From assembly GCA_904063045.1 (NCBI GenBank), contig CAJFCJ010000031.1, positions 219,105 to 283,104 on the forward strand: DNA of 64,000 nucleotides, written 5' to 3'. The notes beneath the pieces are model-generated. The model did not search any database. It worked only from the letters and a program-made list of their open reading frames with translations, and was not told the DNA's origin. Source of the stretch: Dimorphilus gyrociliatus (lineage: Eukaryota > Animalia > Annelida). Position numbers and translations under genes: made by a program. Shown piece by piece: positions 1 through 64,000 of this stretch; positions within the stretch are counted from its first letter, which is position 1, and each line of letters starts with the position of its first letter.

Positions 1-1390
1 ATATTAATTGGTTTCACGCTGAAAGTAACTAAATGAAATAATCCCGTGAAAATAAAAGAAACGTAAGAAACCAAAGGAAGATTAGCCTTGTTAAAGGACA
101 GCACATTTTTTTAGCACCCCAACCTTGAAAATAAACTTGAAATAGGAAGTATCCCTGGATGAGCTTTATTCTATGTTTTGTATAAATAGACTAAATTGGC
201 AAAATTTACTTTTCGAGGTGCTTCAATGCAGTATAAAAAAAACCATCTGGGCCTGTGAAAAGTTGGTGCAAGAATAAGAAAAGAGAGAAATTATTTATAA
301 ATCTTTAAGAGAATAAAAGAGAGAGAGAGAGAGAGAGAATGAACTAATAGAAAAGATGCTAAAAAATATATTTTTCTATTTCTCCCTCAGATACTGTCAC
401 TTATAGAGGAGAGAGAAGAATTCTTAAATTTTATCTCTCATAGGCTTTTAAGTAGTTTCGTGCCCTTCTTTCAAACTTGTTCATTTTATCGCCAGTACAT
501 TTAAAGAAGCCATTTTTTAACACGACTAATCCAGTAGTGCAGCTTCTCTTACTAATAATTAGTTTTCCTTTATTAATTGAATTCACAGAAAATTCAACTA
601 TTTAACTTTTTTCTTCCCTTTTTTCCCTTTATTTTGCTCTTCTCCTTTTTTCTTTTCTTTCTTTTTAAAAAAAAAAGTTTTTTTTAATTCTACAATTATT
701 AAATTCCTAAATTTTTTATAGTAAAAATAGTGACAGATGATTCACAAGTGATGCGTACTTCCACCAAGATCTTACTTCCGCTTAAAAATATATGACTAAC
801 TGGAAAATATTAGAGTATATTTAAAAAACCGAACTAATTTTATAAAGAAATAAAACGTAGGCACATTTCTTGTCAATATAGGCCTAAAACATTGATTGTA
901 ATAGAATCTAGAGCTGATTAACGTAAAAAATATTTAAACTTAGCAATTTATTTGAAAAATAAATGATAATATAATGAGATAAGGATGAATTGCATTGTGT
1001 TTTACTATTTTATAGTTTGATGAATAATGAAATCGTGCTACATTTCTAAAGGAAATGTATTTGTTTGTTAATGTAACAAATTTGTATTAGAAACCTTTTA
1101 TAAATTTGGATAATTCACTATTGTTAATTATTCCATTTCGTAAAAAAGGTTATTTAAAAATAGACATCAAAATGCTTGTTGTTAAAAGTGCCATTAGACT
1201 GCGAGTCTATCGGGGAGAATTAAAATGGCCGTCTATACAGTCAAATAGTACTCCACTATTCTAAGCGTGATACTCGTTAATAAAGTATTTTCTCGAAAGT
1301 ACCAAATTGTGGTTTAGAGGAAGCGGAAATTAACGGAGCGGTTGATAGACAACATCTAGACTAATAAATAGAATCAATAATAAACGAACT

Positions 1391-3010
1391 ATGGCTGTGC
1401 CACAAACTGATTCTGTGGACGAAAAACCAGCTAGTAGGAAACCTAAAGGTATTCTTTGACATTTAGTACTAAAATTTGGACTGATCATCAAATTTTAACT
1501 TGTAACTGTTGATAACTGAAACATCAGGTTATTCTATCAATGGAGATTAAACATTCATAATTCATTACAGATTCAAAGTTTAAACAACAAAAATTGCCTG
1601 CCTGGCAGCCAATTCTAACTGCACAGACCGTTTTACCCGTATTTGCCGCGATAGGAATAGCTTTCATACCCATAGGAATTGCCCTATTAATCACATCAAA
1701 CAATGTAATATCCTTTGATAAACGTTCACAACGATAACGACTAAATCACTATTATTTGTTTATAGGTGATGGAAATAAAAAAAGATTATACACACTGCAA
1801 TGATACAGAGACAGGGCAGTCGTGCGCTCGCGTTATCAGGGATGGTACCAAAAAGACCTGTAAATGCGAAGTTAAGTTTAACATTGCAGAGGGAGAAGAA
1901 TTAAAAGGAAATGTCTATCTCTATTATGGCCTATCGAATTTTTATCAAAACCACAGAAGATATGTTAGATCTAGAGATGACGATCAATTAAGGGGAGAAA
2001 CTGGTAAACTAACCGACTATTGCGATCCGTATAAAGATGAAAAAAATTCGACAAGCGGTAAAACCTTTAAATACGCTCCATGTGGTTCAATTGCCAATAG
2101 TTTTTTTCAAGGTATATATATATAATTGTATATATTCGTATTTAAAAAAATAGAATTTTTTTATACGAAAATAGAATGTTCGATAATAATTTTGTTTGTT
2201 TATTTACCTATCCAGACAGATTTAGTTTATCTTACCAAAAACCGAATAAAGAATACGTTACAGCTAAATTAAAAAATACTGGTATTGCATGGTCAACGGA
2301 TAAAAGAGTCAAGTTTAACAATCCGGGTGGTAAACCTTTAAAAGAAGGTTTGCACTATTTATAAACAAATATACTAATATATATGTATAATTAACTAATT
2401 ATTTACATATAAAACGGACAGCCTTTAAAGATACAATAAAGCCGAAAAATTGGCTGAAACCTGTCTATGAATTGGATACTGAAAATGAAGATAATAACGG
2501 TTATAAAAACGAAGATTTAATAGTATGGATGCGTACCGCAGCTTTAAATACTTTTAGGAAATTGCATAGAATAGTTGATACAAGTGATGAATATTTTAAG
2601 TAAGTTTCTTCAATATACAGAGATGCACATCTCTTTTCAAACTTCAACATCAATTATGCTTATTAATAATGTAATAATATTATAATTAGAGACGGATTGA
2701 GAGCTGGAAACTATAAAATTGATGTAGATTATTCTTTTGAAGTAGACTCCTTTAAAGGGAAGAAGTATATAATACTAACAACAACATCTTGGCTAGGAGG
2801 AAAGAACCCTTTTTTGGGTATTGCTTATATTGTTACTGGAAGCGTTTGTATTGTTTTGGCGGTTGTATTTTTTATAATTCATATAAAAATAGGAAAAAAG
2901 TAAGTTACATACTTTTTTTATAAATCTCAAAAATAACTTTAACTAAACATATCTCTTGTTGTAGACCGCATGAAATGGTATCGAATGTAGATAGTAGTAC
3001 GGAATATTAG
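1391..3010 (+). CDS. TMEM30: CDC50/TMEM30 (LEM3) family P4-ATPase beta subunit. Seven coding exons: 1391-1448, 1571-1704, 1766-2111, 2216-2347, 2422-2599, 2690-2899, 2965-3010 (stop TAG 3008-3010).
   Basis: The spliced product reads [64 protein letters not shown] ... [14 protein letters not shown] ... [15 protein letters not shown] ... WLKPVYELD ... [19 protein letters not shown] ... [30 protein letters not shown]. These motifs follow human CDC50A from memory ([76 protein letters not shown]). Two TM segments flank a lumenal domain. All introns are GT-AG and phases are consistent. Confidence 0.85.
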
Positions 3011-3164
3011 AAGGATGATCAGGAAAAATTAGAAAATTAATGCTGATTATGATCATCGTCATGACGAAAAGAAGTTCGCATTTTAAGCATTCCTTTTACA
3101 ATTCAAAAGAACAAAAGATTTTGGCCAATTTGTTTTTTATTCATTAGACATACTCCCCCCCCCC

Positions 3165-3165
<1 letters not shown>

Positions 3166-3200
<35 letters not shown>

Positions 3201-3295
3201 TCTTCCTTTCTTTCTTAATTCTTTTGACGCTCACTGTCTTTTCCTCTCTCTTTCTCTCTCTCCCTCTCTCTCTATTAATCCTATTAGAGCATCCA
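3166..3295. repeat. C12 homopolymer followed by a degenerate (TC)n/(CT)n microsatellite.
   Basis: CCCCCCCCCCCCTTTCTCTCTCTCTCTCTCTCTCTCTCTTCCTCTTCC... read directly. It sits in the intergenic/3'-UTR region between CDC50 and NF1. Confidence 0.9.
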
Positions 3296-3579
3296 CTAAT
3301 ACAGTTTTAGACTTTTTTGTTTACTATATTCATTTTTTTAAAATATTCAATTTATATTTTCATAAAATATTGCAAATTTATGCTTTTCTCTCCTTTTCTC
3401 TGCAATGAAATCCACCTATTTAATTCCTTTTTTCCTCAATGAAGATTTATTGTATTTTATATAATCTTGCTCTTGTAAATTATATGCAAACTTGTTTTAA
3501 TATTAAGCGAATGTGATGTTATAACTTATTTATGTATGTACATATGAACTGTATATTTATCTTTCTCTCTCTCTTTGTC

Positions 3580-3611
<32 letters not shown>

Positions 3612-4228
3612 AAAAGAGGCAAAGTACTACCAGTGTGAACTATTTCCTAGTCGTTGGTTGCTTCTTACAAACAATGAGCCTAAGTAAAACATAACTTTAT
3701 GGTGATTATTGTCATATAATACTACGTCAGGACGATTTAGCTTTTCAAAATTACTCATTTACATTGGGAGAGAGAGAGAGAGAGAGTATCTAAATAAAAA
3801 TTTTACAAAGCTAAAATACGTTTGTTGTTCAATTGATTTCTGTAGGTTTTCTTCTTTTATATACAAAGTTTATATATATATATAATACATAGGATTGTTA
3901 AAGATTAGTTGTTTGTAAGTTTTAAGGAAAACGATTAAGTGTATATATATACACTGTCTATAAGTATATACCTAATATATCCAGTATACAAAGGTATACA
4001 TTTATACAGTAAAAGAATAAAAAGCAAAATGGAAACCGTCCGCTTATAAAGGTATCATTGTTATCATATATGTTTTGTTTTGTTGTTGTTTTTTTTCAAT
4101 ACATTCGGAAAAAGAACGAGAAAATGCTTTAATGATCGAAAACATCGAACGTACAATAAAAAATATCAAAACAGCCAAACGAATAAAAGCAAACGGACTA
4201 GAACGACAGATATGTTTTGAGATCGTTT

Positions 4229-16400
<12,172 letters not shown>

Positions 16401-16491
16401 TCGGTAGCTTCTCTATAGCGTTTAGCTCTTTACGGATCGCTATACATGTGTAAATTTTACAAAATATCTGCAGACAATACTTGAGCTTCTA

Positions 16492-16509
16492 CGCGCATGG
16501 CCGCATGCG
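16492..16509. promoter_or_regulatory. Tandem GCGCATG / GCATGCG half-palindromes plus three ATGGCG/GGCGGCCATTTTTT elements (16540-16640), immediately 5' of the NF1 first exon. This is the probable NF1 promoter.
   Basis: CTACGCGCATGGCCGCATGCGTAAAG lies ~90 bp upstream (in the NF1 sense) of the NF1 ATG at 16400. Then come AATGGCGCCCTTTTTCAAATAT, CAATATGGCGATG and GGCGGCCATTTTTTAAATATA. Confidence 0.4.
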
Positions 16510-17586
16510 TAAAGCCGTAAAAGCAAATAATGAGCTGGAATGGCGCCCTTTTTCAAATATCATATCTAAAACACTATTTCAATATGGCGATGCTCTTTGC
16601 GGTATAGGCGGCCATTTTTTAAATATAGATCAGTTGCAGTCGAATATTTTTAGCGCCACCTATTCTACCCTAAGCTATTTAAATTTTTTTCAGCATCTAA
16701 GCTTTCTAATACCTCCAATGACAAGTTTTTTCAATGTAATAGGCATTTAGGGATCAACATCAAATGCAAAGAGAATGCATTAAAACGAACGAAAAATATT
16801 TAAAAGCTAAAACATAAACACATTGATTAATGCACCCCAACCGGTGAAATGTATTTCCGCGAAGATATTGATCGATTCTTAATTAGGGAGCCATTTTAAT
16901 TTTGTTACCCTAGATAATGGGCAAATTTCTGAGAAATTCAATAATATTACAAAATTCTCAGCTGACTACTATCAGTTGACAACGTGGATGAGTCATTGAG
17001 AACCAGCGTTGAAGATTTAACTGATGTCTCCAATAGCGACAAGGAGACGAACCTGTTGAAAATTACAAGTTCCAATGCAGCCCTATAAGAAATGAGTAGA
17101 GAGTGGTAATAGTATACTTTATTACTGAAAGTGTAGAAGTTGTTTGTTGTAAATAATCTTTTTTCATCCCTTATAGAAACATAGTGAACTTTTAACCTTA
17201 GTGAACCAAATAACCATTCGCCAATATTTCAACTAGTGCTAAGATAGTCAATCAAAATGTTTTCGTTTACTTAATTGTTGGCGAAAAGAGGGCTGGGCAA
17301 CGGCGTTTCTTTTTTTTTCTGTTAAATTAATTGTAACGTTACTCCCATATAGTTTTTTTTTTCTGAATTTAGCCATTAAATATATATCTTTTCTTTGAAG
17401 ATATTTTTTCTAAAATTATTCCCCTCTTTTTTTGTGTAAGAAAAACTTTCTATAGTAATAAAATTCGTATTGTTTTTTGTTTTGTTTTGTTTTGTTTTTC
17501 TCCGTTTTCTCTATTTCAGACAAACTTCTCTTTTAGTAACAATTTCATATATATATATATATACAAGTTTGTCAAAAAAAACATAT

Positions 17587-17607
17587 ACACACACACACAC
17601 ACACACA
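17587..17607. repeat. (AC)n microsatellite preceded by (AT)n.
   Basis: ATATATATATATACAAG...ACATATACACACACACACACACACACAGG read directly. Confidence 0.9.
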
Positions 17608-19053
17608 GGTATTTATTTTCAAAAATTTTGTTGCAGTTTTTAAATGACACCTTATTTAGCTATACTAGCTTCAATTTGTCATGAAAATGTAGAAGATGTT
17701 GAAGGTCATCTTTTTTATTTTTTTTTCTGCTAACTTCATCAGAAAATATGTTAATGAGACTGATAAAAAGCAATCTCTTTCGCAATTGTTTCCATAATTC
17801 TTTCACATTGTACAGTTTCCTAGTCTATAAACGTAAAATCATAAAATATGTGACGTCATAAAGTGTTTAACTATATATATATATATTATCAATACATTTT
17901 CTACTTTCAATGAAAAAGAACTATTCTGTTCAGAAATGAATACAACATGCCGAAGGAAGAGATGAAAAAATGTTCCTACAGAAATATTTCATCTGATTAA
18001 CTCAATTAAATATTACATTGCAAATAGCATCAATTGAGTTCTATAAAAAGGTATGTAATTAATTACGTAAAGGTGAAAAGAAAGTTTATATAGTCGATTA
18101 ATCCATATAATTTAAGATTAAAGAAAGAGACGAAAAAGTTTAGGACAATTGAAAACCAAAAAGAACAGTTTTATCGTCTATGTCTAAGCATTCAGTTTTC
18201 TGGTAAAATATTAATAGTTTTCTAAGAAAAATATTAATTTTTCGCTTTTATTTAAGCATATAATTCCCCTTTTATGAATATTCATCGTTAATCGGATAGT
18301 CTTAAATAATGGATTTAAGAAAATTTTGAAAGGAAACATAATGAGATAGTAATTGAAATGGTATTTATAAGTAAAACTATTCTAGTTTATGAAATTCATC
18401 ATATATGCTGTAAAATATTGAAATATTACATTGATTATACTAGTCTAATTATAAGGTTAGATTAAATATGAAATTACACAAGACGTCTAACAAATGCATA
18501 AATTTCAGGGATAATGAATGAAATTAATAAGAATACACTACTTGTGGATTGGAGAACTGGCTTTGAATACAAAACTACTTCTTGGTGAATAAATTTGTGA
18601 GATGGATAAGCCTATAATAGGAATTAGTAATATACCTTTCGTAACGGGGGCAATTAGTGGAAATGTAAGCATTAATTGTTATAGGAAGTTGGTCATTACA
18701 TATTTAGCATAGCCTGTTTATCAATATTGATGAGTTCCTCTGTTTATTGTCATAATACGTATCGTTTAGCAAATACTTTACACATATTCTACTAATACAG
18801 CTATATTTATTAAAAATTCATATTACATATATTCGAAATTAAAGAGGGTAAGTCTGAATATCTTGGATAGATGCTTCGTAAGCGAAAGTAAATTAGGTAA
18901 AACGTTTCAACGATTGAACTTGGTGAAAGAAAGTTAGTGATAAAGTAATAAACAACAGAGTCGGTTAATGGACGGGGCAAAATTGCTATGACGCTTCCTT
19001 TCCGGAAAGCGGGCAAAGCAATCGTGCGTCATTGGGCATCGAGGAATAGAAGG

Positions 19054-19445
19054 ATGAGGATAAAGTACATGTCCCTAGCAATACTTTTAATTTTCGTCGT
19101 ACTTGGCGGATGTTATAAACAGGAATGTGGTAGTAATCCAATAACCGAATTACAATCCATCGCCAAGAGAGCAGGTACTCTTTTCTTTCTCTTTTTAAAA
19201 ACTTTTTATTAATTTATTCAAAGAATTCGTGAATTTTTATACTTAATTATTATTATTGGCGTTCTGCGGATATTAATTAAAAATCAACAGGGGTTAGTCT
19301 TGAAAAAGTTCTATCCACCCTCAAGGAACTTGATGGTAGCAAATACGACAGATTGAAGATTGACTTCCTATCATATGCCTACTGTGTTGGTCTATTCGAT
19401 ACGGGATACTTTCGTAAGAAAAGATCTCCCCCGTCCACTGCATAA
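19054..19445 (+). CDS. Candidate novel small secreted / prohormone-like protein of 91 aa in two exons: 19054-19174 and 19291-19445, intron 116 bp, GT-AG.
   Basis: Exon 1 encodes MRIKYMSLAILLIFVVLGGCYKQECGSNPITELQSIAKRA, a classic signal peptide with a basic n-region and a 14-residue hydrophobic core. The donor is GCAG|GTACTC. Exon 2 follows acceptor ...AAAATCAACAG and encodes GVSLEKVLSTLKELDGSKYDRLKIDFLSYAYCVGLFDTGYFRKKRSPPSTA* with KR and RKKR dibasic sites. I recognise no homolog. It is not supported by the ORF track as a single ORF. Confidence 0.35.
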
Positions 19446-19763
19446 AAAAGTAAGAGAGAAAAGAGAATATCAAGAAAGAAGCTTATTGTTGTCTGCTTCA
19501 ATTCGTTAACAGCTTGATCCGAAATAAACGCAATTAGATAGGTAAAAAAAGAGGGAACTCCTGCTGAAGCAACTGGACTGAGTATTATGAAAATAAATTG
19601 CTGCCATTTAAAAAAAAAATCGCCGATATATTCAATGATCAAAAGTAAAATTCGCTTATTGTGCAAATTTTTGCTCTCCGGGCGGCTTAGTAATTCGTGT
19701 CCAAATGTTCAAATATTAAATAAAAAAAAGAAAACAGAAAACAAAGACAGCTTATCATTTCAA

Positions 19764-20318
19764 TCAAATATCTTCGCTAGGGTACGAGGCTAGGTTCTTT
19801 CGAATACCCACAAGATCGATCGATTGAGGCTGCTTTTCTTTCTTCTCTTCCATAGTCTGCCTCATCTTAAATGCCAACGCTAAACCAACCGGGCTATCTG
19901 CTTTGGCCGCTTGTTTATTATGAGATATTTTTGCGGCTCTTCTTACATCTTCTCGTCGCGTTGTCGTATAACTGTCCGACAAAGGGGTTTTCCTCGTTTC
20001 TTGAGCTTTCACTTCTGTAGCTTTAGAAGTTAGCTGCCAAGAGTTATATTTATCACCCAAAGTTTCTTTAGATTTTGGAGGATTGACACGCCGACTGCTA
20101 TTACACATCAGTAGTATAACCTTCGCTATTACCGCTGGTTCAAAGTTGCGTTTTAACAATTCATTTAAATGGTCGAAAACGTGTGGCGGGATTAGAGCGC
20201 CACTTAACATGGATAACTCGTATAGTTCCATTTCTCTCTTTTGAAACGTTTGCTGGCCAACACCTCTAAATATTTCAGCCGTTCTCTTTAGTTCTTGAAT
20301 GTTCCTTTCGTCTTTCAT
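19764..20318 (-). CDS. Uncharacterised 184-aa protein in a single ORF. An acceptor-like TATTTAG sits immediately upstream of the ATG, so 5' exons are possible.
   Basis: The ORF-track ORF reads MKDERNIQELKRTAEIFRGVGQQTFQKREMELYELSMLSGALIPPHVFDHLNELLKRNFEPAVIAKVILLMCNSSRRVNPPKSK... with a basic/Ser-Thr-rich C-terminal half. Codon usage matches neighbouring genes. I could not place it in a family. Confidence 0.45.
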   Translation of the reverse strand: MKDERNIQELKRTAEIFRGVGQQTFQKREMELYELSMLSGALIPPHVFDHLNELLKRNFEPAVIAKVILLMCNSSRRVNPPKSKETLGDKYNSWQLTSKATEVKAQETRKTPLSDSYTTTRREDVRRAAKISHNKQAAKADSPVGLALAFKMRQTMEEKKEKQPQSIDLVGIRKNLASYPSEDI

Positions 20319-20433
20319 CTAAATATATATAGAAATAATTGTTTTGCGATTAACTTTGTCACAGTTTATATTTATGAAAGAAAAAAAAAAGCGATTTATT
20401 AAGAGAGTTTATATAGAAAAAAAAGAACAAAAA

Positions 20434-21561
20434 TTAAATATACGATGGTGCAAAAGCAATGTCAACTGGCCATGATCCAACAGCTTTTATACTGGAATAA
20501 AGGCCGATATGATAAGCAAGATTTGGTTGGACGAGTAGGCCAAGTAAGTTAAAGGAATTTAGGAAATTTGCAAGAGCAACATCTAGAGGGAAATGAATGG
20601 AGCATTTGACGTTGCTGAATTGTTTGCCAATTAAATCAACGACTGGCTTTCGGTAAAGTACAGCTACAGTTCCGTAGTCGGGAGCTGGAACACGGGTATA
20701 AAGCGATATTGAAATACGTCGCCATTGACTAAGGAATTGACGAGATAGAACCAATGCCATAATAATCGTTATAATAGACGTTAATAGAATACGACGTCTT
20801 CCTATCAAATAGATCGAAATTGAACACATTGCTAATAGCTCAACTAACGATTTAATATTCATTCCGAATCCATTCCACTCACTCTTCGCAAACAACTTTG
20901 CATAATCGAATTGCCAATTCGATTCAAGTATTCTTTGACTAACTTCAATTAACTGATCGTGCGGTAAACCGTCGTCTTCCAGCATTAGAATAGGAGAATC
21001 AGTTTGCAACTTTTTCGATATTTCTTTCATACAATAGACATAGTCGTCCTTTTCTCGCTCAAAATTTTCCAGAATGCTATGATGAGCGTTGTTCAAATGA
21101 AAGCGTTTAATAAAGGGTAGATATTCTTGCAAATACGTTGCTTCTGTATGATCTCCCGGACCTGGGTGAACGTTACAAACATTTAAGTAGACTCCTTTTA
21201 TTTTTTTGGCAAGCTTGTCCGCCTTAGCAGCAACTTGGGTTAAGTATCCGGCCTTCCTCGATCCAACCATTCTTTTTGTCGTTATTATATTTATAACAAG
21301 GGTGATCTCACTTGCATCTGTTATCTTTTTATAATAATTAATACTGATGTTCCTATCTACATTTTTCCAATAGTTTAAGGCTTGATTGAGGCGTAGATCG
21401 TTCCGTCCTTCAGCCAACGTGATTAAAGAACGTCGATCCCAAAAAAGACTTGTCAAAGGTGAATTGGGAATTTCTTTGCACACGTATACAAACAGAAGTA
21501 TTAAAGACAATACAAAGACTTTCTTTTTTGATGAAATTTGTTTTAGCTTTCCAAACTTCAT
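20434..21561 (-). CDS. Intronless type-II membrane protein of 375 aa, tentatively PGAP4/TMEM246-like. It has an N-terminal TM anchor plus a tandem TM hairpin in the middle of a glycosyltransferase-like domain.
   Basis: Single ORF. The N-terminal anchor is KKKVFVLSLILLFVYV. An internal hydrophobic pair LVELLAMCSISIYLIGRRRILLTSIITIIMALVLS splits a globular region carrying GPGDHTEATYLQEY, a DD motif (LMLEDDGLP), and WPVDIAFAPSY at the C-terminus. The topology (about 375-400 aa, three TMs with two inserted in a GT-A fold) matches what is described for PGAP4. The assignment rests on architecture, not a remembered alignment. Confidence 0.4.
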   Translation of the reverse strand: MKFGKLKQISSKKKVFVLSLILLFVYVCKEIPNSPLTSLFWDRRSLITLAEGRNDLRLNQALNYWKNVDRNISINYYKKITDASEITLVINIITTKRMVGSRKAGYLTQVAAKADKLAKKIKGVYLNVCNVHPGPGDHTEATYLQEYLPFIKRFHLNNAHHSILENFEREKDDYVYCMKEISKKLQTDSPILMLEDDGLPHDQLIEVSQRILESNWQFDYAKLFAKSEWNGFGMNIKSLVELLAMCSISIYLIGRRRILLTSIITIIMALVLSRQFLSQWRRISISLYTRVPAPDYGTVAVLYRKPVVDLIGKQFSNVKCSIHFPLDVALANFLNSFNLLGLLVQPNLAYHIGLYSSIKAVGSWPVDIAFAPSYI

Positions 21562-24500
21562 TTAAAAATTCTTGCAGTATCATTCAAAGTAATACGCGTT
21601 AAAAATAGCCAAGTTTAAATGATGGAAAAGCGTTTCAAGCACCCGAGAAATAAATTCAAACTAAGTACAAAATTATTAAATCTGCTAAACTCACTTTGGA
21701 AGCCATGATGTACTGATAAATATTTGGTAAAACTAGTTGATCAGTGAGTAAACAAACGATAATTGGTGAATAAAAAATACTCAAATAAAACAAAACATTC
21801 CTATGTGGGTACACTAATGTAGAATAATTTGGTAGCCCCCATTTGTAAAGCGGAGCCCGTAGCATGCAGCGACACCATTTTCTTCGGATATTCAAGAATA
21901 TTTTTGAATCGAGATAATTTCTTTGCAAAAGGTGGACGTTCTTTTAAAAAAATCAAAATAAACAAACAAACCAATAAATAATTTTTTAATTAATTAATTT
22001 TTTCCAGAAGAAATCTAAACCATTACGGCTTTGTGATCTTGTTTCATTGTCCATCTGATATTTTACACAAGAGGGAAGAGTATTACCCTCTTCCTATTAT
22101 TACGCATATTTTAATTAAAATATGTAAATTTACTGATGAAAAAAAAGTACTTTATGCAAAATACCCGATATTTTTCTTCTATGAATAATAATTAAAACTA
22201 AAATCAGAATATCTACTTTGTAACCTTTTTAATAAATCGTTGATACTCTAGTTCATCACGGGTTACCAATTGATTACTTATTAAAACTTTGCTAGATGTA
22301 TATACGTGCGTTCTCTTTTGGGATAAATGCAAAAGAAAAAAAAGAAACAAAACGCAATAAAGTTGTCGATAAATAATCCTAACTTAGTCATACTTGAAAA
22401 TCTTTTTTATTAGTTTATTTATAGAAAATGAATAAGCCTGAGCTTCCTAAATGAATAATGAACATTTGATATACGCAAAGCTCTTGCTATGAATTATTAT
22501 TACAATTGAGAACAAACAAAAATAACTCTAATACATAGTAGCAGTTTATTAAACGGGAAGAGGATTTAAATGGCTTAAAAAAAGGACACATAAGGTTAGA
22601 TTAATGAAAGAATGCATCTAACTGTTTCGAATCTTTATCTTGTCGTGTCTATTAGGAAAGAACTTGATAGAGAGAGCAATCTTTTGACAAAAGATAATCA
22701 GAAATGGAAAGTATATTAAAGTATTATTAGACCATAATAAAGGCGTGTATCCTTTTCTCTTTACCTCATCACGCCTCTACCTCCCTTATATATATACAGA
22801 CACAAATGTATATAGAAATTTACATGTATTATTTTATAATATAACAAGAAAATATACAATAGCTGAAGAGAAATGAAAGCTTCAATGTGCCGTTAACTAG
22901 CATAGTTATAATGTAAAATATAAGTTAATAATTTTCTGGCAACTTATTTAATAGTAGGATTATTAAAGTATATTTAGACAAAAGAATACTAATAATTATA
23001 ACTTCCGATTTTGGTGTCTTGTTTGATACATTAAGATGAGAAAAAAAGCAAATTATATATAAGAAAATATAGTTTAGATTAAATTAATACGATTAATTTA
23101 CTATACTTAATTAACAATATCATTTTTAAAACGTATTCTTGCTGCTTTCCAGCTTAATTCTACGTAATATAAAAAAACAAAAAGAAAGAGGACTAAGCAA
23201 AGAAGAAAACAATTCTCTGAAGCTACTTATCATTGGTATCCAATTATCTCTTGTGAGTTCTGTCTCAACGTTTAATACTTTCTAATTTTAGTCGTATTAT
23301 CTTTATTAATACAAGTTTATGAAAAATAAACCTAAGACAATAAATTTACGGCTAAGCTATCTTAGTATTAAAAAAATACTGTACATGCTGTGTATATTAT
23401 ATAAAATAATCATTGACTCTATAAACCAAGTATTATTGTTTGTATTATTGCAAACTTCTAACGTAAATAGTAAGCGTAAAAGGAGAGAAGGAGGGGAAGA
23501 GAGAGAGAGAGAGAGAGAGAAAGAAATATATAGGTATAAAGATAAAATACGGTATACTGTGTAATAACTAATTTAGCGAATACTGTATACGTAGTAAAAA
23601 CATAGAAGATGAAAGGGAACAAGGTATAAATTACTATTAAAAATGTCTTAAACTATTGCATTTAGTTCACATTGGTACAGACGTTCTAGATTTTCCAATT
23701 TGCTTTTTTAAATATAAGCATATATCATTATATCATGATATATATAGTATATATATATATATACATATATAATCTATATTTAGCATGAATTTTTAGCAAA
23801 TTATTCATAATTTCTATTAATCATTATTTAAAAGAATATAAAAATATATATATATACAGTATATATATATATAAATATATACAGTAAATATGTATTTTGT
23901 ATACTATACATTTTATTATTATATATAGTAGAAACGACGCTTTTTCAAATTATAAATTTATCATTGTACTTTCAATTTGTATACGATATTGTATTATATC
24001 TACTGTAGACTCGACTGCTATAAATTTTATGCAGAAGAGACGAGAAGAATATCATGTTCCATTTTTCTTATTTTTAAACATCTTCTAATCTCTTCTACTC
24101 TTCCTTCTTCTTTTTTTGTGCAAATGTCCTAACTCAGTCTCTTTATGTTATTATTTTCAATATTAATATTAATTATTTGATCATAATTTCAATATATGTA
24201 AATGTGGACAATTTACATTGTAACTCTATCTTTTTGCCCAAATATGATGTCTCAATTATACGTACATAACATATATGTACCGTATATATTGTTTATACCC
24301 TTTTACTGATTTATTTATACATAAACTATTGACCTAGTGAACGATTTATTTATAGATTAATTTACCAAGTCTTTACTTGAAATATTAATAGAAATGTCTA
24401 AAAATGGGATAATCAATTGATGACTTTATTAAATATTATGTCACGATGGTAAATACTCCATTGGTAAATAGTAACAAAACAATTTTATGTTTAGAGCCTT

Positions 24501-26435
24501 GTGAATGATTGCAACAAAGTATATTTTGAGAAAAAGAATGAATGCTAATGGAAAAAATCGTTTCTTTCTAGTTTAGTGTTTAGGAAATGAAAATAGCAGT
24601 AAAAAATGTAAGAAATAGAAAAATAAAGCACTCTCCGGAATAGGGATTTAATTTATGGGATTTAATCACTTCCTTTCTGAAAAACAGTAATAATTAATGC
24701 ACCGGCGGATTAATGAGCCCGCTAGATGACAGTAACAACAAGGCTATTGCGATTAATCCTATTTTTAAATCTGGAAAATTTTTTGTCTATTTATCATGAC
24801 AAAATTGACAAACAAAATTGTAGTTTTAGCTCATTTGTTTGTTTGTTTAAAAAGAGAATAGCAGAAGATGAAATGATAGAAAAGCGACGTTATATTGTAT
24901 ATACAGTATATTCTTTTGTAATTGAACCACGTAGAACATCTTAGTATTGAATTTCAGGCAGAAATAGCTTCTCATTTCATAAGAAACTAAATAGAAACAA
25001 AGCATCCAGATAGTGGAACCTTTCATTTCCGACAGTACTAACATGACCGTCCACTAATTTGCAGAAGTTTTTCCATTGCTATTAATCTAGAAGATAACAA
25101 TTCTCGAGATATAAATTCATCTTTTACTTATGTAATTGTAACCGATTGCTCTCAGGAATCTTTCAAAAGTAGCCGCTTAAATAGCTTCCGGTTAAATCCA
25201 GTGGAATAATAGCATTGATAGGAGGTAAAGGGAAGGGTTATCCTTGATAAATTACACCATCACCAGAATTCAATACTCCGGAAGCTTGTAGAAATTACTT
25301 TTCGAAGTATTTTTTTTAAACTTTGGCAAATAGAGTCAACCTTTTTATAATTTCAATTTTTTAAGAAAGATCAACTGAATAAAGAGAAAAAAGCTGATTA
25401 CTTTTTACTTAAAAATCAAGATAATCCGATTTCCTATCGTTAGAATGAATATTTTCCGTTCGCTGTTTTCACATTGTACTTTTGCAGTACACACTCGTAT
25501 ACATATATTTCAATACAAAAAGTTTTATATAAAATATCAATCTATTATTTCATCTGTACTAGAATTGTACCAACTTTAGTGCTAGGATCAATTCGAATAT
25601 AATCTCCTTTCCTTCTTTGTCTGCATTATACTAAAAAAATATGTCTGTATGGTGATATTTGTATTAAATATAAATCCTATTAGCTTTATTGAAGACTGTA
25701 TTCTGTATTTAGGCATCAACTTAATATAAACAACTTACATTTAAATATTTCAGTTTTATACTTTTTATACTGCAAAAGAGAAAGGTTTAATTAATTAAGT
25801 TGCGGTTTCAAATCTTAAAAAAGCTCTTATTCTTCATAAAAAGAAAATACAGACATAGTTTAATTATTTAACAACTTTTTCAAAGTTTTTCCTATTATTA
25901 TAAATACTAAATATAAGTATATTAAAAAGAAAAATTGCACATAAATCGTATGATCCACTAACTAACTAGATTTCTGGGTAAAATATGAATAATTTTAATA
26001 TTTTTTTGTAATATGAAATATCTGAAAATATATATAATTGAATATGTCTTATTTATTGTTAAAGACAATGTTTATTTTTTATTAAAATCATCATTATAGT
26101 GTAAAAAAATACTTGGCGGGTTCCTCTCCTCTAGTACATCTTTCACCCAGTTTAAACTGGTAGCGCCCAATTCGAACAATTCTTTTATTTTGTTAAACAA
26201 CAATTGCAAAAGTTTGTTTTTTTTTCATTGTCTTATCTTATCCATTTCAAAAGTTCAAATTCTGTATTATGCATGATATTTGTATAATTTTAATATAGCA
26301 TTGTTTAATTGCTGACTAGTTTCATTAACGAGGGCGTATACTCTGATAAGAAAATGTTTACTCTTTCCTTTTCTATTCTATTGTTCCGAAACATTAGTTA
26401 AACAAAAGAACTTATTTATTTATTGCAGCCTTAAT

Positions 26436-27956
26436 ATGTCTAATGAACAAGAAATCCCCGACCGAATGTATGGTTTGGTGAAAACAAAAGATGAAATAGG
26501 TTATGATTTTGATGAAAATATGATTGTCCCACATCCCATTGAAGATGAAGTGTTAATTAAGGTATCATACTTGCCTTCATAATATGTTAAATTAAATTTG
26601 TTTTCATTACGATCACGCAATTTGTTTGCTTCTCTAAAAATAAATATAAGTACAGGTAGAGTCTGTGTCCTTGTGCGGTAGTGATCTAGTTCTATGGAAT
26701 TGGACCGATGCTGCTAAGGTTATTGCATCAATTCCATTTACCCCAGGCCACGAATGTTGCGGAACAGTTGTCAAATGCGGACCCGAATCAAAGCTTCAGG
26801 TAGGAAGAATAATAAAACTTCTCCACCCTAATTAATAATTTTAACGAATCATCATTTCGCTCTTATACCTTTTGAGTAAATCTTCCACAGATCGGTGATC
26901 GAGTTGCGGTGGAGAATCATTTTTTTTGCGGTAAATGCCATCAGTGTAAGCATGATAGAGGAGATATTTGCAGTGATATGGGACAGTACGGCCATGGAAA
27001 AAAAACTCCGTACGGCGGCTGCTCGCAATATTCAATCGTATCCTCCAAGTATTGCTATAAATTAGGCAACATAATAAGTTGGTAGAGCATTGAAATATTT
27101 CAAACACATCAAATATTATCCACTAAAAATAGATGCTGATGAAGCTGCTTTATTAGAGCCTTTGGGTGTTGCTCACAATGCCGTTGAGAATTTAGGTGAC
27201 TTGAATAGGGAAGATGTCCTGATTATTGGTGCTGGTCCTATTGGGCTTATGGCAATTCCCTGCGTTAAAAGTTGCGGGGCAAACAGGTGTAAATACAATT
27301 TATATACAGGTATATATTGTATTTGTTTAATAATACATAAATATTTTTGTTAAAAAGAGTCATCATATGCGATATAAACGAGAAAAGACTACAGTTTGCC
27401 AAGGAGATGGGCGCCGATCACGTGATTAATACTAATCATCAAAATCTTTCAGAGGTAAGATGGATACTACGAAAAACATTTATACTTGACATGCAAAATA
27501 CTGATAAATGCCTAAGATCTGTCCTATTTATTCAGTCTATATCTCAACTGACAAACGGAGATGGAATTGGCCGATTGATAGAATGTAGCGGAGCAGTGCA
27601 AATAGCTTCTATTATGTTTCAGCTAGTGAGAAAGGGAGGCCACATTGTACTAGTAGGTCTCGTCAAGCAGCCGTTAATTATCGAAAATTATATGCGTGAT
27701 TTAGGTTCGTATATTGTATCATATCACTAAAAACTAATAGTTATTATATCTTTAATTAGTTTTTAAGTCAATTCAAATTCGTGGCATTCACGGAAGAAGA
27801 ATATTTCATACTTGGCGCGAAACTGAGAAACTAGTGGAATCGAAACGCGTTGACATATCGAAGCTAATTTCTCATAAATTCCAATTTAAAGATTATAAGA
27901 AAGCGTTCGAAATCCTACTAAGTGGAGAAGCTCATAAAATTATCCTTACCCCGTAA
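26436..27956 (+). CDS. TDH: Zinc-dependent L-threonine 3-dehydrogenase of the MDR superfamily (bacterial/archaeal Tdh type), 357 aa. Seven exons: 26436-26561, 26656-26799, 26891-27077, 27133-27286, 27358-27454, 27536-27704, 27760-27956 (stop TAA 27954-27956).
   Basis: The spliced protein contains catalytic-zinc motifs CGSDLVLW...GHECCGTVV and the structural-zinc tetrad C-G-K-C-H-Q-C-x7-C. E. coli Tdh has CGHCRNCRGGRTHLC. The Rossmann motif is VLIIGAGPIGLMA. The C-terminus VFKSIQIRGIHGRRIFHTWRETEKLVES matches E. coli [28 protein letters not shown], and KLGNIINADEAALLEPLG matches KIPDNISDDLAAIFDPFG. All six introns are 72-95 bp with GT-AG and consistent phases. Confidence 0.8.
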
Positions 27957-28057
27957 TATTCAAAGGGATCAGTATCTGATTTTCATGTATTGATAATGGA
28001 AAAACTATAGCAAGATAATAAAAGTGAATAAGTAAATAGTGAATTTTCTTGATCTTG

Positions 28058-29242
28058 TTAATTGGGGTCTTGTTCTTGTTTTAATATTGCATCGATAAAA
28101 GTGCTCTTTTCATCCATCAAGAAACCTCTATCCAAGTCCCCTTGTTGATTTTCTCTTTGTTTCCTCTGTCGCTGTTGCCTCATACGTTGGGCCCTCTCCG
28201 CTGAATAGCCGTGATTTATTTCGTTTAAATCTCTTTGCTGATAAAAAGTAAGACTCAATCTCTTCGGTAATAAGCTGTTAGGTTTTGTGAGAGCAGTTGT
28301 AGCATGAGTTTCATATTTAGAATATTCAATTAGAACAGATCCGTTTGTTAGCTCTAATCCTAAACCTCCTACCGAACCCCCTGGAGTTGTACTGTAATGG
28401 GACAGTATGTGCAACTGCTCTGGCTTACGTTTCAATGGCACTAACGTATAGATAACCGAACAACCTTCATCCATATTCCAAAAATCCTGATGAGTATGGG
28501 CAGAATAATCCATATTAATGTTTACAGTTGAATAAGGTCTTTCAGATCCAAAGCCAATTCGACAATTATTATTCAGTTTAACCATATTTGCGAAGCATTT
28601 GGGAACAAGATCTTTTTGAATCTCAGCGACATCTTTTGCACATTCATTAATAAGTTGGGCAACTTCTCTAGGTAAATTACCATATTTTTTCATATCCCTA
28701 TTTTGGGCTTGAGCAAACCCACAACCTTCTAGATATGGTGAATAAGAGCAGCCTACGGTATAGCTTCTACCTTTAAATTTTTCAAACACTCCTTGGCAAG
28801 AGCAGGTTCTTGAACGATTCCAAGTACAAGCTCTAGGCCTTTCAAGCTTACTATTGCACATATTGGCACATAACATACCAAAGAGTAATTTTTGGTCGTA
28901 ATAGGAAAACTCGTTTTCCCATTGAACAATTGCAATTATAAATAGGGAGTATTTACAAGTATGATATGGCCTTTTTCGATATAGTATAAGTAATTGTTCA
29001 TGATCACTCTCATTTTCGTTTTTAGAAAGAACTTCAAGAGCTTTGGGACAACCTTTTCCGTCAACTCCAACATACTTTTTATAGTAAACTGGAATTAGCC
29101 TTGCTTTTCTTTCCTCAAATATTTCACTTAGATCTTCTTCATTTTTTCCGTGGCCCAAATGAAAATATATATTACCTTCCAACAATTCAGTATTAATATT
29201 ACAATCGCAGGGAGGTATACTAGCGTTTCGGATGAAGGACAT
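28058..29242 (-). CDS. TET: Minimal TET/JBP-family 5-methylcytosine dioxygenase of 394 aa, intronless. It comprises the Cys-rich domain plus the double-stranded beta-helix with a very short low-complexity insert, and has no CXXC domain.
   Basis: Alignment to the human TET2 catalytic domain from memory. PTCDCVEQ...GPFYTHLGAG matches PPCDCNINTELLEGNIYFHLGHG. AGHTCEAAVIVILILVWEG matches RPYHTCKYSLFIIAIVQWEN. RRCALNEERTCACQG matches RACTWNRSRTCSCQG. SFGCSWSMYYNGCKFARS matches TVGCSYSPYLEGCGFAQA. The Fe-binding HxD AHAHRDLHNM matches AHTHQDFWNM, and EQLHVLPLY matches EQLHILSHY. The distal His and 2OG Arg [36 protein letters not shown] match GSVLIEYSKYETHATTALTKPNSLLPKRLSLTFYQQ. There is an in-frame stop 27 nt upstream of the ATG. 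Confidence 0.85.
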   Translation of the reverse strand: MSFIRNASIPPCDCNINTELLEGNIYFHLGHGKNEEDLSEIFEERKARLIPVYYKKYVGVDGKGCPKALEVLSKNENESDHEQLLILYRKRPYHTCKYSLFIIAIVQWENEFSYYDQKLLFGMLCANMCNSKLERPRACTWNRSRTCSCQGVFEKFKGRSYTVGCSYSPYLEGCGFAQAQNRDMKKYGNLPREVAQLINECAKDVAEIQKDLVPKCFANMVKLNNNCRIGFGSERPYSTVNINMDYSAHTHQDFWNMDEGCSVIYTLVPLKRKPEQLHILSHYSTTPGGSVGGLGLELTNGSVLIEYSKYETHATTALTKPNSLLPKRLSLTFYQQRDLNEINHGYSAERAQRMRQQRQRKQRENQQGDLDRGFLMDEKSTFIDAILKQEQDPN

Positions 29243-29618
29243 GGCTAATTTGCCGAGTGGAATAACAAGAAATTAAAAGAACTCATTTAATTAATACTAA
29301 TTTTGTTAAGCATAACTCAGGAAAAAACTTTTATACTACTATTTAAAGGTAAAAATTTCATATTGTAGATGGCGCTATAAGTAGGTTGAAAATATTTTAT
29401 CGTTAAAATAGTAATTTTAAATAAATTTTATCAGAAATAAAGTTTTAAAATCTAATGGAAAAAATATATTTTTTATATTTTTGGTATAAAAATTCAAAAT
29501 ACGAAAATAATATTTAAAGAAAAAAAAAGCAGTCAACTGACATCGCAATATCATATCCAATAAAGGCGATTGTTTTTTTCATTGGTGACAATCTTCCTGG
29601 TTTTTATATACATTGAAT
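29243..29618. promoter_or_regulatory. A 376-bp bidirectional promoter shared by head-to-head TET (minus, ATG 29242) and UBE2M (plus, ATG 29619).
   Basis: Divergent start codons sit 376 bp apart. The interval contains an inverted CCAAT box (CATTGGTGACAATC at ~29580) and an A/T-rich core. Confidence 0.5.
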
Positions 29619-30374
29619 ATGATTAAATTATTCTCATTACGAAATCAAGAGAAAGAAGGCAATGATAGTAAATCCGGGAGAGTTAATCAGAAGAAAGTAT
29701 CAGCAGCCGTTCTAAGAGTCCAGAAGGGTATGAAATTTCAAGTCATATTAAATACTTTTATCAAACTCTTTTAATGTATAAATTGTAGATTTAAACGATC
29801 TAAATCTTCCTAAAACGTGTAAAGTTGATTTTCCGGACCCAGACGATCTCCTAAACTTTAAATTGACATTAATACCCGACGAAGGCTTCTATCGTGGAGG
29901 AAAGTTTGTATTCTCTTTCAAAATTCCACCAGGATATCCTCATGAAGCACCCAAAGTAAAATGTGAAACCATGGTATACCATCCAAACATTGATTTGCAA
30001 GGCAATATATGCTTAAATATTCTCAGGTATTTCATGATATATAGTTATGACCTTCTACTCTTGTACTAAAACAATTAATCTAATTTATTCAGGGAGGATT
30101 GGAAGCCTGTTCTTAACCTTCACTCTGTTATTGTTGGGATACAGTTCTTATTTCTGGTATAGTATTACTCAAATAAAATATTGCACACATTTAGTCATTA
30201 TTAATACTTGATTATTCATCATTTAAATAGGAACCTAACCCTCATGACCCCTTAAACGAAAATGCTGCCGAAATGCTAAAAACAAACCAGCGGATGTTTG
30301 AACAGAACATCTTCAAGTCAATGAGAGGTGGTTATATCGGAAGTACATACTTCGAACGCTGTCTCCTTAAATAG
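29619..30374 (+). CDS. UBE2M: NEDD8-conjugating enzyme UBC12 (UBE2M), 184 aa. Four exons: 29619-29727, 29789-30026, 30093-30156, 30231-30374 (stop TAG 30372-30374).
   Basis: The spliced protein is [184 protein letters not shown]. It is near-collinear with human UBE2M (MIKLFSLKQQKK...[14 protein letters not shown]...[23 protein letters not shown]...[16 protein letters not shown]). The active-site Cys lies in [15 protein letters not shown]. Confidence 0.95.
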
Positions 30375-30389
30375 AGAAATCGCCACCTT

Positions 30390-30395
<6 letters not shown>

Positions 30396-30433
<38 letters not shown>
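30396..30433. repeat. (AT)19 microsatellite in the UBE2M 3' flank.
   Basis: TCAATATATATATATATATATATATATATATATATATATATATGTAG read directly. Confidence 0.9.
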
Positions 30434-30438
<5 letters not shown>

Positions 30439-30726
30439 AAGGAGAAATGGTCGAGTGCCATTTAACATTTGGCTATTTTCGTATAATCTAAATGGTTTTA
30501 CAATTTATAGTTCAAATCATGCAGATAGGCGTTTCAGTTGTGCGATTTTCTAATACAAAAATTTATTATATTGCGTATGCTAAAACTATTTTTAATATTA
30601 TTAATTAATGTGAAATGAAATGCAGCGTGTTTGAATATGTCATTCTGTGTATTGGTTTTTTTTTTTGTTTCTCTTTTTTTTATAATAAGAAAGTTATAAA
30701 GTTCAAAATATCCATTTTTATTCTAT

Positions 30727-33276
30727 CTATTCTTCTGGGACATTTGAGTTTGTGGGAACGATGGCTCCGCCTCCGATTAATCCATTTGCAGTATTGAAAA
30801 GATTAATTGGACTATTTCCATCAGTGATTAAAGTTGATTTGATGCCAAGACCTTGCAATAACTTAGCTTGCATCTCTGGTCCAGCGACGGCGATTGCCCT
30901 GATGGTATCAGCTCCGATAGCATCAATCATTCTCTTGAATTTTTCTACTTCAATATCAGCCAATTCTTTTGCTCTAGATATTTCAAGTCCATTAGATTCT
31001 TTTGTATATTGAAGGGCTTGAGTCAATCTTTCTAATTCAGCATCAGCCTCGATCTTCAATGCTTTAGCCTTCAGTTCAGCTTGTTCCACATTGGCTTCTG
31101 AATCGATTCGGATAGCTTCAGCTCGGCTCTCAGCCTCTGCCTTTGCCTGTCCTCTGGCTTCTACAGCGGCAGACTGAGCTTGAAGCTCTAGCAGATTCTT
31201 CTTTGACTTTTCTACCTCAGCTTCGTCTTGGATTCTCTGTCTTTCTAATTTACCCTTAGCTTCTTGTTCTAATCTCTCTGCCTCTTGTCTGGCAGTAGCT
31301 TCTTGGGCTGCAACAGTGATTTCAATTGCCAATTGTACGGATTTTTGTAAAGCATCCCTCGTCCTTTGATCAACCGGTTCTACCGACTGAATATCGATAC
31401 TAGTAACAACGAGATTATTTTGTTTAAAGAGGAAGGATTCACCAATTTTGTTATTTTCTGTGTAACCGAAAACTGATCCACGGATGATGCGAGCAGAATT
31501 TTTGTGGAAATCATCAAATTGTACACTAGCAACAGCTCCTCTAATACGCGAGGCCATTGCTTTACAAGCATCACCAACGAAATCTGGTACGCTAAAAATC
31601 TTGGCGACATCTTGTTCATTGTCTTTCTGAACTTCAAAGTGCCAATTGTAACTAAGTTGAAGTTGAAGTCTGGCGTGATCAGCCGTTTCAACAACAATAA
31701 TATCTGTACAAAAGTCAGGTCCCAAGAGGAGACAGAGACTCTTTATAACATTTGGTTTCTTGGGTTTCCCTCCAGAAAGAGATAATTGTGTGAATTGTTC
31801 ATCAGGATCAAGCATGACCAATTCAGGTCCGAAAATAATTCTAGCTTTTTTCTGCTTATAATCGTATATTTGTACGGCGGCGTTGTGAGGAACTCGGAAA
31901 GTGACTACTCTAGTTTTATCTCTTGGTTTCCCCTCTACACCAGTGGATCTTCTATCAGATCGGTCTGCAATAGGATCTTTACCAGTGGTCAATAGACCCT
32001 CAACTACTGGGGGTAATTTCTTTTCCCAAAGTTCCTCATCTTGTGTAAGCATATAAGTACCGCTGGTGACAGCTCTAACTTTTCCGTTCTTAATATTTCT
32101 CACATAGATACCTTCATTCTCATCCAAAGGTATGGCAGTTCTCTTGGTTACTACCTCTACTTCAACTGGTGGCATATATTCGACAGGTCCTCTAATCATC
32201 CACTTATCACCTGGTTGCCTGGTAACATCGCCATCTTGAAATAATTCGTTGGATTTCAAAATCACACCTTCGTTTTCTCCTAAAACGTATACATTTTGAA
32301 CACCCTTTTCCAGCGATTCTCCAGGTAAAAGGAAGAAACTTTTTTCTCCTCTGACTAGCTTCTTTTTGCCTAATTGAGGCTTGTTATGTTCATCAACAGG
32401 ATCTAGTATCACACAGTATTGGCGGTTTGTTAAAGTTGTAATATCTACAAAACCCATAACTTTTTCGTATACGTGTGGTATATGAGTTTCAGTGTCAGAT
32501 AACTTGATAAGCCATTCTTCTCCGTTTTTTCTTGTGACATTAAAGTCGTCTTTAAACGTACGACTGGCCTGCATATGTAGAGCTCTCTTTTCGCTCAATA
32601 CGTAAGCGTTGACGACATCAACAACTTCCTCGTAAACGCCAGGAAGATAGGCGCCCGTATTCTTTACTAACCATTCTTCTCCCGTAACTCTATTAATGCC
32701 TTCGAAATCCTCACATTCCTTTCTAGCTCTAAGTTTCAAGGCTTGATTAGGCATAATAACAGTTGCTCTAATAGTTTCATCAACGACAACTTCTTTTCTT
32801 GGGATATAAGTTCCCGGTCCCTTGAAAAGCCATTCATCACCGGCAATTCTTTTCTTTCCTTCCCCATCAGTAAAATCCAAGACAGCTCTCAATCTAAGAG
32901 CAGAGTTTGCAACCACAATAGTAAGGGGCTTTACTGGCTGTAATAAAACTTCTCCAGGGTACAAGGGGAAAGGATCTTGAGTTAGACGAATTTCTTTATC
33001 GGCATGAGCCAACTTTACTTGACCATATCCGTCTAAGATTACTTCACCATCGCCATTTCTTTGAACAGGATTTTCAATAATACAATATTGTCTTGGAGGA
33101 ACTGTTATCATTCGTTCCGGTCCCAATACGACCCTTTCATTATCTTGTCTAATGTATGTTTTTGGACCAACCTCAATTCGAGATACATTGGTATTTTGAT
33201 CCAAAACATGCAAATAGAAATAGGGAGGAATACGGAAGAGAGAATTATCTTCCTGTACAGTTTTTCGGAGAGACAT
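30727..33276 (-). CDS. MVP: Major vault protein (MVP), 849 aa, a single uninterrupted ORF (intronless).
   Basis: The ORF-track ORF is collinear with human MVP from memory. [37 protein letters not shown] matches [36 protein letters not shown]. Vault repeats carry [23 protein letters not shown] and the shoulder [12 protein letters not shown]. The cap-helix region has [39 protein letters not shown]...[23 protein letters not shown]...[32 protein letters not shown]. Confidence 0.95.
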
Positions 33277-34881
33277 CTTACAGTGTTTTCAAAAGAAGCT
33301 GGCTGAAGAATGAATTATATGCAGCCCGGCCGTCAATAAAGAGCAAAAAATTATCTTGATTGTGAAATTTTACTTTTTGAATAATCGCTCAAAATGTTTA
33401 AGAAATAATTGTACAAGTGATGTTTTTTCAAAAAAGTGACTCATCAGTCTGTCTAGCTGAGTTGGCGCCTCAGTCGCTTGCACAACTCTTACAAATTACC
33501 TTTAGGCCTATCGTCATAGCAACTTCAATAATTTCGAATATAATCAATTTATCTGGACTTCACTTGACAGACAAGAAGTATTATTTAAATAACTTATTAC
33601 TGTTCAACAATGCTTTGTCTGGAAATGAGAGAGAGAGAGAGGGAAACCTATTTCTTTAATGTTGAATCACTCTTATCTTACATTTTAGAAAGAGTAGATA
33701 TCGCTGTGTTTAATCAGCAAAATTTTCAATTTATGACACGTTGTCTCAAAAAAAAATACTTATTTAGTAAATTTTGCAGTAAGTCTACAGTAATTTGCAT
33801 ATTAACAATACTCCTTGCAATAAAACTCTTTGAAGAGTTATGCCCTTCACCTTCAAATTCACAATAATTCCTAACAAATACTGTAAAAATGTTCTATAAA
33901 ACTTGACAGGCCAAAATAAGCTGTACAAAAAAAATAGCTATTAAACTTAGGAAAATAACCTGTGATGATTAATAATTCTTTAAAGAATATTACTAAATAT
34001 CTATATTTCATTACAAATCTAATGAAATATCGTGCAATAATTCCTCGAGAATATTCTTTAAAAGAATTGCTCGAAATTCGATTCTTTTTCTTATTTATAT
34101 TGTTTGAGCACATTATACTAACATTATATTAAGTATTAAATTTAGTTTGAGTGTATAATAATTTCAAAATATCAGAAACAGCCTCATTTTGAAATATGAT
34201 AAGAATGTTTATTAATTTATAGAGGCATTTATATTCGAACGAAAAATCACCGAAAAAGCATATAAAAAATAAAGTAACTGTATTAAAAAAAAAACAAGGA
34301 AGTTTATAATTACGAAAAGTTATATTGAAAACAAATTGAAAAAATATGTAAACAGTAATCGATAATAAAGGAAAAAAGATTAAATATTCTAAGTGGGCGT
34401 AAAAGATAAAAAAAATATAAAGCAAAAGAGAATAAAAATACAATGTTAAATGACAAATGAAACATATTAGTAGCACCATGTATATATAAAAAAGAATAGA
34501 GATAGTTCACAGAATGATTAGAGTGGAAAAACACCCCCTAAACGACTGTTAGTAGAATTGATAATCTGATGAGGTTAACACAGTTTAGAAACAGATATTG
34601 ATAATAAACAAAAGTTTTTTTTTGAGAATTCTTTCAAAGAGTTACTGAATTCAAAACGAATGGTATTGTATAGTATAAAATAAAACAACAGATCAACATT
34701 TGCATTGGGTAAAGATATTGAGAGAGAGAGTGGGGAGTATTTATTAAAGGGAATGAGCAAAATAATACTGCATAAAAGAGATAAATTGTTAGCTCTCTTT
34801 ATCTTAACATATACATATATATTTATACTAATTTAGATGATAATAGAAGTGTATTCTTTTTATTATATAGGGGAATTCGTG

Positions 34882-36376
34882 TTAGACAAGAATTGGTTTA
34901 GCTTGAGCAATACTGTTGCACCATACGTAAGTGCGATTGCCGACCATAAAAGTTGCGTCGTAATCAAACCCATTAATGTAGTCTCCGTTGATTCCATTGA
35001 GCTTAATCTCAGTATTTTCAGATTGGAAATACATTGGAGGTAGAACGCTAAATATTTCATTGATACGTTTTGTTGTATATTGGTTGCAATTTTCTAATAT
35101 GATATCGAAAATAGGTATCTTTTTAGCAAAGACAACGTCAAAATTTAATCTTTGAAAGAATGGCTGATTTTGCAAACTGTAAATATCGTGAAGCCTTCGC
35201 CTGCTATCTTTTTCTAACAGATTTTTAACAATATGTTTAGCTTCATTAGAATAATTTCCGTAAAACGGTAATTCGTATGTACTTTGTGAACACATTTTGG
35301 CCATTTCAAAATGATCTTTTCCAGGTTTCACTGGAAAATGACCGGCCAATAGAGAATACATAAGAATACCTAATGACCACCAATCAGCTGAATGCGTATA
35401 AGTTTGCATAGCTAATACCTCGGGTGCTATGTATTGTAACGTTCCACAAATTGTTCTTGTTCTTTCTCCAATTGACAAGCATTTAGATAGACCAAAATCA
35501 GTAATAGAGATGTGGCCTAACTCATCCAGTAAAATATTCTCCATCTGTAATCAATATAATATTATTTACATAAGCGAAAAAAGGTCATAGTCTGTTTACC
35601 TTCAAATCTCGATAAATAATACCATTTTTGTGTAGGAAATCTGCAAGTTATTTAGTAAAGTTAAATAACTAAGTGAAAAATTGAGCCTAAATAGAAAGAT
35701 AAAAAAAAACCAACCAAGTCCTAGAGCTATTTCGGCTATATAAACTCTTGTTAGATTCTCGCTAAAACGATCACTCTGTTTCCATAAAGCAAAAAGATCA
35801 CCATTAGGCTTATATTCCATAACTAAAAGAAAAACAACAATTATATTAGTAAATTTTAGTATATCTAGAATAAAAAAAGACCTACGAATGTTTAAGTTGT
35901 CCATGTCTTGGAAAAAAGAAAAAGCTTTAACAATAAATGGATGTTTACTAAAGGAACTTTGAATTGATGCCTCATCTTTAACCCTCTTTTTAGCTCCCAA
36001 CTCGCTTATTGTCGATTTTTGCATTACTTTTAAAACTAATACTTTGTTATCAGTCTTTCTGTGAACTTTGAAAACATTTCCATAGGCTCCCTTGGCTATA
36101 ATAGTTTCAATAACAAAGTCTCTCAGAACGTCATATGCACCTGAACAGTATTCAGGTAAAAAGTCTGATTCCTTATTCTTAGGGTTTGGAGATGATGGGG
36201 ATTTTAAATTTTCTAACGATTGAGCTCTCTTTCGTTTACTAAACTTGGACGATGTTGGGAAATCCTGTTGTACAAAAACATAGCGAAGTTAGGGTTCTGC
36301 ACGAAAAATATACTTAACTAACCTGATCAGGTAGAGATGCAAAGTTTTTGTGGAGTTTTGGTTGAGTGTTCCCCAT
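34882..36376 (-). CDS. STK32: STK32/YANK-family AGC serine/threonine kinase, N-myristoylated, 414 aa. Five exons on the minus strand: 36376-36323, 36264-35886, 35822-35715, 35640-35600, 35544-34882.
   Basis: The spliced product starts [18 protein letters not shown] (MGNxxS/T myristoylation signal, like human STK32A MGANTS). It has a glycine loop AKGAYGNVF, lysine VLVLKV, and [13 protein letters not shown]...[10 protein letters not shown]. The catalytic loop is [28 protein letters not shown] (STK32A has [28 protein letters not shown]). Also [12 protein letters not shown] matches AVDWWSLGVTAY, and the AGC tail [20 protein letters not shown] matches [21 protein letters not shown]. All splice junctions are GT-AG with consistent phases. 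Confidence 0.75.
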
Positions 36377-37372
36377 ATTTATTATTTTTATATAATATTA
36401 TACGACATTGTTCATATATATATATCCATTTTCATAGAGATTCTTCTAGTAAACACATTTACGAGGTATAGGTAGCGCTAACTCCCAAAGTCTTATTGAA
36501 TCTCTTGAAAATTACCTATTTTACTTAAAAAACTACATTCTAAAATACAAAAAATTTGTTTAGTAATAATTTTTTTACTAATATTTATGTTATGAAAATA
36601 ATTTTTTTTTCAAAAAAGGTACTCATTGACAAGAAAAATTTCATTGATATTTTAGTTCAAGTTAATATACAGAGCACTCTAGCTAAAAATTATAAATAAA
36701 AAAATTTTTTTTCCATTGAAAAGCAAGTTAATTTTAATTTCATAAAAGATAATTTACTTCAGTAATCTAGTGTGACCCTGGTACAAAAAGACGGCCGAAC
36801 TATTTCTTGGGCTTTTAAAGTATTCTACATCGACCTATTCTTTTTCTCAACTGGTAAGTATTTTTATGTCGTATTTAAAAAGGGTGAATTAATATCCCTT
36901 CGATATAAACGGGGAATTTTTCCGATAAACGGCCGTCTTGGAAGGAAACTGTTTGAAAGTAAAAGAAGCGCCAAAATATAGAAGCAATTCATTGATACGA
37001 ATTATCTACATTTTAGCAAACTTGAGTTTTTGTTACAAAATTCGTTTGATTAGATATTTAGATAAGTATGTGTTTATTGGTAGAGCATATATTTGTTTAA
37101 GGAACATTTCATAAAATAATAAAAATTTTTAATGAGCGATAAAGCAGTTATAAGGCATAAATTAGAGAGGTTCGCTGATGTAGTTTGCTGCAGCATGGCT
37201 GCTTTGTTTCGGAGACAAGATCCATGTTTAAAATTCGTCTGCTATCCTACATATTATTGCAGACATATTTAACGATATTGTTCGCTTTTCTTTAAATTAA
37301 AGCCGATCGGATTGCCATTTCGTCAAATTGACTTATCCTGGGGCACCGTAGAGGCGATCAGAAAGAGAAAAC
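36377..37372. promoter_or_regulatory. A ~1 kb divergent promoter interval between STK32 (minus, ATG 36376) and the BAZ-like gene (plus, ATG 37373). It contains a 10-bp perfect inverted repeat AAGACGGCCG (36788-36797) ... CGGCCGTCTT (36930-36939).
   Basis: Direct reading of the sequence. The repeat arms are 132 bp apart and are the GC-richest elements in an otherwise AT-rich spacer. Confidence 0.35.
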
Positions 37373-40300
37373 ATGAAGAAATCAAATCATGTAATGATCG
37401 ACTCGGATAGCGATGATGAACCCTTGGCAAAAAAGGCTACTTTATCTGAATCAGAAAGGCAAGCTCTCAAAGCCAAGGATGAAGCATTATCCAACGTCAA
37501 GAGAAGGGAATCAGCATCTCCATCGAAAAGAAAGCGAAAAAAGCTAAAGCAGGTTTGATTTCATTGCATAAATATTAATGATTTAAACAATGGATAACTT
37601 GAGACAATAAATGTGATAATACTGATTTTTAGACAAAACTCTTCGATATGCTCCCGAAAGGGAATGCATCAAGGCCTCGAAGAAGTACACAGTCGCCCCA
37701 AAAAAAGCCATCAAGCACCTCACCTAGGAAATCACTTACAAAATCCGTAAGTAAAATTAATATACAATATATCTATTCATAAGAGAAAATTTTTCTTAAG
37801 ACACCGAAAACTGTACCTATACCAAAACCCAGTCTCATTAACATCGAGTCAGAGAGTGGTGTATGCGATTTCGAATTTGCCGATGTATGCCTTATAACGG
37901 AATTTTATTCGTCATTTTATTCCATTTTGGGGAATTTTGAAAAACCTCTTACTATTGTACGACTGTCGCCATGTAAGTTTTCAATAATATTTATTATTTC
38001 TCGGGATTTTTTTTTAATAACTGTTTGCAAATGCAAGAATTGACAATATTTTCTTTCAAAAAAGTTGATCTTCTTGCTGGCCTGTGCGATAAGAAAGCCG
38101 TATATAATTGCGTAAATGATGTGTTGGCTGGTTTTGTAGGTTCCTTGTTACTTTGGAGATATAAAAAGGTTCGTTAAGTTCATCATTGTGATGAAACGAT
38201 CAATTAATTAAAAAATCACTTTTCAACAGAGAATACAGTTTCTTAATAAGCCTCTTTACGAATTTGAAATAAATAAATATAACGTTGAGCAAGCACTGCG
38301 TTTAATTATCATTTATGAAAGAAATAGAACCGCTAATTCAGTGGATGATGAACCTAGTTTTATTGCGCAATGTTTATCTGTAAGTGATCGCTAGCCTATT
38401 CAGTATATAATTTTACTTTGAAAATATATTTATTATACATTTTTCTTTAAAAAAAGGTCGAAGAAATAGCACAGTATTTGGATAATGTTCAATTTCGAGA
38501 ATTATGTGCGTCGTCTCAACTTTCGCTTCTTTTAGCCATGCATCAGCAATTGGTTGATAGCGATTTTTTAGCAGTAAGTCTTAATTATAGTAAAAGGATT
38601 AGGTTGACTTAATTAACCTATTTTTATGTGCATATCTCCAACAATTTTAAGCCGTTTTCTTTCCAAAGCTACAAATTGATCAGAAACAACTAAACGTATA
38701 TCAATTATGGAAAGATCGTCAACTCGCTATTAAACAACGTAAGGAGGACAAGAAAAAAGATCTAGAGGAATTGAAAAGTAGCTCCCGTAAGATAAATTTA
38801 TTAATTATAAGGTTGTTTTTAATAATTTATATCACTAATTTGCATAGATATGATGAAATATTTGGATAGAAACGCTAATGCTGATAAAGCGGAGACAACA
38901 GAGAGTCCAGAAAAGATAAAGTATGCTATATTTTTACGTTATAAGAAATATAAGATTATAATAATCCTGTAAATACATATTTTCTTTAAAAAATAGAGAC
39001 CGTATGAAAGAAAAGAAAAATAATGATAAAAAGGAAGAAGAAGACTTCAAAAAGAATATAACGGTTAGTTAATTTTAAAAATTTCATTTGTAAACCAACA
39101 CTATAATATATATGTATTTATGTATATATATATATACTGCAGATGGCTGAGTATATTGCCAAAGTGACCCTAAGATCATCACCTTTGGGCGAAGACCGAG
39201 ATTACAATAGATATTGGTATCTTTCTTGCTGTCCATCGCATGTTTTCGTTGAAATTTCAAACGACTCTGAACGTAAAATATGGAAGGAAATCGAACAACA
39301 TTCGAACAAGAAGAAGAAGTATATTTTTCTTTCATTTATTATCTATTTTGCTAATAATGTGTTAAAATATTTTTTTAGCGCTCCTCGTGCCCCTCCTCCA
39401 GACGATCCACGGTTACGGAATAGGGCTTGGGCCTATTATAATGACATTAAAACGTTGAAACTAGTGAAATTGGCCTTAAATGCAAGAACAGAAAGGGAAA
39501 AAAATTTGCGGCATAATTTTATAGCTATTTTTAATGACATCAATAAAACCATTACTGAGTAAGTTTTCTTCTATAAAATAATCTGCATATTTTTTCATCA
39601 CTAACAACTACTATTATTGCTATCCAGGGAAGCCGCTGCGATCAAAGAGAGAGAGAAGAAGGAAAAGGAGACGACAAAGGAGAGGGAGAAGGAGAAGGAG
39701 AAAGAGAATGAAAATGAGAAGGAGAATGAGAATGACAACGATAATGAGAACGAGAATGAGAATGAGAGTAAGAATGAAATTAAAAATGAAATTAAAAATG
39801 AAATTAAAAATGAAAATGAGCATGAGAGTGAGAATGCGACCGAAAGTGAGACTGGTTGCGTAGAAATGGAAAATGATAAGAAAGATGAAGCTGTGGAAGG
39901 GCTTTCCGACTCTTTAAAGCGAATCATGTATGAAATGAGTGAAAAAGTAACTGCTTCTGCCCTGGGAGGAGTAGGGTTTCGAAAAGAGGAATTTATGAAA
40001 TTGGAAAACTTGAAGGATTTGGTAAGACAACCTACTTCAAATGCATTCAATACCTAAATAACTAACAAATATGTCTTTTTTATTAAAGCAATCAAACCTA
40101 GTTTTGCTGAAGGAACAAGTTTACAATAGATTTTTTAAGCCATATTTTCGGTTTTCAGGTAAGAGAATAGCTATTGTTATTGTTACTATTATAACAAATA
40201 TTTAAAAACACCCAGGCGAAGAGGATAATGAAAATGAGAGTGTTCAGATGTGGATGGAGGCTGTAGCTGAGTGTAACTGCTTGCCTGAGTTACATTTACT

Positions 40301-42155
40301 TTTTAACTACCTTTACGACTCTGTTGATTGGTCCAAATCAAACGAAAATTCGGTACTCAATAATTTTATACAAATAATTAAATTAGCGAAATTATTTGTT
40401 AAAACATTTGTTTATCAAAAAAATTTTAGAAATGTAAAGTTTGTCGCAAAGGTGGAGAAGTGATATTATGTGACAAATGTAATGCTGCCTTTCATCTGAC
40501 CTGCTTAAGACCGGCGTTATTTTCCATTCCAGCGGGAGAATGGTTTTGTACTTCCTGCAATGTAAGTAATTTAAGGAAAAAGAAAACAATAACGCATCTA
40601 CGTATCTTTTTATAGCCACAAAATAACGAAAAAAGATCTCGACGGCCCAGGTATGCAGAGGATGATGAGGAAAATGGACTAAATAATGACGATTATTTAT
40701 TTAGGTCTATGAGACCAAGAGTAAGTTCTAAAATAGAAAAAAAGAATCATATGATAGATTTAACTTTTAAACTTGTTTTTATTAGCGATCCACTGTAACT
40801 TGTTGTATATGCGGATCAAGTGAACGACCTGTAAATAAATGCATGAGCTGCAATGCCAGTCTACACTATTGGTGTAATGATCCACCTTTTGAGAGCGAAA
40901 TGTCTTTCCAGAAACAATATGGTTGTATGTTATGCAATGGTAGATCCAGACGCTCTCTTCGATCTAACAGAACTTTAAATGGAAAAGTTGAAATGACCGA
41001 AGAAGACAAGACCAAGTTTGAAAAGGAAGCCAGAGCTGATAGAGCTGCGAGGAGAGCTGCACTTAAAACAAACGTCTTACCTTCAAGTGATGATGATATG
41101 GGTGATGATGAAAAATTAGAGGACGGGGAACCTTATGTAAAAATTTCTCGAAGGCGAACGTCATCGGCTTCATCCGCTTCATCAACAGCTAGTTATCATC
41201 TTGTTGATCATTCCTATCCATCGGGAAGAAAAAAGAGAAATCGTTCTCGACAACCCCTATATGCCAACAATTACGAATCTTCTGATTCAAATAGTGAATA
41301 TCCGGAAGATCCTTTAAAAGTAAAAATGAGCCTAAGAAAGAAACAGCGGCCGCTATATATGGAAACAGATTATTCCTGTGATACGGAGGAAGATGCATTT
41401 TCTAGGGATTTAAACGATACAAATAATCAATATACCACAGAAATTATTGTTGATGAAAGTTCTTTAACTGATCAAGTACCAACTCATAATAATAGAAATA
41501 CTATCATGCTAGATGGGAAGACTCAGGTTACTATTATTTCGCCTAAAAAGGAACGAGCAAAGCCAAAACCAAGAGTAGCTGACGAACAAGCAAAATTAAA
41601 GGTATCATAACAAAAACTAAAAATCGTCTAATTTTAAGTTAAACGTTTCCATTATTTTAAAATATTAGGAAATGATTGGCTTATTAGCAAGAACTGGACG
41701 ACAAAAGTGTGCTTGGCCATTTATCGACCCTGTTCGAAAAGAAGACGTTCCTGATTATTATGACGTGATAACGAAGCCCGTTGATTTGTCAACGCTCCGT
41801 AAGAAGATTGAGACTCATCAGCTTAAATCTGTGAATGATGTAGCTGCTGACGTCGCCCAGATGTTTGATAATGCTGAATTTTACAATGCTGTAAGTAATT
41901 AGTTTACTATAGAAATTATAATATACATTATTATTGAACGAATAGGTTGGAGATATTGTGTATAATTGCGTTGAGCCTGTTGAAAAATTCTTCGCCAAGC
42001 ATTTCAAGGTTATGTTCCCAAACGATATCTACAGACGAGAAAGACGCTATAAGGAAACCGAAAAGGCAACAAATGGAGATACTGAAGAAGCTGTTGTCCC
42101 GCAGGAGACAAGTATACTCGTCAATGGTGATAATCAGACGTCGATTGAATCCTAA
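37373..42155 (+). CDS. BAZ/ACF1-type chromatin-remodelling subunit with DDT, WHIM1, WSD, PHD, a second Zn finger and a C-terminal bromodomain. Exons resolved: 37373-37552, 37633-37746, 37801-37972, 38065-38168, 38230-38379, 38457-38573, then unresolved small Lys-rich exons in 38574-39142, 39143-39318, 39379-39558, 39628-40021, 40248-40352, 40430-40561, 40616-40720, ~40786-41601, 41669-41890, 41946-42155 (stop).
   Basis: The DDT-like block is [49 protein letters not shown]1 is [20 protein letters not shown]. The WSD has [15 protein letters not shown]. The PHD is [44 protein letters not shown], and the second zinc finger is [26 protein letters not shown]. The bromodomain is [59 protein letters not shown]...[15 protein letters not shown]. 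The transition 40021 to 40248 was chosen for phase consistency, and one coordinate anchor near 40843 differs by 1 nt from the ORF track. Confidence 0.8.
39640..39830 (+). repeat. In-frame coding tandem repeats inside a BAZ-like exon. There is a degenerate (GAGAAG/GAGAAT)n followed by three perfect copies of a 12-bp unit AATGAAATTAAA.
   Basis: The sequence encodes [62 protein letters not shown]. The antisense ORF-track ORFs at 39601-40050 and 39620-39823 are low-complexity artefacts of this repeat. Confidence 0.85.
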
Positions 42156-43977
42156 TAATCTAACTATGTTAGATTATTAAATAAATAAAAAATATGGAGA
42201 AACAGAAAGTTCACCCTCAAAGAAAAAAACAACTGCAACCTTTTCTTTTGATATTCATCGTCACTGCCGTCCAGTAAACAGGAAGAAAGAAACAAAAAAA
42301 CAAAGTTGCAAATGGGTCCCGAAATAATCTTAAAACATTTTTTCCTAAACGAAAAAAACATCCGCCCTTTCATCCTTTTTTTCCTAACATTTAGGTTATT
42401 TAAAAAAAAAAGGGGAAAAAAAAACAAAACCAATAATCTGAAATAATTTTAAATCTTATTGCTCAAGAAGAAAATTTTATTAAACATTTTTTATACTTTT
42501 AGAAAGAAATATTGTTTTGTTTTTTTTTTTAATGTGAGAAGTTTTTTCTTATTTCATTTTATTATAATCGCATATATATGTATATATATATATATATATA
42601 TTTGTATTGTTTTATTCACCCATTTACTTGAAATTATTTTTGTTTCTTTTTTCTTTTTTTGTAAAAAAAAAAAGGGAAAGATAAAGTTGCCATATTCTTT
42701 GCTCTAGCCCTTTTGTTTATGTTTTTCCCTATATATACAAATATTCATTTCATGGGTAAACACTGACATCTATAGTATGACAACAACAGCAGTAGTAGCA
42801 ACATGTCTGTTTCTCTTTATCTCTTTTTCCATGTATATGTATATTTAAAGTATATGTATTTATTTTTATATATCTGAACATATCATGTGTATTCATTAGT
42901 CTTTAAATCGTGTTTTTATGGTGTTTTGTACTATTCTATGTTGTTTTAATCTGATATAGGTGTACATCGAAAATAAATACAATAAAGGAATATACATGTA
43001 TATACTGTATATGTCATATATTACTACTTATATATATAAATATATATCTATATATATATATACGTATAATATTGCATTTATACAAAATAGATGGACGCGT
43101 GCACTTTCTATTTATACTTTATAAACCTATACCCATATAGAATTTGTATAATAGTGTTTGAAGTGAAAAAAACATAAAATTTCCAGATTGAAAAACAATA
43201 GAAATCTATAATTCCCAGGTTCACAATAGTGACCATATGTTTTCAAACCAAGTAGCTTAGAGGATACTAACGAAGGAGTATGTATACAGTAACAAAAAAA
43301 ATCGTCACGTCAGTTGCTACCTACCCCATAAGGGTAATAATGAAAAGAAGTTCTCATAGTCAGCCAGCCAGTTCTTCGACACCGAAGCGTAAGACTTTAT
43401 AATATTAAAAAAGGCGTAAATTCTACAAGTGTCATGTTTTTCAGAGTCTTCTGTAGTGAAAGGATCGTCGTCTTCTTTCATGTATTATTTCAAATTCATT
43501 ATTATATCTATTTTGGGCATTATCATGTTAAGAATTATGGGCTACCTTTGAAAAACACCCGTTTGTTTTAAAGTATATTTAAAGCATGACTTCGTAATAT
43601 ATAATAAAGTATTCCTATCTATTCTATGTGCGTTTCGGGTTAAAATATATTAAATGTGAAAGAATAGAGATATTTGTTCTTTTAACAATTTTATTTATAT
43701 GGTGACATCTTCATAATATATTCTCACAGGCAAGCACGATTATGAACATTTTAAAAAACAATATATATATACATATATATATATATATTAGGTAAAACAA
43801 GCTAAAAGAGAATATTTGCTTAAAAACAAGTTCAACTACTATTTACAAAAAACAAAGTGAACACGAATAAATGAAACAGCTAAAAGTGACATAATAATAT
43901 TCTAAAAACTGAAAAAAATATACAATAGACAGAGACACTTACCTGGATCTATAGAAAGACTACCGGTCTCCTTCTGT

Positions 43978-46900
43978 TTAATCCGCCTCTTCTTCATCCT
44001 CTTCTTCTGATTCGGCTTCTTCCAACCAAGTAAGCCACTGATTGACTTGAAACAGTGCCTGCCCTTTCCCCGGATATTCATCATTAACTTCCTCTTTCCA
44101 TTGGAAGAAAGCGTCCTCTTCCACAATTTCCTCGTTGTATAGTTGCATGAAAAGCCGTAATATTAAGCCTAATGACCGAAGAAATAATAAGCAAACAAAT
44201 AGATATGATTTATGGTTCATAAATGAAAAGGTGAAAGTATAGACTGGTGAATAAATAGAGTGGCATACAAATTCTCACCTTTGGGAAATGATTTTTCATA
44301 AGCGAATAGCTGAGTTGCGTATAAAGTAAATTTTTGTAGCTCAACATCATCTCCTATAAATCTTGATAGAACAGGTTTGAAGCTCGATAAAAGTGCCTTT
44401 TCGTCATCGCAATGTGACTTTTTGGACACTGCCGATTCGCAATCTATACCGTTAACAGTACTTGTTCTAGTCGTTACGTATTCCATAATACATTTGACGA
44501 GTACAGAAACAAATTTTGGTCTTTCTTCCTTAGAGATGTCTGTATTTTCCTCAACCCAGTCAGACAATGAATTAGGATCGTAATTTTCTTCTGTTAATTT
44601 CTTCTTTAAAGACCTTTCAAAAATCAGAAAGGGTACCAGAAAATCTAATTCCCTCTCTTGTAAAATGTCCACTAAATTAATATCGTCTGCACCTGATATA
44701 TTAAATAACCTTTAAAAAAGAACAAAACAATTATTTACACCTTATTACTAACCATTTAAAAGAAATTTAAAATCAAAATTAGAGGAATCAACAAAATTCT
44801 TCAACCAGGACTTATTCTTTAAATGAACCAAACATTGGAAGAGATTAAGAATAAATTGTTGACGAATTTGAGACGATTGCGTCATATCCGTAACATTTTT
44901 TAAAGTTAATACAGCATTATCGAGTATTAACAAATTTGCGCATAATAACGGCAATTTATAAAATTCGTTATTATTTTCATTCTCTTCTAATTTAGCCAAA
45001 GTAACTTTTAAAGCATTTTGTAGAGGATCTGAGGTTAAAAAACTTGAATTCATCAAAAATACCACTACAGATATAAGCAATTCTTCTCTATCTTCCTGTA
45101 GTATTATCTTTACATTCTGTTTTGCAATTGTTGCCAAACATAAGTTGATAATTAGCTCATCTAGAAATTTCTTTAAGCATTTATTATCGTTAATAAGTTT
45201 TTCGATTTCAGCAAATTTATCATCATTCACAGCTGTGAATATTGAACGAATTGTTTCGGTAACTTGTTGTTTATTAGTGACTTTTTTAACTGTTTGACGT
45301 ATTGTTATAGTTCCTTGCTTATGGATCATGGGGGCAGTTGGTGTAGTTTCAGTCTTCTCCGAACTGGATGGCTCTTGAGCAGATTTTGGTAAAGCGGTAG
45401 GACCAGCAGGCTTAAGGACGTTAAAAACACGCCCAGATGGCCTTAATGAGACAGTATCCTTACCATTTTGAAGAGAACCGTTAGATTCTTCATCATCTCC
45501 GTTCGAGATACGCTGCTGGTATCTAGAACCCATATTTCGATTGTTTTTCAACTGATTATTATACATTCTATTGTTCATACGGTGATTATTTCTCGAATCA
45601 TCAAACATCTCTGAAAAATAGAACAAAATATTGATAGCATTGTACATCCCATTCAAATAACTTACGTTTTGATATAATTGACTCGTTAGAAATAATTCCC
45701 GCATCGGAATATAAACTGAAATTTGACAAGCTATTCGGGCCAGAATTATGAAAAAGATCATTAATTTTCTTGGCACGCTCCTGCTGAAGTCTTGCTTGAC
45801 ACGAAACCAAGTTTATGGGCGTGCTTGAATTATGTAAAGAATATGAGCTATTCGAAATAAAGAGGCCATCTCGAGCAGCTTCTTCCCGAACTTGAACTAT
45901 AGTCCTAGGTCCATTATCCCTATAGGACTCCCTTGGAATCCAATGATGAGAACGCAATTCAACTATATCCTGTAGTAAAAATCTAACTCTGGGTGGTAAT
46001 TCTTTGCTCTTCATAAACATTTCGATTCTATCGAAATACTGATTCATCCATTGCTAATTTTTAAGGGGGAAAAAAACATAAAATGACTCATTAAAATGAT
46101 TGATTATAGTAGTAACAAAAAAAAATCAAAAGCTTTTTACTTTTGCAGGTTTCGTATCGAGGCGACGGCCAACAGTTTTCATAATTTGACATAAACATTC
46201 TAAGTCTTCTACCATATCATTAACGTTACTACTCTTTTTCTTCTCCAACAATTGCTTGATGCATTTATGCAGTACGCCTTCGTGAACCATATCCAACTTA
46301 CCGAGTTCGCATATAAATTTGATATTTCCGAGCATTTTACGCTTCGCAATATGCAACTCCTCCATCTCCTCATCAGTGAGAATCGCTCCTCCTTTCTCCA
46401 ATCTTTCTGTATCCTTTCTTCTATTTTCAAATTCATCTTGGCACTTATTTAATAGTAAACGTTTGAACGTCTAAAAGTGGAGAGAATGAGAGAATTGATA
46501 AAATAGCACGCATAAAAGAGAGTTTCTATTGTAAAAACAAACATTTGAAGAAGAATTTGGCGGATCAAAATTTGGTGCCTCCTTTGATAATCTGTTACAC
46601 AATTGTGCATAAAGAGAGCTATATTTCGGTTCTTCCAATGCCTTTTCAAATATCTATGGGAGCACGTAGAAGAGAAAGAAATTTTAAATTAGTCTTTGCT
46701 TGAAACAAGGTCAAAGTAGATTTCTAAAGCGGGTACTAATAAAATACTATACATATATTATACAGTATATATTTATAAACATGTACTATATATAATCTAT
46801 ATAAGAGGGAAAGAAAGGTGAGATATGTATTTAAAAAAAAGACTTTTTTGTAAGATACGTACGAGTAAGATTATTCCAGCTAAGATGGTTTGGGAATCGA

Positions 46901-47100
46901 TGCCAACATGCAACAACTCGAAGCTTAGCTTGTCAAATTTCTGCGGCGTAAGCTTGTTGAGAATGCTGTTACGTGCATGTATTAGTAATAATGACTATTA
47001 TCTAAGCAAATTACGTAAAGTTCTTAATAACTACTTACCCACGGACTTTTCGAAAAATAAAATCATGAAGTTCATGTTGCAAAGGGGATAGTGATTCTCG
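43978..47100 (-). CDS. EIF4G: eIF4G-family translation initiation factor with MIF4G, MA3 and W2 domains. 3' exons on the minus strand: 44168-43978 (W2, stop), ~44692-44282, ~45635-44750 (MA3), ~46047-45675, ~46401-46140 (MIF4G C-terminal half), ~46648-46536, ~46975-46870. The 5' limit and any N-terminal extension are unresolved.
   Basis: The MIF4G region reads HDFIFRKVRGILNKLTPQKFDKLSFELLHVGIDSQTILAGIILL|IFEKALEEPKYSSLYAQLCNRLSKEAPNF...TFKRLLLNKCQDEFENRR...EELHIAKRKMLGNIKFICELGKL. Human eIF4G1 has FRRVRSILNKLTPQMFQQL...[27 protein letters not shown]...FRKLLLNRCQKEFEK...RRRSLGNIKFIGELFKL. FLLQDIVELRSHHWIPRE matches FMLQDVLDLRGSNWVPRR. The MA3 block is FDDSRNNH...LINLCLATIAKQN. The W2 has EEIVEEDAFFQWKEEVNDEYPGKGQALFQVNQWLTWLEEAESEEEDEEEAD*. 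No eIF4E-binding YxxxxLphi motif was found in the exons resolved. Confidence 0.8.
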
Positions 47101-47729
47101 AAATATGCTGCTTGGTGGAACCCAGCGCTTATTCCAAAAGGCCTGGGGTTGAGAAAAGGGGGCAGATTGCTCCTCCCTTGTAGCAATATTAAATATAGAA
47201 TTAAATTAAATGTCAGATTTCTTAAAGAAAATGCTAAAAACCTGTCGGCAGCACGACGAGATGCACGCCCCAGTTGATGCACAGAGTCCAGTATTAGTCA
47301 AGTAATAAAAGAACGGGATTGTAGAAAAGGTTACGATGCAAAATATACCCCGATTAAGATTTTTATCCTGTGTCTAAAATTTAAAAAATAAGACTGCCAT
47401 TTAGTCTGCATTTGTTTACATTAACGACATTACTAATTAAGATATTGCGGCATATATTTTTTGATTAGATAATAATACGATAAAATTCATCATTTCTATA
47501 TCGAATAGGAAAGTTACTAAAGACATATAAAGAACAATTTACCTCTCAGTTCGTCGTCTGCGGCTTAAAAAAACGTTTTTATTGTGAATTAGAAAGGAAA
47601 TATGGAGACGGTATGGTTCCAGTTATGACGAAGAACGAACAGGTAAACGTTTAAATGGACGACTTGTTTACGGAGTAGGCGGCCATATTTAAAATATATC
47701 CACTCCTCGTCTCTTTATAGACTCTCAAA

Positions 47730-47739
47730 GCGCATGCGC
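47730..47739. promoter_or_regulatory. GCGCATGCGC palindrome (NRF1-type site) in the intergenic region between the eIF4G-like 5' end and PLK1.
   Basis: Exact string ...CAAAGCGCATGCGCAAAGTGCGG... A GGCGGCCATATTTAAAATATA element lies ~60 bp upstream at 47667-47690. Confidence 0.4.
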
Positions 47740-48881
47740 AAAGTGCGGATACTGAAAAAAAGCACGTTGCGAACATTTTTCAATTCATAGGCCTAGTTTA
47801 AACAAATATAGACATAAAATTGTTAGAATCTCTCCACTCTTCGTTAAATTAAGCCCATTTAAAATATATTTAGACGGTAGATTACAAAACAGGAGGGTAA
47901 AAATAATATTTAATAACATACATCGGACAAATCGATTACCGGAACAATGGAAAAATAGAGAAGAAAATAATTTCCACAAGTAAGGAATTATAAAAGAAAA
48001 AAACTGGAAGATCATTCTAATATATTCTATAAAAAGGGAATATATATTATAATAAAAGAGAAGAGAAGGGGATAATGTTTGTGTATTTATGTTATCAAAC
48101 CCTTTGCATAATCAATATAAATAAACGCCGATATTTGACGTTGGAAATACATCATTATTAAAGAATTTATCACGCTTTTGATATGAGATATAAAATATCC
48201 TACCCATAAATAAAATATCATATGACGTGGAAAATTGGTATAGTATATTAAACTACATTATTATTACTCTTTAGCAAGGTTAAAAGAGTATTATTCATTA
48301 ATCTAATGTATCATTTAAAGAAAAGCCAATTCCTAATTACTAATGTATTAGTATAAATGTAATTAAAGTATTAAATGAATATTAAACATCTCTGTATAGA
48401 ATTCTATACAATATATTGTAGAATCGTACAAACAAATCGTACAATGCAGACGAGCTTTTTCTTTTTTCCCCCACCCACCACCATATGCTCTTAAACATTG
48501 TTCATACTATAATCCTGCATTAATATTCATAAATTCTTCGGATAACGATTGCGAAATTCCTTGACCTTTAATAATCAATACATATTCTCAAATTTAATTT
48601 TATTTAACATTTTTATATATAAATGATTAAAACTTAATACTATGTTATTTTTAAATTAATTTTTCTCTAAAGGTTTCTTTATTATTTGACTTCTGTAGAC
48701 GATATTCAATAAATAAACGTGAATATATTCATACACCTGTTTAATAAGTATATATCTTCCATTTTCCAATAATAACTAATGATTCTTATTGTATACTAAC
48801 GTCATTAAATACAATTTCATCTTCGAAGTTTTGGAAAATATCATAGTTTACACAGATGACATAACTTTTCTTGGTGCGTCT

Positions 48882-48908
48882 GTATGTGTGTGTGTGTGTG
48901 TGTGTGTT
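48882..48908. repeat. (TG)n microsatellite.
   Basis: GTCTGTATGTGTGTGTGTGTGTGTGTGTGTTTG read directly. Confidence 0.9.
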
Positions 48909-50626
48909 TGAATATTTTTCATAGTTCTTCTAGTCGAAAGTGTAAACAAACTCTATCTGTAGAAGAATATAACATATTGAAAATATATTAAAGCGTATCA
49001 TCAGGTAAGGAAACACAATCTTACTTATAATAGCAACCTCAGAAAAGGGAAGTCGATAATACGTTATAATGAATTCTACCTCAGAGCTATCTAGGCCGAG
49101 TTGGTTTCTTTTTGTAATTCAACGTCATAAATCCACAATAAGAGAGTAACCTCATCTTTTCAATAAATTGCTAATAGTCGTGTATAGCTTATTTAGCATG
49201 AAATAATGAGAAAAAATAATATTTATTATATAAGTTAACTAAAGCAATTAAAAGTAATTTTGTTATTTCTTGAACAAGAAAAACAATCGATTAAAATCCT
49301 TCAGCAAAACTCTTTTATTTGGAAACCGTGTAACTAGCAAAGTTCATCTACATTATGATGCCATCATGGGCTCGAACAGTGACGAACGACAAAAGTTTTT
49401 AAAAGAACAAAATCAAATTCAAAAAGATAATAAATAAATGATAAATAAATCATTCCATTATTCAATTAGCCTAACTGCGTTTAAGCACAATGAGGTAGGC
49501 TGGTGTTAAATTAATTAAATGGGTGTTTCAAAAATATAACATACATATAACATTTGTGAGGCAGAAGATGCTTTAGACAAAAAATTAACTTTTCTGGATA
49601 TTCAGTAAGGAGAAAATACATTAATACATTTTTGGAGTGGAGAATACAAAAAATAGATGCATTTTGAGCAGAAAATGTTCATCAGACATGTGCGAGAACG
49701 ATATAAACCCTTCACCACTTTTTAATTGGATACTTTCCATACAATGTACGGAAATATATCGGTTATTAAAATTTACACGAAAGTATGCAAAATTTTAATA
49801 ACATTAAAAACAAAAACTCAAAAATAAGATAAATAAGCATTCATTCTTAAAGAAATGCATTAACATAAGACGTCTGAGTAAATTTACTCTTAACGAACAT
49901 TTAGATAAATGCACTCTTAATGAAGATTTAAACAAAATAAAATATAAACTCTATTAATTTAACTATTGCAATGTCATTGCTTCCGGAACGCAATTACCGG
50001 ACTATTGTTCTATGTGTTCCAGGGTCCAGGGGCCAAATTCAATTCGCCACGTGGTTTTACTTGTTACAAATTTCGTTGGCATTCTTAAGAAAATGTTCTA
50101 TTAAGTTGTTTATATTTAGCATTAAGCAAACTATTATTTTGCATCTGTAAAATTTCGATCTCTAACGACTTAACAAATTCATCCAGTCCACCGGAACGAA
50201 CATGTTCTAAAATTTAAAAAAAAAATTAATATAATGCATTTATTAATTGTATTTTAAGTATTAAATTAATTTGCAACTTACAATTCCGTCTATAAAGAAG
50301 GCCAAAATTCAGCGCAGGCATGGTTATACAAGGTAATGTTGACGAGATATTATCGCCACGTGATTGTGGTGATAGTGCAACAGGCTTCCGATATTTAAAC
50401 TATTAATCGGTAAAACTTCTAACCGATTTAAAAAACTGGTAGAAGTTCAATTTTGACGATTAATTAATCGAATCGAAAACATTTAACTTTAAGTTACTTT
50501 TTAAACAAAAAACAATTTAAATTTAAAAATATTTAAAAATTTAAATTCAATATATGGAAAATAAATCGATTCTTATTGATTTTCATATCGCAGATTCAAA
50601 AACGTCGTTGACCACTTGATTTTAAT

Positions 50627-50636
50627 GCGCATGCGC
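50627..50636. promoter_or_regulatory. GCGCATGCGC palindrome (NRF1-type site) ~100 bp upstream of the PLK1 ATG. This is the probable PLK1 core promoter.
   Basis: Exact string TTTTAATGCGCATGCGCCAAATCTG at 50621-50645. The PLK1 ATG is at 50739. Confidence 0.45.
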
Positions 50637-50738
50637 CAAATCTGTAAAACGAACTGTGATTGGTTTTACAAGAATTTGTTTTTTTTCGTCATTTTGTCTT
50701 TAGCGCTTAATCGTTCGTAATAACACTGGTAATACACT

Positions 50739-52865
50739 ATGTCTGGATCTGGCAGTGCAGCAGCAGAAATACCTGATATTGTGACTGATCCTAAAAGGCC
50801 GGACCGACGATTCAAAAAAGGAAAATTCTTGGGAAAAGTAACTATTATTTAAAGTACCGGTAATGTTTTGAAATGAAACTATCGTTTTTCTCTTTAAAAG
50901 GGCGGATTCGCAAGATGCTTCGAAATGACCGATTTCTCATCAAATCGGATTTATGCCGGAAAAATTATTCCCAAAACTCTTCTTCAGAAACAACACCAAA
51001 AAGAAAAGGTAGGATTAAACTGAAATGATTAATCAAAGTACTATCATTTCTCCTTACATAGATGAGACAAGAAATAGAAATCCATCGTAACATCTATAAT
51101 AAGAATATCGTCAAATTTTATAGCTCCTTTGATGATGAAAATTTTGTGTATATCCTTCTCGAATTATGCAGCAGACGTGTATGTTTCCAGCAAAAAAATT
51201 AATTCCCTTTCGAATGATCTAATTGATATTATATTTTAGTCGCTTATGGAACTTCACAAAAGGAGAAGAGCTGTTACAGAACCAGAAGCGCGTTACTTTT
51301 TTAAACAGATAACTGAAGCAGTAAAATACCTTCACGATAATAATATTATACATAGAGATTTAAAATTGGGAAATCTATTTTTAAACGATAACATGGATAT
51401 TAAAATTGGTGATTTTGGCCTAGCGACTAGATTTGACGGTGAAAGAAAAATGTTTGTATACATTTTAAAATAAACGACCATTGAACCCATAGTAATTTAA
51501 AATGTCTTTAGGACACTCTGCGGTACACCAAACTACATTGCCCCGGAAGTTCTTTGTAAAACAGGTCACAGCTTCGAAGTGGACGCCTGGTCTATGGGTT
51601 GCATTTTATATACCTTACTTGTTGGGAAACCTCCTTTCGAAACAAGTAACTTGAAGGAGACATACAATCGAATTAAGAAGAATATTTATCAAATTCCAAG
51701 ATCAAAAGTTTCACCCACAGCCACCTTATTAATTCAGAAATTACTTAATAGTGACCCCTTGAAACGACCTTCTATGGGTGATGTGTTAGTTGATCCTTTT
51801 TTCGAAGCCGGTTACATGCCTTTGGGTCTACCAATAAGCTGCTTAACAATGACTCCAAGATTCGATCAACTAGCAGAAAGAAAGCCCATGTCGAATGCTT
51901 TGGCAAAATCAATAAAGGTTGGTGCGACTGAAGAGAAACTTCCAAAGGTAGAGCAAGTTGCGCAATCAGACTCAGTTGATTATCTTCAAGAGTTGTATGC
52001 AGCTCTAACAAATCTTACAAATATGACAAATTTTAAAGATGGAGGCATTAATGGAAATTACGGTACGTAAATCCGTAGAGAACAATGCAATAAAAAGTAA
52101 ATATGAACTTGTTTTCTTACAGAGGACAGTGAAGATCCTGCAGCTGTTCCGATCTACTGGGTTAGTAAATGGGTAGATTACTCTGATAAATATGGACTTG
52201 GGTATCAATTATGCGACAACAGTGTTGGTGTATTGTTCAATGATTCTTCCCGCTTGATTTTAGCTGGAAATGGAGAGTGAGTATATGTTAAATAAGAAAC
52301 TTTCTCTTTTCTCCCTTTCCAATTGTAGGATGCTCACTAAACACATACTATTTAATCTTTAGGAATATGCAGTACATCGAACGAACTGGCCAAGAACATT
52401 TTCACACACTTAAATGTTATCCTGAAAATTTGCAAAAGAAAATGACGCTTTTGCGTTATTTTAGGAATTATATGACTGAGCATCTCCTTAAAGCTGGCCC
52501 AAGTCAGATACCAAGAGAAGGTGATGAAATGACAAGATTACCTTTCATGAAATCGTGGTTTCGCACAAGAAGTGCTATGGTCCTTCAATTAAGCAATGGA
52601 ACCGTTCAGGTATATTTCCATAAGTGAACGCTAATCTCATCTAATATATGTTGTTTTATTTGCATAGGTAAATTTCTTTCAAGATCATACCAAGGTGATA
52701 ATTTGTCCAATCATGCAAGCCGTTTCGTTCATCGATGACAAAAGAAATTTCCGCACATTTAGATTCACTTTAATTGAACAATTTGGCTGCCCTAAGGACT
52801 TGTTATCACGACTGAAGTATGCCAGAGCTATGCTAGAGAATCTAGGAAATCCATCTTCACGATAA
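50739..52865 (+). CDS. PLK1: Polo-like kinase 1 (PLK1/polo), about 600 aa. Eight exons: 50739-50837, 50901-51008, 51062-51178, 51240-51451, 51512-52062, 52123-52276, 52363-52609, 52668-52865 (stop TAA 52863-52865).
   Basis: The kinase domain has [129 protein letters not shown]. The polo boxes have [125 protein letters not shown]. It is near-collinear with human PLK1 from memory. All introns are GT-AG, 53-85 bp. Confidence 0.95.
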
Positions 52866-53270
52866 GGAGAATCATATCATAACCTGTAATTAAACTTGTG
52901 TAAAACGCTTGTATCTTATATTTTTTTATACATAATTAGTTTTTGATAGGATAATCATAAACTTGAACGAAGTTGTATACGAAAGTTACTGTTAATATTA
53001 TTATATAATAATATGCCAAAGAGAGTAACAAGTCTTTTATCGCGATTATGTTATTTGTTCTTATTTAATCTTCTAAATCTAACTCTTATATCTTTTGAAA
53101 GTTTAAACAAGAAACGAATTATAGGGCTATGTACCAAATGACCTTTTCAATAAATATGGGAACTAGACACTTATAAATCTTATGTTAATGTCGAAAATAA
53201 TAAACGAGTTTTTAATATTAAATGGATTAATTTAATCAGGATTATAAATAGACAATTAAAAATTATTAAT

Positions 53271-53285
53271 CGCCGCCAGATGGCG
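53271..53285. promoter_or_regulatory. CGCCGCCAGATGGCG motif (E-box CAGATG flanked by CGCC/GGCG) ~140 bp upstream of the CKAP5 ATG.
   Basis: Exact string ATCGCCGCCAGATGGCGTCTATG. A near-identical AACCGCCAGATGGCTGAAC occurs at 63115-63133. Confidence 0.35.
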
Positions 53286-53422
53286 TCTATGAAGACTGTT
53301 TAAAATACAGCTGTTTTATTTCCGGTTCCGCTAAGCTGAAAACGGTCTTATAGTTGAGAAGCTAGCGATTTTTACCAATTTTTCTGTATTAACGTCAGTT
53401 GTTTTTATTTTAAATCTTCAGC

Positions 53423-56400
53423 ATGAGTAGTGATAAACAAGAAGACGAATCATGGAAAAAATTACCGCCCGAAGAAAAAGTGAAGCAATCGGTTTGTCTT
53501 TTAAATAATTTTGCAGCCGTTAAAACTATTTTTCAAAATAATTTCTGAGTCATTTCTGAGTAAAATGTTAATTACATTATACTACATTACACTATGTGAT
53601 AAATAACAATATATTTCTACCGTTTTTCAATTGGTAAGCTTGATAAAGCTATAATATATTCTAATGGTGACAGAATTGGAGAGCTCGTGTGGAAGGGTAT
53701 CAAGAAGCTTCAAAACTATTCGAAAGAGAAGATGAAAAAAGTCCTGTATTTGATAAATATTTAGGTGTTGCCAAAAAATTTATCATCGACTCCAATGCTC
53801 CTGCTCAAGAAAAGGGTGTTGAAGCTATGCAAAATTTTGTCAGAAATGCTGCTGTTGCTCGCAAGTCTGTTTATTTTTATTACCATGTAATAATAATAAA
53901 TCGAATATAAAACATTCGTTTTTTATTTATTGTAGAACGGCTGGTGAATGTGTAAATGCTGTTGTGACAAAATGCTTTAATGCACGCCAAAAAACAAAAG
54001 AAATGGGTATCGAATTGTTAATGTTATACATAGAAATTGAAAAGCAAGAAACTGTTATAGAAGAACTACTTAAAGGATGCTCAAACAAACAAGATAAGAT
54101 AGTCAGAGCCAGTATATATACTATTAAGGAAGCAATGCGACAGTTTGGCCCCAAAATTATTAGCCCTAAACCTATTGTAAAACTTTTACCTAGCCTTTTG
54201 GAAGCTAAAGATTCTGTAGCTCGTGAAGAAGCTAAAGATTTAGCTGTTGTTATATATCATTGGTTAGGAGACCCTGCTCTTAAGTCGACGTTAGCAGCAG
54301 TGAAACCTCTCCTGCAAAACGAATTACAAAGTCTTTTTGAAGAAGTTAAAACTACCAAACCACAAAAATTAAGGTTTTTAAAATCTGAACAAGACAAAAT
54401 TGAAAGAGCTCCCCAAGGTGAGGGATCTCAGGATGCCACAGCAGAAGTTCAAGTTGAAGAAGAAATCGATCCGTTAGCCTTTATTAATCCTGTCGACATT
54501 TCAAAAGACATACCAAAAGATTGGTCGGATCAAATTGTAAGTGATGTTTATTTCGGTGTAATTTTAGTAAAGATAAACTAGTGACCAATTGATCAAAACC
54601 TAAAAGGTCTCGAAAAAGTGGAGTGATCGTAAAGAAGTAATTGAGAAAATTTCAAGCCTTGTTGAAGTAAATCCGAAATTAGAATACAACGATATTTATA
54701 AAGATATTGTACCAGCTTTGAAAAAAGTAAAAGAATACTTCTATTTGTTTTAGAAATTCTTTTATTGATTTATTTTCTCTTTCTTTTTATAGGTTTTAAG
54801 CAAAGATGTTAATGTCATGTGCGTTACGGCAGCAGCTAAATGCCTAGGGCTAATTGCCAATGGATTGGGGAAAAAATTTGGTATTTTTGTTCAAATGGTA
54901 ATCTAATATATTTTAAATAAGAGTTTTATTTAAATAAAATGAATGTATTATTTAAAGCTGTTAGATGCAATCCTTGATAAATTTAAAGAAAAGAAATCTG
55001 CTGTTGTAACTGAGCTACGTACGGCCATTGACGCTGTCGCTAAAAGTGTATGTGTTAATTTTTATATTTTTTATTTGTTGACTATTTTAACATTTTTTTT
55101 TAATTATAAATATTTCAGACTACTCTTGATTCAATGAGCGAGACTTGTCTAAGTCATCTACGTCATAAAAATCCCGATATTCGTATGCAAACTTCAGCTT
55201 TTCTCGCAAGGTTTATTATATTTTATCTATTTTTTTTTTATTGTCTACAGTTTCTTTACATACTCTTTTAATAAAATTATTCTGTTTTTAAATAATAGGT
55301 TTTTTCTCCGAACGAGTAAGTCCTCTTTGCCAAAAAAACTTTTAAAAAGCTACGTTGAAGCTTTATCTGCTGTAAGTAATTAGAGTTGTTATATATTTTA
55401 AATATTAATAGTTGTTCTATGTTAAACATAGAATCTTAATGATACCGTTGAAATAAGAGAAGCGACTTACGAAGCGTTAGGAAATTGTATGAAAATTGTA
55501 GGTGAAAAGGCGGTTGAAATATTTATTGGTGACAATGTAGAAGAAATTAAAAAGGAAAAGGTAGATATATTTAATTTTATTTTTAAATACGTAATTCCGT
55601 TGATTTTTCGTTTGTGTTTTTTTTATTCTAATCATTAAAGATTAGAGAATACAGTAACAAGACTATCGTCGCTAAAACGGATGGTGGAGCAAAAAATGGA
55701 GCAAAAGAGGGTTCGTCTGGATCGGCCCCCCCTGCACCTACCCAATCAATTGCAGGTCCAAAGAAAGTTCCAATGAAGGGAACTAGAACTGCAGTAAAAT
55801 CATCTGGTAACCTTGGTAAAAAAACTGATGCAAAACGTACTGCTAAAAAAGTATCATCCGAACAGGTATATACATACTGTATATATACATGTATATATAT
55901 ATAATATAACATATAAAATTTGTTTTATATTTTTTCTCTATATTTTAAATTAATTACAATTTAAATTATTACTTGCAGGAAAATTCAGAACAGGCAAATA
56001 GCTTTTTTTTATATATATATTTTGTCGCTTAATTTTTACCAATTTAAAAAAAATAACCAGCTTGTGTCCTTCTAACTGAATGTGATCCTCCTGTGTATTT
56101 AGTTCTGTTTTAAACAATTCTTTAAAAAATACTACAATAACATAGATATTTTCTATGTAAATTTGTAATTTTATTTTTTAACAAACAAAATAGAAAATTT
56201 TAACATAGTTTGTTTTGTAAAAATTTTCATTTTGTTTTTTTTTTAATTTATTTTACTTTGTTAAATATTTGATTTGGAAATAAAATTTTTACATTCAATT
56301 CTCAAAACAGAAAGAAACATCGAGTGGTTTTGAAGAGAGAGTACTATCTGTAAGTTTAATTGATTTTTACTGTATTTAATATAATAGAGTTAATTTGAAA

Positions 56401-59400
56401 AGGTTTTTTTTTATATTATAGGATGCAGATGTTGAATCGTTGGTTGCAGCTTTCCTTCCGGGTGATACCGTTTCAAATTTTGCCGCTCAGAAATATTCTG
56501 ATCGTCAAGGTGTTGTAGAAGATCTTATAGAAGTACGTAATGGAACAGTTAATAATGTATAATTTATAATTTTTTACATTTTCGTTGCATTATTATAGAA
56601 AATAGGCAAAAGCTGTCGTGAAGATATACCTTGTCAAGCTATTATAAACGTTTTGGCACGTAAGCCAGGAATGCAGGATTGCAATCATTTGGTAATGATA
56701 TTGTTTTATTTAGCAGTGGAAATGTTTCTAATTTAGAAAATTTTTTTCGAAATTATTAGGTTATGAAATCTAAATTAAAACTAATTGAAGAGCTGGCCGT
56801 AAATGCTAATTTCTCAAAACTCTCCTGCGATTTGGTGCTAGATGGAGTAATTGATCAGTTAAGTCATCCAAAAAATAATCAACTTTCAAAAGAAGTTTTG
56901 TACGCCATGGCAGACACATTGGGTTTCAATAATATTTCAACACAAGTAAGTTTATTCATGGTTTTCATTTTGTTCAATGTGGCTTTTTCCAAGTGTTTTT
57001 TTTTTAATTGACCAAATTTCTCTCTTTTAGATTGCTGAACAATGTTTAAAAGCCAAAAACCCAACAAAGAAAGCAGAAGGCTTAAATTGCTTAAACAATG
57101 GATTGGAATTATATGGTATTAAAAGTGTACAAATTCAAACTGTTATCGATTTTGTTAAAAATTCATTTCAACACAGTAATGTAGTATGTATACTTATTAT
57201 ATTTTGTCTATCTACCAGCTTTAAGAATGAAATTGATAATCGTCTGTATTTTGTGACTTTCAGAATGTAAGGCAAGCCGCTTACGAACTGACCGCTACCC
57301 TTTTATTGTATACCGACGATGTCGCAAATTGTTATTTTCAAGCTGAACAGGATAGAGTCAAAACTGAAATAAAAAACATTCGAGAAAAACAAAAAGATCG
57401 AAAAAAATTACCTCCTAGTCGAGGTAAATTATCAGCTGCTGCTAAAGGTACTACATCTGGAAACGATAAAAATGGTGCTGCAAATCAAGAGGATGAGGAG
57501 GATGAAGATCCTATTGAAATGAATGTTCCCAGAGTTGATATAAGCGCCAACTTTACCGATGAATTTATGCAAAAATTATCACATCAAGCTTGGAAGGAAA
57601 AAAATGCTGCACTTGATACACTCATAACCATTCTGAAAGCGAATGCATTTATAAAACCAACTATTGGTGACCTATGCAATATTCTCAATCAGAGATTAAA
57701 GGAATCTAACAAAAACCTGGTGGCAAAAGTAATGGACATTATTCTCATGTTAATAACTGCTCTCGGCCCTGGTGTTAAAGACTATGGAAGAATGTGGGCA
57801 TTAAATATCTTATTAAATTTTGGTGATAAAAAAGCTCAGTTAAGGTCAACTGCCTTAAAGGCTATAGATGGTATTACGAACTATACAAAAATTAATATGA
57901 TTTTCGAAAATGAAATTATTTTTGATGCTTTGAAACCTGAAAATCCTATGTTGAAGACAGAAATATTAAAATGGTTAACTGTAAAGTTAACTGATTGCAA
58001 GAGGCCGCCTGTTGCTGAATTAAAATTAATTATTCCAATTGTCTACTCCTGTTTAGAAGATAGAAATGTAGATGTTCGACAAGCTGCAAATGGAATTTTA
58101 GCACCACTAATCAGAATTGTTGGATTTGACTCATTAAAAAGAGCTGCTTCTAAAGTGTCCAAAGCCTCGCAACAAAATATTTTAACAATTATACAAAAGG
58201 CTAAGGATAATCTACCAGCCATTTCAAAACCAGCTTCAGCTCCAGTTCAAACTACCAAAGTTGAGGAGAAACAAGAATCTTCCAAGCCTTCCAATGCTTC
58301 CGATTCCTCAAAAACAACGAAACCTAAAGAACCGACAGAGGAAATATCAGAAAAATCTTCCAAATCTAAGTTAGCTAAATCTAAAGTTCCAGCTCCAAAA
58401 GCTAAACCTGCAGCGAAGGAAACTACAACGGAACCTGTCACTCACCTGAAAGAAAATGCTGAAAAATCTGTCAGAATAAAGATGGAAAAAGACCGAAAGG
58501 TAAAAACCATTAATTATAAATAAAACATTCGATAATTACTAAAAATAAATTTTCTTTTCTTCATAGACGCTTAGATGGGACTTTTCAGGAAATAAGACCG
58601 AATATATAAGACAACTAAAAACTCAAATGGAGGGATCATTCAGCAGAGAATTTATTGATATACTCTTCCACGCAACAGATTTTAAAGTTTACGTAAAAGG
58701 AATTGAAATGTTATATAAGGTAGGAAACATGTTCTATTCTTAAACTGGGTGAGAACATTCGATTAAAATTGGAAAAAAACAAATACTTATTTTAGTGCTT
58801 AACGGAAGAACCGTTATCTCTGACTTTATCGAATCTTGACTTGATTTTACGCTATTTTACTATACGCTTCCAAGAAAATAATACAACCGTCTTGATAAAG
58901 ATTTTTGACTATTGTGATGTAAGTACTAGATTGAAATTGGTGTTTTATACATTAAACTATATTACCTTTGTGTTTTAGAAACTCTTTGCCGAACTGCTTA
59001 ATTCCAACTACGTTCTACTTGAATACGAAGCTTACAGCTTTCTACCTTTCCTTATTCTCAAAGTAATTAACACTTTTGTTATTAATCTATATTTAAATAT
59101 GAATTTTTTTAGATTGGAGATACTAAAGAAAATATTAAACGAGCTGCAAAGTCTTTAGTACAACAATCGGCTAAAATGTATTCGCCTTTTAATATATGCA
59201 AATTCGTTGTTGATGGTTTAACTTCGAAAAATTTAAAATTTAGAGCTGGTAACGTTTTCCCTTTATTAATTGTATTAAAAACAATTCGTAATTGATCTTT
59301 TAATTTAATTTTACAAAATAAGAATGCATCGATCAAATTGGTATGCTGATACAAGAGAATGGAATGCAAGTGTGCTATCCGAATGAAAAAACTCTAATGA

Positions 59401-61962
59401 AGAGTATAGCTGAGCAGATTGCATTGAAAGATCATGCAATTAGGGAATATTCCTTAAACGCTCTAGTTATAGCCGTACAATATAAGGGAAAAGATGCGAT
59501 CATGAAACACCTTAATTACGTTAGTAAAGTTGTTAAAAATATAATATCTATCTCTATTGAAATAATCGATATATATTTAGCAGATATATATTATTTCTTA
59601 CTAATTACTTTTTTAAACAAAAATCATAGAAAAAGCAGACACAGGTTTATCTATACTTTTTAAAGGCTTCCTTATTTTTTAGATTTAGATTTAACCAAAC
59701 TTTTATTTTTATTTATTTTTTTTATTTAAAACTGTCTATTTGTAACGAAAACTAATTATATTTTTTTTCGACAGCTCCCACAAGCTACAATCTCAATGAT
59801 TGAAGAACGTTTTAAAAGAACAACAATAATGTAAACAATTGATTTTTTATTATTATTTAATTATTTTTACCCGTAGATAGTTAATTTGATTTTTAAAAAT
59901 ATCGATAAATATTAATTTTTTCAATTAGGCCTAAGACTGAAGTTAGACCTCAATCGCCTAAAAGACAGAATAGGACTCCTTCTCCGAAACCGAAATCTAG
60001 ACAGGTTAATTCGGCTTTGGAACAAATGAAAATAGTATCACAGTCACAATCTTCTCCCTCAACTAATAAACAACGTGTCAGTTCACCTGAACGATCACCA
60101 ATGGGTAATTTACAAAGGCCAGCTACCTCACCAGCCTCTTATAAAGAAAATACTAGTCCTGTCAAGAGGAAATCTGATGCGAACGACAGAGAAAACTTTT
60201 ATCTACAAATGAAAATTGAGGATAATATGAAATACGTTGCAAAGGAAACCCCTAAAATACCATCTCGATCAGCCCCCATTGAGCAAGCACTAAAGAAAAA
60301 AGAGAGAAATGCCATATTCTCTCTTACTGAAGTTGGTCTATATTTATCTAAGCGTATTGACAAACTAGACATAACAGATATCACGAAAACAAACGAAAAT
60401 CTCAAAGAGGTTTGCATGATTTTAGTTTATCCTTTTCTTTTTGTAAAAATTATTCACATTGTCAACAGATTGCTGCAACTGTCGAGGCCGTCGGAAATAA
60501 TGATATGCAGACCGTTTACAGAAGGCTAGCTCCTTGCCTTATTGCGGCTACAGGTTCCGATTTTGATCGGGCCGCCAAAAAGGTTATAAGTGGAACCGAT
60601 AAACCGACGGTTCGATCGCCCTATCTCGACTACTGCCAATATCTTATTGCAATTTTTGATGAGATATTGACTTATAATGACATTTTAAAGAATATCGAGA
60701 AGAAAGAGCTTAGAATCATCGTCAGGCCTTGTTTAGAAATATTAGGTCTATCTAGTAGGGTAAAAACGGATAGCGTTAAATCTCTTGTTCGTCTTACGCA
60801 GTATTTACTCACAAGCCTGCTTACTAGTTCCGATATCGAAATATTTTTACGGTACGAAAATTACCTCTTTACAATAATAATGTTCAATTAGAGAAATTAC
60901 TCTTATATCTATTATTATTCCACACAGTATTATCTATGATTGGGTAAGTTTTAAAATAAAAGAAGATTATCTCCCCGACTCTGGTGTAGGTCCAGTTCAA
61001 CCAGTGTTCAAGGTAACAAGGATTTTCTATTTTGTTTATCATTAGACTTTTTAATAACTTTCTCCTTGAAATTGTAGTTCCTGGCTAACTCCCTTAGTAA
61101 AAATAAATCCAGTGGCTTAAAAATATACAAATTGGACGCTTTTGTATCGTTAATGGCTGAACTTCAAAAACTGGCTCATGAATTACCTGAAAGTCTTGCA
61201 GGAAAGCAAAATGCTATTATTGAACATTTCCTACATATTGCATATATTCAACACGGTCCAGCTCTTTTGCAAGAAGCCGAGTTGTGCTTATCGAAAGATC
61301 ATGAAATTATTTTAAAAATAGTTGAAGCTAAAGCGTCCCCAGCGTCTTCTGTAAGATTTTCTCTTAATCTATTTTTAAAAAAAATAACAAATAACATCTA
61401 TTTCTTTCGCATAGCCGAGCGATATAAAGAAGCAATTAGCGAAAATCTTTAAAATGTTTTCGAACAAAGAGACGATGGACGACGCAGCGAGAGAATTACT
61501 GAGGTGGACGGATAGAAATCCAGGCGTTGACATCTGGAAATATACTGAAGGGCCTGACGAACAGTTTAAAAGATTTATAGATCAGAAATTGGCTAGGTTA
61601 AAATTGGAAACAAGAAGTTCAAGACCGAATAAGAAGCTTAGTTGTCACACTTTACCGCCAAAACATCAAAAGAATCCTCACTATAAAATGCAACGTCTTC
61701 TAATGTTAAAAAAACGTATAGATGACGTCATCGATAGAGACGGTGTTATAAAGACTAGCAGCTGTAAGTAAAGTTAATTTTGTAAATGTCTAATAGCACA
61801 CATTTTCACTATTGAATAATACTTGTATATTTTGTTTTTTATTCTATAGCTGACCGATACGTTGATCAATCCAACTCATCCAATTCCGATTCGACCGATA
61901 AATTGGCATCGGATCAACAAAATGATATTTATAAACATGATAAAGTAGATCTATTAGCATGA
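53423..61962 (+). CDS. CKAP5: CKAP5/ch-TOG/XMAP215 (Msps) microtubule polymerase with five TOG-domain regions. At least 28 exons. Derived boundaries: 53423-53491, 53674-53864, 53936-54536, 54607-54726, 54793-54897, 54958-55047, 55119-55210, 55299-55371, 55432-55560, 55641-55865, 56311-56349, 56422-56532, 56599-56691, 56760-56945, 57031-57183, 57264-58499, 58567-58719, 58796-58918, 58979-59062, 59113-59248, 59323-59519, 59775-59830, 59929-60409, 60469-60851, 60928-60943, 61078-61350, 61415-61763, 61850-61962 (stop TGA). Additional micro-exons between 55866 and 56310 are possible.
   Basis: TOG1 reads NWRARVEGYQEASKLFEREDEKSPVFDKYLGVAKKFIIDSNAPAQEKGVEAMQNFVRNAAVARKTAGECVNAVVTKCFNARQKTKEMGIELLMLYIEIEKQETVIEELLKGCSNKQDKIV...LLPSLLEAKDSVAREEAKDL. 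Human ch-TOG has [82 protein letters not shown]...ELLKGLDNKNPKII. TOG2 has [67 protein letters not shown], matching [56 protein letters not shown]. There is a Ser/Lys-rich linker and further TOG-like HEAT blocks (NVNVRQAAYELTATLLLY matches NPAVRTAAITLLGVMYLY; LKWLTVKL..PPVAELKLIIPIVYSCLEDRNVDVRQAA matches LLGWLAEKLPTLRS..VPHLYSCLEDRNGDVRKKA). The C-terminal region has MIEERFKRT matching MLEERIKRS and IFLRIIYDW matching MQLRLIYNTH. Confidence 0.9.
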
Positions 61963-63775
61963 TTTCTTTCTTAAATATTTTTTTTTACCGCCAAAAACAA
62001 AATATTAAAATGTGATTTTTTTTAAACGTCTACATTACTATACCGTAAAGTGCTCCTCGTTTTAGATTGTCTCTGAAGCTAATAAAAACCGTCAAGGCTT
62101 TTAATGTTTTTTTTTTAACCATCTTTGTTTTTAATATAAATTTGTTTAATTTATAATTAAATAATAATTAATTTTATCCAATTAAAAAAAAAAATGCCTT
62201 TCTCTATAAAACCTTTTTGTTGATAATTTTGCTTCTCCTACTATTTTTTATTTATTTAAAGGAGCAAAAGGAAGAGAAAAGTTTATGTAATATATTATCT
62301 AAAAGTAGTAAAGAAATATGCAGTTGTCATTACTCAATATAATGTATTATATGACTTTGAATGCAGTAGAAAAGGCGTTATAGGATTTAATATTTTGAAA
62401 AAAAATAGGAAAGAATGGATAAGTTTCTAATTAATTAACAAATATGGTCGTCTGTATAGTAGGAGAGAAACTAGTAAAATGATAGTGACAGTATATTTTT
62501 CGTATTCCCTTCGTATATAGTAACAAACAACGTAAAACAAAGAAAAAGACGTTTCTAGAATTTATCGCCTCTCTTGTTCAATTAATATAGAAACTCGTGG
62601 GAATTTTAAAGTAGAATATTTGCTGTATATATAAAGAAGAGAGAAGGAAAAGGGAACAAGAGCTTTCTTCTCTTAAACTGAAAAAATTTTTCAATAAGAA
62701 TTTCCCTCAATAGTTTGTCTACAAGGAAAAAAAAGACTGACAAACTAACATGTGTGTATAACTTTTAAGCCTATTACATTTATAATATATATTAATGCTA
62801 TCCATATATACAGACTTTATGTTAGACCAGCATTTGCAGTAATAACCTTTGATTGACTGTTTATAACGCAGTACAACAATGAAAATAACACCTACGGTTA
62901 AATATGGCCATTATTTCTTTTTCTTTCTTTCTTTCCCTCTCTTTTCTCCTTCTGGCTCTCCTTTCATGTTTTTTATTAACTTAAACGAGTAAGCCTATAG
63001 TATTGAAAAATTAAATGTAAAAACAATTGGAGATAATTTTAGTTACTAGTACAAAATAAAATACAGTGCTATATTTTATCAGTGTACACCTAATTGTGAC
63101 AATTTAATTAATCAACCGCCAGATGGCTGAACAAGTTCTAAAAATGTTACGATTATGTATCAATTGCGTCTTCCTGATTAAGTACAAAGAGAAAAATACA
63201 GATAATTAGTTCTTATTTTTAAACAATGGAAATACTTTCTGCAATTGACTATTGTTAGTAATCCAATATCTTAAGCTGAGCGCATGAAATGAAGAGAGCG
63301 GGAGGGGAGAATTGAAAGGAGGATATAACTAGCAAAAAGGAAGAAAGCTTCCATAGCGGTTTAATTAAAAAGAAAGATACGAATACCTAAGTCTGCTACT
63401 ACTAAAAGGTCCTGCTGTTTTCTAAAGTTTAATTAGAATTGTCTTAAAATGAATATAAAAAATGTTTGACAAACAAAACAAACAAAAAGAATATAAAATT
63501 TATACAGTTTCTGAAAATATATTTTCATAAACATATCAATAATTCAATAATTTAGTTCACTAAATATTTTTTTTGTGGACTAGTTAAAAATTGCTGAAAA
63601 GCAGAAAAAAAATAAATCAAGTTTGTTTGTAGTTTGTAAGCAAAATTCACTGATAAATGAATATTTTGGAGGTGAAAAAAACACAGCATTAAAACAGACT
63701 TATATATATATATATATATATATACTATACATATCTATATATAGATATGTAAAAGTAGTGTGTATATATATTAAC

Positions 63776-63994
63776 CTAACATAAAGAAAAAGAAAAATAC
63801 AAGCTGATCTTCTTTCGGCGATTAACTGCCACCTGAGGAATAGAGTAATAGAATTTTAATAGTATTAGGTACGTATTGGGAGCAAACATACTGTTTATTA
63901 TTTTCTGATCACTGTCCTCTTCATTTTCCAGCAGATTGAAGGAAGATGGTGACGAATTGTCTTTTAATCTATAAATAAAAAAAGCAACGTACAT
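63776..63994 (-). other. Possible terminal coding exon of an unidentified minus-strand gene whose body lies beyond the window end. Low support.
   Basis: An ORF-track ORF encodes ...IYRLKDNSSPSSFNLLENEEDSDQKIINSMFAPNTY. Its upstream end carries an acceptor-like TTTATTTATAG. No homolog was recognised. Confidence 0.15.
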
Positions 63995-64000
63995 AAATAT

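Follow-up and report, generated by a model that had tools for sequence, protein, structure and literature searches.

L-threonine 3-dehydrogenase (TDH) occurs as an SDR-type mitochondrial enzyme with a UDP-galactose-4-epimerase-like fold (in mouse and trypanosomes) and, with an unrelated fold, as a zinc-dependent MDR enzyme (MDR014) in prokaryotes, such as E. coli (Tdh), P. horikoshii (2dfv/2d8a), T. kodakarensis (3gfb), and T. thermophilus (2dq4). The sorbitol dehydrogenase (SDH)/polyol family (MDR005), including human SORD (1pl6), the sheep enzyme (3qe3), and whitefly ketose reductase (1e3j), belongs to the same MDR superfamily. MDR-type TDH has already been reported in spiralians, ecdysozoans, cnidarians, sponges, and tunicates (PMC13390645, Genome Biol Evol 2026). 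In the published tree, the Ciona enzyme encoded by KY21.Chr9.903 clustered with bacterial TDH and not with SDH or ADH; spiralian homologues were also listed, and ancestral presence and horizontal gene transfer (HGT) were both stated as possible origins (PMC13390645). Neither Dimorphilus nor intron positions are mentioned there.

Another TDH-like MDR enzyme, PbfG, carries its catalytic zinc on Cys45/His66/Cys166, retains the structural zinc site, and is encoded in phosphonate clusters (PMC13576164). Because this protein, with 32.5% identity to E. coli TDH, is a 2-hydroxyethylphosphonate dehydrogenase, similarity at its level does not fix the substrate, and it serves here only as a warning on inferring substrates in this way.

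The gene considered here lies in a stretch of 64,000 nucleotides of the annelid Dimorphilus gyrociliatus, referred to below as the window. It occupies positions 26436-27956 of the forward strand (+), from an ATG at 26436 to a stop codon ending at 27956. A hand-built model of seven exons gives a CDS of 1074 nt with zero frame breaks, and an exact spliced-mapping program returned the same model. The product of 357 aa is 100% identical over 357 aa to the deposited D. gyrociliatus protein DgyrCDS14211, whose record derives from the genome assembly. The gene and its family are therefore already known, the protein having been deposited and MDR-type TDH in metazoans having been described (PMC13390645). 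An earlier note, made from the sequence of the window, had described a fully intronised gene at this position with six phase-consistent GT-AG introns, and both statements hold: all six introns begin with GT and end with AG. The intron lengths given in that note (72-95 bp) were wrong for three of the six, the measured range being 55-94 nt, which fits the reported median of 66 bp for introns of this species.

All features below are on the + strand. Exon 1 (26436..26561, residues 1-42) opens with the start codon, and the N-terminus that it encodes, MSNEQEIPDR, is short and acidic and precedes the first beta-strand. An acceptor-like TTGCAG is present at 26424-26429. Exon 1 is followed by intron 1 (26562..26655, 94 nt, phase 0), exon 2 (26656..26799, residues 43-90), and intron 2 (26800..26890, 91 nt, phase 0). 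Exon 3 (26891..27077, residues 91-153) ends within codon 153, which is split by intron 3 (27078..27132, 55 nt, phase 1), and exon 4 (27133..27286, residues 153-204) has split codons at both ends. Intron 4 (27287..27357, 71 nt, phase 2) divides residue 204, with which exon 5 (27358..27454, residues 204-236) begins. After intron 5 (27455..27535, 81 nt, phase 0), exon 6 (27536..27704, residues 237-293) encodes the second half of the nucleotide-binding domain; its last residue is split by intron 6 (27705..27759, 55 nt, phase 1), and exon 7 (27760..27956) supplies residues 293-357 and the TAA stop codon.

With regard to the active site, the catalytic zinc ligands are C49 (26674-26676) together with H74 and E75 (26749-26754) in exon 2, and E161 in exon 4, which align with C38, H63, E64, and D148 of E. 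coli Tdh. Exon 3 encodes the structural zinc motif C103-x2-C106-x2-C109-x7-C117 (26927-26971). Both sites had been read from the sequence in the earlier note, and careful realignment bore this out: all ligands, including the four structural cysteines, are invariant across the 20 family members aligned. Exon 3 also encodes E98-N-H100 and the clade-specific insertion GHGKKT. H100 aligns with His90 of E. coli; in Bacillus TDH, the mutation H95A (equivalent to E. coli H90) lowers activity and N157A raises it. The TDH-type motif GxxGRxxxxTW is kept as GIHGRRIFHTW (27783-27815) in exon 7. The segment GIHGRRIFHTWRE (residues 301-313) is identical to the aligned E. coli Tdh segment at 7 of 13 positions. 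It had been described as a C-terminus almost superimposable on that of E. coli Tdh; the motif does align, but it lies about 45 residues ahead of the C-terminus, and identity over the whole protein is 35%.

In the nucleotide-binding domain, the Rossmann motif G185-A-G187-P-I-G190 (27228-27245, exon 4) is accompanied by D209 (27371-27373, exon 5). An acidic residue ending the second Rossmann strand, as D209 does here, marks the use of NAD rather than NADP. The protein resembles the prokaryotic MDR TDHs in both zinc sites, the ExH histidine, the GxxGRxxxxTW motif, and the NAD-type aspartate. On the other hand, it differs from them after the catalytic cysteine, where Thr is replaced by Ser and His by Val or Asn in the eukaryotic family (CGTDxH becomes CGSDLV in Dimorphilus and CGSDIN in most orthologues). 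By analogy with Ser48/His51 of horse liver ADH, this change presumably removes the proton-relay histidine. Further differences are the GNAVH/D loop, which reads GVAHN in the eukaryotic family with the Asn of GNAV replaced by Val, and a 3-residue insertion adjoining the structural lobe. At the level of the gene, adjacent kbl is lacking and the coding sequence is split by spliceosomal introns. No kbl/GCAT homologue was found in the window or next to the genes of bacterial relatives.

In neighbour-joining (NJ) trees, the protein falls in a eukaryotic clade that excludes prokaryotic TDH-like proteins, with 99% support under Kimura distances and 100% under ML distances (Gonnet-derived model with gamma rates). 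Its members come from molluscs, annelids, tunicates, decapods, sponges, foraminifera, and the protist Flectonema. A check for orthologues in related genomes, suggested in the earlier note, recovered them across animal phyla at 46-57% identity to the Dimorphilus protein, compared with 35-42% for the best prokaryotic relatives. The Ciona protein (P0046), from the same clade, is 50% identical and shares with it the GHGKxT insertion, the CGSDxx motif, and all zinc ligands. The signatures GHG(K/R)xT, VENH(F/Y)(F/Y)C, and HGR(R/K)I(F/Y) are found in the Dimorphilus, animal, foraminiferal, and Flectonema members, and the 3-residue insertion is present in no prokaryotic sequence aligned. When 185,579 prokaryotic species genomes were scanned for the conserved motifs of the clade, no relative carrying them emerged, although a pattern-based scan of this kind could miss divergent ones; a second prokaryotic scan seeded with bacterial intermediates gave only relatives of at most 36.5% identity. 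NCBI gives the label "L-threonine 3-dehydrogenase(-like)" to the orthologues of many invertebrates.

The intron maps bear on the history of this clade. Each of introns 3-6 has a counterpart at the same alignment column and in the same phase in Capitella and Lottia, whose genes contain just these four introns, and in Octopus, whose gene contains five; the shared positions fall in ungapped conserved blocks. Introns 1 and 2 are specific to Dimorphilus, intron 1 having no counterpart in Capitella, Lottia, or Octopus; the Dimorphilus lineage is otherwise described as losing introns. Since four of the six introns match those of Capitella, Lottia, and Octopus, the gene, by this comparison, has passed down by vertical inheritance from the annelid-mollusc ancestor or an earlier one. 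The earlier note had considered an ancient eukaryotic lineage or a horizontally acquired gene that was later intronised. A transfer specific to Dimorphilus is excluded because of the four shared positions; a much older arrival without introns may have taken place. Synteny, which had also been proposed as a check, gave no common neighbour with the Lottia, Capitella, or Amphimedon loci within the flanks fetched.

Beyond Spiralia, the sponge gene has 11 introns, the spiralian set 4, Homarus 8, and Clavelina 7, five of which are shared between the latter two. Among the eight genomes compared, the sponge, spiralian, and crustacean/tunicate sets have no position in common; the Dimorphilus gene, with the spiralian set and two introns of its own, shares none with Clavelina. 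Intronless copies occur in Styela and in eukaryote-like metagenome contigs. These observations suggest a scenario, independent of the function of the enzyme, in which the present introns of the clade were not inherited along with the gene from the earliest animals. An intronless copy, obtained through ancient transfer among marine eukaryotes or through retroposition, would have been present in the sponge, spiralian, and crustacean/tunicate stems and then intronised independently in each lineage. We regard this scenario as a serious possibility, although we would not put it at even chances. The three disjoint intron sets, the intronless copies, and the patchy, marine-only distribution that includes foraminifera and Flectonema are in its favour, and the monophyly of the clade with its unique insertion points to a single entry into eukaryotes. 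However, disjoint sets could also be produced by intron loss and gain, and some sponge introns lie only 3-4 nt from positions in the other sets. The comparison spans eight genomes with cnidarians left out, and the foraminiferal and Flectonema sequences derive from transcriptomes. Such intron maps are a type of data absent from the published discussion; they fix vertical descent within Spiralia and tie the decapod and tunicate genes together through their five shared introns.

As judged from sequence profiles and the predicted structure, the closest characterised relatives of the protein are MDR-type L-threonine 3-dehydrogenases. In Pfam, ADH_N (88 bits) and ADH_zinc_N (104 bits) were the only types of domain matched, and no SDR or epimerase domain was matched by the product. 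The two TDH equivalog HMMs (NF003808/TIGR00692) were the best matches for all 20 family members, and this protein scored 295.3 and 280.1 bits against them, with any other family at 200 bits or less. A search of PDB sequences gave 188-218 bits for TDHs and 150 for sorbitol dehydrogenase. In blastp, the protein is 35% identical to the TDHs of E. coli and T. kodakarensis and 31% to human SORD, with scores of 212-221 bits for TDH and 145-155 bits for SDH/LAD. The AlphaFold model (pLDDT 90.4) adopts the fold of the prokaryotic MDR TDHs (identity 33-35%): the five deposited MDR TDH structures among the Foldseek matches, representing four enzymes, made up its top five PDB hits (TM 0.88-0.91).

It is therefore well founded to call this a zinc enzyme of the MDR type that stands closest, among characterised proteins, to the TDHs of bacteria and archaea, and not to the SDR-type animal TDH. 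Its description as of the "E. coli Tdh type" is accurate in that TDHs are the nearest characterised enzymes. It goes too far for a member of a eukaryote-specific clade that has its own insertion and CGSDxx motif, at most about 42% identity to prokaryotic proteins, and scores below both curated equivalog cut-offs (295.3 against 380 bits and 280.1 against 458.35 bits). Because of these shortfalls, TDH activity is a predicted property of the protein.

The deep relationships point less uniformly in one direction. In likelihood quartets, the family was paired with TDH in 68 of 80 cases, and in 28 versus 1 at weight >0.95. In a four-cluster test with 21 taxa, from which intermediate bacterial sequences were left out, a choice that may have cut its power, a sister relation to TDH (lnL -12768.3, RELL 0.44) and one to the SDH/polyol family (lnL -12767.7, RELL 0.55) could not be told apart, and a grouping of TDH with SDH excluding the family was disfavoured (RELL 0.01). 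Support for the deep TDH/SDH/ADH backbone in the NJ trees was only 6-51%.

Taking these data together, we favour, with some confidence, the reading that this is a single-copy, vertically inherited nuclear gene for a zinc-dependent, NAD+-linked MDR enzyme of a eukaryote-specific sister lineage to the prokaryotic TDHs, with L-threonine as the likeliest substrate and a probably cytosolic location. No paralogue was found within the window. The catalytic zinc on C49, H74, and E75 (with E161) would polarise the beta-hydroxyl of the substrate, a hydride would pass to NAD+ held by the GAGPIG/D209 Rossmann site, and the second zinc, on C103, C106, C109, and C117, would stabilise the lobe that builds the oligomer. 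If the substrate is L-threonine, the product would be 2-amino-3-oxobutanoate, and the reaction would be the one expected of the SDR-type mitochondrial TDH. Unlike that enzyme, the protein, whose N-terminus had been described in the earlier note as not obviously a presequence, has no mitochondrial presequence: only 10 residues, three of them acidic, precede the first strand, and it probably acts in the cytosol for this reason. In 13 animal orthologues, the N-terminal extension measures 0-11 residues. The unstable product could then decarboxylate to aminoacetone and proceed via methylglyoxal to D-lactate, instead of being handed over to mitochondrial glycine C-acetyltransferase. Conversion of threonine to D-lactate has been reported in Octopus tissue, as cited in PMC13390645.

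The main alternative agrees on what has been established (the gene model, the fold, the zinc ligands, the place within the clade, and vertical inheritance from the annelid-mollusc ancestor onward) and assigns another substrate to the eukaryotic clade. This might be an amino alcohol, a beta-hydroxy amino acid other than threonine, a phosphonate alcohol, or a diol or polyol, and the name "threonine dehydrogenase" would in that case have been transferred through similarity only. We consider this unlikely, though worth keeping in mind. The scores under both cut-offs, the clade-specific changes by the catalytic cysteine and in the GNAV loop, the 3-residue insertion, and the ambiguous deep branching would all fit it, and PbfG, which is about as far from E. 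coli TDH as the Dimorphilus protein is, provides a precedent. Against it, the TDH HMMs are ahead of all other curated families by about 95 bits for each of the 20 members, and the TDH-type H100 and the GR..TW motif are retained. In addition, PbfG has Cys in place of a Glu ligand, whereas E75 and E161 are kept here, and the phosphonate-associated HMM gave just 117 bits.

The protein is clearly not, by its sequence, an animal sorbitol dehydrogenase. A divergent member of the SORD family with no special relation to TDH is accordingly very improbable, although the two share the catalytic Cys/His/Glu pattern and the four-cluster likelihood is compatible with a sister relation to the SDH/LAD group as a whole. 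The earlier note had named a grouping with animal sorbitol dehydrogenases as the result that would speak against its assignment; in the trees obtained, animal SDH and fungal LAD form a clade of their own (95-100%), separate from the eukaryotic TDH-like clade. Mammalian SDH lacks the four structural cysteines, and a 2-residue deletion before R-x-x-x-x-W is common to SDH, ketose reductase, and IdnD but absent from the Dimorphilus protein. SDH scores are 60-70 bits under the TDH scores, Foldseek ranked every MDR TDH structure above every SDH, and the published placement of the Ciona orthologue with bacterial TDH (PMC13390645) agrees with this.

The genomic surroundings are those of an animal gene. 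Codon usage is host-like, with GC3 at 0.355 compared with 0.28-0.39 in neighbouring genes and 0.57 in E. coli tdh. The contig is 407 kb long, and the flanking genes are typical of animals (TET/JBP, major vault protein, MOZART2, RasGAP, a kinase, and CLASP). A tRNA scan of the window found none, and no further copies of the six introns were found within it that would mark them as introner-like repeats. Together with the shared introns, the neighbours and the codon usage confirm the view taken in the earlier note that the gene belongs to the host and does not stem from contamination; nor was it recently transferred. The idea that Dimorphilus recently took up the gene from a prokaryote, or that the sequence is a contaminant of the assembly, with fast intron gain, has the prokaryotic nature of the closest characterised enzymes in its favour but a negligible chance of being correct. 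It is refuted by the four introns whose position and phase recur in a second annelid and in two molluscs, and it is opposed by the higher identity to animal orthologues, the outcome of the prokaryotic motif scan, and the animal neighbours and host-like codon usage.

When origin and function are combined, the joint reading is that of a eukaryote-only MDR lineage, patchily distributed in marine eukaryotes (animals, foraminifera, and a euglenozoan), which arrived without introns in three stems, underwent at least three independent intronisations, gained two more introns in the Dimorphilus lineage, and may serve a cytosolic route from threonine to D-lactate or may have no use for threonine. As a whole, this combination is offered tentatively and is rather doubtful. 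For genome annotation, the locus carries small weight, the gene having been deposited and the invertebrate family published. If the clade truly consists of TDHs, threonine breakdown in many marine animals would have a second route, located in the cytosol and independent of the SDR enzyme, which could explain the threonine-derived D-lactate of octopus. The questions raised are modest, namely whether the clade is truly TDH and how its patchy distribution arose. Downstream of the gene, a polyadenylation-signal-like hexamer, AATAAA, occurs as a motif match at 28017..28022 (+), 61 nt past the stop codon.

The dehydrogenase gene at window 26436-27956 (+) is split into seven exons (26436-26561, 26656-26799, 26891-27077, 27133-27286, 27358-27454, 27536-27704, and 27760-27956, all on the + strand), which comprise 1074 nt and encode 357 amino acids. 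This model was made by hand from three-frame translation and splice consensus, and identical exons were returned by a program that searches DNA for exons encoding a given protein exactly. Along its entire length, the product shows 100% identity to DgyrCDS14211, an NCBI protein of the annelid Dimorphilus gyrociliatus from a 407-kb contig. Because the model was recovered and equals the deposited protein, the coordinates, the number of introns, the N-terminus, and the zinc motifs read from the sequence in the earlier note were right. All six introns are GT-AG, with lengths of 94, 91, 55, 71, 81, and 55 nt and phases of 0, 0, 1, 2, 0, and 1, so that the range of 72-95 bp previously given is wrong for three of them. 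An E. coli-like motif, formerly described as C-terminal, does exist and matches E. coli at 7 of 13 residues, but it occupies residues 301-313 of the 357. Within intron 3 lies a perfect 14-nt palindrome, TTGAAATATTTCAA (window 27090-27103), which is probably a chance product of AT-rich sequence.

In size, the introns are in line with the median published for D. gyrociliatus (66 bp), and GC content is 0.40 in the exons and 0.15-0.31 in the introns. GC3 is 0.355, inside the range of neighbouring coding regions (0.28-0.39) and well below that of E. coli tdh (0.57), in agreement with the host-like codon usage claimed before. The surrounding ORFs code for a TET/JBP oxygenase, major vault protein, MOZART2, a RasGAP, a protein kinase, and a CLASP/HEAT protein, and the 64-kb window holds one copy of the dehydrogenase gene. 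Bacterial contamination, already dismissed in the sequence-only reading, is ruled out by the host-sized introns, host-like GC3, and animal-type neighbours. With regard to the latter, the TET/JBP 2OG-Fe(II) oxygenase domain (72 bits) lies in an unbroken 394-aa ORF (window 28058-29242, -) that converges on the dehydrogenase gene, with stop codons approximately 100 nt apart; this ORF is small compared with animal TET proteins, and no CXXC domain was detected within it. Major vault protein occupies one unbroken 849-aa ORF (window 30727-33276, -), and its gene appears to be intronless in the compact Dimorphilus genome.

The gene was already deposited and is an ordinary member of a family known from the literature. 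Its nearest proteins (46-57% identity) come from molluscs (Lottia, Patella, Haliotis, Octopus, Biomphalaria, Mya, and others), the annelid Capitella, tunicates (Ciona, Phallusia, Styela, and Clavelina), crustaceans (decapods and krill), and the sponge Amphimedon, and many are labelled 'L-threonine 3-dehydrogenase(-like)' at NCBI. Remoter members occur in Foraminifera (Nonionella, Elphidium, and Bolivina) and the protist Flectonema. Prokaryotic relatives start at ≤42% identity, and the contigs of two of them (P0109 and P0113) show dense bacterial gene surroundings. The best named prokaryotic genomes (Synergistales, Clostridiales, and Brocadiaceae MAGs) reach 35-36.5% identity without the family's 3-residue insertion, and a search of 185,579 prokaryotic species genomes by motif yielded no relative with the conserved motifs of the clade. 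In a 2010 MDR classification, one of 351 members of the L-threonine 3-dehydrogenase (TDH) family was eukaryotic; the mouse enzyme is an SDR-type TDH, and those MDR TDHs that have been characterised come from prokaryotes. More recently, the Ciona gene was reported as an MDR-type TDH (PMC13390645; Genome Biol Evol, July 2026).

DgyrCDS14211 contains the Pfam domains ADH_N and ADH_zinc_N. Its best NCBIfam matches are two full-length TDH equivalog models, whose scores of 295 and 280 bits fall under the curated thresholds (380 and 458), followed by scyllo-inosose 3-dehydrogenase (200 bits); TDH models rank first for all 20 family members tested. In a PDB sequence search, TDHs of archaea and bacteria reach 188-218 bits, compared with about 150 for sorbitol dehydrogenases (SDHs). 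An AlphaFold model from a 20-sequence alignment (mean pLDDT 90.4) has as its top five PDB fold matches the five deposited MDR TDH structures among the hits, from four enzymes (2dfv, 5kia, 3gfb, 2dq4, and 2d8a; TM 0.88-0.91, rmsd 1.7-2.3), with all polyol and alcohol dehydrogenases ranking behind. With blastp, DgyrCDS14211 aligned at 35.0% identity with E. coli Tdh, for which the annotated K-12 genome was the source, at 34.6% with T. kodakarensis TDH, and at 31.3% with human SORD. The reference sequences used for human SORD and ADH5 match PDB chains 1pl6 and 1mc5, respectively, at 100% identity.

A grouping with animal SDHs, which would have spoken against the TDH assignment, is not seen: the eukaryotic sequences form a single clade (bootstrap 99% by Kimura NJ and 100% by ML-distance NJ), and animal SDH with fungal arabinitol dehydrogenase forms a separate one (95-100% support). 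Among 80 likelihood quartets, 68 preferred TDH as the partner of the family (28 against 1 when the weight exceeded 0.95), and three backbones of 21 taxa gave lnL values of -12768.3 with TDH, -12767.7 with SDH, and -12771.3 for the third. In the published tree, the Ciona orthologue branches with bacterial TDHs and away from SDH and ADH (PMC13390645). Since these methods do not settle the deep backbone, we call DgyrCDS14211 TDH-like from its profile scores, its ranking in the fold search, and the motifs in common.

By alignment, the catalytic zinc ligands are C49, H74, and E75, plus E161, and all four structural-zinc cysteines (C103, C106, C109, and C117), on which the earlier claim depended, are present. 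The Rossmann motif G185-x-G187-x-x-G190 is followed by D209, a marker of NAD over NADP use. H100 corresponds to His90 of the E. coli enzyme, and H95A at this site lowered activity in Bacillus TDH. G301-I-H-G-R305...T310-W311 is retained, whereas two residues are deleted here in SDH, ketose reductase, and IdnD. Throughout the family, CGTDxH and GNAV(H/D) of classical TDHs are replaced by CGSD(I/L)(N/V) and GVAHN, and three extra residues (GHGKKT) lie downstream of the structural lobe.

Because ligands and cofactor motif are conserved, the enzyme would oxidise a secondary alcohol in a zinc- and NAD+-dependent manner, most likely the beta-hydroxyl of L-threonine. Caution comes from a TDH-like MDR, 32.5% identical to E. 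coli TDH, which is a 2-hydroxyethylphosphonate dehydrogenase (PMC13576164). In the model, the first strand begins at residue 10, three of the ten residues ahead of it are acidic, and animal orthologues have 0-11 residues in this place and no C-terminal SKL-like signal; with termini of this kind, DgyrCDS14211 is likely cytosolic. Decarboxylation of 2-amino-3-oxobutanoate to aminoacetone is established chemistry, and the cytosolic product would tend to follow this route. Such aminoacetone formation would agree with the octopus threonine-to-D-lactate metabolism referred to in PMC13390645.

Introns from the genomic loci of seven orthologues were placed on the protein alignment. By column and phase, Dimorphilus introns 3-6 coincide with all four introns of Capitella, all four of Lottia, and four of five in Octopus, in ungapped, conserved blocks; given about 1070 possible sites, we infer that chance coincidence is negligible. 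On these alignments, introns 3-6 are older than the annelid-mollusc split, and so, therefore, is the gene. Recent transfer into Dimorphilus is thereby ruled out. The earlier note's observation is thus confirmed and its interpretation supported in part: of its two origins, an ancient eukaryotic lineage or a later intronised acquisition, the latter fails as a recent Dimorphilus event, while a much older history, with the gene still intronless when the major lineages diverged, is possible. The same two scenarios appear in PMC13390645, which prefers arthropod-to-tunicate transfer and mentions neither Dimorphilus nor intron positions.

Introns 1 (26562-26655, +; 94 nt) and 2 (26800-26890, +; 91 nt) occur only in Dimorphilus among the genes compared, and parsimony favours their gain within this lineage. 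They are the two longest, lie in the 5′ half, and have no other copies within the window; such apparent gains occur in a genome described as mainly losing introns. Homarus has eight introns and Clavelina seven, with five positions in common and none shared with the spiralians. These five (Homarus americanus L004, 2001-6168; Clavelina lepadiformis L013, 1001-4837; 58% protein identity) agree in column and phase and are relevant to the published idea of an arthropod-to-tunicate transfer, although ancestral bilaterian introns fit equally. The Styela clava orthologue has no introns (L005, 2001-3050). The mapped Amphimedon copy has 11, none exactly matching any other set; they are short (44-165 nt), and three lie only 3-4 nt off positions used elsewhere. 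Two tandem copies are present in Amphimedon queenslandica (L003, 3001-4728 and 4810-7257).

The foraminiferal proteins P0078 (Nonionella stella), P0090/P0121 (Elphidium margaritaceum), and P0091 (Logan contig) carry about 60-130 extra N-terminal residues with a W-x-C-x2-C...C-x2-C motif. P0078 and P0090 match a RanBP-type zinc ribbon weakly (about 16 bits, under the Pfam threshold of 27 bits), and P0091 gave no such match; we know of no fusion of such a stretch onto an MDR dehydrogenase. Intronless family copies also occur on sparsely genic, eukaryote-like metagenome contigs (L006, 3292-4368; L007, 2691-3767), and NJ trees place the metagenome protein P0030 with two ascidians, Phallusia and Ciona.

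What the first reader, a model, noticed from the sequence alone, without database searches (positions are those of the whole stretch)
28058..29242. Intronless, minimal (394 aa) TET 5-methylcytosine dioxygenase with all catalytic residues intact
The ORF aligns block-by-block with the Cys-rich and DSBH core of human TET2. The Fe(II) HxD triad (HTHQD), the distal His (ETHATT) and the 2-oxoglutarate Arg (KRLSLTFYQQ) are all present. The large low-complexity insert of animal TETs is reduced to about 30 residues of Q/R-rich sequence, there is no CXXC domain, and there are no introns, although every neighbouring housekeeping gene is spliced. A TET of this size resembles the minimal protist enzymes (NgTet1-like) more than typical metazoan TETs. 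In an AT-rich genome it raises the question of which substrate (5mC in DNA, RNA, or another base) it acts on and which methyltransferase it partners.
Basis: partly seen in the sequence, partly recalled or inferred. Interest (0 to 1): 0.75.

Follow-up and report, generated by a model that had tools for sequence, protein, structure and literature searches.

The report
Stripped-down TET enzyme, remodelled substrate pocket
This is a real but already catalogued TET (methylcytosine-oxidase family) gene of the miniature annelid Dimorphilus gyrociliatus, an animal reported to have almost no DNA methylation. It keeps every metal- and cofactor-binding residue but has replaced most residues that normally grip methylated DNA, so its real substrate is an open question.

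Summary
The ORF at 28058-29242 (minus strand, 394 aa) is real and is a metazoan-type TET dioxygenase. It matches Pfam Tet_JBP at E=3.6e-20 and human TET2 at E=5e-53, and its predicted fold has TM 0.76 to TET2. It is 100% identical to an annotated Dimorphilus gyrociliatus protein named 'Methylcytosine dioxygenase TET'. Guynes et al. 2024 already reported two TET paralogs in this species, with an HxD motif, no CXXC, no DNMT3 and negligible 5mC. The gene identity is therefore not new.

- The Q/R-rich stretch is the C-terminal helix, not a remnant of the insert. The insert itself is about 9 residues.
- The nearby major vault protein gene is also a single 849-aa ORF.
- The protein is TET2-like, with a complete Cys-rich domain, not NgTet1-like.

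What seems unreported is the pattern of conservation. All 21 Fe/2OG/Cys-His core positions are kept. Only 3 of 13 literature-defined substrate/DNA-contact positions match TET2, against 8-13 in 97 other TET representatives. H1904->Q and K1299->G occur in no other hit listed, and T1372->N is the only Asn at that position. H1904Q in human TET2 is reported to raise thymine oxidation five-fold.

Best reading: an active oxygenase core with altered substrate recognition, in a genome without 5mC. The substrate is untested.

The parts
28058..29242 (-). Single-exon CDS (394 aa + stop) of a metazoan-type TET dioxygenase. It is identical to the D. gyrociliatus protein named 'Methylcytosine dioxygenase TET'.
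28676..29224 (-). Cys-rich domain (aa ~7-189, equivalent to TET2 ~1129-1312). All near-invariant Cys/His columns are kept: C12, C14, C65, H94, C96, C139, C147, C149, C165, C174.
28202..28675 (-). Double-stranded beta-helix (DSBH) oxygenase domain, aa ~190-347. The Pfam Tet_JBP match spans aa 167-336.
28484..28492 (-). Fe(II) HxD motif, H251-Q252-D253 (TET2 H1382/D1384).
28304..28306 (-). Distal Fe(II) His, H313 (TET2 H1881).
28259..28261 (-). 2-oxoglutarate Arg, R328 (TET2 R1896). S330 (= S1898), H278 (= H1416) and R137 (= R1261) are also kept.
28235..28237 (-). Q336 (codon CAA) at the position of the base-recognition His, TET2 H1904. All 132 other representatives with a residue at this position have His.
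   Evidence: PMC11804724
28718..28720 (-). G175 at the position of the DNA-contact Lys, TET2 K1299 (Lys in 148/148 others). Q178 (= R1302) and A179 (= S1303) follow.
   Evidence: PMC6625141
28520..28522 (-). N241 at the position of the active-site scaffold Thr, TET2 T1372 (Thr in 141 of 150 sequences including the query; the query is the only Asn).
   Evidence: PMC6244454
28370..28396 (-). Site of the low-complexity insert of canonical TETs, here only about 9 residues (aa 283-291, TTPGGSVGG).
28127..28201 (-). C-terminal Q/R-rich helix (aa 348-372). It aligns to the C-terminal helix of the TET2 catalytic domain and is not an insert remnant.
29243..29618 (.). 376-bp AT-rich spacer between the TET start codon and the divergently transcribed NEDD8/ubiquitin-E2 (UBE2M-like) start codon at 29619. 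It is the presumed shared promoter region and leaves no room for upstream TET exons.
27957..28057 (.). 101-bp spacer between the TET stop codon and the stop codon of the convergent zinc-dehydrogenase (TDH-like) gene. It contains no AATAAA.

Best explanation
The ORF is a genuine, expressed-type gene for a metazoan TET-family Fe(II)/2-oxoglutarate dioxygenase of Dimorphilus gyrociliatus. It is presumably one of the two TET paralogs reported for that species. It is reduced to the Cys-rich + DSBH catalytic core, with no N-terminal region, no CXXC, an insert of about 9 residues and no introns.

Shown:
- Family membership.
- A TET2-like predicted fold.
- Retention of every Fe(II), 2OG and conserved Cys/His position.
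- Replacement of most residues that contact the flipped 5mC base and the DNA backbone in human TET2.

Inferred:
- The protein still carries out 2OG-dependent oxidation, because the chemistry-bearing residues are kept.
- Its substrate recognition has shifted away from CpG 5mC in duplex DNA, which is essentially absent in this animal. The candidate substrates are m5C in RNA or thymine in DNA (giving 5hmU). I do not rank one above the other. A weak residual 5mC activity is not excluded.
- The intronless, N-terminally short architecture fits origin as a 5'-truncated retrocopy, or wholesale intron loss in this intron-losing compact genome. This step is speculative.
For: Identity:
- Pfam Tet_JBP, 72 bits against a cut-off of 34.9.
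- Human TET2 at E=5e-53 over both halves of the core.
- 802 homologs at E<=1e-3. Every listed hit that I looked up and that carried an organism name is an animal TET.
- AF2 model with pTM 0.77; its best PDB matches are all human TET2 (E~1e-32, TM 0.74-0.77).
- 100% identity to the D. gyrociliatus protein.

Maintained function:
- 394 open codons at P~5e-14 by chance, despite extreme divergence. The query differs from the consensus at 38 of 109 near-invariant columns, the most of all 150 hits.
- 21 of 21 Fe/2OG/Cys-His positions are identical to TET2.

Remodelled recognition:
- Only 3 of 13 literature-defined substrate/DNA-contact positions are identical to TET2, against 8-13 in 97 other representatives (Fisher p=2e-6, post hoc).
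- H1904->Q and K1299->G are unique among the hits, and N at T1372 and W at H1386 are each seen only in the query. R1262->A, R1302->Q, S1303->A, W1291->Y and M1293->P also differ.

Literature:
- H1904 and N1387 hydrogen-bond the 5mC base. The H1904Q variant gained five-fold thymine oxidation. For most variants in that H1904/N1387 panel, 5mC oxidation fell 10-40-fold; no separate figure was given for H1904Q (PMC11804724).
- K1299E/S1303N strongly reduces activity, and T1372 is a scaffold for stepwise oxidation (PMC6244454).
- W1291, K1299, R1302, S1303, H1904 and K1905 are classed as DNA-recognition positions (PMC6625141).

Organism:
- 0.16% mCG, no DNMT3, CpG o/e 0.9 (PMC11292947). The window's CpG o/e is 1.03.
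Against: - No biochemical or nucleoside-level data exist for this protein.
- The contact set was assembled after seeing the substitutions. It is judged by identity to human TET2, and three of the ten differences are conservative (T1393S, A1876S, K1905R).
- The protein is fast-evolving overall, so some contact changes may be drift.
- N1387 and Y1902, two of the three base-recognition residues, are retained, and DNMT1 is still encoded. Embryonic 5mC as a substrate is therefore not excluded.
- The AF2 model rests on a 9-sequence alignment. Its DNA-contact loops have pLDDT below 50 and cannot be interpreted.
- I could not retrieve the second paralog, so I cannot say whether this copy is the derived one.
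- No retrocopy hallmarks (poly-A tract, target-site duplications) are visible.
Confidence: 0.6

Rival explanations
1. It is a canonical 5mC-DNA dioxygenase. It erases low-level or stage-restricted 5mC laid down by the retained DNMT1/UHRF1, for example in early embryos or the germline. Its divergent residues are neutral or compensated.
For: - The Fe/2OG triad, N1387 and Y1902 equivalents are intact.
- DNMT1 and UHRF1 are reported present, and the authors do not exclude 5mC at earlier life stages (PMC11292947).
Against: - CpG o/e is about 0.9-1.0, which argues against germline methylation.
- H1904->Q and K1299->G are found in no other of the ~130-150 TET representatives aligned.
- Matching human mutations (H1904Q, K1299E/N, S1303N) are classed as impairing DNA recognition or activity.
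Confidence: 0.2
2. It is a relic or non-catalytic protein. After loss of 5mC the gene is drifting under relaxed selection, or it survives for a catalysis-independent scaffolding role.
For: - It is the most divergent of the 150 best hits, deviating at 35% of near-invariant columns.
- The substrate-contact surface is largely lost.
- The organism lacks 5mC.
Against: - A drifting gene would not keep a 394-codon ORF in AT-rich DNA (P~5e-14).
- It would not keep 21 of 21 metal/cofactor/Cys-His positions while 35% of other conserved columns changed.
- A purely structural role would not need the HxD...H and Arg residues.
Confidence: 0.15
3. It is a protist-type (NgTet1-like) or horizontally acquired minimal TET/JBP enzyme rather than a derivative of the animal TET lineage.
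For: Small size (394 aa), no introns and no insert.
Against: - The full metazoan Cys-rich domain is present, which NgTet1 lacks (from my own knowledge of the NgTet1 structure).
- The best sequence hits looked up are animal TETs at 34-40% identity.
- The fold matches TET2 at TM 0.76 but NgTet1 at only 0.38-0.45.
- The gene sits between ordinary animal housekeeping genes.
Confidence: 0.03

Closest known systems
Human TET2 catalytic domain (PDB 4NM6/5D9Y; Cys-rich + DSBH)
   Same: - Same two-domain core, aligned end to end at E=5e-53.
- Predicted fold TM 0.74-0.77.
- Identical Fe(II) ligands, 2OG ligands and all conserved Cys/His positions.
- No CXXC domain.
   Different: - No long N-terminal region.
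- The spacing between the H1416 and H1881 equivalents is 34 residues instead of 464.
- Ten of 13 substrate/DNA-contact positions differ, including H1904->Q, K1299->G, R1302->Q, S1303->A, T1372->N and R1262->A.
D. gyrociliatus TETa/TETb as described by Guynes et al. 2024 (Genome Biol 25:204)
   Same: Same species and gene family. This protein is identical to the deposited D. gyrociliatus TET. The paper reports the HxD motif, the absence of CXXC, the absence of DNMT3 and negligible 5mC.
   Different: The passages I read (keyword searches of the main text and the supplementary figure legends) do not mention the single-exon structure, the missing insert or the altered base/DNA-contact residues. 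I could not tell whether this locus is TETa or TETb.
Drosophila Tet (a TET kept in a genome with little or no 5mC)
   Same: An animal TET retained after loss of the DNMT1/DNMT3-type 5mC system. RNA m5C and DNA 6mA have been proposed as its substrates (general knowledge; 6mA is mentioned in PMC11804724).
   Different: Drosophila Tet is reported to keep substrate-interacting residues 'absolutely conserved with mammalian TETs' (PMC11804724). It is also large (a related fly TET is about 2950 aa). The annelid protein has changed those residues and is 394 aa.
Leukaemia-derived human TET2 H1904Q / N1387T neomorphic mutants
   Same: The annelid protein naturally carries Gln at the H1904 position. H1904Q in human TET2 showed a five-fold gain in thymine-to-5hmU oxidation (PMC11804724).
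   Different: Those are single somatic substitutions in an otherwise canonical enzyme. Here the change is germline-fixed, is accompanied by many other pocket and DNA-contact changes, and N1387 is retained.
Naegleria NgTet1 (minimal protist TET)
   Same: Small, insert-less, active-core-only architecture, with the HxD...H/Arg DSBH.
   Different: NgTet1 has no Cys-rich domain (my own knowledge). The fold match is weak (E~1e-6, TM(query) 0.38-0.45) compared with TET2 (E~1e-32, TM 0.76).
Insert-less short TET ORFs from metagenome and genome assemblies (P0104, P0110, P0118, P0120, P0133, P0146)
   Same: - Cys-rich + DSBH core with 32-40 residues between the H1416 and H1881 equivalents.
- Uninterrupted ORFs.
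- They group with the query at the base of a neighbour-joining tree.
   Different: - Only 27-34% identical to the query.
- All keep His at the H1904 position and Lys at the K1299 position.
- Their source organisms are unknown.
- The grouping may be long-branch attraction.

Membership tests
TET/JBP 2OG-Fe(II) dioxygenase superfamily (Pfam PF12851) | Match to the Tet_JBP oxygenase-domain profile above the curated cut-off. | tested here: met
   72.3 bits against a cut-off of 34.9, E=3.6e-20, aa 167-336 covering profile positions 2-163 of 164.
TET/JBP 2OG-Fe(II) dioxygenase superfamily (Pfam PF12851) | HxD...H Fe(II) facial triad and the 2OG-binding Arg. | tested here: met
   H251/D253/H313 and R328 align without gaps to TET2 H1382/D1384/H1881/R1896. 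S330, H278 and R137 (= S1898, H1416, R1261) are also kept.
Metazoan TET subfamily (TET1/2/3-type) | Cys-rich domain immediately N-terminal to the DSBH, with conserved Cys/His positions. | tested here: met
   C12, C14, C65, H94, C96, C139, C147, C149, C165, C174, C227, H249 and H344 all match columns that are at least 97% Cys/His in the other hits. The alignment to TET2 starts at its residue ~1129.
Metazoan TET subfamily (TET1/2/3-type) | Overall fold of the TET2 catalytic domain. | tested here: met
   AF2 model (pLDDT 72, pTM 0.77) against PDB. The top five hits are all human TET2, at E 1.5e-32 to 2.2e-31 and TM 0.74-0.77.
Metazoan TET subfamily (TET1/2/3-type) | Large low-complexity insert splitting the DSBH. 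| tested here: not met
   34 residues between the H1416 and H1881 equivalents, against a median of 346. Only 11 of 128 representatives have 40 or fewer.
Metazoan TET subfamily (TET1/2/3-type) | 5mC base-recognition triad (Asn1387, Tyr1902, His1904 in TET2). | tested here: not met
   N256 and Y334 are present, but the His is Gln (Q336). His occurs in all 132 other sequences that have a residue at this position. The residue roles come from PMC11804724.
Metazoan TET subfamily (TET1/2/3-type) | DNA-backbone/duplex contact residues (R1262, W1291, K1299, R1302, S1303, K1905). | tested here: not met
   The query has A138, Y167, G175, Q178, A179 and R337. The residue roles come from PMC6625141 and PMC6244454.
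Metazoan TET subfamily (TET1/2/3-type) | N-terminal CXXC zinc finger (present in TET1/TET3 and many invertebrate TETs; absent from TET2 and reported absent from annelid TETs). | tested here: not met
   No CXXC Pfam hit. No C..C..C-x4-6-C..C..C motif in any frame of the window. This is not a strict requirement, because annelid TETs are reported to lack it.
Metazoan TET subfamily (TET1/2/3-type) | Oxidation of 5mC to 5hmC/5fC/5caC in DNA. | not testable with these tools
   This needs recombinant enzyme assays and LC-MS/MS.
NgTet1-like minimal protist TET | DSBH-only enzyme without a Cys-rich domain, closest in sequence and fold to NgTet1. | tested here: not met
   A Cys-rich domain is present. 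NgTet1 structures match at only E~1e-6 and TM(query) 0.38-0.45, against 0.76 for TET2.
JBP1/2 thymine hydroxylases | JBP-type oxygenase domain with a J-DNA-binding or SWI2/SNF2 domain; substrate is thymine. | tested here: not met
   Tet_JBP is the only Pfam hit, and no J-binding or helicase domain was found. The closest sequences are animal TETs. Thymine activity is not testable here.

The most novel reading that the evidence does not exclude
This is a naturally re-targeted animal TET. In an annelid that has lost genomic 5mC, a catalytic-core-only TET paralog with a germline-fixed H1904Q-type pocket, and without the duplex-DNA contacts, has switched substrate. It would oxidise thymine in DNA (making 5hmU, JBP-like) or m5C in RNA. 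If so, it would be the first natural metazoan example of the substrate shift so far seen only in human leukaemia mutants.
Probability: 0.2. Interest if true: 0.8.

Novelty: new variant of a known kind. Interest (0 to 1): 0.45.

Why it matters
As a TET gene it is not new. It is annotated, and the species' TET pair has been published. What could matter is the combination of three things:
- An animal with essentially no 5mC.
- A TET cut down to about the smallest complete Cys-rich + DSBH core seen among the full-core hits.
- A fully conserved catalytic centre next to a substrate-recognition surface unlike any of about 100 other TET representatives, including the exact H1904Q change that shifts human TET2 towards thymine.

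This makes the long-standing question 'what do TETs do in animals without DNA methylation?' directly testable with a small, single-exon protein. It would also offer a compact natural scaffold for enzyme engineering.

Tried and rejected
1. Finding the second D. gyrociliatus TET paralog. This would have shown whether this copy is the derived one.
   - Three word-indexed protein searches returned only the query itself, plus one metagenomic protein.
   - Three name look-ups on 30 of the 150 exhaustive-search hits found no Dimorphilus protein.
   - The paper's supplements hold no gene identifiers.
   - tblastn found no second TET in the window.
2. The exact-product contig look-up for the query found no record. 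I therefore had no independent gene-model table.
3. I first guessed from memory that TET2 R1261 lay in 'KFARS' and was lost. Proper numbering showed R1261 = R137 and is conserved. The changed residues in that motif are K1299, R1302 and S1303. An off-by-two error from trimmed alignments was corrected.
4. Neighbour-joining tree. The query groups with other long-branch, insert-less TETs. Internal branches are 0.03-0.12 against terminal branches of ~0.7, so I do not treat an 'insert-less clade' as established.
5. Transposon association. I looked at the THAP-TET contig L002 and found no transposase ORF. The window gene is packed between housekeeping genes with 376-bp and 101-bp spacers. I dropped the idea.
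6. Retrocopy hallmarks. There is no poly-A tract and no AATAAA within 300 bp downstream, so this is uninformative.
7. The T1372N phenotype (stalling at 5hmC) is from my memory of Liu et al. 2017. The papers I could read document only T1372E/A, so I do not rely on it.
Full report
**1. The observation**

The ORF listing finds a 394-aa ATG-initiated ORF at exactly 28058-29242 on the minus strand. An in-frame stop lies 11 codons upstream of the ATG. With the ORF's own base composition, the chance of 394 stop-free codons is about 5e-14. The quoted motifs HTHQD, ETHATT and KRLSLTFYQQ are all present.

**2. Family assignment**

- Pfam gives one hit, Tet_JBP (PF12851), at 72.3 bits against a cut-off of 34.9 and E=3.6e-20. 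NCBIfam, a prokaryote-oriented library, gives nothing.
- phmmer against PDB sequences finds the human TET2 crystal constructs at E=5e-53. There are two collinear blocks: aa 7-291 (Cys-rich domain plus the first half of the DSBH) and aa 290-362 (second half of the DSBH plus the C-terminal helix).
- The exhaustive HMMER search over 1.84 billion representatives finds 802 homologs at E<=1e-3. Apart from itself, the best are 34-40% identical, and nearly all are 1000-3000-aa proteins matched in two stretches.
- Of the 30 hits I looked up, those with organism names were animals: fish, marsupial, spiders, mite, ostracod, brine shrimp, barnacle, flies, planthopper, cnidarians, a flatworm and a limpet.
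- An AlphaFold2 model from a shallow 9-sequence alignment has mean pLDDT 72.4 and pTM 0.77. Its top five PDB matches are all human TET2 (E 1.5e-32 to 2.2e-31, TM 0.74-0.77). CMD1, CcTet, FTO and NgTet1 follow at E~1e-8 to 1e-6, with NgTet1 TM(query) at 0.38-0.45.

The protein is therefore a metazoan TET2-type enzyme. It is not NgTet1-like except in size.

**3. Organism and prior knowledge**

The protein is 100% identical over its full length to an NCBI/UniRef entry of Dimorphilus gyrociliatus named 'Methylcytosine dioxygenase TET', on a 407.5-kb contig.

Guynes et al. 2024 (PMC11292947) report the following for this miniature annelid:
- The TET gene is duplicated (one copy is called TETa). All annelid TETs studied have a conserved HxD motif, and annelid TETs lack CXXC.
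- DNMT3 is absent. DNMT1 lacks its DMAP and CXXC domains.
- Adult mCG is 0.16%, below the non-conversion rate, and genomic CpG o/e is 0.9.

The window itself has CpG o/e of 1.03. The genome paper reports intron loss as part of genome compaction (PMC7854359).

The existence and family of this gene are thus already known. I could not determine whether this locus is TETa or TETb, and I could not retrieve the other paralog.

**4.

(a) The insert.
- I numbered positions through the TET2 construct (P0025 = 4NM6 chain). The query has 34 residues between the equivalents of H1416 and H1881. Native TET2 has 464, and the median of 128 representatives is 346.
- The distribution is bimodal. Eleven representatives have 32-40 residues, and every other natural protein has at least 127.
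- The insert site is aa 283-291 (TTPGGSVGG).
- The Q/R-rich stretch (aa ~349-368) lies after H344 (= H1912). It aligns to the C-terminal helix of the TET2 catalytic domain and is predicted helical. It is not an insert remnant.

(b) Neighbours.
- The upstream neighbour is a UBE2M-like E2 on the plus strand, starting at 29619 and spliced. This leaves a 376-bp divergent spacer.
- The downstream neighbour is a spliced zinc-dehydrogenase (TDH-like) gene on the plus strand, with its stop at 27954-27956. That is 101 bp from the TET stop.
- The next gene, major vault protein (30727-33276, minus strand), is a single 849-aa ORF with the full Vault/shoulder domain set. Intronless genes are therefore not unique to TET here.

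(c) No CXXC-type motif exists in any frame of the 64-kb window.

**5. Residue-level analysis**

All 150 best hits were aligned to a core profile and numbered by TET2.

Kept in the query:
- Fe(II) ligands H1382, D1384 and H1881.
- 2OG contacts R1896, S1898, H1416, R1261 and S1284.
- All near-invariant Cys/His columns: C1133, C1135, C1193, H1219, C1221, C1263, C1271, C1273, C1289, C1298, C1358, H1380 and H1912.
- In total, 21 of 21 positions are identical to TET2.

Changed in the query:

| TET2 position | Query residue | Others (excluding the query, except where noted) |
|---|---|---|
| H1904 | Q336 | His in 132/132 |
| K1299 | G175 | Lys in 148/148 |
| T1372 | N241 | Thr in 141 of 150 incl. query; the query is the only Asn |
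| H1386 | W255 | the only Trp |
| R1302 | Q178 | Arg in 131/148 |
| S1303 | A179 | Ser in 140/148 |
| R1262 | A138 | Arg in 120 of 147 incl. query |
| W1291 | Y167 | Trp in 139/148 |
| M1293 | P169 | Met in 133 of 149 incl. query |

- On a 13-position set of substrate/DNA-contact residues taken from three papers, the query is identical to TET2 at 3 positions.
- The 97 other fully covered representatives score 8-13, and 83 of them score 12 or 13.
- Core versus contact retention gives Fisher p=2e-6. The set was assembled after seeing the data, and three of the differences are conservative.
- Overall the query deviates at 38 of 109 near-invariant columns, the most of any hit.

**6. What the literature says about these positions**

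- H1904 and N1387 hydrogen-bond N3 and N4 of 5mC, and Y1902 stacks on the base.
- Recombinant human TET2 H1904Q showed five-fold higher thymine oxidation than wild type. For most variants in that H1904/N1387 panel, 5mC oxidation fell 10-40-fold; no separate figure was given for H1904Q.
- Drosophila Tet is said to keep these residues absolutely conserved (all PMC11804724).
- R1261 contacts 2OG. K1299E/S1303N markedly lowers activity. The T1372-Y1902 scaffold is needed for stepwise oxidation (PMC6244454; PMC12830177).

**7. Interpretation**

Shown: this is a complete, maintained, TET2-type catalytic core with an intact metal/cofactor centre and a uniquely remodelled substrate surface, in a genome reported to lack 5mC.

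Inferred: the enzyme is probably still an oxygenase, because selection has spared exactly the chemistry-bearing residues while a third of other conserved columns changed. Its preferred substrate is probably no longer CpG 5mC in duplex DNA. Candidates:
- m5C in RNA. RNA m5C oxidation by TET2 is the subject of PMC11499264, seen by title only.
- Thymine in DNA, by analogy with H1904Q.

Rivals:
- A canonical eraser of transient embryonic 5mC.
- A drifting or non-catalytic relic.
- A protist-type TET, which the data essentially exclude.

Origin:
- The single exon and the absence of the N-terminal region would fit a 5'-truncated retrocopy.
- No hallmarks survive, and D. gyrociliatus loses introns generally.
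- Origin therefore stays open.

**8. Side observation**

A discrete set of insert-less, uninterrupted TET ORFs (319-529 aa) exists on short metagenome or assembly contigs of unknown eukaryotes. One carries an N-terminal THAP domain. In a neighbour-joining tree they sit with the query outside the 119 canonical TETs. The internal branches are very short compared with the terminal ones, so long-branch attraction is likely.

**9. Verdict**

The one interesting and apparently unreported feature is the conserved catalytic centre combined with a rewritten substrate-recognition surface in a 5mC-less animal. That gives a concrete, testable hypothesis, hence a moderate interest score.

Noticed in passing
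window 30727-33276 (-): The major vault protein gene is a single uninterrupted 849-aa ORF carrying all Vault repeat and shoulder domains. It is another intronless gene two genes away from the TET.
   Followed up: partly
L002 3478-5037 and L003 974-2533 (protein P0146): A 519-aa uninterrupted ORF from metagenome-derived contigs fuses an N-terminal THAP zinc finger to an insert-less TET core (Pfam THAP + Tet_JBP). The source organism is unknown, and no transposase ORF lies on the 5.5-kb contig.
   Followed up: partly
proteins P0104, P0110, P0118, P0120, P0133, P0112, P0114, P0137, P0141 (L001 426-1961 for P0133): These form a discrete class of short, insert-less Cys-rich + DSBH TET ORFs, with 32-40 residues between the H1416 and H1881 equivalents. 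They come from environmental assemblies and are all highly divergent. They may be an undescribed TET subgroup, or independent reductions.
   Followed up: partly
window 27957-28057 and 29243-29618: The gene packing is very tight. Only 101 bp separate the stop codons of the convergent TET and TDH-like genes. Only 376 bp separate the start codons of the divergent TET and UBE2M-like genes. This implies overlapping or very short UTRs and a shared promoter region.
   Followed up: partly
window 1-64000: CpG observed/expected is 1.03 (GpC 1.17) at about 32% GC. This is the signature of a germline without cytosine methylation and agrees with the published genome-wide value of 0.9.
   Followed up: yes
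window 5764-7059 (-), 20434-21561 (-), 44748-45776 (-), 40843-41610 (+), 7585-8274 (-): Five long ORFs (229-431 aa) have no Pfam match at E<=1e-4. They may be lineage-specific genes or long exons of uncharacterised proteins.
   Followed up: no
window 10940-13312 (-), 53964-54581 (+), 57306-58523 (+): Other recognisable genes in the window: a RasGAP-domain protein with a 790-aa exon, and TOG/CLASP-type microtubule-regulator exons.
   Followed up: no
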